A DNA stretch of 63,998 bases, filler included, from Diploschistes diacapsis (Eukaryota): NCBI GenBank assembly GCA_023645945.1. It is 9 parts of 9 records of this genome, joined end to end, with 100 filler letters (N's around TTAATTAATTAA, not from the genome) between each part and the next. Parts side by side here need not be neighbours in the genome. Positions count along the whole stretch, not along the records: positions 4,690 to 31,679 come from JALAIB010000168.1; positions 31,780 to 36,367 come from JALAIB010001680.1; 7 more parts are not named here. The stretch is one strand, 5' to 3'. The notes under the pieces are model-generated. The model was not told where the DNA came from. It did not search any database and saw only the letters and a program-made list of their open reading frames with translations. Numbering within the stretch: position 1 is the first letter of the stretch; each line of letters starts with the position of its first letter. Shown here piece after piece: positions 1 through 63,998 of this stretch. A program made the translations under genes and the position numbers.

Positions 1-1041
1 ATCTGTTAGCGTATAATATAAATCCGTTGATTTATTCCTTTTCTATCTTAAAATCCTTAAGCGCAATGAACGCGATTACGAAAGATAGCTTTTTTAAACG
101 AGAAAATTATTATATATAAAACTTTTTAAAACTAAAGGAAAAAAAAAATAATATTAAGGATAACGTAACTTCAACTACGTTTTCCACGTCTGTTATTCAT
201 GTTACTTTCTTTAAGGGCAGCGGCTCCATGGGATAACAAACATTAATTATTTAATTACAACTTCGACACGTCGGTAAATAGTACGAATAATAAAGATAAC
301 TGCTAACGGACCTTTCCGAGGGCTTGGCAACCTGGCCCAAGCCTAAAGCGGCTAACTACTTTCGACGCAACGGTCGGTATCTGGCATCCACGGTGATAAA
401 TCTTTAACTTAGGTTAACGCGTCGAGAAAGATGCGGGGTAATAAGGTATACGGGTTAATCATACTAGTAAGGATCGGTAAATAGTTTGTATGTATGTTAA
501 TTTCTTCCGAAGTTAGAGTTTTACTTTATGTATGTTATTATTTCAACATATATATTTTGGGCCAATATAACCTCCTATACCTCACTTTATCGATCTATCA
601 AGCCGTGGTAATCAATTCTAATTGATTCTAAAGAAATAATTTACTTAGGCTTAATAAACAAAAGTTATTAATAAACTTTCTTTACTAACTCCGGCTTTTA
701 AGCTGATCGGCTTCATCGTCTCGTCCCTATATATAATAAATCCCGATCAAATTATACGTCGTATATTTAACCTATAAATACTTTATCGTTATATCTTCCC
801 GCAAGATTTCTTTATATAACCCTTCTGCGATCCCGAGATTACCTTTTATCCGATAAACCAATCCGAGACTCTAGACGATGGTCAATGTTTTTAAATACTT
901 GAACCCATATCTTATTACGCTTAAGGCGAAAGCTCGTTACGCAAGATATCTCGCTTTCCCGAACTAACCTCTCCCCGCGTATACGATAACAAGACCGTCC
1001 AGCAAATTAATCATTTATAAGTGATCGAGATCAAAAATTTC

Positions 1042-2280
1042 CTAACCGTCTTTTAAAACTTTTCGAAATAAACGCCATACTTTCTTAAACATTCCTTTCT
1101 TTAAATAGAACATTATTAAGACTTTAACCGTAACGAATATATCGGGGTAAACCGATCCCACAATATTAACTTTTCTTACCAACGCTTTTCGAGCCGCCGA
1201 CTCGAACTTTTCAAATTTATCCACGTCGCCGTATAATGCGGCAAGATTATGCATGGCGGAAAGAATATCGAGATACTACGTTTCCAGCGCCGTGATCCTT
1301 TCTTTTAGCAATTCCTCGAACATTTCTTCGGCCTCTTCATAACGACCCTATTCGTTTCGAAGAATGGCAAAATTGTTTCGTAGAATTGCCTAAGGTTTCT
1401 TGGTCTTTTATATAATACGGAAAAACTGGTCCTCCGCTCTAACGTACTGCCTCTTATTTCTAAAGCAGTTGGCCAGATTCTTTATACTTTATAGAACATT
1501 CAGGTCCCAGGGTCCCAGCGTCTTCTTTTTCGCTTATACATTTCCCTCGAACAGCTTCTCGGCTTCATCGTACGAACCTTATAGTATATAGTTTAACCCT
1601 ACATATTCCGCTATAAATTAGAAACGTGGATGCTACGGGTTAGAAATTTTAAATTCACGTTCCATCGCGGTGCGAAAGAATTTCTCGGCGTTTTTATATC
1701 TTTTAACGTCCTGATACGTCTCGGCGAAAAAAAACATAATCTCGAAAGAAATCGTAGCTTACTCGTCGATTTATTCGAACAACGGTGGATTATATTGGAT
1801 ATAGGCGTCAATATGCTGAAGAATATCCTACTTTTCGACGAATAATATCTTAAAACAGCCTATATTATTCAAATAAAAGGCCAGTAAAAAAGATAATTCT
1901 AGAATATAATTTCTTTTTCTATCTCCCAGTCCGTTACGAACACGGCTACGGGCGCGGTCCTCAAAAATAAATTTAAAATCCCAACAGGACCCCGACATAC
2001 TGCCCAGAAACAGGGTTCGGAATCCGCCCAACACGTCCCCGAATTTCGAAGCATCCCATCCATCCTAAAAAAAGAAAAGGTCGGTCCATGGCGGGCGGTT
2101 CCTTTAGCACTAGAATCGAAAATAACTTTCGATAACGTGGGCGCGGCCAAAAAAGGAGAGAAGGTCAATAAAGTGCTGCTTGTGACCTTACTCCGTTGGC
2201 GTTCCTTCAAACTAGAACGTAGAATCCACCAACGTCGAAACGGACGATAATCGTCAAAAATTATGGCTAAAGGACGACAT
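1042..2280 (-). pseudogene. RIP-degraded C-terminal part of a fungal NLR-like gene (post-NB-ARC helical region plus kinesin-light-chain-type TPR repeats)
   Basis: Reading the minus strand through stops gives HFIDLLSFF...IESYFR...PPWTDLFF...DGWDASKF, then TPR units GSYDEAEKLFE...KKTLGPWDLNVL*SIKNLANCF, GRYEEAEEMFEELL...LDILSAMHNLAALY. There are many TAA/TAG stops where Gln/Trp is expected. No Walker A motif seen. Confidence 0.75.
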
Positions 2281-2789
2281 ATCTTGCGGTATAAGTTGAT
2301 TTCGGCCTGCCAAATCTAGCAAATACCGATAAACTGCGCTGCAGATCGAGTAAATATAGCGACGAGCTTTACGGTATGCAACGAAAATATTATCGAGCGT
2401 CCTAATATCGTAACCAAAAAGCTCTTTACTGAACGAGCGAGGCTCGGGATACTATATATGATCTTTCGATACGATAACAGGCGCCAATATAAACACCACG
2501 ATTAATAAGATATAATTAAAACGGACATGGTAAGGAACAGACACCCTTCTTTATAACAAGGTGCAGAAAACAGAAGTCCTTAAGCGCCGGTACGTTAAGA
2601 TACAGCAATAACTGGCACACGTGATTCATAAAGGATCCAAATGTTATAATATAGAACTATATATGTCGATACGGCCTATAGATTCTTACCTAGTTCTCCA
2701 ATCATTCAAAAATTATACCGCCTTTAAACCTTTTAATATATATTATTTATTACTTTATCTATTCGTTCGCCGAACAAGTTTCCGCCAAA

Positions 2790-3060
2790 TAAAATTACTC
2801 GCATTACTAAAAAAATTACGTAACGAAATGTTTCGCTTTCTGATCCCGCCGTAAGACATAATCGATTATTAATACAACATCGATCTAAATTATAAAAATC
2901 TTCTAAAACACGAGAATTATAATAAAAGACCCGGGTGGTCCTACCTAAAGAATAAGAATCCGTTACCTTTAAATATTCTCCGAGCGAACCGTCAGCTATA
3001 TACAGAAATTACCTCGCTCCTCTACAACAAAATCTTTATAATCGACGTCGTTGGTTTTCC
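2790..3060 (+). pseudogene. RIP-degraded fragment of an F-box-like/DUF-type fungal protein
   Basis: LLALLKKLRNEMFRFLIPP ... PLPLNILRANRQLYTEITSLLYNK matches the common LPxELRNxIY...ILRVNRQxxxEAxxxLY pattern; interrupted by stops. Confidence 0.45.
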
Positions 3061-3563
3061 CTTCTTCGCAAATTCTTTCGATTTCGCACATTTCGGGTCT
3101 TTCCCTTGACACAAAATTAGACGGATTCTGCTCAAAATCTATATCGAGCCCATCGACCCCTTTTCGATTTATTTCTCATACTGCGGGATCGCGGACCGAT
3201 GGCGAAAGAACTCGTTCCACGATCTACGAATCGAGTTCCATTTAGCGGCAATAAACAAAATCGAAATCATATAAATCGATTATATTCTTAGATATTTCAT
3301 AGATACAAAATTGAACCTCTCGTCCATCATCGTCGAACATCATTAAATCGGACGCAGATCCGTCCCCAGTAATAATGAACTTAAGCTTCGGTTTTTACGT
3401 GACGAGCTTGCAGAAGTATACGATAAGCTAGGCCTTAAAAAGTAAAAAAATATCTTTATTTCCCCCTCGCAGGTAGTTCACGGGGCCACTTAAAAGCGCC
3501 ATACAAGAATCTGATCTAATAATATATGCCATAAACATGCAATATGGATATTCTCGATAATTA

Positions 3564-4420
3564 TCAATTTAATATACTATAAATAAAGTCGGTAGGAATA
3601 TAAACGTTAAATGCTGCGAACAGAATATAGGTTACAAAACATTCAGAATCGCCTTTAACGGAAACGAACGTATGGTTCGACAATTCTCCGAGCGAGTAGG
3701 TGGCGGTGTCGGCAAGAAAAAAAAAAATATCGGGGCAGTCGGCCCACCTCTCGGGCTCGGTTACCTTCAATTCGCTAAAATTGAAGGCACTTGTCCTTAG
3801 TTCTATAAACTCTATCATGATCAACCCGATACCCCTAATATCTTTCCTGGAAGCCGAGGAAGATATTTCTTTATTCTTTAAAAAAATATCCGTTATATTT
3901 GCTAACGAGTTCATTAACGACGTCTAATATTAGAAAATACTTACATACCGATCTTAATACAATCCGATCTATCGACGAGCACATTTTCGCACGTTAAATT
4001 ACCGTGAATTATGTTCAATTCGTCGTAAATAAATCGAAACTTTTAATAAAGCTACGGTTCTTAAAACGGCTCTTTCTAAATAAAAAAATACGGATCTACT
4101 GTTTTATATACGGTTCCTATTTTATTATGGCTTAAATTTCTTATCAGAAACGCAATGTTTCGCAGAAAAACGTTTATATATTTATAAACGAAATAAAGAT
4201 CCGTCGAAAAGAAATAAACGTCGAGCAAATCTATAATATTTTAATAAAAAACGTGTCGAAGGTCCCGACTCTCGCCAGCTTCGCGCTATCGCCGTTTAAC
4301 CGCGACGTATAAACGTCCGTATCGACCGTCTTTATAAATGATCATAAGTTCTTTTATAAACAACTTTAATACGTCTATTTACGGCTCCGAGTTACGGTAA
4401 ACGAGCTTACGGACTATAGC
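3564..4420 (-). pseudogene. RIP-degraded protein kinase-like gene (divergent catalytic motifs)
   Basis: Minus strand: VAVKRR, NIIDLLDVY...LYFVYKY, FIYDELNIIHGNLTCENVLVDRSDCIKI, a GTATGT intron, then ANITD...KDIRGIGLIMIEFIE. In-frame stops present. Confidence 0.7.
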
Positions 4421-4589
4421 CGCTCCGGGTACCATAAGGAAACCCGATCTTAATTATAAGATAGATTTTTATACTAAAATGAGCGGATTTCCGACTTCTA
4501 TAGACATATTCTTCAGCTTTTTGGTTTAGAATTTATATTCTGATTCATTGAACTGGAACTTATGTTTATTAATTCTATCACCGTAGATC

Positions 4590-4689
4590 NNNNNNNNNNN
4601 NNNNNNNNNNNNNNNNNNNNNNNNNNNNNNNNNTTAATTAATTAANNNNNNNNNNNNNNNNNNNNNNNNNNNNNNNNNNNNNNNNNNNN
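4590..4689. other. Artificial contig linker N44-TTAATTAATTAA-N44 (also at 31680-31779, 36368-36467, 41053-41152, 45735-45834, 50415-50514, 55070-55169, 59725-59824)
   Basis: Eight identical 100-nt spacers with a six-frame stop cassette. Confidence 0.99.
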
Positions 4690-4760
4690 CTTCCCTTCCC
4701 TTCCCTTTCCTTCCCTTTCCTTCCCTTTCCTTCCCTTCCCTCCTTCCCTTTCCCTTCCTT
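4690..4760 (+). repeat. (CTTCC/CTTTC)n pyrimidine microsatellite at a contig end
   Basis: cttcccttcccttccctttccttccc... directly visible. Confidence 0.9.
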
Positions 4761-5019
4761 CTTTCTGGCGTCCCTCACACTCTTTTCTCTTCCTCTCCAC
4801 TTCTTGTCGCAAACCTGCAAACATGTCCTCTTTTCGTCTTTCTCAGCCACTTTAACCTTGCTTCGCGTCCTCTACAAGCACGAGGCCCACCGAAAACCTC
4901 TAATTGACTTTCCGCTCACCAAATCGCATTTGCGCGCCCCGCTCGGGACAACTCGCGAACTTGCCTACCCCTTACTACGCTGGATAGCTTAGGTTTCTCC
5001 CAAAGGAAAGCATCTCATC

Positions 5020-7064
5020 ATGGAGCCAGGCACTCCTCAGGCGCAACAGTCATCCGACAGCGCGAATGGAGTCTTCAAGCGCAAGAGGAGCCCTTCAGCC
5101 GAACCGCAGCCTACTCCAGCACCTCCAGCAAAGGTCGCCAAAACCCACAGCAGCCATCTTCAAATCAACTACCTTGCGCGCCAGTACTCTGATACTCTCG
5201 CACTCGTCTCTGTCGAAGACAGCCTCCCAACCATTCTACAACTCCTCGTGGACTACAGTGGTGTCTTGGAGCGCCACGAGAGTCTTGCAGGGAATCTTGG
5301 TGCGCGGCCCCTTGGACCCATCCTGATTAAGCGATTCGAGCGCCTCTTCGACGGTCCTCCTCGGGTTCTGAAGTCTCATGGCAAAGAAGGGACCCTCGTG
5401 TCGTGGCTGGATGTCGTCGAGTTCGCTAGGCACAAGCCAGAGCAGTTCAACTTGGAGAAGATGCGCGACGGGGTGCGCGTATGTCAATTCTATACGAAGC
5501 AGAGCCGCGTCGAGATATCCGAGGAAGACTATTTCCTCATCTCTTCCGGCATGCCTCAAAAACTCATCCCACCCCAACCCATCCCGGAGGACGAAGAGAA
5601 GGAGCTTGGTACGCTGGAGATCATGGAAAAGAGCATCGCTCAAATAATCCAACTCGCAGATCAAGGTGAGACAGGAGCAAGGCCATGGTACGGCTGTGGT
5701 GCTGACACATAATAGTCTCCGCACGCGCGAGACAGTTTAAGCATCGGCTCCTCAGCCGCAAAAATGCCATCATCAATCGGCGCGAGAGCGAGGCGGCCTC
5801 GGTAGTTGAAGCTACGGTAGAAACACCCAATGCAGAGACCGAGCGTAGTCTGGGATCGCCTACCTCTGCGTCGGGCTTTGTTGCCGTCAACCGTTCGGCG
5901 AAGGAAGGGACTACCAGCAATGGGGCCCAGCCTACGACGAACGGAAAAAGCGCGGCCGCAACAGCTTCTGCATCTACCCGTGCGGAGCTGCTCAGTCACT
6001 TTACCGTTATCCGTGAGCGTCAAGGTGACCTAGCGACCGACGCAACGCCACCGAACATCTCCCGATCTTACGGCGCAAAGTCGAAGTCGAAGCAGGCGGC
6101 CAACAATGAGGTGGACTTTGCGTCTGTTCTACTCAACTCAGCATCTCCCGTCCCTATTCCAAATACTCCTTCTAATCTTGTCAACTACCCTCGTCCCACG
6201 CAGGCAGAACGCTTGGACGATAGCGGGCCTTACAAGGCGGAAATGCTGTCCAGGATGGAGACATTACAGCGTGGCGACCGGGTCCTGCCGCCCTGCGACA
6301 GATGCCGCAGGTTGCATATGGATTGTTTGAAGAATCTCACAGCTTGCCAAGGATGCACAAGAAAGCACGCCAAGTGTTCCTGGAAGGATGTTACGGAGCA
6401 GGAGCTGATTGACAACCCGAGACTCCCTGCAAAGGAAGAGAATGCCATCACCAACGGTGAGGGGGCGAGTGTCGTGGCTGTTGCGCCGCTGGCCGAAGGC
6501 CCTCCGCAACCCGTACGAGATGAAGAGCTGCTTGGTGAAGATGATTCAGACGATGATGCCCGCCCCCCGGCAACTGTCGCCAATCGGGGCCTCGAGCTGG
6601 AGCCTGTTAGGCACGAGACCAAGGAGGCCGTAGCCGGACTCTCTCCTGAGCTGCCCAGACAACTCCAAATAGAGGATGACCACCCTTCAGATCACCTACT
6701 GGCAGAAGATATGGCCGTACTGGACAGGATGGGCCACGAAGCGCGCGAAGCTCAGGCTGCAAAGGAATACATAGAGTCTGCAGCTCGAGAGGTTCTCCGA
6801 CAGTCGATCGTCGAAGTCCCCGCCGCCAATGCCTCAAGAGGCTTCGAGCCGGTCAACGCGCCATCATCAGCGTCGATGCCCGAAGTCCGGGTCCACGAGC
6901 CAACGAGGGAACCTCGGGAGGCTCCGGAACCCGATCAGTACCCCCAGAAGCATGAGCCCTATTTACTCGAGGAGCCCGACAAGGAGATTACGTACGAGGT
7001 CAACAGATGGACCAGTCATGACCCAGACACGCAGACGGGCATGGAGTATCGGCCATACGGTTGA
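5020..7064 (+). CDS. Conserved fungal protein with an internal Zn(II)2Cys6-type cluster (putative transcription factor), 2 exons
   Basis: Exon 1 is 5020-5665 and the intron is 5666-5715 (GTGAGA...GCTGAC...TAG). Exon 2 is in frame with ORF 6111-7064. CDRCRRLHMDCLKNLTACQGCTRKHAKC = Cx2Cx6Cx6Cx2Cx6C. N-terminal KRKR is NLS-like. Confidence 0.85.
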
Positions 7065-7557
7065 AAAGGACAATGGTACCTATGAACCAAACTTCAACTT
7101 CGGTCCGCAGGCTCTTACCCGAGTGCTCCAGTTTTTGGCATGTTATGGATAACTGGGAGCTTTTCGCCAGACTTGGCATGGTTGAATAGGCTGTAAGCTT
7201 GGTACACCATAATTCATGGGTGTTGAGTGGATTGCACATCGCTGCTCCGTTAATGCTGTTCATCCCATGGCTTTGATGTTGACTACATTATCCTAATCGC
7301 AAATAGTAATAAAAGTTGTAACAACAGCCCAGATGCCACGGGTAGAAGCAACAAAAAATGTTGATATTTCGAGAATTCGATAACCTTGCTCGCTTCGCAA
7401 CCTTAAAGGCTCGCCTGGCAAGGTTTGTCTGTAATGTTGGCCGCCACGTCAAAAGGCCCCCCAAAAAAAAAAAAAAACCTACAGCCATCGTACCATAAGA
7501 GCATGATACCAGACGTGCATTGCTTTTTTTTGTTTTCTACGGACCATCAAGCGCCCC

Positions 7558-8247
7558 CTACAGGTCCTTGGTCGGTGCCTGACCATCCGACGCTCCGCTC
7601 CCGTACTTCCGCACGTGCTCCTTCGCTGCCCCTTTATCCGCCTCGAATTCGCGGACCTCCGGGCTGTCCATGTGCTTCATGACGTTGTCGGCCTGCCACT
7701 TCTTGAAGCTGAAGCCCAAGCCCTCGTGGCTGTAGTCCTTGTCGTTGGCCTGGTCCTTGTGGTACTTGACGCGGACGAAGTCGGTGTCGAGGGAGGCCGG
7801 GTCGAGGCTGAGGGAGACGAGGGCGTTGATGGTGGTGGTGGCGATCCCGCCGGGCAGGCCGCGGGGGGTCCAGGTCTGCTGGTTGCGGAACTGGATCAGG
7901 TCGCGGTCGTTGAGCACGACCTGGTAGGCGTCGCAGCGGCTGGCGCGGAACAGCTTCGGCAGCGCGAACCACTGGCCCGCCATCTTGTACCGGTCGTTGG
8001 CGTACACGAACTGGTCGTCGTACACGCAGTCCGCCGTGTACCGCCGCACCCGCTCCACCGTCGGCTCGCACGAGTACAGCGCGATGATGTCGTCCAGCAG
8101 CCGCTGCCGCGCCGCCGACACCGGCAGCGACTTGGACGGGTCCGGCTTCACGTCGGCCTGCGGCAGCGTCTGCCGGGGCTCGAAGTTTTCGCCGGGAAGG
8201 GAGGGGTCCTGGGGGAAGTGGGTCTTGTTGCTTTCGGTGGAAGACAT
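7558..8247 (-). CDS. Conserved fungal hypothetical protein, probably NTF2/SnoaL-like fold
   Basis: Intronless ORF from MSSTESNK with strong GC3. Motif IIALYSCEPT...YTADCVYDDQFVYA...AGQWFALPKLF. Confidence 0.75.
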   Translation of the reverse strand: MSSTESNKTHFPQDPSLPGENFEPRQTLPQADVKPDPSKSLPVSAARQRLLDDIIALYSCEPTVERVRRYTADCVYDDQFVYANDRYKMAGQWFALPKLFRASRCDAYQVVLNDRDLIQFRNQQTWTPRGLPGGIATTTINALVSLSLDPASLDTDFVRVKYHKDQANDKDYSHEGLGFSFKKWQADNVMKHMDSPEVREFEADKGAAKEHVRKYGSGASDGQAPTKDL

Positions 8248-9026
8248 CTTGCGCGTGCTTGGGACGGAGAAGACGGGTGTGGTTCCTTGAAGTGCAGATG
8301 CTTGAAACTTTGTGAATCTTGGAAAGCTTCGTCGAGTGGAAGCAAGCATGAAAAGGTAGAAGTAGACGCTTTTGGGCAAAGAGGAAAATCAATTCGAGAG
8401 CAGGCGAATGAAGAATAAAACTACATAGTTACTGAAAACGATGCACCTGCCTTAAGTACCCATGTGAGTGATATACAGAAAATGTAGCTGTCATTCCTAT
8501 GCACTGCTGAGGACTGACGTCTTTGATCCTCTTGGGAAGTGATCACACATGTAGTATGAGAGAGTTCGAGGTTCGGGACGTCTCTGGTCCGCACACCGGT
8601 GCCACACCTCTTTGCAAATGATGCTTTTATCTACATGTTAGATCTCGATCATTGAAAGTCGAGAAAGAGCCGATGGGCCAGAGTTCCATGAAGCAAAAGA
8701 GAGCGTCCAAGTCGGGGATACGGAGTTTATGCCATTCCTACTGGAGCTGTACGGTGGCAAAAATATGCCAAGTACGGAGGTATTACGACTGCCCGACTGC
8801 GATTCTCTTTGTACGTGTACTAGGCAAAAGCTCACATGGGCGCGAACTGGAGCTGGCTCTTTGAAATATTGTTTGTACGTTAGGTGCTGATCAAAAGTGC
8901 TATGCTCGCTAGCAACTGGTACCGGGTATCATTCTCTCCTGCTTGAAACATCCAGCTTCTGACGAAGCAGCTGCCTACCAAGATGACTGGTAGCGGTCAG
9001 TTCATTCCCTACAGCCCATGTTCTTC

Positions 9027-10505
9027 TTAGAACCTGTACCGCTTCGGCTGCTCGGGGCTGTCATCGTCCTCTCGACTGAGATGTGGTCCATGAGCTCCAT
9101 ATGATGTTGAGGACGCAGCCTGAGATCCTCCCTCTGTACCATTTCTGTGACCATTTATTTCGCCCGAGTGATTGCTAGCATGAAGATCATCAAATGGATT
9201 TTCCAGTCTCGCTGCTGGCTTTGGCATGCCAAGAATCGGTGGTAGTCCCGCTTTTGCCACACTCGGAGGCTCCGTATCAGATTGGTCTCTTCCGGGACTT
9301 CTTGGGGGCAAAGTCGGCCCTGAAGACTCTGGCGCCAACGTACCGCGCGATGACAAGTTTGGAGGAGTTTGAGTGCTTATCTTTCGCGCTTGCAGCAGAG
9401 CTCGCTGGTGCTTTGAGAGAGCTGCCGAGATCATATCGTTGGTTTCAATGAGGGTGAGAAGAGTTTCTTCGTCCGGTGCCGGATTATCTGCGTTGATATA
9501 TCTCTGTATTGATCGCGCAGCCGACTGACATCTTTCGGCGAATTCTCTCACCAACTCGTTGCGCAACAACTCTTGAGGCGGTGTAGACTGGACAACTTGC
9601 ATCAGTAACTTGCTAGAGGTCCTAGCCTCTTCGATTCGTGAAGCAAGTTCATGAGGTAGTGGAAGTCCACTATGGCTACGAGAAGGTTGGGCGGGCGGAA
9701 AGTAGGGCTGCTGTCCTGGTGTAAAGGGCGGCGCGCCCGGTTGTCCTTGTGAATGGAGCTAATTAGGCGGTTAGCACTTCCTGTACAATTTCAGAAAATT
9801 GAACCTGTACAATCCCGCTGCTTATGTCGTTCCCCAAACGTTTTGCCCATTTCTTTTTTTCATTCTTCCACATTGTTATCAAAGGTACTAATGTCTCATC
9901 TCCACTCCTCTGAAGCTCGAACGTGTCGAGTGTTTCCCGCACTAGTTGTTGAACGCTCATATCTCTTCCGTCTCGGAGCAGCTCTTTTATAGTCGAAATA
10001 AATTTCGAGTCAATGTTTCTGGTGAAGGATGCTCCAGGATTGTCGGCGAGGATCCTGACGAGCATTATTGCGTTATATTGGACATAGGCACGCAAAAAGT
10101 TGTCCTTCCCGAGAAATTTTCGGATAACCATAGCAGCTTCTTTTGCAGCTCCTGGACTTGATTCGGCAGCGTCAACTATTACTGGCAGGTGCAAGACTTC
10201 TTCGCCCTGCAGTGGTTAAGATGTCAGTCCAGGTTCAAAGTACCAAGGCGCAGACTCACTGTATTGTTTGGACCGCCCGACTCGCAGAACAATCTCTAAG
10301 AAGCCATGAGCGCAGTTCTACCAATCGCGGTCATACAAGACTCACAATTCCCCGCGCGACGTCTGCTTCTGGACTGTTCCCATTACCGTCAACATTGTTG
10401 CTGAGCGAGCCTATGACGGCGGATTAGCATTCGCGACCTTATCGTAAAGCGGGCGTAGCTACGCCGACTTGGATTCCTCCTTAACAAGCTCCTGAACCTG
10501 TCCAT
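9027..10505 (-). CDS. VHS/GAT-domain trafficking adaptor protein (multi-exon)
   Basis: VHS-like LHLPVIVDAAESSP...YVQYNAIMLVRILADNPG. GAT-like LPLPHELASRIEEAR...NELVREFAERCQSA...LLTLIETND. C-terminal NPF motif. GT-AG introns. Confidence 0.8.
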
Positions 10506-10952
10506 GGACTATGAGATAGCTGTTTAGAGAGGTAATCGTATACTGGCGAGACTGCAGTGGTGTTCCGGGCACTTGTTCCGTGCACGACTTGCAGCGCGGT
10601 GCGAGGGGAGAGAAACTATGGATGTAAAATCAAGAAGCAGAAGATGCCAGTTTATGTGTATCTAAGAGCAGGAGTGTGAGGCGCAGGAGAGAGAGGGTAG
10701 GGCCCAGTTGGCATGTAATTTAGAGGATTGATTTATTATTGTGCTGATTCTACCTATGGGCTGGTAAAAGGCTATGGCTATATAGTATATCTAATTAAAG
10801 ATGCCTGCCTGCGCCAAGCTTCAACAACGCTTTCAAGCTGGAGCCTCACAACTTCACAACTTCACAAGGACTTCTGCACAGCCTCATACACCTCTTTCCA
10901 CGTCAGCACATAGCATTGCGTGTAACATCTTACCATCAATGGGGACGAGGAC

Positions 10953-11234
10953 CCATGTTTGGACAGATTAACGGTTCTCGATTAAACCATTTAATCACTT
11001 TCGTTGATCGATTATTAATTGAATATTAATCGATTTAATCGACTAACCGGTGATTAATCGGGCCGAGTAGTTTAAATCTTTACTAGTGTCATGCATAAAT
11101 CTTGCATAAATATTATATAAATATTATATAAATAATCGGTCCGAATAATCGCCGGTTAATCGCATATTAATCTATTTATTAATTTAATCGATTAATGCTC
11201 TCGTTAATCGATTATATCAATCGTCCAAACATGG
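10953..11234. mobile_element. hAT-type MITE, 282 bp
   Basis: 12-bp perfect TIRs CCATGTTTGGAC (10953-10964) / GTCCAAACATGG (11223-11234). 8-bp TSD ACGAGGAC / ACGGGGAC (1 mismatch). Many subterminal ATTAATCG/CGATTAAT motifs. No ORF. Confidence 0.85.
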
Positions 11235-11684
11235 ACGGGGACTTGAATCCAGGGCCCGGTAGTGGATTAATAAATAGAGGACTGGCTGCCCTTCGAGCTT
11301 GGCTTGTTGTCAGTTCGAGTTCAATCCTTGTGTCTATTTCCCTTGAACCTGACAGCTACAAGCTGGCCTGATTGTTATGCAGTTTCGTACTGCCCATCAA
11401 AGACATATACGGCAATAAGTTGCGAGCTCTACTAGCGAATGATTTTTGTGGTTTAGTCAAATACTACCTTTTAGGAGGCAGCGCAGCATCTACCACATGT
11501 CGAGCGCGCATCATGTCAGTCTAATATTCTTGCCTAATGTTGCATTCGCGCTACTTCCTTCCGACGTCCGATAAAGGATTTGAATGGGGAGGGCTTTACG
11601 TCCCACGGGCCTATTACAAGAACTTTAGGATTTCCCTAAGAAACACATGCCTCTCGCCCTGCCACAATATCGTCCCTCCGAACC

Positions 11685-12923
11685 ATGTCGAAGCCATTCA
11701 AAGTCCTCATCTCTGGTAGCGGCGTCACTGGCCCTGTTGCTGCTTACTGGCTAGCACGAGCCAGCACGGCATCAAACCCCATTCACGTAACAGTCATCGA
11801 AAGAGCCTCAGCAACCATCACATCCGGCCAAGGCATTGACGTCGAAGGCGCAGCGAAAGAGATTGCCAGACGTATGGGCCTGCTCGAAACCATCAAATCC
11901 CGAGTCACAAGTGAACAAGGTTTCTGCGGCATCGACAAGAAAAATCGACCGTATGCCATTTTCGAAGCCAAAAATAGTGCGGTAACTCGGGAGATTGAGA
12001 TCATGAGAGGCGAGCTCTGCATGATAACTAGGAATGCGGGCAAGGAAATGGCAAATGTTGACTTTCAGTACAATCGCTTCATCACAAATATTGAGCAAAA
12101 TGACAAAGTTCGCGTCACCATATCCAAGGATGATCAAACTTACGACGAAGAATACGATGCACTCATTGGGGCCGATGGAATTCGATCCCGGACTCGCAAC
12201 CTCATGCTGGATCCCGCCGACACCAAGGACTGCGTCAAGCCAATGGATTTTTTCGCTGCGTTCTTCTCGGTCCCTGCTCAGCCTCAAGACAAGCCCTTTG
12301 CTCGTCTCCAGCACAGTCTCGGTGGTCGCGCTGTTGCCATCCGCCCCGTTACGGAAAAGGTTTCAAGCATATACTTAGTTGCCATAGGTGACTATCCGGC
12401 TCTCGCGGCCTCGCTAAAAAACCGTGACCACAAAACAAAGCGACAAGCTTGGGCTGAGACGTTCTCCGACGTCCAGTACGGAGAGTTCCCAAGAATGTTG
12501 AAAGAGATGCAGGAAACTGACAACTTCTACTCCGATCAAGTAGCCCAAGTCAAGCTCCCAACATGGTCCAAAGGCCGCTGCGCCCTAGTAGGTGATGCAG
12601 CATATTGCCCGTCGGTGGCAACAGGAGAAGGCACCCAGCTCGCTTTTCTGGGTGCGTATGTTCTGGCGGGCGAGCTGGCGACTAACCTGTCGGATCCAGC
12701 TGCTGCCTTCAAAGAGTATGAAAAGAAACTCCGAGGATTCGTTGAGCAATGCCAGCAAATACCTTTCGGCGGAAAGGGTCCGTCTTTGGTGTGCCCACAA
12801 ACATCTTGGGGAATCTGGGCACTGCAAACGGCGCTGTGGTTGTTTTCGCGCGTAAAGATCTGGAACCTAGTGCCTAATCTGGGCCAGAACAAGTTTCCTT
12901 TGCCTGACTACAAGTTTGACTGA
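11685..12923 (+). CDS. FAD-dependent monooxygenase/oxidoreductase (FAD_binding_3 type), intronless
   Basis: VLISGSGVTG (GxGxxG), LIGADGIRSRTR (DG motif), ALVGDAAYC (GD motif). Confidence 0.9.
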   Translation: MSKPFKVLISGSGVTGPVAAYWLARASTASNPIHVTVIERASATITSGQGIDVEGAAKEIARRMGLLETIKSRVTSEQGFCGIDKKNRPYAIFEAKNSAVTREIEIMRGELCMITRNAGKEMANVDFQYNRFITNIEQNDKVRVTISKDDQTYDEEYDALIGADGIRSRTRNLMLDPADTKDCVKPMDFFAAFFSVPAQPQDKPFARLQHSLGGRAVAIRPVTEKVSSIYLVAIGDYPALAASLKNRDHKTKRQAWAETFSDVQYGEFPRMLKEMQETDNFYSDQVAQVKLPTWSKGRCALVGDAAYCPSVATGEGTQLAFLGAYVLAGELATNLSDPAAAFKEYEKKLRGFVEQCQQIPFGGKGPSLVCPQTSWGIWALQTALWLFSRVKIWNLVPNLGQNKFPLPDYKFD

Positions 12924-14025
12924 TTCGAGTTGCTGATGACTTGGACGCGAGGCTATTGAGGTTGTCGGGAAGCGTTGGCGTAGAGATTCGTGGGAACAGA
13001 TCTATGCGGGGTTGGGAGCTACCTTGAAGAGGCATCATCATCACTACGATGCAGTGGCACCCCAGAATCCCGAAGATGGCGGCCTCCTTTCCTCAACTCC
13101 TAAAGAAGCCATCGTCATCAATTACTGGTGGTACTTCGTTCTAACTCGCGGGAGATCAATGCCACGAAACGCGCAAAGAAAAACCCATTCGCTGGGTACA
13201 TCTTCGGATGACTCAGGCTCACAACCCTTCGATTATTGTTTCTTCGACTTTGTAGAATACTTTAAGTCCGGGAATCCAAACCGAGAGGTATTTGTTGTCC
13301 GGCTTCGGGACAACCACGCTTGCAACCTTCTTCAGGATGTATCAAGATGAGGTCGGGGGTGCTGTAATAGAATAGTCGCAAGGTTCTTGTTGATTAAATT
13401 CAGACCCACTTTCCTTTGAGATGTTCTTGCTTTCTTCGTTGTGCTTCGACGTCCCGGCCGCTAGATTCTTTACTAGAAACTCCTCGTCTTCCGAAAGGTC
13501 CCGTGCGTTCCAGCATTTCTCGGTAGCTGATGCGATTTATGGGTTGAGATCAACATAGAAACCCTCGTGATACGAGTACGTTATTGAATCCGTATCAAAC
13601 TCTTGATTAAACTTACCTAGAGATCGTAAAAGGGTCATTAATTAGTTGTTACATGGCAACACCAGGACAGGAGAGGGTATCTGTAAGTAGAAGATCTCGA
13701 CTAGGGTGGCTGACTAATAAATAAATAAACATTTACTTTCTGTTGTCCTTTGGGCTTAAGCGAACCAATTATAACTAATAATGAAAGCGTGCCACAGCTG
13801 AAGCCCAGCGCACATCGGACATAAAAGATGCCGATTCTCTTCATATTTCTATGGGCGGCTACCCCTAAACCTTGGCGTCTTGAAACCACTTTCAAAAAGG
13901 TTGACCTCACTTATCCTGACTCTCTAAAGTACTCTGCGATCTTTGAGTCAAGCCTAATACGCGTAAATTAAATCTCCTGAACCTGCACATCGTGTTCCTG
14001 TTGTGTCACCGGTTGGGGATTTGAC

Positions 14026-14448
14026 ATGGTATACAATGCATTCCGCAGCTGCTCATAAAGCTCACGCAACTCCAGTCTTCCAACTCCAACTCAGCCTTCG
14101 TCCTAGCTCTCCTCACCGCAGGCGGAGGCATCACGGGGTTCATCAGAACCGGGTCGATTCCCTCGGTAGCGGCAGGATGCACCGTTGGTTGCCTGGTACG
14201 TATCCCGTCGTCTCTCGAAGCAGCGGCCAGGTCTCTGAATGTATCAACAGTATGCTCTTGGCGGATATCGACTCCAGAATCGTCAGACCTATGGCGTCGA
14301 GCTTGCTCTGCTCGCCTCGGTCGTGCTCGCAGGAAGCTCTATCCCTCGTGCAATCAGGACCCAGAAGCCATTGCCCATTGGACTGAGCGCCTTGGCTCTG
14401 TACGGTCTTTACACCTTCGGTTCTACTTGGAACGCTAGGGTTCGTTAG
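14026..14448 (+). CDS. TMEM14-family small membrane protein (3 exons)
   Basis: ATG followed by an intron, then SAFVLALLTAGGGITGFIRTGSIPSVAAG..., a GTACGT intron, then YALGGYRLQNRQTYGVELALLASVVLAGSSIPRAIR. Confidence 0.85.
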
Positions 14449-14709
14449 ATCTTCTAAGCCACGTCATGCTCTTCGAGCACGCTTGTGTAGAATGTGCTCG
14501 GCCGAAATCTATTCTTTACTGCATAATTTGGGGTAAATCTTCACCGGATTGCTATGGTGGTGCTATCAAAATGTCGTGTAAGGACAGCCTGTGCGAAACA
14601 TTACCGGGTATCTCTACTTATAATCTAACAATGCGTATCCCCTAAAGTTCCTCTTAACGCCCGCTAGATGCATGTCTATTAATGCTTCCTAAGAATATCG
14701 CTTCCAACG

Positions 14710-16856
14710 TTAAGAAACGGTGCCTGCTAGTGACTCATTCTGAACCTGCTCTGCAGGAGCCCGAGCAGGATTTTCCTGTGCCGTCAGGCCATTCTCCGGA
14801 GCAACACCCTCTGAACTTTCTTGCTGCTGGCGCTGACGCTCCTCTTCCTCTCGCCGAGCCGTTTCCTCGCGCTCCCTTTGCTGTCTTCTAGCTTCTTCTC
14901 GTGCGGCTACGTGACGCTCGCCCACTCCAGGAACCAGACTTGCCACGAAAAGAGCAACAGAGCGTTCCACGCGGGTAATTGCCGCCCTCAGTGGATTGTT
15001 GTTTTGCTGAGCTTCCCGGCGACGCATAACTCTATCGGCCATGTCTTGGGGCGAAGCGAAGGTGCGGCCTCCTGGGGCTGCTGCGTCGTGTCGCGGCCGA
15101 GCGGCGGGAGGCGCAGGCTCGTCGACTTGGACCAGAGCCTCGACATGTCTTCGTATCGGAGTCCAGACGTATTGCAGCAGCGGCTCAAAGATTCGAGTCT
15201 GAGCTGCAAAGACTATAAACGCGCAGATACCCAACAATATCGTGTTTCGCCAACCCCTATCGAATGAAAACAGATAGACAAAGCCACACAGGCGAACGAG
15301 AAGCCATAAATGCCCTCCTAATGGTAGAAGAATGCGCAGGAGCTCGCCCACCTGGTCTTGCTGCTCAATCTGTGCTCGATCGGCTTGCTGATTTTGCGGT
15401 ACATTTGGGACAGCCGCTCGGCCTGCGCCAGGTTGAGAATCTTCGTTCTGAACTTGTTGACCACTGGGCTGAATGTGGCCGACGCCTGTTTGGGAGGGAG
15501 TCTGTGCGGGCCCGAAAATGGGCGGACTTGTTGCAGATCTATTGTATCCCGCAGTTGCAAACGAACCAGCTGGAGATATTAACAGTGCTTGAGGACCAGA
15601 GGGTGAGGATAGAAGGTAAGCCAGAGTAGTCGGCATTGTTGGATACCGATAAGGAGAAGTGGTCGCACTGTTAGCGTAGCTCCTGAGCTGTTGCAGCCGG
15701 TTTTGGAGTCCCGGATTTGAAAGACCGGCAACCTGTGGTCTCTGATTATTGTGAAATATCGAGGAGATACTATGGGGCATGACGGGAGGAGCGATAGCAG
15801 GCTCGTTTTGCGCAGGATTACCGGAGTGGAAAGTTGTTTGGTTAATGGATATCCGCCATTGACCAACAGGTGTCTGGCTGTTCGGAAGACCGCTTACGCC
15901 AGGTATCGATCTCGAAGCGTTTGAGCCACCATGAGCCTGACTTGAACCAGATCCTGGGTTCTGCCGAGTGTCGTTTTCCAAGCCAGTCTGCTCTTGATTG
16001 GCAGTCTGGCTAGAGCTTTCTTCAGTCCTGTTTCGATTATGGAGTATGTCCGGCGAAGAGACATGAGTCGTATTATTAGCTGAGGGAGGCTGGTTCTGAC
16101 CAGGCATCCAGGGCGCAGGCCATCCTGGCATCGGTAGTGGAAACGGATTTGCAGCAATGGCTTGATTGAACGGAACATTGAAGTAAGGAGGAGCGTTGAA
16201 AACTTGTTGCTGCTGGGGGAAGCCCTGCCATGGATTCGGATTTGGCCCTTGCAGTGGGCCTTGTACAAAAAGATTGGGAGCTTGGATGTGCGGGGTAGCT
16301 GAATTTGTGTTTGTCTGTTGGTTGATTGATGAAGCAAGCAAGCTACCATTTGGCAGTTGGCTGGTACTAGCTGGTCTTGGAGGCCAAGGACTTTGCGAGG
16401 CAGGAAGACTTGGAAGACCCATTGGATTTGGCACATTGACTCTGGGCATCTGGGCCTGGTCTCGAACAGAAGGAGGGGTTCGTGACACGATGCCTGGGGG
16501 ACTCAAGACGAGGTGAAGAGTAAAGCCGTCAGGATTTGCGCTCTACTATTCTGTCAGTGGCTTCATCCGGCCTAAAAAGTGCTACTCCTCACCGCTTCAA
16601 CACCAAAAAGCTTTCCCAATGTCAAATCTTGTTGTACAAGCGCCCTTCCTCTGTAAATCAAGCGTTGTCTCTCGGGCGTCGGTCTTGTGGCAACAGCATC
16701 TTGGATACGTCTCTTCATGTCACTAATCGTAGTCGTGGTCGGAACTTCCGGAAAGGTAAGCCTGTTGGTGACCTCGGTCGAGGGCGAGACTATGTAAACG
16801 AGTAGAGTCTGAGGAGTTGAAGATTCCTGGTCGAGTCGGCCTTCTGTTGTAGCCAT
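14710..16856 (-). CDS. N-terminal ubiquitin-like domain membrane protein (HERP/Usa1-like ERAD factor)
   Basis: UBL motif TTISDMKRRIQ...PERQRLIYRGRAL...FTLHLVL, a long P/Q-rich region, two TM helices (HLWLLVRLCGFVYLF, TILLGICAFIVF), and LFVASLVPGVGERH. Intron near 16550-16590. Confidence 0.8.
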
Positions 16857-18155
16857 CTTGTTGGGTTGAGGACAGTATGTGTAGGGGAGAAGGGCCACAC
16901 ATGTCGACCTCAAGAGAATCCTGACGGGATATTCCGTCAATCCATCTAGTAGGGCTGGGATTAACGGCGCCACTCATAGTTTGGATGAATCATACTATTT
17001 CCACGGACTTATCCAAAGTATTTTAGATTATAACCTCGGCTGTTCATTGTACTTTCCTAGATTACATTCATCCTTAACCTCTCTCATCTGCTATACTGAC
17101 GCATCCTCAGCTACCCAAATGTCAATGTATATTCAACTGACTCCACAGAGCCGAGACAGACCCTGCAGAATGTCCTCAAGTCCCCATCCACAATGACCTC
17201 AATCCGACGCAAGTGCCTGATGAAGATCGGTGATAACACCGTGAAGAGTTTCACTCTTTATAGTTCTGTTGAAGCTCAAGAAACGGTTGCGGATCTTTTG
17301 AATAGAAGCAAATCCAACTCTGTTGCTGTACAAGCTACGCGTGCACAATTAATATATGAAGAACCAAGGTAAAACAATTTCAAGTCTATAAGTTTTATCT
17401 AGCCAAGAGAAGGAAAGGCTTCCAGAAACTCGTCAAATATATCCCAAATGGACAATCGGAGATTGCAGGCCAAATTGATGAGCATGACCGCGACCTCAAA
17501 GCCTGCAAGCAGTTCGATAAAATCTTGCTGGAGCACACACGATCAGCCTTGCTTCGGGTAATCCGCTGATGGACCTGGCACGCAAACTTGCCCGTGATGT
17601 TGGAAATGCCAAACAAGTCAGAGATGTTGAAAGCGGGCATTCAACTACAGCTGCAAAAACAGTTTTTCTTGAGATCACGCCTCAAATGTTGAAACGGAGT
17701 GGGTTGGACAAGCGTTACCATACCCTATTTAAGCGGGACTGGGACAAGGTAAGCCTGGAATTTCTATTATACGATACTAGCTAACACACGAAAGGTAATC
17801 GAAGCTCGGAATGCTGCGGCAGACTGCAAAGGAAGAGTTGGCTGTCTGCATGCTGCATCCCACAAGCGGATGCTGATCTTGGATTCTACGACCCCTATGG
17901 CAATACATCTATGGAGAGACAATCTAAGAGCTAGCGGGGCGTTCTGAAGCAACCAAGGTCAAGATGCCCTTGGACGAGTAACGTTCCTGCTGGTGTTCCT
18001 GATAAGAAACTACTTGCTCTTAATTGAGTACAGAGTTTCATTCACGTGATTCTAGTCCACTTCGTTGTGCTTGCTTAAGGAATGTTAGTCTAAACAGAGT
18101 CCAATTGGTTTTGGTGGGCAAGGTATCTCTATAGCTCTAATGTATTACTCATGGC

Positions 18156-19724
18156 CTACGCTGCTGGCAATGGGCCATTACATTGTGCCTCCAAGCTCGA
18201 GAGGCTCGTATCCTGCGCCGCAACGCCAGCACCAAACTCTCTAGCATCTGCACCTCCCAATTGATATGGCTGCCATCCCGTGCCTTCAAGGCCATTCACA
18301 CCGTCCTTTGCGAAAGCTACCCAAGCGTCTTGCAGAGCGATACTTGTCTGGTTCTCGAGATCCGGCCCGGTTCCGCGGAAGTTGTCGAAAGTGCCAAAGA
18401 GTAAAGGCAGTTCTGCAGAATGGTATGCTCCCATCCACGGTCGTGGAGAAATATTACTAAAGTTTCCTGCGTAGACATAACGAAAGGTTGGCAGCTTATT
18501 CACGTTGCGAAGACGGACAGTCTCTGTTGCAGGACAAAAGAAGATGCTTAAGAGGGCTTTAGCAACGATGGTCTCATTCGGTCCTGCTTGATTGTAAGGA
18601 GCAAACGGTACGCCATCTTGCGCATTGTTTCCGACGATAGCCGGTATCTTTGCAAGCTTCCCTTCCATGGCACGGTTGGTGTAATTTGAGAAGATCGTCT
18701 GGTTGTCTGATATTGGAACAAAGCTAATGCCCGGCGATGTGCCATTGTCCTGATACTGCTGGACGAAGGCTTCGATGGCAGATGCGGGAACCTTGCGCAT
18801 GCAGCTTAGTTGTGCCTGTGGCTCTGTCGACAGCCCGGGACACCCAACTTTTGAGGCTACGAACGAGAAGTTGCTGTGGCCAAGGTCCGAGCTTAAGCTG
18901 GTAAGAAAAGCTGTGCCCGAGTCCATGATCAAGCCGTTGACTATTGGGTCTGAATAATATGCATAATTATAGAAGTCGACTGACCCTGCACCTGCTGACT
19001 GACCCCAGAGTGTCATTCGTGATGGATCGCCTCCAAAATGCTGAATGTTCTGCAGTAACCATTCAACAGCCATTCGCTGATCCAGTGTGCCAAGGTTCTG
19101 CTCTTTTAAGCCAGCCGCATTAGGAAAGCCGAAGATGTTGAGCCGATAATTGAAAGAGACAACGATATGGTCCTGAGTTCTCTGCACCCAATGCGGAGGC
19201 AACTGATAAGGAACGTTCTCCCCTCCAGTGGAGAAGCCTCCGCCATACATGAAGATCAAAACCGGTAGAAGACTTCTTCCGCCAGCAGCATCGCGCTTCT
19301 CCTCGTTCGCTGCGGGTGCCCAAAGGCTCAGCGTGAGGCAGTCTTCAGAGGTAGCACCAGTGACATTTAATCCTTGAAGATTGAACTGCAACACATCGTT
19401 TTTGTAGACGGAGTCACCACGGGTAGTAAGATATTGAGGACAGCTAGGAGGTAAACGCGTTGCTCGGACAGTTCTTGATGCTGCTGATTGTGGAAGCTTC
19501 TGCGGCGGTTCCCAACGTAAAGCTTTTACTGGCGGCTGTGCGAATGGTATACCTAAGTATTGCCGTACATCAGGCTGACCAACATTAATGATACCTGTTA
19601 CATTGCCTGAAGATGTCTGTACAGTAGGTGCAGGACAGCAAACGGCGGAGGTACTAACCCCCTGTGGTGCTGCGTGAACGTAGAAGCGCCCCACAAGAAG
19701 GAAATAACTGATATATACCCTCAT
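18156..19724 (-). CDS. Secreted type-B carboxylesterase
   Basis: YLGIPFAQPP, SEDCLTLSLW, YGGGF, FGGDPSRMTLWGQSAG (nucleophile elbow), GAYHSAEL. Likely start MRVYISYFLL. Confidence 0.92.
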   Translation of the reverse strand: MRVYISYFLLVGRFYVHAAPQGVSTSAVCCPAPTVQTSSGNVTGIINVGQPDVRQYLGIPFAQPPVKALRWEPPQKLPQSAASRTVRATRLPPSCPQYLTTRGDSVYKNDVLQFNLQGLNVTGATSEDCLTLSLWAPAANEEKRDAAGGRSLLPVLIFMYGGGFSTGGENVPYQLPPHWVQRTQDHIVVSFNYRLNIFGFPNAAGLKEQNLGTLDQRMAVEWLLQNIQHFGGDPSRMTLWGQSAGAGSVDFYNYAYYSDPIVNGLIMDSGTAFLTSLSSDLGHSNFSFVASKVGCPGLSTEPQAQLSCMRKVPASAIEAFVQQYQDNGTSPGISFVPISDNQTIFSNYTNRAMEGKLAKIPAIVGNNAQDGVPFAPYNQAGPNETIVAKALLSIFFCPATETVRLRNVNKLPTFRYVYAGNFSNISPRPWMGAYHSAELPLLFGTFDNFRGTGPDLENQTSIALQDAWVAFAKDGVNGLEGTGWQPYQLGGADAREFGAGVAAQDTSLSSLEAQCNGPLPAA

Positions 19725-20201
19725 CTTCTTGGAGTTTTGATGAGTTCGACAACCAGAATGCAGGAACATCCATCCTTTTTTATAGTTGATGCCATTTTCC
19801 TTTTGAGAGGATCTCTGAGCCTGATAGGCTTGAGGACAGACTGACCCCGCACAGATTAACGTGAAGTAAAACTTCATCCGGAAGACATCATGTCCATTTC
19901 CTGATTGGTTCTATCGTGTAGCTCCTTTTTCGAGCCGCATAATCCGTTCATCATTTGGACTACCTGGAATGTCCGGAGAGTATTCCCTTCTACGTTGCAA
20001 AAACCAAGCATGCATAAGTAGGTGGCCTGTTGTGGCCAATGCTTCGTGTACGCTATACCATGAAAACCAACTTCGAGACTGAAGCAGTATGGATGGGCAT
20101 GTAGTTTCTAGCTAACTTAAACCACGGAGTAAGTCCATGCAGCTTTCTATACACATATAGCCGACCGGTTTACACAATCCAACCGTGCCTTGCAAAACAT
20201 T

Positions 20202-22687
20202 CTAAGTTAAGAACTCAATCACATTTACCGAGTAAGCTGGTACATCCCAGCTCAGCCTGCTTCCGTTGCTAGCACTTTTCAGGGTCAGCCCCTGAATGGG
20301 AACCGGCACAATTGCAGTCTGGTTGTTGAGATAATTATATCCGTAAAGGTTCGGATTGGTCTAAATTATGGTTAGCTTTTGCAAACCACCATCGGAACAA
20401 ATTCCGTCCAGGGAAGGAGACTTACCATAATCGAGCCGTTGACACTGCTGTAAGCCGCATCCAAGTCCACACTGAGCTGCTGCGTAGCGTTCCCAGAGTT
20501 TATTATCTTCAAATAGACGGAATTGCTGGACCCGTCGATGCTCGCCGCCCAATAGAGCGGGTCAAAGTCGCCGGCCGAATTCGTTATTGGAAGAGTTTCG
20601 GTGCCGTGATAGGTGTTGAAGAATTTCTGCAGTTGGTAGCTGACGCTGAGTATGGTGTCATTCGGATTCGCGGTGAAGGTGACGAGCTAATTGCAATATC
20701 AGCCGAGCCGACTTCGAAATACACATTCGCTCCTTACGTTGGGTGTCCAAACATAGGAGTTGAGATTCGCCAATGATGGCGCGTACGACGTCATCTTAAC
20801 AACATTCGGGTTTCTTTCGGCGGCAAGTAGATACACACCCTCGCCTATAGCGGATATAAGTTCGGGATAGAAGATATGAATATCGGAGGGATCGCTAAAG
20901 TTAAGCACGTCTGGCGCTGTATCAAGCTGGAAGACGGAGTATTCCCCGACAAAGACGGTGACGTTGGTGAGACTGGTGTTTTCTTGGAAGTTATCCCAGT
21001 AGTTCCACTGGCTCAAGAAAAACTGCGGTTCCTCGTAATGGTGAGTATCCCACATACCACCAGGGGGGATTTCGATGGTGTAATTGAAATCGGTTTCCAC
21101 ACCATTAGCTTCCTAATTATATGTCAGCGGTTTTGTATGAAGCAGAAGTCAACTGGCTTACGTTATAGGCTGTAGATATTAGGGTAATATTAGGATACGC
21201 GGCCTTGATGCCATTGTATAGTATTGGGAAACGGTAAGGATAGGTGGAGCTGAACCAATCTTCGTTTCCAAGCTCTACGTAGTTTATCTGGAAGGGCTTC
21301 GGATGTCCATCGGCAGCACGCTGTGCTCCCCACGTAGTGCTTGTGTCGCCCATGCAATACTCGATCTGATCCAAGGCGGTCTGCAGAACTGGGCCCATTC
21401 GGTCCTGGGGGACAGAATTTCCATCGAGAGAATAGCCGGCGTAGATAGCCATCACTGGTTCCATTTCCATATCCTCGGTCCATTCCAGGAATTCGAGCAG
21501 TCCAAATCCATTGGTGTTCCAGTAGCCCCAGTCACCGATTCTGCCATGACGATCAATCAATGGACCAATCGTCTCGTTCCAGATCCATCTGGTTGGATAA
21601 GATTGACCCTCCCGGCAATTAGCTCAGGTGCAAGGAACTGCCACATTAGACAAACCTCGATATTGTTGCCACCTGGAAACCGCAGGAACTTTGGTTTGAG
21701 ACCATATACAGCCTCGCCCAGATCTTTGCGGATGCCATTGGGCCGGTCTTTGAAGGTTTCGGCGAACAAGCTGTTGAACGCAAAGTAAAAAGTCCTACCT
21801 GAAGCTTCTGCAGCATCAAAGGTCACCGTGAAGCTATTGTTGCTGTTGGGAGCTGTTGCTGTGTTGATCAGCTGAGTAGCAAATTGAGTATAGCCAAAGG
21901 TGGTCAGGTTCGATGGAATCGAAACAGATGATGAGACCCATGTCTCGCCAGTAAGATTTGAGACGATGGAAACATTGGCCGAAGTAAGGTTGGGATACAG
22001 CGCAGCGGGCTGCATATAGAAAGAAGCATTGTAGGTCTGTGGGATAACCTGCATGCCCCACCAGCCTGGATAGTGTTAACGTATCTCGAGATAGACATTG
22101 TGAGAAGACGTACCAGTGTTCATAAACCCAACCTGTCCCGTGGCATTGGCGTCGATATCCACTAGCAACTGTGAGGCCCGGAAGCTTCAAGAGGACTTTT
22201 GCTTTCCTTACCTCTCAACGCAGTTGTAATCGCATCAGATAGAGGGTGAAATGGGTCCAAAGACAGAGTTACACCTTCTCCGACAGGAAGATAGCCATCG
22301 AGGGTCGGGGCAAAGGGCTCGATGGGGTTATTCGATCCGGTGACGCCTGATAGCCATGAGAACAGGAATCGAGCCGAATTGGATTGTACTGGCCCTGAAG
22401 AGCTCTGTTCTGAAGCAACTCTCCATAAAGCCCGCCTTCGATGGAATGCTAGTGGCTGTTAGGAATATCCCATTCGGAAAGATGAGATCATCTACACTAA
22501 TGTCCTCGATCATCCACCCATAAAGGATGGGAGAAGTGGCATTGCGGTCCCCACCAGTGGTTGAGATTTCGAGAGCGACGGCGCTGCTGTTACTAGACTG
22601 TTTCGGGTACAAAGGCCGCGCTAATCGCGATGGTATCCTCGAAGTTGCGGCGGCAGCCGCAAGAAGTGCTACGAAGAGATTCAACAT
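20202..22687 (-). CDS. abfA: Alpha-L-arabinofuranosidase A, GH51 (multi-exon, secreted)
   Basis: Signal peptide MLNLFVALLAAAAA; LYGWMIEDI; KFLRFPGGNNIE; WGYWNTNGFGLLEFLEW; YVELGNED; VFVGEYS; AERNPNVVKMTSYAP. Confidence 0.92.
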
Positions 22688-24024
22688 CTTGCGACAATAG
22701 AGCTGCACTAGGAGAGATTCAATCTACTCCTACAGGGGACGAGGCTTACCTTTTATTCGCGGCCTGAGTTCCAGCAGAGGGTTTTATGATCTGCATGCCC
22801 ATCCTCAACGGTCGTCCTGCAAGGTTTTCAGAGTTCTGATGACGGCATGTCATTCGTGCGCACTCGAAGGTTCGCACGAGTTTCTGCACGCCTGGCGTGC
22901 GGAGGCGACAAGGCACACAAGTTCATGGTTGGATAAAATTAGCTTGAGGGCAGTTAACTCAGGTACTTTTGGATATCCTAGTCGGCCAGCTTCCACTTTC
23001 AGAGCGGAAGTGAAGCAGATGGGACCTCAGAGGTTGAGAGAACTAGTGACAGTAGTTTGTGCGGAGAAATTGTGGAGCGAACGATATAGTGGATGCGGGG
23101 CGAGGCGAGCTCTCGGTGTGGAGTGGAAGAAGTGCAACGGCAGTGACGCTGACCTGGAAGGGTTTCTCCTGATAGGGCGAGATTTCCCGTGGGTTGCAGA
23201 CAGGTGACAAAGGAAGCTTGTGGAACATTCGAACAAAATGGAATGCAAGACTCAGAATTCGTGGACAAAGATGTGATGACCGCAGGAGATTTCTAAAAGC
23301 GAAGCAAACCGACCTCCAATGAGACTACTAACCCCCGGAGTCAAAATTTTGCCAGTGCGCAGAGCATGTCGGTAAGCCGGGTCATGAATTAGGTATGTTA
23401 TTATACTGATGATAATAAGATCCGATCCGAATCAGAATGGCTCTTGCAAACCGAAGCGGATAGGATAGGGGGGGGCCGCGAGAAGAAACATCTAAACTTT
23501 CTATCCGTCGCCTCCTTTCTCCTTTTCTGTTACCCCCGGCGCCAGCAGTACGCTAACTACTTAAGGAAATATCAACTATATCCCCTACTATTCTTCAGCT
23601 ATTAGGCATTCTACGTCCTCTGGGGGCCTCGGAGGGCTCCCACGGGCACAGAGATTAACCCTGCAGGCTTTACAGCCAGAAGTAGGCCGAGAGACTCTGG
23701 TCGGGATATTAGGATTAATCTCTCCCAATGGCACCCTCCCCGAGGGCTAATCCAGTATTGAATCATGCATCATATTTTTGAAGGTATGGACCTGTAGGAC
23801 CGCATGCGGATGTGTGCCTGTTTGTAAATATCGAGAGGAAACTGCGCTACTCGCCTGTCGGGCCAAGCTTAAATTAGAATTTAATTCATGTGGTCTTCTC
23901 AGTTGGCGCAGCGCAGCTAAGATGAAAACGGGACCGCTTGGGCATGTATACAGCAAAGCTTCAAGTACAATAACGCGTGCTAGCTTCGTGTTTCCAACTT
24001 GAGCATACGGTTAACCCGCTGCGA

Positions 24025-25742
24025 TTAGGAAGACTCCTCTACCCTTCCGATCGATTCACCGTATTTCACTCTCTGTCCTTTTTGAATATTCCACCGCCAA
24101 CCTCCCTTGAGCTCGCCGCCATCCCATCCCTCGTCGAAACTACCTCTATGGCCCTTTGGTGCCTCAAAGACTAGGACGATAGAGCTGCCCAATTGGAAGC
24201 CGCCCATCTCTTCCCCTCTTCGAAGGGCGTGCCCCCCAAGAACACTGCTTGCTTGCTGATATGTCGCTTCTGCGAAGCCGCAGTATGGCTCCCCTCTCTC
24301 GGAAGCTTGTTCGGCTGCTCGGTCTGCTGCCGTATCGGTCGTAAGACTGTTCGTCCGCAATTCTTTGTCGAAGTTGATAACTATTGATCCGACATTCGTA
24401 GCGCCAACAAGCGTATAGCTAAAGAAGCCCCAACGCCATCGCCCAAGTAGAACGACGCGTTCGTTCAAGGTAAAGAGGCCTGGCAGAGTTCTTTGGAGGT
24501 AAGGTGAGACACTGTAGAGCTCCCCAGCAAAGTGACGTCTCTTCTCGACGACCCAAGAAACTGGCGAATGAAAGCGGTGATAGTCGCCAGGTGCAAGATA
24601 GATGACGACGTAATATAATGCCGTAGGCATCTTAGGTGAAGGCATGAAGAACCAATGCTTGCGACTGTCGCCGAGCGCAAGGTCGGCACGGACCTCCGCG
24701 ATCGATGAAGACTTCGATTTCGTGGAGGCATCCATGGGCGTGGCAGATTTGGCCTTTTTGCGCTTCTGACCTTCTCTGTAGTCGTTGGGCAAGGTGTAAG
24801 CGATACCATTTACATTCGCAAATTGTTCGTCTTCACGCAACGCGTCTCCTGGAGGCCGTTCCTTTTCAACCTCTCTGTGAGAAGTCGAAATGTCCTCCGG
24901 CTCCCCATCCAGCGTTGGAGATGCGGAGCCTAGCAAAGCCTCCAAACTGTATGTCATGCCCTTGACTTGTTCTACTTCCCCATGTTCTATCATACCATAC
25001 TGCAATACCTTTCCATCGGCAGGAGAAAGCAAAGCTGAGGGGTCCGCCGACAGGGGTCGAACACCAGGCTTGAGGCTTCTGTAGAAGAATGCCGCAAGAT
25101 TCGGATAAACATGCAGATCTTGTTCTGATGCCTCCGAAAGACTGATGCCTCGTAAGCTGGGTCAAAGCGGTCAGAGTTTACAACTTACTTTACACCAAAA
25201 ATCCAAGAATAGAGTTTGAATCCCGGTACCCGCAGATAGTAAGGGATTTGCAACTCATTGAACCGACCCCATAAGCGAGAAATGCCCTTTAGGGGGAGAT
25301 ACGCCATGAGTTGAACAGTCCTGAGAAACCCTGAGCAAGCCTAGCAACGGTATCAAGTAGAGGAGTTATACCACGGCCCACTGGGGCGAACCCTCTCTCG
25401 TCTCTTTGGCTTCCCCTCCTGCGAGCTGCCTCCGAAACCGGATTCCTCGAGCGTCTCTTCCTCTCGCCTTTGTTGCTCACGCGCGTGAACCCGATATAGC
25501 TGGACAGATCCAAGGAAGCCGATACCTAGCCCGATAGGTATCGGCCGCCATTGTATCTTCGTATTAGCAAGCGCATGTCTTAAGCGAGTTGTAAAGGGTT
25601 CTCGGTCCCACTGCCTTCCGGCTTTCCTTCTGGCCGTAGAGGCCGAAAAGTGTCGGGCAACAACATAGCGCTCTTGACAGAAGACGCACGCTTTGGTAAG
25701 GGACGGTGAGGAAACATTGTGTAAAGTTTTGCGCAGAGCCAT
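24025..25742 (-). CDS. PSD1: Mitochondrial phosphatidylserine decarboxylase proenzyme
   Basis: Presequence plus TM; FFYRSLKPGVRP; LSPADG; IYLAPGDYHRFHSP; NERVVLLGRW; VGATNVGSI; GFQLGSSIVLVFEAP (autocleavage LGS). Two introns. Confidence 0.95.
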
Positions 25743-26252
25743 GATTTGGATGAAAGTACAAGATGTCCGTACAATGCTCGGAAGTTAGCTGGGTTGGTAT
25801 CTCCGCGCTCCATACAAATGCGAGATGATGTCAGAGTTGGTTGCACAGTAGCTCACCACCCACAACTTCAATTGTCGTTTTCAATTTGTCCTTCTCAAAG
25901 CTCGTAGCTTGAGCATCTCGGCGGGTTACCGTGATCTCCATGGATATACGACACTTTGATCCTTCCAGTTTTTACATCAAGGGTAATTTGATATGCGGAT
26001 CGAGTCTTCCATGGTCTCTAACCACCGATCTCAACATGGTGGACTTACGAAGCATTGCAGGCTGCAGCTTATCAGCCTACTTCCGTTTCCCCATGGAGAT
26101 AAAGCGCAAGGCCGAGCTCCTCCATAAATAAATAGTATGAGTTACTCGGGTTTCTTTACCCTGGGAAATGATAACAAGCAATTTTTAATATAGTCGAGCA
26201 CTTGGAACTCTAGCTTGGAGCTTCCTCTGGAGAACGCGCTTTGGCCCTCAAT

Positions 26253-27239
26253 ATGCCTTTCACGTATAAGAAAATACTGATTGTTGGCGCGACAAGTGGG
26301 ATTGGAAGGGCGCTAGCGGAGCGCTTCGTTAACGAAGGATCAAAGGTAATAGTGAGCGGCAGGAGAGTCGAGAGACTCGAGGAGTTTGTGCAGAAGCATG
26401 GCAGTGACAAGGCATCTGCCCACCCTTTTGACATCACCAAGCTGGACTTGATTCCCCAATTTGTGTCAAGGTATGTGTTCGAGTCAAAAAAGTCTTAACA
26501 CATTTAACAATTGGCTAGCGTAACATCAGCTAATCCTGATCTCGATTGTGTACTCTTGAATTCTGGCACGCAAACCATCTACGACTTCACTAAGCCCGAA
26601 AGCGTGGATATCACTCGCTTTCAGATGGAGCTTACCACGAACTACACGAGCATGATGGCCCTCACTGTTGCATTTTTGCCATTCTTCATCGGGCAACAGC
26701 ATCCAAACTGCTTCATGTAGTAAGTAGAAAATCTTGAAGACCCGTGGATATTCGTGCTTCTAAACTTCTTGAATAGTACCTCTTCCAGCCTAGGACTGAT
26801 CCCTCTGTTTCGTGTCCCCGGCTACAGCGCGACAAAGGCAGCCATGCATTCTATGCTCCTAAGTCTTAGGGTTCAATTCAAGGATTCCAAAACCAAGTTT
26901 GTGGAGATCTTGCCGCCTGCCGTTCAGAGTGAGTTCACGGTGTCTACGTAGTTCAACTACGATCAGTACTGATGCTTGAAAGCTGAGTTGCATGATCACA
27001 TGGGACCGCATGGACGTAACATTGGCATGCCGCTCGATGAATTCACCAACGATGCGTATGAACAGTTGGCAAAGGTATACGAAAGCCGTTGCGATTCTAT
27101 ACGCAAATAACTGACTGGCACGCAGGGCGAGGAAGAGGTCATAGTGAACAATCATATCCCGCGGCTGGAGGTAACGCTTAAGAATATGCGCGAAGGCTTC
27201 GAGTCTTTCACTGAAAGAATGAGAAGTGTCATTCCATGA
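26253..27239 (+). CDS. Short-chain dehydrogenase/reductase (DltE-like), multi-exon
   Basis: ILIVGATSGIGRALA, LLNSG, YSATKAA (YxxxK), VEILPPAVQ. Several short introns. Confidence 0.88.
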
Positions 27240-28322
27240 TTAAGCCCACTACAAGCATATTGAAAGGGGAGGAGCATTGGTAGCGAATGGGTGCGAAATG
27301 CAGTGTCGCCGTCCAAGCAAAGCATAGTCGAGTGCATTCCAATTCGATAAAAAAGTAAACTAGAAAGGGGATCAGAATGAAATCAATGTATTGATCGAAC
27401 ACGAGCGTAAACCGATTATTCATTAGGATTTGGGTAAAACTCTGTTCAACCACTTGTGGAAAGTTTTGGGCTTTCATTTGCTGCACCTTAGTCGATTCCC
27501 CATACATTATGAAGGGTAGAATCTGTTTGATGACCTCCCGAACAGGCTTCGTGATGTTAATCTTTACTATGTGAATGTAACATCTTGGCTCATCCGGATT
27601 TCCACTTGGCCAGAATGGGTTAAGGAATAAAAGTGCGAAGAGTCGCAGCTTATTCTACTACTACTTTTGGATCTGTTGGAAATTAAGCCCTACATGTTCC
27701 GACTGTGTTTTCTTTTGAAGCCTCTTCTTAGCGATGTGGATATGTATACTGTTCATAGAGTATTTAGATCCTTATGTTCCTGGGATATGCTCCCTCGGTA
27801 CATGAGGACCCCTATCATATTGTGTGCGGCAACTTGAGTTTCGTTATAATATGGTCGTATCTTGGAAAAGAAGTTATCTTTTCTGAATCTGCCCGCGTCG
27901 TTTTACTCTTTCGTAAGTGAATTGATCATAGCTGTTTCAATTCATGCAGGTGTTACTGTTATCGATCAGCACGAAGCGAGGAAGTTACATCTTCCTGATC
28001 ACGCAACGTTGATAGCATGTATTTCCATTTTATGATTAATGTGGTAGTCACTTTGAGCTAGCTATGGAACATTTAACACGAAAAGGAAGTGCGTGCATGT
28101 TCTGCTCATACGCAGGCATCGATAAAAACCTCTGGCGCTCTCATGGCATGCACTTATTGCAGCCTATTCATGTCTAGTTGTCTCATTCGGATGCCATTGT
28201 TTCATCGCCCTCGCTCAGATGACTGAGGACGGAATATCAGAGCAAAGAGGACTGCAAAGCGTCTGAATGGAACTGTCTACAGTAACAGCATCTGAGAGCT
28301 CGGGATTTTGAACAGATCAAGC

Positions 28323-30257
28323 TTATGTATTCAAGAAACACAATCTTCCTGAAGGATCTCGAACCCAATCCTCGGAACCCACGCACCGAGGGCACCAAAG
28401 CACACCCTCTGGATCTAGTTGCCGCTTGATCTCCAATAACCTTGGATAATGATCCCCCCAAAAAGCCTGTCTGAAATCAGGGTCATACGCATCTGCCTCA
28501 TTAGAATAACATCCCATATTCGGAGCGTGTTCTCGCAGCGCCGTGCTTAAAGTTTCTGTCATGTGTTTGATTCCAGATGCCTCTGCCTCCCGGTTCTTTA
28601 GCGGGTAGGTTGTTTTAGCCACTGGAAGCCGGTGTCAGTATTTACTGCCACAATATTCGCTTTTATATTATCTTTCACTACTTACTCATGTGCACTATTG
28701 TCTTCCTCCAAGCTGGACTGGCCGCGTTCAACTCCGTCCCTTTAGCATGCACACCGGGTCCACTGACCATAGCCCCTTGGAGCCAATCGCTTGCAAAAAC
28801 CTGCTCTACATGCTGAAATCCAGTTTTGTTCTTCAGCGCAGTAGCGTCCCAGAGCCATGAGCCCGCAATGTAATTCATTCCCACTGGCGCACACACCATA
28901 ACTGTCTCCCGGAAGACCTCGAAGTCTGGGAACTGGGGGTTCAGCACCGAGAGTGTAACGTCCTTTGTGACGTTCAGCTTGGCCAGAACGGGGTCAATGG
29001 CCGCATGTAGGTCATCCGATGAAGACAACATGTACATGAGGCCGTAGAACGTCATGGGGGAAGAGGTTGAATTTGCGTCAGAGGGCTGGAGATCGAAGTA
29101 GCCGATCAACCCCTTGTCGTTGAGCTCGGGTAACTGAGAGAAGAAGTAGGTCGCCGCATCAAAGAAGCCAGTATTATTACTCGAGGTCGAATTAAAGACC
29201 ACAATGGAAACCGACACCGGTGGTATAGGGAACGCTCGCAGCGTAGCATTTAAGAGAACACCGAACGTTGCGCCTCCACCCTATTCACTATCAGCCACTT
29301 GGTCAAGAGGGTCCGCGATTCCTGCGAAGTAAGCCACCTACTCCTCGCATCGCCCAGAAGAGATTCTCGTTCTGACATGCATTAGCAAGCACAATATCAC
29401 CTTGAGGCATCGCAACGGCCATCTCAAGTACATTGTCCACAGCCAACCCGTACATGGCGCTGAGCGGACCGTGGCCACCCCCAGTCAAATATCCTCCAAG
29501 CCCGACGTTCGGCTCCGCTGCTCCTACGAAAGAGAGATTACGCTGTTTCAGCTCGGCGTATACATCCCCCATAAGATGGCCGGCTGCAACGGTTATGGCT
29601 GTCTCGGGCAGAGAGTCAGTGCAACCTTGAGGCACGAAAGCTGTGTTAAAAGCCATGCCTTGGATATGGCGTGTCCAGATTGAAAAAGAAGAAGGAGCCG
29701 TCGACCTGAAATGATGAAAGCATAAGCATGAGCCCGAGCTTTCGGAGCAGCCTTTTTTGCAAGCATACTGACCGTCCCAGCAAGTCATGCCCTTCTCCCT
29801 TCACCACCGTCCTGACCTTCGTCTCGCGGGCAAATCTTATCGCTTCAACCACCTGCTCGGCATTTATAACGTTTGCAACATATGCTGGAAACGACGTCGT
29901 GTCACAGCTCTCCCCAACATCTCTATCAACGAGCTCGCTCGGGACACACGAGTCGTCCTGCCAATTCGGGTACATCACACTGACAGGATCTTCCGAGTGG
30001 AAGATCGAGCTCGACCACTGTGTCGCGACTTCTGAGCACCTAGCTTCATTGAATTGTGGACGAGAATTATCGCAGACGGCGGCGGGAGGCAGGGGAGCAA
30101 GCAATGCGCCGTCGAGGGAGGAGTTAAGGGAGTGCCATTGCTGAAGGGAGGGCCAGGAGGCATCGGTTGAGATGGGCTTGCAGGTGCGTTTGCTGATGAG
30201 GGAAACACAGAGAGCTGCACGCATGGCGCATAACAAGGCAATGAGCTTAGGGTGCAT
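28323..30257 (-). CDS. Secreted FAD-linked oxidoreductase, berberine-bridge-enzyme-like (multi-exon)
   Basis: Signal MHPKLIALLC; VVKGEGHDLLGRS; GGGHGPLSAMYGLAVDNVLE; LFWAMRG; BBE tail YSNEAD...FWGDHYPRLLEIKRQLDP. Confidence 0.92.
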
Positions 30258-31372
30258 ATTCTGAAGTTGCGTGCTGTCCGTACTGACAAGAGCCTGGCCG
30301 GGGACGTCCCTAATATAAGGGTCATGATTGAGACACCGCAATCAGGCGCGTACCATCTGTGCTACTGGTTCTACGCCGTTCCTAAAAAAAATATGGTATC
30401 ACTGTCGTCAAATGAACAACGCCGCAATCAGGCATCAATTCGCAGTCAGTGTCAGGGGTTTCTGAAACTCGAGGACGATGTGGGTCTGGATACACACAGA
30501 CGAGACCCACTAGTCGATCTCAAGATCCATTGGAAAAAGTGCCTGCGCCGCTTCTGAGAAGGGACCTCTCTGCACGAACTACGTGAGTACAAAGCTTGCG
30601 CACCGTCATCGAAGCATAGCCCACTGGAAGAATAAGGGTGGTCTATTCGCGAGAGAATAGCCAAAGAGTCATGTGGGTCTTATCTGCGGCATTAACGTCG
30701 TTAATTTTGTAGCGAGAAGATGCCTCGTTTCAACCGGTAGCTAATTCGGGAAAAACCCTAAATGTACGACATACGACACGACAAAGGTCAACATTGTCAG
30801 TTATATTGATTGAGAAGAAGGATTGTATTGCTCTGCAAGAGATGTCTGTAAGCGGATTATATACATTCTGTATGACTAATCATGTCCCCCTGCTCCTTCT
30901 CACACTCCCCCTAATTCGGATGCATTGCATCTTCGTATACTCCTTCTGAAAAGTCTGAGATATCTGATGCAGCTTCCTTTTCGGGGAGCTTCGCCCTAGG
31001 CCTGAATCTTAAACGGGTTTTCTTTCTTCTATTCTTCTTTGCCCTTGTTATTTCCCTATTTTCTTTTATTTTTAGGCTCTTATAGCCTTTATTACCGAAA
31101 TATTTAAATATCGTTTTAACGTTAAAGGGATCCTTTAAATATATTTAAATAATAACATTTATATTCGATAATATTATACTAGTAATACCTTTAAGTTCCT
31201 TATATTTCCTTTTTTAGTTGTTGCATTTAATTTTAAGTCGTAATATCTTCTGATTTTAAAGGGTTATTTTTATTTCGATTAAAATCACGGCGTTTTTAAT
31301 AAACTAGAAATCGCTAGCTAGCTTTAGATAAAATATAATTGTAAACGTTTCTAAATATTTTAATTTAAGAAC

Positions 31373-31664
31373 TGTTGAACTAAACCACTACGCCAAAAGA
31401 TGCGCACCACTTAGCAAGCAGCAGTTCATGTTTATATTCCGACACACCCCCGTAAACATGGCTCTGCGGCTCTTACTGTTTACCTGTGTTCTTTCCAGTC
31501 AGATCAAAATCTGCCGTAAGCGGGACTCGACTTCAGACCTCTGAACTAAACGGGTGGGGATGCAGCGCAGTGCGCTACCCGGGCTCATAATCTGTTGAAC
31601 TAAACCACTACGCCAAAAGATGCGCACCACTTAGCAAGCAGCAGTTCATGTTTATATTCCGACA
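31373..31664 (-). mobile_element. Complete non-autonomous miniature LTR retrotransposon (TRIM, Copia/Ty5-type priming), 292 bp
   Basis: Identical 72-bp LTRs at 31373-31444 and 31593-31664 with TG...CA ends. 5-bp TSD AGAAC at 31368-31372 and 31665-31669. Minus-strand PBS GATTATGAGCCCG next to the 5' LTR. PPT GGGGGTG next to the 3' LTR. 148-bp non-coding interior. Confidence 0.9.
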
Positions 31665-32391
31665 AGAACTATTAAATATNNNNNNNNNNNNNNNNNNNNN
31701 NNNNNNNNNNNNNNNNNNNNNNNTTAATTAATTAANNNNNNNNNNNNNNNNNNNNNNNNNNNNNNNNNNNNNNNNNNNNGGGGGGAAGGGGAAGGGAGGA
31801 GGGTAAGGGAGATCTTGGGGGCGTTTGCTATTGATTGATTAACTGGTGGGCTGAGGCGTTAGGGGGTTCAGGCTAGGGAAGGTAGGGCAAGGCACGAATG
31901 GGGTTTTGGGGGAGCGAGGACTGCTCTACTGCTTCGTCCTACGTCCATAACATTAAGCTTACCACATAATAGTAGATCCTAGTGTCATAAAAGAACAGGA
32001 AACAAGTAGAAAACTCAATTCTCCATCCGAAGCCGTGTTTTGCAGTGTTCATGTATCGAAAGCGCGCGTACCTGTTTCGGGAAGTGCTAATAGGTAGAAT
32101 TTGAGGTCGTTAGTGAGGTTTCTACGTAAGTTGCGCTTTAGCCGGTCTTAGTATGCCTGGCAAGGACTTGCTGCTTTGGACGCTGCTCCTACTGGCGGTT
32201 GAGGACAATAGGCACTGTAGAACTCAACTGATGCCAACAGATGCTGCCTCCAACAGTGATTGTTGATACTACTTCCACCATAAAGCTGACCAATAACAAA
32301 TAGATGCTGCACCAGGGTAGATTCAGCGGTATCGGATGCTACCTGAAGCTTTCCCAACTGCTCACATCATGCCCAAAACATGGCAGCTCCT

Positions 32392-33108
32392 TTAGCAACG
32401 CCACATGCGCCCAACCCTCACCCCCGTGACCATTTGCGCAATCATCCGAAGCTTCATCGGCATCAGCCGGTCCCCATACGCCTCGACGATATCCGACTTC
32501 TCCACAGCATGATACAGATTGCAAGTCTCGCTCCTGCAGCCCATCTGCACACACTCCCCCCTTTTCTCCCTACTCCACCACCGCGGCAAAATCCCACCCT
32601 TCTTCTCCGCCACATACAAGTAATCCTCGAAATCTGCCACCGGGTTCTGCTCCGCGTACAAGGCACAGGCATCGCCGTCGAACACATACACGTCCTCGAC
32701 CCTCAGGCGGTACGAGTCTACGATCTGCCTGAAAGCCTCCTTCTCGGGCAGGGAATTGAGGTAGGCCGCGCCGCGGAAGTACTCGGGCGGCGACGGATCC
32801 AGTCGGCCCATGAACATGGAAAGCGTCAGATCCAAGCTCAGGGCCAGACCGTGCTGTGCTGTAATGCCCTGGGCGCACCAGGCTTTGTGGGGAACCCCAG
32901 TCCTCGCGCTGGCAGCTTCGGGAGCAGTATGAGGTTACTTTGCATCGAGCGCATTTTTGGAGATTGTCGGAGCCGGGGTCCTGGGAGGAGCTTTCGGCTT
33001 GACAGTTGGCACACTGGCGTACACTGTGGTTTTAGATTAGCCCTGTGGAGTGGTACGATGCTTTGTTGTGACAGCTCACTCGTCCTGGTAACGGTCCATT
33101 AAACCCAT
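32392..33108 (-). CDS. MYND zinc-finger protein of a conserved fungal family; apparent +1 frameshift near 32890-32898
   Basis: Exon 1 MGLMDRYQD, intron 33079-33024, then CANC...CARC...YCSRSCQREDW. HKAWC and the downstream DSYRLRVED...LPRWW...AVEKSDI...MPMKLR domain lie in a different frame. Confidence 0.75.
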
Positions 33109-34630
33109 CTTTCACAATAGGGGAGCCTCTGCTGAGGCTGGGTTGAGTGATAGTGGAAGATAGAGTCAGGGGAGGGAAATTTTTGATAGCATGAGTGCTG
33201 TCAGCCACACAAGATACCCATTCTACATATAAAAGCCAGCAGGGGAAAAGATTTTTAAGAAGTACGAGTAGGAGTATACGCGGTGGCTTCGCGTGGATTC
33301 ATTTTTATCTCATACCCTTACCCTTGCACCTTTGGTATATCCTTGGTGCACTTACCTGAAAAACCCCGAGCCATCTCGGTGAATGTAGAGAACTCGCTCT
33401 CCTAGGTGCCTCGACTATATCGAATTATCTTGAATGGGATATAGTACCTATATATATTCGCGTTATGATGGCCGTGTGCTGAAAACTTTATCAGTAGGTC
33501 ATGCAGCCTGAAGCTGCCACGACGATATGAACTAAATGGCGATTCGATTTGAAGATGGTTTATTGACCACATTGGGATGAAGCAGGCAATCAAGTCCACA
33601 ACACTAGGACATACAAAACACGGCACATTTACCAGTGTACCAGCTTTTTCCCGTCCCTCAGCATCAGCCAACAGCTCACTGCAGATCTGGGCTTCGCCAT
33701 TTTCGCTCTCAGCTCCTAACCTTTGTGGCAACCACCATGATTTAGAATCCCGATGAACTGACTTGAGGGACCTCCTAGGAATAACAGCCATGCCAAGCGA
33801 TCAACATCAACTCCTGCTGGCGTCACTGATGTGCTGCTCTAGATAACGAAGCGGGCAACTAGCCGTGGCAACCTGCACAGTCCATCTCCCGTTGACACTT
33901 TCCTACTCGCTTTCCATCTTCATCGATGCTCCCTTCGCAAACTTGCATCTCTTCCTGCATTATACGAACCGGCTAAAAGGAGAATACGGATGGTTCGGAG
34001 ACTCTTACAACTCGTGAAGCGCAAACTCCAGAGTATCTATCGCTCAGGCGTTTGCTCAGCCCCAGAGATGGTCTGGTAGCACGGCAGAAGCGCATGGGAG
34101 CGTCCCGAGGCCTTCCACAAGCTTAATTCTTCTCGCTGAGCCCTCTTATTATTGGTCGTGTGTTTTGTTCCTTTTTCCGGCGATGCAACATGGGGAACTC
34201 GTGGCTTTCAACACTAGGGTTTGGTAGGGCCTGTCTAGTGTTGTTGTCTCAATGCGCCCAATTATGGTCGTATAACGTCGATCTCTCGACTTAGCGAAGA
34301 CCTCTCCTACCAAGCTGAAAAAGCCATTGAGTTCGTGAGGTAGGCCAGCTCGGTTCAACAGACAAAATGATTACTTTTCAGTCCATGTTCAGCCCGTGTT
34401 CACTTTGGTTTGTGCATGTTTTCATTTTCCGAGGGTATGGGCCTCCAAGGCAAGCTGCCATGCGACAACCTACCTTATATCTCACCTCGTTAGCCTCCTC
34501 TTCAGGCTTACTTGCATTTCCTTTCATTATATTCCAAATCGTTACCAGTGCCGTGATACGATGAAGAAAGAGGTCCTCTCCTCTTAGCTCAAAATTATAC
34601 AGATAGAACGTCTGGGTAGGTCTCTTCGAG

Positions 34631-35773
34631 ATGGACATGTTTGACCCTTCTATGATGATGAACTCCATGCGTTCCAACTTCTCGGCCCAGAAAAGCCAAT
34701 TCATCCAAGGCTGTACTGGCTTCGCTGCTGGAGCTACTGTTGCGGTTGCCCTACGACTCTTTGCCAGATGGAAAAACTCAACCAAGCTTGCCGCGGACGA
34801 TCTGAGTATCACGCTGAGTCTCCTACCGTTGTGGGCGTTGGCAGGCACGGGTGTGGGGATGGCTATGAAAGGTGGTCTAGCGCAGCAGGAGGATGCTTTG
34901 ACACCCGCTCAGGCGAGCGTCTTCTATCCCGTATGTGCTCTTTTAACATGTAATTTGTATCTCTCACTGATTGAAACCAAGGCTGCCTTTGCCTCCTACA
35001 TCCTCTACGCCCTCTCCATCACAGCCGCCAAGCTCTCCATTCTCCTTCTCTACCGTCGCATCTTCACCTCCCGCCCCTTCCGCAACGCCCTCTACGCATT
35101 TATGGCCATCTGCATCCTCTGGGGCATCATAGTCATCCTCCTCGTTCTCTTACGCTGCCACCCGGTCGCCGCTGCATGGGCCCCGAACGGCTTCTACGCC
35201 GGCGCAACGTGCATCAACCTGCAACCACTGTACTACGGCACCGCCTCCTCAAACTTCCTACTCGACGTCATCATCAACCTTCTCCCAGCGCGGCAGATCT
35301 GGGGCCTGCAGCTCCCCAAGAAGCAGCGCATCCTGCTCATCCTCTGCATGTGCCTCGGCGTCATCAGCATCGCCGCCGGCGTCGGCCGCCTGCTCACCAT
35401 CCCCTCCCTCGTCGCGACCAACCTGCCCGCCACCATCGCCATGCCCTACCTCTTCACCATCATCGAGCCCGCGTTTGCCATCATCTGCGCCTGCCTGCCC
35501 ACGTACCGGCCCCTGGCCCTCTGGCTGGGCCACCGCATCAAGAGCTCCCGCGCCGGGTCGCGAATGCGGTCGTTCATGAGCACCTCGTCCATGCACAACG
35601 CCTCTCGACAGCAGCAGCGGCGGCCCAGCGGCTCCCGTCGGAGGAGCAGAGCTTCGGGCTTCTTTGCCAGATGGGAACCCGTAACGGCGTCGGTGAATGA
35701 GAAGGAGGCGTTGACGAGCACTACGAACATGTCGCCAGATCTGGGCAGGGGAGGAGATGCCGGGGAGCTTTGA
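34631..35773 (+). CDS. PTH11-like rhodopsin-domain integral membrane protein (no CFEM domain seen)
   Basis: VALRLFAR...ADD, AKLSILLLYRRIF, CHPVAAAW, LDVIINLLP...IWGLQLPKKQR, IEPAFAIICACLPTYRPL. Probable in-frame intron near 34931-34981. Confidence 0.9.
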   Translation: MDMFDPSMMMNSMRSNFSAQKSQFIQGCTGFAAGATVAVALRLFARWKNSTKLAADDLSITLSLLPLWALAGTGVGMAMKGGLAQQEDALTPAQASVFYPVCALLTCNLYLSLIETKAAFASYILYALSITAAKLSILLLYRRIFTSRPFRNALYAFMAICILWGIIVILLVLLRCHPVAAAWAPNGFYAGATCINLQPLYYGTASSNFLLDVIINLLPARQIWGLQLPKKQRILLILCMCLGVISIAAGVGRLLTIPSLVATNLPATIAMPYLFTIIEPAFAIICACLPTYRPLALWLGHRIKSSRAGSRMRSFMSTSSMHNASRQQQRRPSGSRRRSRASGFFARWEPVTASVNEKEALTSTTNMSPDLGRGGDAGEL

Positions 35774-36467
35774 GAGGCAGTGAGGGAATCCAGGGTTCGG
35801 GACCCAGACGGTTGTTTTGGGCGGCAGGGATGCGAATGAGCCACTGCTATCGCGAAGCAGAATCGGAACATGATTTGAACCTCTGCTTCGGCTTTTCTTT
35901 TGTTGATTTCCCCTCCCTAACTTTCAGCGCTTCGGGAAATGTTGGAAGCACTTGCTTTGCGCTGTGTTTAGATGATACCCCTGGAGCTCTAGCGACTGCG
36001 TTAAAGTCTGTTTGTAAAGTCCTCAAAAAGAAAATTCAATGACTTCTTCAATTTCTTGCGATCCCTTTAGTGGGAATCCTTTAACGTCGCATCACTTGCG
36101 GCACTGTAGACCAAACGTGTAAGGTGCCATTGCCGCAGCCCAAACTCCAGGGTTGCTGCGTCTATTCCTACCTACCGGTCTCGCACAAATGCAACCTGCC
36201 ACCTGCCACCTCACACGATCCTTTCACCAATCGCCCCCGGGCTGGCTGGCTGGGCTGGCTGGCACCCACATCTCCGATCCAAGCGCACAAACCCCGAAAA
36301 ATAAAATAAAAATAACAAATAGCAAAATTCCAGCAAGGGGTTCAATGCACAACGCGAAGAAACCCCCNNNNNNNNNNNNNNNNNNNNNNNNNNNNNNNNN
36401 NNNNNNNNNNNTTAATTAATTAANNNNNNNNNNNNNNNNNNNNNNNNNNNNNNNNNNNNNNNNNNNN

Positions 36468-39400
36468 GGGTTAATAAAGTTAAAAATCTTCGCTTCGAGT
36501 TTCTTAATAATAAACTTTTAATAAAAAAATTAATATTATTTAAGCGTAAATTCGAATAATACTAAATTTAAATATTGAAGATAAATATAAATAATATATA
36601 TTAATTAATTATAACGTTTTTTAAGAGAGTTGTGCCATTAAAATTAAAATTAGATCCTTTCGTGTTCCCGATTTAATAATTTAATTATCTTAGGCCCTAT
36701 TTGGCTGCATATAGAGCAGCTTTACGTAACGCGTTTAATAAACCAGCCTTATCACGCTATCGCTTATCATCCTCGGCCTAATAATCCAGCCTCGGCCCAG
36801 CCTCGGCCCAGCCTTCCAGCTTTTTTAACTCTGCGTATACGTAATAGTATCTTTACGATGCTCTCGCAGGCGTAATATTTATCGTAATATTAGGTTACGT
36901 AAAGTTTCAGAACATCAACGAGCAAGATAACGATCATATTGCCGCTGTTTTCCCGATGTCTAGACCAAAAATCGTCCATTTTGGTCAGGGTGGAGGCGGC
37001 GGCGATAGGGTTTCTGTCCATTTTAGATCATTCGTAGAGTGCTGTTTTTAGTGGTCTAGAATGTCATGTGACCTCGTACAAGCTACGTAGAGGTTCTACG
37101 CATGTTCTACGCTGACCACCAAACAGGGCCTTAGTTTCTTGATGCTTACGTCATCATAGACCTTCTTCAGATGGAATAAGATATTGAAAGTACTAGTACT
37201 GTGTCAATTCTCATGTTATAATAAAATTAGTTTAACCTCTATATTTCGCGATGGTTAAGATAAGTAACCAGATATATTTTAAATTACAATAACGGCTAGA
37301 CGTCGTTATTATTCAATCTATTACTTACTTTAGAGAGCAGCGAGAACGAATTTATAGAACAACTTAATTATTCCTATCTCTTAAATTCAAAGTTTAAAAC
37401 TATTATTGGATCTATAATCTCCGTCTTTTTAAATACATATCTGTCTGCGACTTTAAGAAATCAAGTATACTTAAACGATGAAAATAATTCTTACAGAAAC
37501 TCTAAACGCAAATACTTCTTATAATAACGAAAACGGCGTTATATATATCTATTTTTCCGATCCGGCCGAAAAAGTTTCTACTCGCTTTATTCGAAATCTT
37601 ACTTACAATTAACAAAAACCTTCGATATAAAGTAAAACGTACTATACACGACGCGATTAAGTTTGTAGCAAAGTATTAAAATATTTCTAAAAAGATCCGA
37701 GACCTTTAGCCCCGTCGATCGAAATATAACATAAATATAGAATTACTTTATAGTATAATATTAATAAAACGGGTATTATATTTATTAAAACGTTCTTAAG
37801 TTTACGAAAATTTTATACGATAGGTTTATTTAAATCTATTTATATTCAAAAAATTTAAAAAAAAAGTTAAAAAATTAAAAGAAAGGTTTCGCGTTGGTAA
37901 AAACTGGTTTAAAATCTAGAATAAGTTTTATTTTAAGTATTTTAACTTTGATCTCCTCGCAGAATAATGCTTCTATAAAGGCTTAAAAGTAGATTTAATA
38001 TCCGTTCTACTTTATAGAGACTGATTTTATTAGGATAAAAAGATTCAAATCCGAAGATATATTAAAATAATTATCCCGTATATAACATTAATATAAATCA
38101 TAAATAAACAATATTTTATTAATAAATAATATTCCTACCCTTATCCCTATATCTCATCAACCTTAAAACAATAAGCCCAAATCCAGCAATCACTACATCC
38201 CATCCCAGCGCCGTTATAGCCGACGACTCGGCCAACGCGCCCCTTAATCTCTCTACAATCACCACCGCGCCGTTCCCTACAGTAAGCGTCTTGAGCACCA
38301 TATCACCCGCAGCCAAAGGCAGGAAAATAGTCCAGAATAAGGAACTTTTATTCCCGTTTCCATTCATATCCTCCTTCCCTTTACCACCATCCCTACCTTT
38401 ACCGTTGCCGCTACCATCACTATCTTCTCTACCCTTCCCGTTCTCCTCCTTCTCATCACTTTCAAAAAAACCTTTTTTTAATAAAACATACGGAGCGCTA
38501 AATAAACCCCTCGTCGTTAATATAGCGGGTATAAATAGTCGTGTACTCGCCGTTAATACGACAGGAAACCGCGTTATTAAATTTACGTACAGAAATGACA
38601 AGACGAGCGCGACGGCGTTCCGTTTAATTAACCCGTTCCAAGAAACGTTCGGTTTATTTACCGCGCTCGACCCCGAATCCGTAACACGCGTTATTACCTT
38701 TTTAATATTTAAATTCTCCTTTCGCGCCGCTTTCAGCTCCCGATATAATAATATAATTATTTTAAACAACCCTTTCGTATAATTTACCGATAGAATCTAC
38801 GCGAACATAAAATATAAATCTACGTATGAAATACGTTAGCGTTATATAATAACCGCCGTGCGCCACGCCCACCCGAGCTCGAAATATAATATTAAATTCA
38901 TTTATTATACGTATCCGAACGAAAAAAGAAAGACGATAACGAAATCGTAAAAAAGAATCAAATAAAAGATTTAATATTAAAAATAAAAAAAAGATTGCGG
39001 ATCGATAAGGGTTTTAAAGAACGATAAATAAAAGAAGGAGGACGGACGGAACGCCCCTTAGGTAACGTAGAAAATAACGTAAAAACGCACGAGAAAGGAG
39101 GACATATGCCAGTTTAGCGCTGCGAAGGAGAGGAAAGAAAGCGCGATACGGAAACGGAAAGCTATACGAAAGTTAAACGAGTAAATAATATTAAACTAAC
39201 GGATAAAAAGCGGGAAGGAGATATAAATACATTAAAGATACTAAATAATATAAAAGATAAAAATAAAGACGGCGAGGATATTAAAGATAAAGACGAGAAT
39301 ATCGAGAATATTGATATTTATGTTTATATTAGAATTATCGTGGGCGTTGGCGGGCTACGAGACGGAAGAAGAAAAAAAAGGGTAAAAAGGCTACGGAACC

Positions 39401-41052
39401 GATATTGTGGCTATTGAGATAAACTACGAGGTATGCTTTTAGATATTATAGTCGTTAAAAAGATAAACGTGATATCAAGTAATTGGTGGATTGAGTACTA
39501 GATAATAATATTTAAGATTGAACGCAACCTTCCAAACAATGGGAGGTTGGCTCAGTTATATACTTCATAATGGCCGCTGGGACCACCGAACGTCCCAGCG
39601 GCCACCGAACCTAGGCCACTGTGGACGCTGGCGATCGTGCCCCACCAAGTGTCCCTGGACCAGTCGTTAAGACCTGGTTCGGCACTTGTCATCCCTGGCT
39701 CTAAGCCGGGACCGTGAGGTAAATTTTCACCCGCACAGCCACATCCAATAATAGAACAGGTCAAAGGCGTTTAGTGGGATCTAGATAAAGAATTTAATTA
39801 TTTATTTTGTTGAGTAGGCAGAAGGTATGGCTGAGAAAATTTAGCTGAACCTACTAGGGTTCCCGTTAATCTATTTAGCTTTATTTCAACCAAAAAGGTC
39901 CTATATAAAACATATTAAGGCTTATGCTATCTAACTTACCTAAAAGCAAGCAGCAATGATTTTCATTTAATAATAAAATTTTAATCGTAACTTTATAACT
40001 TTAACGGGCTAGCTTTCCTTTCTTTAAACGATCGATCATGCCTTCGGTTCCTTTACCACGATAATACTTATTCGCGCTTTTAATTATAACACCATTTTCG
40101 TAAAGAATATTCCTATATCTTATTTCGAAATCCTTCCTTAACGTCTTTATTTAACGTTTTATTAAACTACCTTCGCTTATCCTTTCTTCGCCTTAACGGT
40201 TTTTACGTATCGCCGTTACCCTTTATTATACCTAACTTTTCACGTTATGCGACGATAACGGCCTTCGTGCGGTCGAATTATGACCGATAAATAAGGTAAT
40301 AATAAAACGGCCGACGTAAATAAAGTCATAATCGTAATTTATTTATTATAATAATTAATCTAAAAAATATTTCACGTTTTCTAAATAAGTCTATGCCGCC
40401 GACGGCTTGAGGCTGCGTTTCGTAAATAAAAGATCTAATAATCTTCGGATTAGTAAACCACGGCTAAACGAATTTAGCTCACATAGTTCGTTCTTAGGCG
40501 CTTAATTCGGTTTAACGTAATAATAACCGTAGATACTTAATATTATCTAGATTAAAAAATAAAGTCCGAGGAAACATAAATCGATCCTAAATTAAGTTAC
40601 TACGTGAAACATTATTAATCTTTAAAGTTAAGAGTTTTATTATTCTTATAATTACGTCGAGCTTTTAGACAACGATCTAGCATATAGGCGAGATTATAAA
40701 AAATTAATCGCGGAAGCTGAAATGAGCTGGACCCGAAAGCGTCCTACCCGTGCATTTCTTAAGCAGTTCTAATTGGACAGTAAAGAAGACCTTTAGAAAA
40801 AACGATCGCTATAGCCCAACTATTTGGTCGCTGCGGTTATTAATTACGAGAATAATAACTACATAAGCTTTAAAGCGCCCATCTTATCTTCCGTTAAGGA
40901 TGATCTAGTTTATATACCGCGGAAACTTCAGCTCGAAGGATTAATCTATTACAGCTACCGTAGCTCGACGGCGTATATACCTTTTCGAGAAAACGTAACG
41001 AAACTTATGCTTTATAAAATATAAATTAATTATAAAATATACGTCGTAATAT
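36468..41052. repeat. AT-rich RIP-type degraded contig (unclassified repeat/gene relics; LTR-like fragment near 39809-39890)
   Basis: TpA-rich, CpA/TpG-poor, CpG retained. TGTTGAGTAGGCAGAAGGTATGGCT resembles the start of the Copia LTR at 60120. Confidence 0.7.
38119..39110 (-). pseudogene. RIP-degraded conserved fungal multi-pass membrane protein gene
   Basis: Residual LGWAWRTAVII...YFMFA*ILSVNY...LF and ALAESSAITALGWDVVIAGFGL. The 5' part has stops and AT-shifted codons. Confidence 0.5.
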
Positions 41053-41153
41053 NNNNNNNNNNNNNNNNNNNNNNNNNNNNNNNNNNNNNNNNNNNNTTAA
41101 TTAATTAANNNNNNNNNNNNNNNNNNNNNNNNNNNNNNNNNNNNNNNNNNNNC

Positions 41154-41537
41154 TTCTACACCCTCTCCCCCCTCTCCGGCACCCACCTCGTCCTGGCCCC
41201 CTTCCACGGCAGAGTGGCCTGCCAGACGATCCTGATCGGCCGCGGCGTGTGCGGGACCGCCGCCTCGACGCGGCAGACGCAGCTGGTGCCCGACGTCGGG
41301 CGCTTCCCGGGCCACATAGCCTGCGACGCCGCGAGCCGGAGCGAGATCGTGGTTCCGATGCTGGTCGCCCGGCGGGACCGGGACCGGGACGGGGACGGGG
41401 AAGGCGAAGGCAATGGGGAAAGGGAGCTGGTGGGGGTCATCGACGTGGATTGCGCGGTGCCGGAGGGCTTCGATGCGGAGGATAGGAGGTGGTTGGAGGA
41501 GCTTGCGCGGGTGTTGGCGGAGGGGTGCGATTGGTAG
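41154..41537 (+). CDS. GAF-domain free methionine-R-sulfoxide reductase (fRMsr/YKL069W-like), 5'-truncated by the contig end
   Basis: LVLAPFHGRVACQTI..GRGVCGTAA...VPDV..FPGHIACDAASRSEIVVP...VGVIDVDC...FDAED. Confidence 0.92.
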   Translation, partial: FYTLSPLSGTHLVLAPFHGRVACQTILIGRGVCGTAASTRQTQLVPDVGRFPGHIACDAASRSEIVVPMLVARRDRDRDGDGEGEGNGERELVGVIDVDCAVPEGFDAEDRRWLEELARVLAEGCDW

Positions 41538-41544
41538 CTACCTG

Positions 41545-41650
41545 GCTGTGACTGCGGCTGTGGCTGTGGCTATGGCTGTACCATGTGCAACAACGGACGC
41601 GAGTGCGTCGGTCAAGCAAGCAAGTAGGCAAGCAAGCAAGCAAGCGAGCG
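41545..41650 (+). repeat. (GGCTGT)n and (GCAA)n microsatellites in the 3' flank of the GAF gene
   Basis: Directly visible tandem units. Confidence 0.7.
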
Positions 41651-41877
41651 ATCAGGAAGGTTGTTGTGTGTTTCTTCTAGAGCTATGTACATGTGATTCT
41701 GTTTCCGCTACTGTACATGGCCCAGCGCCCATGCCTGGCCGCCAGGAGTATGCGAGGGTCAAGGGAATGCTGCAGGCGAAACCTCGTAAGGGGGAAGTAC
41801 AGTGCGGCGGATAGTATTGGAGTGAAGAAGGTATGATAGGCAGAAGAGCCGCTGCCCGACGGTGGCCAAAGGGTCTT

Positions 41878-44525
41878 TCAGACGTCTTTTATGTAATTCG
41901 CGGGCACGCTCTTCGTCTGCCCGCCTTTCTCAACCTCTGCCCAGCCGTCGCCGGTGTCCCGGTTGACGAGGACAAAGCGGTCTCCTTCCGACATGCTGAA
42001 CTCCACATCGCTCTGTGCAGAGTAATCGTACAGTGCCTCCACGAGGTGAAGCTTCTTCGCTCCGCGCTTCGGTGCTACGGCGGGGCCCTTCTTTTTCCCT
42101 GCTGGCCCTGTGCTCGTACTACCTGCGACTGAGGCGGAAGAGGTCGAGTAGTCCGACATTGGTCGATCAGGTAATTCTGTAGGTTGATAAATCTCGCAAT
42201 AACTGGCAGGCACAACCCCAGTAGAACCGCCTGCCGTAACCATTACCCAGCCTGAGCCATCTGTGTGCCAGATTAACGATGATCGAGATCGGCGATCCCA
42301 CAAAGTAGCTTACCGTCCGGTTCGACCAGCACGACCTCAGCGCCTTCGTCCACAGTGAGTTCACCCGCGTCACTTGCTTGATAAGGATACAACATTTTGC
42401 CCTTGGCTTCTCTCCTTGGCCTCGCGCCGTTAGGTATATCACCTGCCGCCTCGCTAACAAATGACGTGGGCGGTGGTGCAACGATGCGGCCCTTGCGGCC
42501 AGCAGGGACATCCTGGCCACCGTCCGCCCCTGGCGCTTTGCTTGCCCCAGAAACCGACCTTTGCGCGCTGGCCGCATAGCCTGAGCTCAGCGAGTTCATC
42601 GTGTTACTGCGACTCAGGGACGGTAACTCAGCGATACCTGGCGGCGGTGCTCCTCCGTTCGTTGTTGGAGGTGGAGCGGCTGCAGCAGCTACCGCAGCAG
42701 CTTGTCTTTCTGATTTCAGTTTCTTCTTCGCCTCCTTTGACTGTTCGCCGGGGCAATCGGCTGGAACCTTCATCTCGCACTTGCTGTGGCAAGTATAACC
42801 ACAATCTATGCAGTCGAATCCCTTGGCAGACAAACCCCATATCCTTTCGCCACAAAGGTCACAGTTCGTCGGTATCTTGAACGTCTGTGACTTGAAATTA
42901 TGATTTTGAGCGCCTATTGATATGTCGCCGACCACGGATGTGATGGTGGACGTCTCGACCTCTGCAATTATCCACTTTCGTTCGCACTCGTGTAGTTCCT
43001 CTTGAAGTGCGAATATTGCCCTGACCACTTCAACCTCGTCCCTCTTGTCCTTACCGTCTCTGATATTCTGACGTATTTGCCGTGCCTTCTCCACATCTCG
43101 TTGCTTCTGATCGACCTCGCGCTTGTATTCGTTACGCTGTGTTTTCGATTTGAGAAGGATGTTCTTCAGGAACACCTTCGCTGTATCGTCGACCACCATA
43201 CTAGCATCATCATGCCAGACAGGACTTGGCTCAAAGCCCATGTCTGGCGGTTCTTGCCATGTTGCAACGTTATGTCGAATAAACATCATGCTATCTAGTT
43301 TTGGGTCATTCCTTGGTATTTCGGATGTTAGAAACTGCATGTGGTCTGAACTCCTTAATAAAGCATTGTTCTCTAATTTTGAGGCTAGCGTCCACATAGA
43401 ATTCGTGAACGAGACTCGGGTCTCCGACAAATCCTGCATGTTCTGCAAATCCTCTTCAGTATCTTGTCCATGTTGAGGACCCATGATCTTACATCTAATA
43501 GTTCGGGAACATACTCGTGGTAGTATCTTTCCTTCTGCTTGTTCTATGGCGTGTCAGCGTATTAGGTTGTGTGTCCGGTTAGATCTCACGGTAACATGAA
43601 TGTTAATCAAATAAGAATTCTAAGCCCGCCATCAGTGGTTTCAACTTTCTTCAAGTTTTTGTAAACCAACCTTGACATTGTTCACCTCCGCTTGCTGCTG
43701 TGAATATGCACTTTGCGCCTTCGGCTTACTGCAGCAAGTCAACTGTCACGGCTTTTGTACAACTGACCAGCATTACCTTGAGTCGAAGCTAGATTCTATC
43801 TTCTTCCTACGACTTTCAAGCTCCTGACACACCCCGTCATATTGACCTTTCGAGCGCTTGAGAGTCGCTATAGGACCGATGAGCACTTGTTCGCCGCCAG
43901 ATTGTGACACTCCCACTTACTGTATGCGCCATCCCGCTCTTTCTCAAGTTTCGCTGCGTATTCGACATGGCTCTTGCGTACTTCTTCAAATCGTAGAGAC
44001 ACATTCTTAATAGGGTCTGCAATTTGCTGGATCAGCTCTGTGGCATATCGTTCGTGCTCAGCCGCTCGCTTCTCGACGGTGGATAGTTGCGTAGTCCAAG
44101 TGGTGAGTGAAGCACTGAGATTGCACGTCAGACATGGCTCTTCCACGCTTTGGCAATACCGACCTTTCGAGAGATCCTGGAGTCAGGGTCGGCGTATCTC
44201 CCACGCTTAGAGTTCCGACTTTCTTCGCCTTCTTCTCATGGAATCTCTTCGCGAGCGCACTTAATTTAGCGCTATACTCCTTTTCAATAGCGCTACGCTC
44301 TCTATAGAACGACTGGATCTCTTCGAGCCAGCTGATGCCCGTCGTAACCTGTCGTCAGTTAGAACGGTGGTCTCCAAGCTTTATCCACTAATGTTTTTGC
44401 ATACCCATACATTGACTGGCTTGAACCCATCCTAGCGAAAGCGTCAACCAGCGCAGCCGGGAAATTGGAGTGTGATTGACCTTCAGTTCAGCCCCGAAAC
44501 TCGGGGCAGTGTCAACACCCGCCAT
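41878..44525 (-). CDS. BZZ1: Actin polymerization protein Bzz1 (F-BAR, C1, two SH3 domains), multi-exon
   Basis: MAGVDTAPSFGAELK; F-BAR FYRERSAIEKEYS; C1 HNFKSQTFKIPTNCDLC...CHSKC; SH3 domains MLYPYQA...ELTV and ALYDYSA...GDGWAEV...VPANY. Confidence 0.95.
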
Positions 44526-45019
44526 ACCAGGGGCGTACGATCCAAAAGCTCTGAAGTCTTCTTGTAACTCGAATTTGAGGCATTGGACCTCGGCGATTTA
44601 TAGACGCCAATAAGGTGGCTTTAGACTAAAACGGAACTAGGGAGTTTCAATACTCGGACTACTGAGGTATAGAATAATATCATATGTCGGCAAGTAGCCT
44701 GCAAGTTCCTAAGCGAAGCAGTAAGTAATAAGTAAAAAATCTAGGCTTAAAAAACTGGGTAGGTTATTGGGGGTTGCACCCCCAAACCCTCGCTTTTTTT
44801 TACTTATGGAGATTGCATCCCTATATTCTTGCTTGTGTAGTTCACCTGAACATTTAAGAGTCTGAATAGCTTCAATAATTGTTCACTTTAAGATAGATTA
44901 AAAATAAACACATTTATAACTTAATTTCTCACGCGTAAAATAAGTATTTTTAATTTCTGTAAAAATGATTTTTTTAGTTTCGTCGATATTTTATTAGTAG
45001 TTATAATTAATATTATATA

Positions 45020-45050
45020 ACGTGTTTGACGGGGATTCCGGCCACTTTTG
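45020..45050 (+). mobile_element. Fot1/Pogo-like DNA transposon TIR remnant
   Basis: TA-ACGTGTTTGACGGGGATTCCGGCCAC, near-identical to 59620 and similar to the reverse complement at about 60495-60543. Confidence 0.6.
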
Positions 45051-45079
45051 TTAAGAAATAGTTTAAATCTTCAATAATT

Positions 45080-45400
45080 TTTCGAAATTGTTTGGCAACG
45101 TAATGGATATCTTGAAGTCTGGAGGTCTTATCTAGGAGGTTATCCTACTTTGCAGACTTTTATCCTTGTGGGATACGCTAAGCCTTATTACCTACACTAT
45201 TCCTTATTCGGTCTAGTTAAAATTCCAAAAGATTCAGTTAAACTGAACCTCGAAGTTTAGCTGAACTGAACCTCCTTTTAAAACTTAATTATACTTCTAG
45301 CCATACCTTCTATCTATTTGTTTAATATTTCCCTACAAGCGGAATCATCCGGCATGTTTATATAATGTAATTAAATATCTTTTAAATTAAACCGAGTCTC
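45080..45400 (-). mobile_element. Copia-type LTR plus adjacent 3' internal remnant (diverged copy of 60060-60370)
   Basis: Aligns by eye with the reverse complement of 60080-60368 (TGTTTGGCAACGTAATGGATAT...GCTAAGCC...CGGTCTAGTTA...CTAGCCATACCTTCTAT). Confidence 0.75.
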
Positions 45401-45405
45401 TTAAT

Positions 45406-45734
45406 TAGGCTGGCCGTTACTGACACTGACACGGCCGTGTCAGTGACACGGATACTGATAGTGTTAGTGTCCGTGTTTTAGATTTTTTAGCTGTAGTGTC
45501 CGTGTCCGTGGATTTACGGAAGTGTAGTATCCGTATTAATATCAATATTTAAAAATTTTTAATTATAATATCCGTATCCGTGTTTTTATTATAGTATAGT
45601 ACATTTTTTTAATTTTAATAATTTTAGATTTATCACGCCTATTTGTCACGCTTTTATTTTTTTAAAAAAATTTCACGGCGATGTTTCGGTAGATTCACCG
45701 TAATATTTTCGTGAATTTACGGAAATGTAATATC
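45406..45734 (+). mobile_element. Probable hAT-like transposon end with subterminal CCGTG/CACGG repeats
   Basis: Starts TAGGCTGGCC, has a 22-bp palindrome at 45424-45445, and many (GTGT)CCGTG units that decay into AT-rich sequence. Confidence 0.5.
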
Positions 45735-45834
45735 NNNNNNNNNNNNNNNNNNNNNNNNNNNNNNNNNNNNNNNNNNNNTTAATTAATTAANNNNNNNNNN
45801 NNNNNNNNNNNNNNNNNNNNNNNNNNNNNNNNNN

Positions 45835-46234
45835 GGACTAGGGGGATTGTGGTGAGGGAGACGAAGTTTACGGTTATGGTTGTTACGAGGGGGGATGGGG
45901 TGAGGAGTGAGTGCCGGCCTTGAGAGGCTTTCTGTGATTCGTTTTGCAATATTTGGGATGAGGATGTGCTTGCTATGCCCTGTTTTTTTCTAAGGATTTT
46001 TTGGCTGACTGGCACAACGCTGCAGCTATACCTAAAAAAGGGGCCATATTCCGGCTCGAAATCCCGCAGCCAACAGCGGCCACTGGCGACGACCAGCGCC
46101 TGGATATCGACGCACTTCCCACCGAGGGATCGCCGCCAAAGCTTGTCCTCGAGTTGCATGGTTCCCAGATCGAATGTCGACCGGCCGATCGAGCCACTCG
46201 AAAGTTTAAGCCAAAGAGAATAGACGACCTTTGA
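45835..46234 (+). CDS. POP4: RNase P/MRP subunit p29 (Pop4), 5'-truncated
   Basis: GIVVRETKFTVMVVT...GVR, a GTGAGT...CAG intron, then TIPKKGAIFRLEIP...ELHGSQIECRPADRATRKFK. Confidence 0.88.
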
Positions 46235-46253
46235 TATCGTGTGGAAAGCGACT

Positions 46254-47663
46254 TCAGGCCTGGTTTTCTACGCCGAGACTACTGGCCGGCGGGTTGGCTC
46301 CGAGGCTGCTGAATGGGACGTCCGGCGAATTTTCTGGAAATCCCAGGAGTATGTTATCTATTAATCGGACCCTTCTCGCGTCAGAGTCTATGCCCAGTTT
46401 CTCGCCGACCTGAACCTCCTCCAAAGGCAACATTACCACGGCACCGCTCAGAATAGCACCCTTTTCACCAACGTGCTCAACCTCTTCTAATGTCAGAGGA
46501 TCAGCAAGGGAAAGGTACTCGAGCTCGAATCTCGCCCGTTCGCTAGGTGGCAACTCGCGCTGCTGGTCCTGCACTTTTTTAGCGACATCTAATGCGGCGC
46601 TGAGCAGAGCGGACCGCGCCCCGGGCTGCTCTTTCGAATGATGGAACCATTCACGACATGCACGAAGAGAACGGAAAAGAACGGACGCTACGTTTTTGCG
46701 CCTTTCGCCCAAGTATGCGTTCCGTGAACTGAGGGCAAGGCCAGTAGAATTGCGCTCGGTCGGGACTCTATAAACCTCGACGTTCAGATGAAACTCTTTG
46801 ACCATGCGGTTGATTATGACGAGCTGCTGGATGTCCTTTTGTCCGAAGAATACTTTCTCTGGTTGAACAATGTTCAACAATTTCAGAACAACAGTTGTCA
46901 CCCCTTGAAAAAATGTCGGACGAGCTTTGCCTTCCAGCGTCTGCGTCATCCGCGGGCTCATGATGAGATGGGAAGTATGTTCCAGTCCGACCGGGTACAT
47001 CTCCCTCGTTGTAGGTGTAAAGACGCAGGCAATGGTCCCTTGCTGGTCCTCGAGTAATGATTTGTTCAATTCACGCAGCATTCGTAGATCCTCATCCAAG
47101 GTACGTGGATATGTGTCGAGATCTTCATTAACCCCGAATTGGGTGGGGTTGACGTAGATCGACACATATATGCTCTCGCTATGCCGAGCAGCGTGTTTTA
47201 TCAGCTTGAGATGTCCGCTGTGAAGCGCACCCATTGTTGGTACCAAAGCCACTCTCTTGTGCTTCGTGGACGCGATGTTTCGTAGAACCCTTAGGTCATG
47301 GATATTAGAAACGACATCAAATGCTCCAGTAGAGTCCATCGTCCAGTCTTGCAGAGGCTTTGGATAGTCAGCAAATGACACCCTAATGGGACAAGCACCC
47401 ACGACTTTGAGGATGTGTTTTCCTATTTTCAGCTTTCCAGCTATACGGCGTACTAGCGGCTGTGGGTATCGTGACATGGAGCTGTCCGCGGAAGCTTTAC
47501 TCAAGCATGCTGTGGAAGTATAGGGTCTGTTTCCGAGAATTTCCCACCAGATGGCCCTCTCTGGTCGACGTGCTGCAAGCGAACAGCAGCGGTGAAGTAA
47601 TGTTCCATACATCTGCGTGCACATCATTGGCGCGCAAAGGCTAGGGATTCTCAACATAGACAT
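46254..47663 (-). CDS. PAN6: Pantoate-beta-alanine ligase; start uncertain (47339 or upstream with a presequence)
   Basis: VALVPTMGALHSGH, SIYVNPTQFG..EDLDTYPR, LEGKARPTFFQGV, FGQKDIQQ, GLALSSRN, VRLIDNI. Confidence 0.95.
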   Translation of the reverse strand: MSMLRIPSLCAPMMCTQMYGTLLHRCCSLAARRPERAIWWEILGNRPYTSTACLSKASADSSMSRYPQPLVRRIAGKLKIGKHILKVVGACPIRVSFADYPKPLQDWTMDSTGAFDVVSNIHDLRVLRNIASTKHKRVALVPTMGALHSGHLKLIKHAARHSESIYVSIYVNPTQFGVNEDLDTYPRTLDEDLRMLRELNKSLLEDQQGTIACVFTPTTREMYPVGLEHTSHLIMSPRMTQTLEGKARPTFFQGVTTVVLKLLNIVQPEKVFFGQKDIQQLVIINRMVKEFHLNVEVYRVPTERNSTGLALSSRNAYLGERRKNVASVLFRSLRACREWFHHSKEQPGARSALLSAALDVAKKVQDQQRELPPSERARFELEYLSLADPLTLEEVEHVGEKGAILSGAVVMLPLEEVQVGEKLGIDSDARRVRLIDNILLGFPENSPDVPFSSLGANPPASSLGVENQA

Positions 47664-48222
47664 TGATAGCGCGCAAGAGACAGACTGCCTCCAGAGTGCT
47701 TTTGAAGTTCATTGAGTTGAGTCATGGGGGTTGCGCCGGGCTAATGTGTATCATCGTGGTGTGATCAAAACTCCAGCGTTGAAAAGAGACCTATTGGAAA
47801 TCACAAGTTCATATACACTAAATGCTGAGATTTGCCAGCCGGAAATCATGCAAAGGGCAGAAAACAAGGGCTAATGCTTTCTCTTCACAATGAGAGCCAG
47901 AGCAATAAGCCCTTAGGGCAGTAGAAGAGCTTGCAAGATTGTTTCTTTACTCTCGCCTAAATTGGCGGACGAGGAAGCATGACTAATCGCTGATCCCGCA
48001 AATTGGAATCAACTGTCGATTTTCAATTCTGGATCTTCAAAGATTTCTTTAAAAGTTTTTCTGAGGTTTTCTGGTGAGTGGTTGATCTCAAAAAATAGGC
48101 CAGTGAGGAGGAGAGTCGAAGCTGCTCTGGTTTCAAAGGTCGGTCCAGTTCGTTTGCCAGCGATCCTAAAGCTGCTTCAAGCTCTATCGATATCGGAAGG
48201 GTATCGGATTCCGTCAGCCAAG

Positions 48223-50414
48223 ATGGGGGATGATGGCATGTTAATGAATTTCACCATTGGGAATGAATCCTTAAAGATCAAACCGGTGGTAAAAGGAGGT
48301 AACTGGCGAGATCGACTAAGTGCCAAGAGGGCCTTGCGATACCCGCAATCACGTCCTAGAAATCCTGATGATAAAGGTACAGGTGCTAACTCTGAGGAGG
48401 TTGTTGGAAGGCCCCCAAAAAGGCAAAAACTTTTACAACCGCATTCAAAACCCACCAGCACGTTCAGGAATGACCAATCTCGAGAAGTCGTATCCTGCTT
48501 GTTCTCGTATAATCCCGAATCAAAAACAAAGCCAGGAAAAGGAGCACAGGATGTCCTCAAGCCTGCAGAGCCGTCAAATGCTCCTCTACTGGATGGCATT
48601 GATACTTTCACGTCGTTGGGCCTTGCACCTACAGTGGCCGCTCATCTGTTGACCAAGCTAGGCCTGAAGGCCCCGACAGCAATTCAGAAATCCACAGTAT
48701 CCAAGCTCCTCAAGGAGAATTCAGATGCATTCATTCAGGCCGAGACAGGGTCCGGCAAAACGCTGGCTTATTTGCTCCCAATTCTACAGCGTCTCGTTGA
48801 GATGTCGGATAAAGCGAGGAAGATCGGCGTAGAGAAGGACGAACTCATGCATCGTGATTCTGGATTGTTTGCCATCATAGTGGCCCCGACTCGTGAGCTG
48901 TGTAAACAAATCTCTGTCGTGCTCGATTCTTTGCTCGGTTGTGCCAGATGGATAGTCTCCGGCACAGTGTTCGGAGGAGAAAAGAAGAAGTCTGAGAAGG
49001 CGCGCCTGCGAAAAGGACTGAATATGCTGGTTGCTACGCCTGGAAGATTGGTGGACCACTTGAACAACACCGAAGTTCTCGATGTTTCCGATGTTCGATG
49101 GTTGGTCCTCGACGAAGGTGACCGACTGATGGAGCTTGGGTTCGAGGAGGATATTAAGAGTATTGTATCGAAATTGGACGAGTGCAACAAGAGTCAGCGA
49201 AAGCCTGTTCCGGGATTGCCCCATAAGCGGACTACTATTCTGTGCTCGGCTACTATGAAGATGAATGTACAGAAGCTGGGTGAGATCAGCTTGAAAGACG
49301 CAATACACATCAGGAACGAAGCCGCAGAGTCCGAAAGCAACTCAAACCTCACAGCTTCTGACGAGTCGAAGTTCTCGGCGCCCGCCCAACTCCAACAATC
49401 CTACATCATAGTGCCACCAAAACAACGCCTCGTCACCCTCTTCACCATCCTCAAGCGTGCTTTCTCTAGAAAAGGCTCGGTAATGAAAACCATCGTTTTC
49501 TTCTCCTGCGCCGACAGTGTCGAATTCCACTACTCCGCCCTCGGCCGCACCGACTCCCCCAACACCTCCGAGAATCAACCCCAAGCTTCAAACCCCAAAA
49601 CACCACGCCTAGACATCACAACCTCCTGCCCCGTCCCCTCACTAACGTCCCCCTCAAACCCACAAATCTCCCTCTTCAAGCTCCACGGCTCCCTTTCCCA
49701 GCCCGTCCGCACCAGCACCCTCTCCTCCTTCTCCCGGTCCACCGCGCCCTCGGTGCTCATCTGCACGGACGTCGCCTCCCGCGGCCTCGACCTACCCTCC
49801 ATCGACCTCGTCATCGAATACGACCCCGCCTTCTCCGCAGACGACCATCTCCACCGCATCGGCCGCACCGCGCGCGCGGGCCGTGACGGGCGAGCCACCG
49901 TCTTCCTCATGCCCGGGCCCGAGGAGCAGTACGTGGACGTGCTGAAGGCCGCGTTCCGGGACAGCGCGGCCGGGGCGAGGGTCAGGCGGGAGGTGGCCGA
50001 GGACGTGCTGCGGAAGGGATTCGCGCCCACCCCCGCGCCCGTGCCGGGTGTAGTAGGAGCAGGAGCAGGAGCAGGGGCAGGGGCAGGAGCAGAAGTGGGT
50101 GCGGGAGCGGGTGCGGGTGCGGGAGCGGGTAACAACAGAAAAGAAAAAGTCACCGAAAAGGTGGCAGGAAAATTGACGTGGGAGGACCGAGCGACGGAGT
50201 GGCAGCTCGACGTGGAGCGCTGGGTGCAGGCGGACAGGCGAGCGAGCGAGATGGCGCGCAGGGCGTACGTGAGCCACGTGCGGGCGTACGCGACGCACGT
50301 GCTGGCCGAGCGGGGCATGTTCGATGTCAAGGAGCTGCATCTCGGGCATTTGGCGACGGCGTTTGGGCTGTGGGAGAGGCCGGGGCAGATGGGGAGGGGT
50401 GCGGGCGGCAGTGG
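48223..50414 (+). CDS. DBP7: ATP-dependent RNA helicase Dbp7, 3'-truncated
   Basis: MGDDGMLMNF; AETGSGKT; PTRELC; GGEKKKSEKARLRKG; LDEGDRL; SAT; FSAPAQLQQ; DVASRGLD; HRIGRTARAG; SHVRAYATH. Confidence 0.95.
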
Positions 50415-51729
50415 NNNNNNNNNNNNNNNNNNNNNNNNNNNNNNNNNNNNNNNNNNNNTTAATTAATTAANNNNNNNNNNNNNNNNNNNNNNNNNNNNNN
50501 NNNNNNNNNNNNNNCCCCCCTCCCCCCCATTGGTATGCCCCGGAGGGGAAGAAAGGCGAGAGACAATAGCAAAATATGCCCTATCTACACATGCGTGCAC
50601 GAGGAGTATAGAATAGAAAGCCCTTGGGGTGCTAACAACTGGTGGACGGATACAACATCCAGTAAAATGGGAGAGGTCCCTTAACGAATTCTCTGCATCG
50701 GGGACGCGTCCGCTACATAACCTATGATTCTACTACGTCCGGTTGCACCTCAACCCAATGAGTCCCGAACGGGCAATAGCTGGTACCTGTTAGGGATCGA
50801 TGACTGTGAGATTTTGCTTCGAGATCTTACACATATGCGCGCGGGTGGCCTTAAAATAAAACAAACAGCGACCACCACCACAACAACAACGCGTGGTGGG
50901 ACCCAACCCTCCATTTTCTCACCTGGTCTAATACGCTGTACTACTTACTACGCGGTAGTGGGTACCCACAAGGTCGCAAGTTTCGCAACATACATACAGT
51001 ATGCGAGACCATACTGTAACGTTATTCGCTATCTCGAGCCCGGAGGCTTCTCCCAGCCAAAACATAGCGGATACACCTCCGGCATTGGGACGAATCGGCT
51101 GGGCTTTCGTCCTGTGCCTTTATTACGCACACGCCACCGGCCAACCAGTATATTCGCTGAGTGCCAGGTCCACGTGACAGTACAGCTCGTCGCTGCTGTC
51201 CTACAATAGCATTCGATGACGAGTACATTCATTGTTCAGGGACGTTTTGGATTTTTGGCTCGGTTGTTGAGCTGAAGAGAAGTGTGGTGGATGGGTTCAA
51301 AGCTATTTCCAGCTGTTCTGTATCGGTGGTTTGGTAATGAATAGAAGCGGTCAAATCGGCGCTTTTCCTGCTCTGCATCATGCTCTTTACAGTCTTTCAA
51401 ATCTCATGAGGGAAAGCCCAAGAGGTAAACTCGAGTAGCCCAAGCTCCGTCTTGGCTCTGTTGCGGTCAGGAACGTCGATGCGGAGGACCAGAAACATCC
51501 AGTCTTGCAGCCAGCTAAGTGCCATACCAAGATCTGTTCCAGGCTTCCAGGCTTTAGTCGCTAGGCAGTTAATTGTTAGTGCGGCAGTGCCTCGGTCGTT
51601 TTAATACCTCGCTCCTCCGTCCATCCAATTAAATGTAAACCGTCAATGCTTCCGCTTCACTCGTATATACCTTGGCTCACATCTGGGGGTTACCAGGTTA
51701 ATTATCCCTGTACTTTGTAGTAGGATTGA

Positions 51730-53089
51730 TTATGCCAAGGGCACATGCGGAAAGCTTTTGCTCATAAAGTTTCGCATCCTTTCCAAACCCTCTTCCAGCA
51801 CGTGAGTCTCGCAAACGTATCCGGCCCTAACGTAGCCTTTGAAATCGATACCGTCACCGAAGCATAGGCTGCCAGGGACCAGAAAGGTACCCTCTTCGCG
51901 ATGCAGCAGCTTACATAACTCCATGTCGTTGACCGGCTTTCCATCGCGTGCGAAGCGAATGAATGCGGTGGTTCCCGCAACAGGCTTTACCCAGTCACAA
52001 CACTCTTGGTGATCTTCGATGAACTTCTCTAGGATCTCCACATTCGTCCTGGCCAGCTCCTGGTTTCTTGCAATCAGATTATCCACGCATGGGTGACTTG
52101 TTGCAAAAGCCGCAACTTGATCGTCAATCTGGCTCACTGAAATGGTAGTATAGTGTCTTGCATCCGCGACCAGGTTGACCAAGTCCATCGAGACAGTAGC
52201 TACCCATCCGATACGGATCCCGGCCAAGGCGTAAGCTTTTGACATTGACCCGGTTGCAATGACCCTGTCATAGCTTCCTATCGAGAGAACCGACGGCGGA
52301 ATGTCGGGATTTTTCTCGTTCTTGTCGGTTGAATGGAACAGTGGACGGTAGACCTCATCGCAGAGCACGTAGATTCCTCGCTCCTGGGCCATTTGCACCA
52401 CCTGCTCGAGTTTACTCTTCGGTACGATCGCACCTGTAGGGTTTTGTGGGTTGCTGCCAGCACACATGAACGATGCGCTGGCAATTTAGACCACGGGGTT
52501 CTTACTTGAGAATGATGAGTTTCGTTGAAGGCCGCAGTAGATCCTTCAAGTCATCGATATTCAGCTGCCACCGGTTTTCCTCCTTCGAGCGCCAAAGGTC
52601 AACATCTGCTCCAAGACTGACCGGAACAGAGTACAGCTGCTGATAGGTTGGAAAGTGGCATATGACATGATCCCCTCTGCCAATTAAGGAGTAAAGAACA
52701 AGGAAATTCGCCGCGATCGCGCCGCTCGTGATTAAGATGTTTTCCAAGGATAGACTTGGTGTATCTGTACGAGAATAAAGCGCAGCTATATTCGACCGCA
52801 GCCGATCGGACCCTCGGATGTCTCCATATTGCAGTTTCTTATTGTACTGGAAAATTCTTTCCGGCTTCTCCCCTGCAAATTCATACAAATCATCGATCGA
52901 TATAGAAGCGGCACAGGTCTCGGCAATATTGTATTTTGCCGTTGTCTCATAGGCATCCATCCACTGCATGCAAGTATGATCAGTAGATACTTGTAGTTCT
53001 TGTAGATTTGACTGTAAAGATTCCTAGCTGGCCAAGAGAAGAAGCCTTACCTCTTCAACGCGAAAGGGCTCGAGTTTCGGGCCTGCCAT
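51730..53089 (-). CDS. PLP-dependent class I/II aminotransferase (3 exons)
   Basis: MAGPKLEPFRVEE / WMDAYET...AETC; TSGAIAAN; PTYQQLY; NPQNPTG; DEVYRPL; SMSKAYALAGIRIGW (PLP lysine). Confidence 0.92.
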
Positions 53090-53672
53090 GGGAACGAGAG
53101 CTTTTCAATCTAAAGCGAAGCGCAGGTTTACCGTTTGAGTTGGGAGCACTACCTGCTCCGCACCCTTTGCACATAAACTTTGTAAAACGGACAGTTAATT
53201 TGCGTACACGCTAAGTGTTATATTTACGTCTTTTTAAGTATTCCACAAGTTTTAATAATACACAAGTGTTTTTATATTTTTTACGCACCTTTTTTTAATA
53301 TATAGAAATATATCGGAGTATGTACGCTTATAACGTAAATGTGGGATCGTATCATGAACATTAACATACAAACAAAATTGTTATACTATATATGGAAAAG
53401 GAGCGGCGCAGGTAATGCTGCTGGAACAACCGCCATAAACACTTCTAAATAATTCCCATATCTATTAAGCTGTTTAGCTCATATCTAGTTCCCATAGTAT
53501 ATATAAGCCATAGCTGGCGCTATCACAGGAAGATTATTCAATATTAGTAATTTAAATAGCTTTAAAAGGGACGTATTGGTTTCTGATAATGAGCTTTAAA
53601 GTGTGTAAACAAATTTAAATAGATTACAACGGTTTCGATTTGAAAAGCCAGATAGCAAACTAGCCGTAGAGA

Positions 53673-54800
53673 ATGTAAATACTCCAGATCAGCCCTATGA
53701 CGTTCAGCGCCTGAAGCCCTGAACTTCTGGGCTGTTGCAATTGTCAGTTTATAGTCAAATTGTAGTGTGTATAGAAGATGGATTGCTAAAAGCTAGGTGG
53801 GCAGCGGGCCCTTATAGCTACTACAGTAGCTGCTAAGTGGGTAGATGCCCAATGGCATCATCACCCATGGCATCACGAGCGACGCCGGCGAGGGCAAAAA
53901 CAAGCGACACCCCTAGTAACTCAATAGCTACTACAATATCCACCGACACAAAATACTTATGTCCACATAAACAATATCCCAAATAGATATTAAATAAACG
54001 AGACAAACCCTCGACATTTAATCCCAAAATATCCTAACAATATCTCCTATATTACTTCCTTTTCTCCTATTTTTAAAGCAACTCTATTTCTCCATTAAAC
54101 TTACCTCCACCTCGTAGATATAACCCTAGTTCTATACCCCTAATAATTTTGCTTCCACAACGCCAGCGTACCTTACTTCGAACTCGAAAATCCGGTCTAC
54201 CGAATATCGCTACAATTCTCGATCGATAATCTATATATTATCAATAATATCGTATCTTAACTATTAAACTAAATACTACGTATTTCATCCGCGTCCCTTA
54301 CGTATACGACGTTTAATTAATAATCGTTCGACTTCGAACTCTTCGTCGATCTCGATCGTCATAGACGACGGCGGCAAAAATCGTTTACGATAAGGATCGC
54401 TAACTAGATCTAATACCGGCTCGAGATACGCAATACTAATAACATCGTAAATATAATAATAATCCGACAACTATAATCTATAAATCAATTTATTAATACG
54501 TTTTAAGATCTTAAAAAGTCCAGCAAGCTAAACGAAAAACTTAACATTAATTACGATAAACAGCTTATATCCCCGATATAAACGTAATATCGTAAAGTTT
54601 CCAACTTTTATAAAACAAACCTTATAACGCTTATCGTAGATTTCCTTTATAACAATCTTAGTCATAACCAATACATCCTTAACATCGATCATTTCTAAAC
54701 GTGATTTAACTAGCTTAACAATTTCACGACGTCGGTATTATTATTTTCGTAATCGTGTATCTCGGGTTTATAAAATAAATACCATATCGTGAACCTCGGG
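53673..54800 (-). mobile_element. RIP-degraded Gypsy/chromovirus retrotransposon 3' end (integrase C-terminus, chromodomain, probable LTR at about 53673-54039)
   Basis: VISIAYLEP..DPY and chromodomain EEFEVERLLIKRRIRKGRG..YLV..Y. Purine tract followed by TGTTAGG on the minus strand. Confidence 0.75.
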
Positions 54801-55607
54801 TCGTAATATTAGCTCGTTAATAATAACTTAACCTCATATGTTTATATTTAGGGCAGATATGGTTATTAACCCTACTACTCTTTTTAAAGATTGTTCTTTA
54901 TCATTCAAATTATTCTAATCTATAGATATCTTTTATAATATACCACTTCCGTTTAGCCCAAATACTTCTATTACAGATATATATATCTTTTTTACTCTTA
55001 CAAGTATCCGTACTTCTATATCAAATATTCGTTTTTATACTATAATCGATATATTTATTATAAGATATANNNNNNNNNNNNNNNNNNNNNNNNNNNNNNN
55101 NNNNNNNNNNNNNTTAATTAATTAANNNNNNNNNNNNNNNNNNNNNNNNNNNNNNNNNNNNNNNNNNNNTTATATAACGTCTGTAACAAGGACAAGGCTT
55201 GTTGGATGGATATATTGATAGAAGAGGATGGGCCCCTCCAAAAGACTATGGCCTCTTGGCCCAAGCAACGCCAAGCCTATCTAATCCTATCAGGACCACA
55301 TGCCGGTCCCGTGACAACGTCGACGAGTTATTATTACTGTCTAAACGATATTATATATTTATATAATAATATAAAAAAGGATACGTTATTTCGAGGCACT
55401 TAATATAAATTTTCGTAAATCGATTATTACCGAATATTTTAAATTAATTAAAGGGTTTAAATATCGTATAATAACCACAACGACGTATATCGAAAGATAT
55501 ATTGAAAATATTAAATAAAAAGAACGATAAATAAGAACGAGAAATATAAACACGACGGAAAGTTCAGTTCAGTTCAATTAATCAAACTTTTAATTAATAC
55601 TTTTCAG

Positions 55608-55743
55608 AATTAATTTCTTATCTACGGTTTTTTTAGCGCCCATAAACACACTAATTTGCGTTCAGTTAATCTAACCCTTGACTGATATTTTTCGGAGTTA
55701 ATTTCTTATCTACGGTTTTTTCTGCGCCCATAAACACACTAAT
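55608..55743 (+). repeat. About 46-bp direct repeat in an AT-rich relic
   Basis: TTAATTTCTTATCTACGGTTTTT...GCGCCCATAAACACACTAAT occurs at about 55610 and about 55698. Confidence 0.75.
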
Positions 55744-56082
55744 ATGCCAATATAGTCCTGCGCTTCGCTTAAGAATAAGTAATATAAATAATAGTTTTAT
55801 TCTAGGCCCATACGTCTACCCGTTATTTCTTAATTAACCTTAAAGCCGAAGCGGCTGACGTCGTTTATCCCCGGCGGGACCTATCCTGCGGCTTCGCGGT
55901 CTTGGCGCCTACTTGACTAAGCTATCTCAAGGAATCTTTTATTTAGGTCCTTTTATCCCTGAGCCTTTAAATGCCGACCTGCGCTAATTTAGCGTCATTG
56001 TTTACTTCCGGTATGCTCCTCTGTCTATCATTAGATATGCCCTTTTCCTACAATTATAGTTCCGACTGACGCTGACGCCAAT

Positions 56083-57480
56083 ATGGAAAGGCAGCTCCCC
56101 CATTCCGCAGCAGATCGAGGAAGGTTGGCACCAGCTGCACGTGTCAAATTCGCTCGGCGTTCTTGGGGCATCATCCTGATATCTATTACGGTTTTACTGT
56201 GGACAACATCCAGCTTTCTTGCCAGTGTAAGATAACTCTGGGATTCCGTAGGGGTCCTATTCCTGAAGGTTTCCACTGACGGATGAGCTCCTCTTTATGA
56301 TTTAGACAATTTTTGCAGATAATTCTTATTCGAAGCCATACTTCGTTACGTACCTGAACACAGCATGCTTTTCGCTTTTTTTGAGTATCATCGTGTTGAG
56401 ACGATGGGCTGATATCGGAGTCGAAGCCCTCTTAGTTATTGGTCGAAAGTTGAGATCATCCTCAGCATTACCATGCGCCATTGGAGAACCTCAGCCTCTT
56501 TTGGGGGATAACGCTAGCGTTGGACACACTTATCTTGATACCGAGAGCAGCGCCAACGAACAGCACGCTTCCATGTTACCCTTCTCCCCACAGACTGTAG
56601 AGGAGCGTTGCAGTCCGAAAAAATTGTGCTTCCGCGAGACCTTGAAGCTCAGTCTTGAGTTCTGTTTCCTTTGGTTTGCAGCAAACTACTCTGTCGCAGC
56701 TGGTTTAGAATATACCTCAGTGGGTAGCTCGACCATACTTGTTTCAACTAGCAGTGTCTGGACGCTTGTCTTTGGCGTTATTGTTGGCGTAGAAACGTTC
56801 AGCTACCGGAAGTTTTCTGGGGTCTTTCTTTCACTTGCTGGTATCGTCTTGATATCAACATTGGACTACTCGGGAGAGACAAATAGAAACCGAGGACGTT
56901 TCCCACAAAGGTCTGGGTTTGAAACAGCTGTAGGAGACATTCTGTCACTCGGAAGTGCTATTATGTATGGCATCTACTCCGTTCTTATGAAGAAGCGGAT
57001 AGCGGACGAATCAAGTGTGGACATGCTCCTGTTTTTCGGCCTTGTTGGACTGATCAATACTATTCTGTTATGGCCAGGATTCGTCGTACTACACCTTACT
57101 GGCCTGGAAACTTTTGAGCTTCCTGCTACTTGTCGTGTTTGGCGTATTGTTATCGTGAGAACATCCATCTGACCGGCTGATGACTGAAATTGATTTTTAT
57201 ATAGTTGAATTCAGTAACCTCGCTTGTCTCTGATTTTTGCTGGGCATATGCAATAATACTCACATCCCCCTTGGTTGTTACAATTGGCCTTAGCTTATCC
57301 ATTCCCTTAGCTCTTGTTGGACAAATAGTGCTGAACGAACAATCGTCTTCGTTCCTCTACTGGATTGGTGCGAGCCTAGTGTTTGCGGCCTTCCTATTGG
57401 TTAACCATGAAACAAAGCGCGCGGACCACCATCAATGTGAGCACCAGCAGGGTGTTTCAGACCAGCAGAGTCATCAGTGA
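56083..57480 (+). CDS. EamA/DMT-family transporter (Thi74/YML018C/SLC35F-like), 3 exons
   Basis: WTTSSFLAS / TIFADNSYSKPYFVTYLNT; FCFLWFAANY; STILVSTSSVWTL; YGIYSVLMKKR; LFFGLVG; LTSPLVVTIGLSLSIPLAL. Confidence 0.9.
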
Positions 57481-57800
57481 CGCACGAAGAGGCAGAGTGC
57501 AAGATGAGAGGACCTGAGGTTGCGCAGTATCAACAAGGCCATCTCATCTGGATAAAATGGCATTCAAAGACGCATAAAGACTAAAAAGAATTGGCAATTA
57601 GTACAGTTTTCAACAACTCATATTACTGGATTATCGCCTTGTTCTGTGCTGATTAGATGAATTATTCCTGTTCGGGAATGGAGCTACTCCCGTAGTGTTT
57701 GCTTCTACTTGGGCCTAGTAGGTTCTGACATGGCAGAATACTTGATGTACGTGATACAAAGACTGCACATGGAGCTCTACAGACATAAGTAAAACTCCTC

Positions 57801-59019
57801 TTAAGAAACTCTTTTGCTCTGATTCCACTCTTCTAGCATTGCACAGAGCTTAGGACCCCAGATGTCTTCACTCTTACTGAGGTCATCGTACGCTAGCACA
57901 TTTCTGCCCAATTCAAAGTGCCCCTGTCGAACTCTTGTTAGGTTACCCATAATGCCCAGCGATCCAACAGCCCTGCCAAGGTCATGGCAAAGGGATCGAA
58001 CGTAGAACCCTGAGGTGACTGTCATTCTTAGTTTTACAATTGGGGCATCTGTCAGACGCTCAGCTCCATTGAAATCAGTGTCAGAGACCCGGCCGTCGAT
58101 ACCTGCGGATAAATTGATTTGTTCCTCCTGCTCCACAGAGGCGTCCTCGTCCTGTCGTGAAAGCTCAGTGGGGGCGAACGAAGGCGCGGGCAACTGCTCT
58201 TGCTCTGGCTCATGACCTTTCGCAGCATGAGGGTGCTTATTATGAGCTTGGTGTAGGGATTCCACTTCCACAAACGCAACGTGTTCTGCCTCAGGTATGG
58301 GAATGACCAGGTCATTTTTGGCTACTTCGGTTTCTTTGGGACTGGTTTCATTTGTAGATTTTGATGGGAGTGTAGCTTCGAGCCACTCTGTGATCTGAAT
58401 CTCCTCCACGGTAACGGGCCGTTCCTGTATTTCTACTGGCAGCTGTTTCCCTTCCCTTGCATATTCATAAAGTCGTTTCCCTTGTATTCTCAATGCTGAA
58501 TATAGAGGTGGTCGCTGCATGATATTTCCCTTGAAAATATCTAGCGCTCTTTCGACCTTTGCTCGAGAGACGTCCTTAATAGACGATTTGCCGGTAATAT
58601 GTCCTGTGATATCATACGTGTCCGTGGCTGTCCCAAAAACGAGCGTGGCATCGTAGCATTTTGTGCATTCCAGAAATTGCTGTAGCTGCTTCGTGCCGCG
58701 CCCAATACCCACAATCAACACACCTGTCGCAAGAGGATCCAAGGTACCGCCGTGTCCAACTTTGACCTGTATACTACGATCCTTTCGTCTTCTTCGCTGA
58801 AAGGAGCTCTCGCGTTGCCTAGCTCGGGTCTCCACCTCTATCCATGGCTGGAAAAGCTTGGAATGATTGAAGATTTTTTGAAGTTCGCGAAGAACTTGTG
58901 CCGAGCTGATGGACTTGGGCTTATCGATAGCTTGCATAAATCAATCGATTACGACGACGTATCTCTTCAGAAGCTCAGCACTCACCAAATACTCCTTCTA
59001 ATATCCTATGACTTGACAT
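57801..59019 (-). CDS. PUS4: tRNA pseudouridine(55) synthase, TruB family
   Basis: LEGVF / AIDKPKSISSAQV; KVGHGGTLDPLATGVL; PPLYSALRIQGKRLYEYAREG; VTSGFYVRSLCHDLG. One 5' intron. Confidence 0.95.
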
Positions 59020-59142
59020 AGTGCAACTATAGATTCAATTGGTTTTAGTTCATGGGCGGCAGAAACGCTTGAAATCTGAATATGAAGTCTAAAAATTTTA
59101 GCATTGTTAGACTTTCCGAGACCAAAGGGGAAAACCCTCATA

Positions 59143-59619
59143 CAGTACTAGGCCAAAAGTAGTTAGGTAGACAATAAGCGGCAGTAAATAAACAGTTCAA
59201 CTCTTGCTATTATTCTTACAACTATGTCTTTCTAACGTCGTTTGAAAATATTCGAGCGTTCTAAGCTCCTCGGCGCTCTTTACAGCGGCAATGCTCTTAA
59301 AGATATCGCTTAAAAGCTTAATATTCCCTATTCTATAGCTTAATATACGAAAGCAAAAGTTTTAAAACGCGAGGATATATAATATGATTTTTATCGCTCA
59401 AAACGACCCCGAATTATTATTTAAAATTAAGAAAATAGATTCTATCGACGCGCTAGACGGAAACGAGATATATAATAGCACGAATTGTTTAAAATAACTC
59501 CTCGACGAATATTATATAAATAAACGATTAATTACTGTCGAAGTATATTATCTACTTTACGCGATATTATATTTTAAATTTACGAACCTAAGCAGGGATT
59601 TTGCAGGATAATACGCCTA
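59143..59619 (+). mobile_element. RIP-degraded Tc1-like DNA transposon, 5' part
   Basis: TA followed by a CAGTACTAGGCCAAAAGT TIR. Transposase HTH relic KDIA*KLNIPYS...RSKRPR. Confidence 0.7.
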
Positions 59620-59724
59620 ACGTGTTTCACGGGGATTCCGGCCACCCCCAGATTCCGGCCACTTTCAATCACTATTTTCATCTTACATTCGATCTTTTTT
59701 AATCATGATTACCTCGCATAATAA
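59620..59724 (+). mobile_element. Fot1/Pogo-like transposon 5' end inserted at TA inside the Tc1 relic
   Basis: TA-ACGTGTTTCACGGGGATTCCGGCCACCCCCAGATTCCGGCCAC, a TIR with an internal direct repeat. Confidence 0.65.
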
Positions 59725-59824
59725 NNNNNNNNNNNNNNNNNNNNNNNNNNNNNNNNNNNNNNNNNNNNTTAATTAATTAANNNNNNNNNNNNNNNNNNNN
59801 NNNNNNNNNNNNNNNNNNNNNNNN

Positions 59825-60369
59825 CTTTATATATTATTAATCTATTTAGTAACAATATTGGTTCCCTAAATCTAATAAAACACGTAAAGATTAACGACCG
59901 TTTAAAACATATAAATATTATTTATTACCACGTACGAGATCCTATTAAATAAAAACGTGTTAAGATGTTTTATGTTTTTATCGATAAAATAATTATTAAC
60001 GGACTTGCGAAACCATTAAACTACTCGAAACACGACGTCTTCATTAAAAAACTCGACTTAATCTAAAAGATATCTAGTTAGACTATATAAACATATTAGA
60101 CGATTCCGCCTATAAAAAATATTGAATAGACAAATAGAAGGTATGGCTAGGAGTTCGACTAAATTTTAATCGGGGATTTAGTTCAATTGAACTCTAAGGT
60201 TTAATTTAACTGAACCTTCTGGGATTCTAACTAGACCGATCGGGAATAATATTAGTAATGAGGCTTAGCGGATCCCGTAGGGTATGAAAGTCTGCGCAGT
60301 AAGATATCTTCATAGGATAAGACTTCTAGACTTCAATATATCCATTACGTTGCCAAACATTCTCGAACA
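59825..60369 (+). mobile_element. RIP-degraded Copia retrotransposon 3' end (RNase H plus LTR at about 60120-60369)
   Basis: DRLKHINIIYYHVRD...IINGLAKPL corresponds to Copia RTKHIDxxYHxxRD...ADGLTKPL. A-rich (ex-PPT) tract, then the LTR. Confidence 0.8.
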
Positions 60370-60543
60370 TTGGTATATTATTAAAAATTTAAAGCATTAA
60401 TATAATCGTTGATATTAAATTTTAATAAGATTGAATCGGTATTATGCGACGTAACCATTATTAAAGAAATCGAAGAAAAAGACAAAAGTTGTAATGGGAG
60501 GTGGCCCACTTCTGGGGGTGGCCCACTTTCCCGTCAAAGACGT
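60370..60543 (-). mobile_element. Fot1/Pogo-like transposon 5' end
   Basis: Reverse complement TA-ACGTCTTTGACGGGAAAGTGGGCCACCCCCAGAAGTGGGCCAC...ATGGTTACGTCGCATAAT, homologous to 59620-59724. Confidence 0.65.
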
Positions 60544-61480
60544 TATAAAAACAATAAAAAAGGCTTCGTACGTATTTAAAAACGATCGGATCGTTTATCG
60601 TATTAAATCCTTTCAATAATAACGATTTTCCTTTTATTTCTACTATTTTCGGTTCCTCCGGCCCCTTTATTTTTAAAACCGATATAGTTAATTTATCGTT
60701 AAAAAACGAGTCGGACGAATTATCGTTCGTATCGTATTAATTTTTATTTTATTTCATTACCGGTATCTTACGGACTAATCCCGTTATTTATAACTACGTA
60801 ATATTTAACGAAATATTTAATTAAACGGCGACATTCCGAAAAAAATATAAAACCACATCGACGATATTCGGTACATTGTACGAGACGCGTACGACCGCGA
60901 AATTAAATAAAAACAGCGTTCACGTACGAAAGTCGATACGATCCCATCTATCCAGCTATAATACGCTCTCGTACGAAAATAATATTAATATTAATAAAAC
61001 AAAAACCGTACGCTACATCACGTTATAAACGAAATCCGTTAACTATTATCTTCCGACAACGAGCCAGTCGTACGAATCTCCTTTTCTTTTTATTCTTCCT
61101 CTTTCTACCACACCGCCGCCGCCGCCGCCGGGCAAAATCTAAGATATTATCGCCCTATAAACATATAAACTTCTTACGTAATAACGGGATAGATTTATAT
61201 TATAAAAAAAATATTCGAACGAATTAAAAAAAGGCCGAAAAACGACCGCGCAAAAATAAAAATAAAGTGATATAATTAAAAATAGATTTAGTTTCGTATA
61301 ATCAATTTTATATACAATTATAAGATTCAAAAGCTCGCTTAAAACTATTTAGCGCAATTACATTATAATGGAATGTTCCGCTTCGTGGGGTGTTCCGTTT
61401 CCTGATAACACACGCTAGCAGAGGAACTGCTTAACTTACCTAATACTTCTCTCGCGAATGAAGCGATACACAACTGGGAT

Positions 61481-63545
61481 ATGATCTCCAGAGAAGATAG
61501 GAAGGCGAGAACTAGCATGCCAAGACCAGGGAACCGGAGAAAACGGAAAGGCCCTCCAGACAGATTACTTGGTAAGTATTTATGCAACTGAGGAGCCGTT
61601 GGATCTTTAGTCACTGATGCATAGGAAAAACATCAGTCATCTTGACAGGGGACTTTCAGGCCAGTGAGCTATGTCAGAGTGGCACCACCATCGAGGCAGG
61701 GCTACAGGCTAGTAAATCCAAGATTGATCTAACTAGAAATTGTTCCGATGGTAACCTGGAACGCAAGGGGTCTCGCCTCAGCAACAGGGTTCTTTCCAAT
61801 AAACCTCGTGCTTCTCCAGATATTCTTAGTGATGTTTCAGATGGCAGCGAGGAGATCGTAGTATTTGGAGGGAGGAACCAGTCCCAATCGAGGAATACGA
61901 AGAAAAAGCTCATGCCATCCACAAGGCAAAATGCCAAAGATATAAATAAGTCCAGCCCTACAATGGACCAATGGGGGAGAATTGGCCGGTCGACACATCC
62001 TACTTCCTCTACATTGAGAAAAAGAGATATGCGGGGCAAAGACGAAGCATCGCGGTATTATGCTACGTGCATCAAAGTTGACACTTTTGAAGACAGTGCT
62101 CTTGCCGACTACGTTAACAACATCAAGTCCAATTATTCATTAGAGGACAATGGTGCATCCACCAACCATGAGAACAAACCTACGAGATCTCTCGGCGCTG
62201 AATCACGCTACTATAGGAAAGGCCATGAAATAAGCTTACCACGGGACTCTGAAGCTGATAATCCTCCATACCCGGAAGAATGGAATCCAAGCGTCAGTAT
62301 ACCGCGTATTCCAATACAAAATACTTCACTTGATCTCCAAGGTAACCCAGACTTTCAAGAGCCATTGAACAATGTGAATCTTGAGGAGGCAGGTGAGTTT
62401 GGGTCGTATGCTTCCATTGATAGCGAGGATCAGGCGTCTCGACCCTTGCTGGTCGAAGAGGAGGAAGAAAAGTCTGGAGTTATTGATCGTGCACCTAAGG
62501 AAAGGGACTTGGCGGACGAGCGCGTTCCTAGGAAATTGACACAGCAGGAAGAGCTTGGACCAGGATCAACGGAGGTCATGTTGTTCGATAGGTCAGAGGA
62601 CTTGGAGGAATCTGCCGTTTCTTGCAGCGAAGATGATGCTCTCATATCCTTACGTGAAGAAGCACAAAGCTATGTTCGTTGTGGGCGTATGAATAAAGCA
62701 TCGAAAGTTAAATTCATGGCCCTACCGGAATTGAGCACAGATCTAGACCAATATGGTGAATTTGATGTCATGGACAGAGGAAGAGCTAGCCTGCAATCCC
62801 GCAAGAAGAAGCAGGCGCGACCATACTTTGAGCTATCGGATGCAGAGTTGGAAGCTAATATGCTTCTAGCTTGGGATAAAGACAGGTCCAAAAAGAAAGC
62901 AAGAAAACAGCAACGGGAGATATTGCGGGCACAAGGGCTACTAGGGATGAAACCCGGCATGACCATGAAAGCCAAGTATCACGAAGGTATGACCTGGGCT
63001 CAGATTAAGGACGAGCTCAAGCAATTTCTGAAGTCTGATCGTCAAACGTACGTGTTACAGTCATTATTGAGGTCAAGGCGTGCTAACTCGACTCCAGGCT
63101 AGAATTTGTACCATTGGACAAGCGTAACCGTAGAATCGTTCACGAGATCGCAAATAGGTTCAATGTGAAATCACTCTCCAGGGGTAGTGGAGACCAACGC
63201 CATCCTTGCCTGACTAAGACTTTACGCTCAAGATCATTCAACGAGGACGCGTTTTCGGCGCTTGAAAGCCGGTTTACCACTCGTTTTATTCCGCATATGG
63301 ATAAGGTGAAAGGATCGCGGCTTACAACAAAACGTGGACGTGGGCCTCCCGCGACCTCTGCCGCTTACCGTGATGGTGAAGTGGTGGGAGCTGCCGCGCC
63401 TGAGCTTGGGTCTGAAAATCGCGGTAGAGCCATGTTAGAAAAGATGGGTTGGAGCAGTGGCACGGCCCTCGGAGCACAAAACAACAAGGGATTACTGCTC
63501 CCGATTAGGCATACTGTTAAGAATACAAGAACCGGGCTAGGTTAA
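61481..63545 (+). CDS. SQS1: R3H and G-patch domain protein Sqs1/Pfa1; start uncertain
   Basis: YGEFDVMD..R.SL; W.KDR.KKKARKQQRE..RAQGLLG; R3H RRIVHEIANRFNVKSLSRGSG; G-patch NRGRAMLEKMGWSSGTALG. Two introns. Confidence 0.88.
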
Positions 63546-63998
63546 TTATAACTAGCGCGAGGTGATTGATGGCTAATAACGGGATTTGCTTAACATATGA
63601 CGAGAGGCTGAGTGTAATGGGTAAGCCTTATAGTGTAACAAGTATGCAGGTTGATGGCTATGCGATAGCGAGGGCTTATTTACAGTAATAAGTGTATTGA
63701 TGAACGATATTAAAGGTGTTATTATAATATATTAAATCATCTATCCGCGCAACTTCTTTTACCGGTCATTTAAAATTTATTACTGGCACGATTTTATGAT
63801 TGAAGTATATGATCTGATTATGAACCTCAATCGGTTAGTCTGTCTAACTAATTAGTCATTAATGTGATATTGAAGGTTCTAGGAGGTTCTAGACTAGTTT
63901 AAAATCTAATAGAATATATGGTAGGTCCTATTAACAATAATCGAAAGCCCTAGATCATTAGATTATTACATTCACTATTATATTATCTTTAATAATAT

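Follow-up and report, generated by a model that had tools for sequence, protein, structure and literature searches.

Short, non-autonomous LTR retrotransposons of the TRIM type have been described from RIP-competent Dothideomycetes, with RLX_TRIM_Sinope of Parastagonospora nodorum as an example, and an escape from RIP below ~400 bp was proposed for them (Pereira et al. 2021, PMC8549362). Copia-type priming of fungal TRIMs from the tRNA-iMet anticodon loop has likewise been published (Kojima 2024, PMC10886601), and the novelty implied on both points in a preliminary description of the present locus therefore does not hold. In Helenus (311–1263 bp), a tRNA-like stretch with both boxes lies inside the LTR; fungal Helenus elements are reported from rusts and agarics, and "ascomyc" does not occur in the main text of that paper (PMC10886601). 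In Cassandra of plants the LTR accommodates the entire promoter, which is of 5S type 1 with A and C boxes, and transcription has been validated (PMC7215508, PMC10886601). The SMART element FRetro129, described from grasses alone, is 292 bp long; its LTRs measure 85 bp, and its interior and Copia partner share 96% identity (Gao et al. 2012, PMC3281118). The primer of Ty5 and Drosophila copia is tRNA-iMet cleaved in the anticodon arm (PMC5371799). TRIM transcription and the mobilising elements are mostly unknown, and are stated as open questions in PMC10886601.

The window, the whole stretch of 63,998 nucleotides (filler included) of Diploschistes diacapsis DNA that was analysed, contains a 292-bp TRIM on the minus strand, in which paired 72-bp TG..CA LTRs surround a 148-bp interior. 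Its features and those of the surrounding DNA are as follows.

30795 to 30906, minus strand: 112-bp 3' LTR belonging to the host LTR element (family C), whose PBS type is also tRNA-iMet
30907 to 31367, minus strand: host-element PPT, followed by the internal domain, which RIP has decayed and which resumes at 31670 to 31679 after the TRIM
31368 to 31372, no strand: left TSD AGAAC, which occurs once at seven paralogous empty sites
31373 to 31444, minus strand: 3' LTR, 72 bp, identical to the 5' LTR
31445 to 31451, minus strand: polypurine tract (PPT) adjoining the 3' LTR; Copia family A (L030) also has the tract, with a nearly identical LTR start
31506 to 31509, minus strand: T4 within the interior (T3 in long-variant copies); Pol III may stop leakily at it, which speaks against a clean terminator model
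31522 to 31532, minus strand: motif resembling a B box; it scores 11.6 bits in 10 of 13 interiors and 6.3 in the window copy
31538 to 31548, minus strand: second A-box-like motif, 13.7 bits, too near the B box to work with it
31562 to 31578, minus strand: leader hairpin with a 7-bp stem, including the complement of the tRNA-iMet D arm (31565 to 31572), a collinear extension of the PBS
31579 to 31592, minus strand: 14-nt PBS, complement of tRNA-iMet gene nt 26–39 (anticodon half), with a mismatch at 31591
31593 to 31664, minus strand: 5' LTR, 72 bp
31605 to 31615, minus strand: 5' LTR A-box motif scoring 13.4 bits, where native boxes range over 10.0–14.8; 3' LTR copy at 31385 to 31395
31615 to 31618, minus strand: T4 run immediately 5' of the A box, with which it overlaps; its copy at 31395 to 31398 is a candidate terminator in the 3' LTR
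31651 to 31656, minus strand: TATAAA, the sole TATA of the LTR, 41 nt ahead of the A box
31665 to 31669, no strand: right TSD AGAAC
31680 to 31779, no strand: assembly linker (N44, 12-bp all-stop linker, N44) between contigs, at the end of contig C757

The identical 72-bp LTRs, the AGAAC TSD, the PPT, the PBS, the 148-bp interior and the D-arm-like box reported in the preliminary description were all confirmed, and the TSD is perfect on either side. No ORF of at least 100 aa was found over the element, and the interior is non-coding. With short TG..CA LTRs, a length below 1 kb, a PBS and PPT, and dispersed copies with TSDs, the element represents a non-autonomous LTR retrotransposon (TRIM, SMART-sized) of a fungus.

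Compared with the systems above, the window TRIM resembles, by description, the RLX_TRIM_Sinope type in being short, non-autonomous and LTR-bearing, in having a high GC relative to other repeats, and in the proposed escape from RIP through shortness. That case compares GC and length across families (PMC8549362), whereas in the present family one unit can be compared as monomer, in tandem and embedded in Copia, and hybrids with a helper are seen. An anticodon-loop tRNA primer and a 5-bp TSD are shared with fungal Helenus; in contrast to Helenus, the 72-bp LTR has a TATA and A box only, and the B-like box is interior. In common with Cassandra, the family has an LTR that carries a T-run and a promoter motif of Pol III type, occurs in tandem arrays, and has a short predicted terminal redundancy, which would be ~18 nt if T4 is used. 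However, the Cassandra PBS fits the tRNA 3' end while that of the window TRIM fits the anticodon half, the candidate promoter is tRNA-type and split, and Rfam gave no match to 5S, by which Cassandra and Ajax are recognised. FRetro129 and the window TRIM both have short LTRs, a 5-bp TSD, solo LTRs and a Copia partner with a short LTR motif, PBS and PPT in common; the two were compared by description, and unlike that of FRetro129, the interior matches TRIM copies only, with no Copia match in the genome search. Their equal length of 292 bp is a coincidence. Ty5 and copia, although autonomous, use the same half-tRNA-iMet primer type; unlike theirs, the complementarity runs collinearly into the D arm in the window TRIM and in six metagenomic Copia-type leaders.

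The genome search returned at least 43 TRIM matches on 39 contigs, so the single-copy result that would have counted against a mobile family did not materialise. Of the eight two-LTR copies whose flanks are visible on both sides, six have a perfect 5-bp TSD, and so do 16 of 19 solo LTRs, each with a duplication of its own. These duplications support insertion by a Copia integrase, which would leave 5 bp duplicated; the solo LTRs would be left by LTR–LTR recombination. A second LTR subfamily accounts for 11 of the 43 LTR copies. In run X1, summed contig depth over the TRIM interior was ~26x single-copy depth, a figure that is not a copy number. No nearby second LTR indicative of other TRIM families was found in 40 further loci among 86 PBS matches (C4296 left out).

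The window TRIM is nested inside a decayed LTR element of family C. The left flank (31030 to 31367) is RIP-like, with GC 0.23 and a (CpA+TpG)/(ApC+GpT) ratio of 0.43, as against 0.49 and 1.15 within the TRIM. An earlier placement "inside RIP-erased DNA" thus holds for the character of the left flank but not for its extent, as the decayed surroundings, the interior of another LTR element, extend over just ~340 bp to the left of the TRIM and 10 bp to its right. Nor is the proposal that the TRIM inserted after its flanks had decayed compelled by the data, since zero differences in 72 bp of LTR bound divergence merely to below ~4%, and a sub-threshold, non-homologous insert could remain largely intact while the host repeat is mutated. 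Coverage from run X2 is absent over most of the host element, and from run X4 over all of it; these are blanks and not evidence of absence.

The window copy itself is not unmutated, as had been claimed. Relative to sister copy L008 it carries four C>T/G>A changes in the interior (unit positions 127, 146, 160 and 219), one of them in the PBS (31591); it is lightly RIP-touched and, given the changes in PBS and B box, probably impaired. Across the family, dispersed short copies show 1.6 C>T/G>A changes per 100 bp and those of the long variant 5.4, whereas the figure rises to 15.5 for tandem arrays and to 12.0 for copies inside Copia. RIP-direction changes numbered 24 in 1540 bp of seven monomers, 120 in 773 bp of four tandem units and 53 in 440 bp of two Copia-embedded units; the corresponding Fisher p-values (monomers versus tandem, 1.7e-40; versus Copia-embedded, 6e-20) overstate the difference because a high-GC reference biases polarity and sites within one copy are non-independent. 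In the monomers the 24 RIP-direction changes compare with nine reverse changes, six of which stem from a change private to the reference. RIP-direction changes number 17 and 18 in two long-variant copies that are not in tandem. As a correlation, these counts support a model in which a copy standing alone at a dispersed site is little affected by RIP, whereas that sequence suffers heavily when arrayed in tandem or lodged within a long Copia. The suggested escape from RIP accordingly stands for short dispersed copies but is partial, since tandem and Copia-embedded copies are heavily mutated and monomers are not immune. A RIP threshold of 155 bp would apply to linked repeats; a preprint describes strong RIP at close direct repeats and supports no more than that.

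With respect to priming, the PBS had been proposed to pair with the anticodon half of tRNA-iMet, and it is indeed complementary over 14 nt to the genome's own tRNA-iMet gene (L047, nt 26–39); in a BLAST search against 19 tRNA genes this was the sole match below E 0.05. The complementarity supports a step in which the tRNA-iMet 5' half would anneal to the PBS and prime minus-strand synthesis, probably pairing with the D-arm box too. The predicted duplex with tRNA-iMet nt 1–39 is −51.6 kcal/mol in the short and −67.0 kcal/mol in the long variant, as compared to −37.9 to −49.0 kcal/mol in four host Copia leaders. With the change at 31591, the final two bases of the primer are left unpaired, and the PBS duplex is predicted at −22.9 kcal/mol, against −28.3 kcal/mol otherwise. 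The D-arm box was rejected as a TRIM-only feature: of seven metagenome matches, six are Copia-type leaders and one is a tRNA gene, and none is a relative of the TRIM itself. Pfam identified gag in L142, L144 and L148 among these leaders and no family in L146 (L145 and L147 were unscanned), and a RIP-compatible version of the box occurs in 13 of 45 non-TRIM leaders of the genome, all of one family. A second tRNA in the interior was also considered and set aside; no parent tRNA was identified, and a tRNA-3'-end-like pattern gave 18 matches (up to two mismatches), 17 of them in TRIM copies and one outside.

Evidence for the mobilising element comes from Copia sequences. A 442-bp Copia-A LTR, tied to an RVT_2 domain on L030, has the first seven and last ten bases of the TRIM LTR and the same PPT. 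In three copies (L014, L015, L016), the TRIM interior switches to the Copia-A LTR exactly at the PBS. The 3' LTR of L010 consists of the TRIM tip and the last 145 bp of the Copia-A LTR, starting 35 bp past the Copia-A TATA, and L004 carries LTRs of two subfamilies within one perfect TSD. In L024 a Copia-B gag frame (PF14223, Retrotran_gag_2) follows a TRIM LTR whose tip consists of 11 bp of Copia, as one open gag-protease frame running off the contig; a search for the other end of this hybrid returned L024 alone. The hybrids strengthen the earlier claim of Copia mobilisation, itself consistent with the common LTR ends, PPT and PBS, and suggest the genome's own Ty1/copia families A and B as helpers acting in trans. 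TRIM RNA would be co-packaged with both, and plus-strand strong-stop DNA could jump between molecules via the common PBS; such jumps would yield hybrids that join a Copia LTR to a TRIM, TRIMs whose two LTRs differ, and tandem arrays. The accompanying claim of recent activity fared less well. No long open frame was found among 80 Copia-RT matches, with the best candidates scored in a fragmented assembly; three are short partial matches without stops, and no open frame exceeded 111 aa on two contigs checked. Integrase matches in the genome are only three, and weak. Present TRIM activity is therefore unsupported, because no intact helper was seen. Taken jointly, half-tRNA priming, Copia co-packaging and integration, and lighter RIP in dispersed monomers make up a picture that is quite probably correct.

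The arrangement of motifs in the LTR and interior is consistent with a candidate Pol III promoter of tRNA type that would be split across the PBS, with TATA and A box in the LTR and B box beyond. Its A and B boxes, spotted by eye ahead of statistical testing, reach a pair score that was equalled in 0/300 and 1/300 shuffles. That score is 25.0, against at most 13.0 in 22 non-TRIM LTR or leader controls (many of the Copia controls being RIP-decayed), and over 556 tiles of the window the maximum was 19.7, the top tile being the window TRIM. The A-box score stays above 10 in 40 of 43 LTR copies, and the three A-box bases changed in the 11-copy subfamily all lie at tolerant positions (few events; p ~0.06). 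Other properties fit less closely. The B-like motif has G where host tRNA genes have T (18/19) or A (1/19) and is outscored by 18 of these 19 genes; A-to-B spacing is 83 or 91 nt, versus 43–75 nt in the tRNA genes, after 15 of which the first T-run is T5 or longer, versus T4 in the LTR. The best B-box score inside the LTR is 2.4 bits, and the window copy scores 6.3 bits at the interior motif because of the change at 31532. Set beside the Pol III-driven TRIMs known as TRIMp3, the geometry is mixed, with a native-like distance from TATA to A box and a strong A box, but a B box that is weak and distant and a terminator that is short. The second A-box-like motif is a possible remnant of a deleted tRNA or SINE head. 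ARAGORN found no tRNA in the window, and Rfam over 31000 to 31680 gave three chance-level matches, with no tRNA and no 5S at E up to 10. A whole-element fold (z = −2.98) was set aside, being mostly LTR–LTR pairing that a real transcript would not hold. Under the proposed layout, RNA polymerase III is the most likely producer of TRIM RNA, which would start in the 5' LTR; only a 5' LTR with its following interior would fire, and solo and 3' LTRs would be silent. On these motifs, the chances that such a promoter drives the TRIM are about evenly divided.

Several other explanations bear on these observations. That the element is a contig-end assembly artefact or a chance direct repeat is suggested by the contig ending 10 bp past the right TSD, where the N44-linker-N44 join follows, and is refuted by the site itself: seven of ten host-repeat paralogues show an empty site, with a single pentamer (or a one-transition variant) and then a match to the window's right flank, while three stop or diverge ahead of the site. 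Many independent copies have their own TSDs, and the family is present in three sequencing runs from three studies, one run perhaps being the source; the window TRIM is a genuine element. The low RIP load of monomers might reflect youth instead of length, that is, transposition after the last strong round of RIP, as their 96–97% identity with C>T bias and the larger number of changes in long-variant monomers would allow. This is rather unlikely, given that tandem and Copia-embedded units of the same subfamily carry 8–10x more changes, that the inner unit of array L013 is worst damaged (55 changes in 220 bp), and that the family is not brand-new, since it occurs in two other runs where flanking DNA differs by ~2.5–4%. 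The extended tRNA 5'-half match could have been captured by a reverse transcriptase that copied the half-tRNA primer in full and misread putatively modified bases at G9 and G26. The long variant is collinear with tRNA nt 5–39 and departs at nt 8–9, 21 and 25, corresponding to canonical U8/G9, G22 and G26, and m1G9 and m2,2G26 generally provoke misincorporation (PMC8062790). Yet the departures retain G-U pairing with the primer and pair mutually in the 7-bp leader hairpin, and since autonomous Copia elements from other sources have the D-arm box too, simple descent from a Copia leader is explanation enough; read-through is an improbable origin. The hybrids, in turn, could have arisen by DNA-level ectopic recombination or mis-joins and not in shared particles, and would then not identify the helper. 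The short-read assembly is fragmented (4361 contigs), the second flank of L014 is one base long, L024 occurs once, with one end out of view, and a 1-LTR circle integrating at the common 21 bp could also produce L015 and L016. Part of the mosaic picture may indeed have this origin, because some flanks are swapped between contigs (among L074, L010 and L018, and between L080 and L077). As a general account it is nonetheless unlikely: the junctions have just ~21 bp in common (PBS and LTR tip), or ~5 bp in L010, those of L015 and L016 carry copy-specific RIP changes, and they sit where reverse-transcription transfers occur (at the PBS, and near the predicted Copia-A start site). LTR ends and PPT independently indicate the same Copia families.

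The alternative to a Pol III promoter is an ordinary Pol II TRIM, whose TATA would serve Pol II and whose A- and B-like motifs would be relics of a captured tRNA or SINE piece or elements of RNA structure; in one variant, a U5-leader stem can form between the A-box sequence and the D-arm complement of the leader. A TATA would be expected under Pol II too. The host Copia-A LTR has one as well, the weak B box, long spacing and T4-only terminator fit this account, and the U5-leader duplex is −16.3 kcal/mol in the common LTR type. Against it, the 11-of-43-copy subfamily loses this pairing (−8.6 to −9.2 kcal/mol) yet retains the A box, the 41-nt distance from TATA to A box lies at the host tRNA mode of 41–43 nt (36–46 nt in 16 of 19 genes), and the A+B pair is present in none of the 22 controls. 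An ordinary Pol II TRIM is thus a serious contender, falling a little short of an even chance. The full proposal of a split Pol III promoter, in a TRIM of a RIP-competent fungus that lies below the RIP threshold and whose hybrids with two Copia families are fossils of co-packaging and strand transfer that name the helper, is tentative, and it too is slightly more doubtful than a coin toss.

No TRIM with a TATA and A box in the LTR and a B-like box beyond the PBS was found in the open-access literature (Repbase and the Kojima supplements excluded). The family supplies natural hybrids that name helpers and a within-family comparison of RIP by length and arrangement. Without the promoter reading it is a well-documented yet ordinary fungal TRIM. 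If the motifs work, it would represent a third Pol III design, with a promoter split across the PBS that LTR-only screens miss; only intact elements would then be transcribed, and the whole parasite would be contained in 292 bp, below the RIP threshold.

The minus-strand TRIM at 31368–31669 has the LTRs, TSD, PBS, PPT and second box that the preliminary description assigned to it.

31373–31444 and 31593–31664: LTRs, 72 bp and identical, with a 148-bp interior between them
Both sides of the TRIM: TSD, AGAAC
31445–31451, minus strand: PPT
31565–31572, minus strand: D-arm-like box
31579–31592, minus strand: PBS
30795–30913: 3′ LTR (112 bp) and PPT of the host element
4590, 31680, 36368, 41053, 45735, 50415, 55070 and 59725: starts of the N-runs in the window

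Contig C757 ends 10 bp past the right TSD, so an assembly artefact needed to be excluded. The left flank belongs to the interior of another LTR element, the host in which the TRIM is nested. Among 10 host-element paralogues examined, seven carry an empty site, recognizable as a single pentamer followed by DNA that matches the right flank, while the remaining three stop or diverge before this point; the TRIM insertion is real, as is its TSD. The host element (30795–31367 and 31670–31679) is the 3′ end of a member of a different LTR family, also primed by tRNA-iMet, with LTRs of 112–118 bp that stay nearly intact, a PBS match of 16–17 nt and a RIP-decayed interior. A contig from public sequencing run X3 matches the flank up to 30794 and then continues into unlike sequence, hinting at an orthologous site that would lack the host element. 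Two minus-strand genes lie near the nested elements, one for phosphatidylserine decarboxylase (24025–25161; PF02666) and one for a probable FAD-binding oxidoreductase (28323–30341; PF01565 match weak and below cut-off). The window joins unrelated contigs by N44, a 12-bp all-stop linker and N44, and the sides of a join are not genome neighbours.

A search of the 29.1-Mb genome (4361 contigs) returned at least 43 matches on 39 contigs, confirming a multicopy family with distinct 5-bp TSDs. Perfect TSDs flank six of the eight two-LTR copies with both flanks visible (L003 matches at 4/5 bases and L009 has none) as well as 16 of 19 solo LTRs, each with a different pentamer; some solo LTRs could be collapsed assemblies. 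The LTRs form two subfamilies and the interior two variants, of 148 and about 155 bp. Pieces of the family occur in two other public runs, where flanking DNA is ∼2.5–4% different, and one of these runs contains the long interior variant. A tandem array is divided between loci L013 and L011, apparently broken by insertion of a Copia-B element with a 5-bp duplication. Flanking pentamers are swapped between different insertions (L074/L010/L018 and L080/L077), reflecting either ectopic recombination between 72-bp LTRs or mis-joins. At the end of contig C3116 (L084:539–649), a TRIM LTR appears as a scrambled fold-back with a short internal palindrome at the junction, probably an artefact.

RIP-type changes were scored against a real sister copy, L008, rather than a consensus. 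The window copy had been described as unmutated, but its interior carries four C>T/G>A changes, at unit positions 127, 146, 160 and 219. The last falls in the PBS, where it weakens the predicted duplex from −28.3 to −22.9 kcal/mol and leaves the last two primer bases unpaired. Nor does the RIP contrast with the flanks date the insertion to after their decay, as had been proposed, since a non-homologous, sub-threshold insert could survive mutation of the surrounding repeat; the identical 72-bp LTRs bound divergence only at < about 4%. Across the family, C>T/G>A changes per 100 bp amount to 1.56 in seven short monomers (24/1540), 5.4 in four long-variant units (43/796, subfamily differences included), 12.0 in two Copia-embedded units (53/440) and 15.5 in four tandem units (120/773). 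In the tandem units, CpA (46/113), CpT (40/104) and CpC (27/95) are mutated and CpG is mostly spared (7/82); the inner array unit is the most damaged. The same unit is thus spared as a single copy and mutated within longer or linked repeats, as expected if length and linkage matter. The Fisher p values for this contrast (1.7e-40 and 6e-20) exaggerate its significance, because the reference was chosen for high GC and sites within copies are not independent. Escape from RIP through shortness holds only in part: monomers remain directionally biased (24 vs 9 reverse changes, six of the nine being a change private to L008), and the counts rise to 17 in L009 and 18 in L012. The RIP length threshold in N. 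crassa is about 400 bp as cited in PMC8549362, and strong RIP of close direct repeats is described in a preprint. The genome yielded two C5 DNA-methyltransferase matches, L192 and L193, one single-domain and one in a very long frame; no third was seen, two candidates having been scored. These may resemble RID and DNMT5. Taken with the RIP-like pattern, the two matches suggest that the fungus carrying the TRIM is probably a filamentous ascomycete.

The tRNA search (44 matches, from 63 scored of 1216 candidates) found one tRNA-iMet gene, L047, and intact PBS copies match its nt 26–39 exactly, bearing out the proposed pairing with the anticodon half, the half from which Ty5 and copia also prime (PMC5371799). 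The second box likewise proved real: it extends the PBS collinearly into D-arm complementarity. In the long variant, alignment covers tRNA-iMet nt 5–39, and predicted duplexes with the tRNA 5′ half reach −67.0 (long) and −51.6 kcal/mol (short), compared with −37.9 to −49.0 kcal/mol for four Copia leaders of the same genome. Extended D-arm complementarity was rejected as a TRIM-only trait: when metagenomes were scanned for the box together with the PBS, one of the seven matches was a tRNA gene and the other six were Copia-type leaders, three of them with confirmed gag, and a decayed box occurs in 13 of 45 non-TRIM leaders in the source genome. The metagenomic leaders (L142, L144–L148) are complementary to the greater part of the tRNA-iMet 5′ half; in the best of them, pairing is broken at canonical positions 25–26. 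For such an extended half-tRNA PBS no published description was found. The TRIM departs from tRNA-iMet at canonical positions 8–9, 22 and 26, which first suggested capture via read-through of modified tRNA bases (PMC8062790). However, these departures keep G-U pairing with the primer and pair with one another in a 7-bp hairpin, so read-through capture is only a rival explanation.

Motifs first spotted by eye, and tested afterwards with matrices from 19 nuclear tRNA genes, constitute a candidate Pol III promoter split across the PBS. The sense LTR contains an A box (31605–31615; 13.4 bits, native 10.0–14.8) and the interior a second A-like motif (13.7 bits) and a B-like motif (31522–31532; 11.6 bits, native 9.0–16.8), the latter lowered to 6.3 in the window copy by the change at 31532. 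The LTR-A and B pair was equalled by 0/300 and 1/300 dinucleotide shuffles (antisense strand, 53/300 and 5/300). The pair scores 25.0, whereas 22 non-TRIM LTR/leader controls, many of them decayed, do not exceed 13.0 and 556 window tiles do not exceed 19.7, the top tile being the TRIM itself. The sole TATA of the LTR begins 41 nt upstream of the A box, and 16 of 19 tRNA genes have TATA 36–46 nt before theirs (mode 41–43), although a Pol II TATA would appear identical. The upstream layout of these tRNA genes (L112–L141) looks strongly TATA-dependent for Pol III. An A score above 10 is kept in 40/43 LTR copies; the three base differences of an 11-copy LTR subfamily all fall at tolerant positions (p about 0.06), and this subfamily lacks the alternative U5-leader pairing. 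Against Pol III, the B box has G where 18/19 tRNA genes have T and scores below 18 of them, and A-to-B spacing is 83/91 nt as opposed to 43–75. One T4 run overlaps the A box at its start and a second lies within the interior, while the first T-run after native genes is at least T5 in 15/19. Judged from these motifs, Pol III transcription of the TRIM is about an even bet.

Copia-A (442-bp LTR, linked to an RVT_2 domain at L030) has in common with the TRIM the PPT, 7 bases at the start of the LTR and 10 at its end, and little else. An intact helper was not seen among the reverse transcriptase and integrase matches in the genome: 3/80 RT matches lack stops, all short, with the two checked on decayed contigs, and the only three integrase matches are weak. 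Five loci are hybrids. In L014 the TRIM 5′ LTR is replaced by a Copia-A LTR, the change-over falling at the PBS; L015 and L016 each have a TRIM unit flanked on one side by a Copia-A LTR and on the other by the PBS and interior of the Copia itself. In L010 the 3′ LTR consists of a TRIM tip and the final 145 bp of the Copia-A LTR, starting 35 bp after the TATA of that LTR. In L024 a Copia-B gag-protease frame (PF14223), open for 324 aa up to the contig end, is preceded by a TRIM LTR tipped with 11 bp of Copia; every other copy in the comparison shows more RIP damage than this locus (polarised differences against L105, 112 vs 2). Positions 1–1175 of L024 (contig C1457) are nearly free of RIP damage; mutation is heavy in the four sister copies with which they were compared. 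L004 has a perfect TSD enclosing LTRs of both subfamilies. The simplest common cause of the hybrids and L004 would be co-packaging accompanied by intermolecular strand transfer, on the plus strand through the shared PBS and, for L010, on the minus strand via microhomology. Both template switching and chimeric TRIMs have been described in plants (PMC7215508, PMC13570524). Weighing against co-packaging, the assembly is fragmented and certain flanks are exchanged between contigs, the second flank of L014 is a single base, and a search did not find the other end of L024.

The element is a TRIM by every criterion tested, and the core claims of the preliminary description are largely known biology. 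Fungal TRIMs have been published (PMC8549362, PMC4646964), as have their proposed escape from RIP through shortness (PMC8549362) and, for SMART, the 292-bp size (PMC3281118). Copia-dependent fungal TRIMs that combine an iMet anticodon-loop PBS with a 5-bp TSD are already published as Helenus (PMC10886601); membership is ruled out because, unlike in Helenus, the LTR of the TRIM studied here has no B box (best score 2.4 bits). Absence of 5S in the window TRIM likewise rules out Cassandra and Ajax. Searches of the open-access literature found no TRIM whose promoter is split by the PBS. The element may work like a TRIMp3, and its helper hybrids, its candidate split promoter and the within-family comparison of RIP damage are worth following up.
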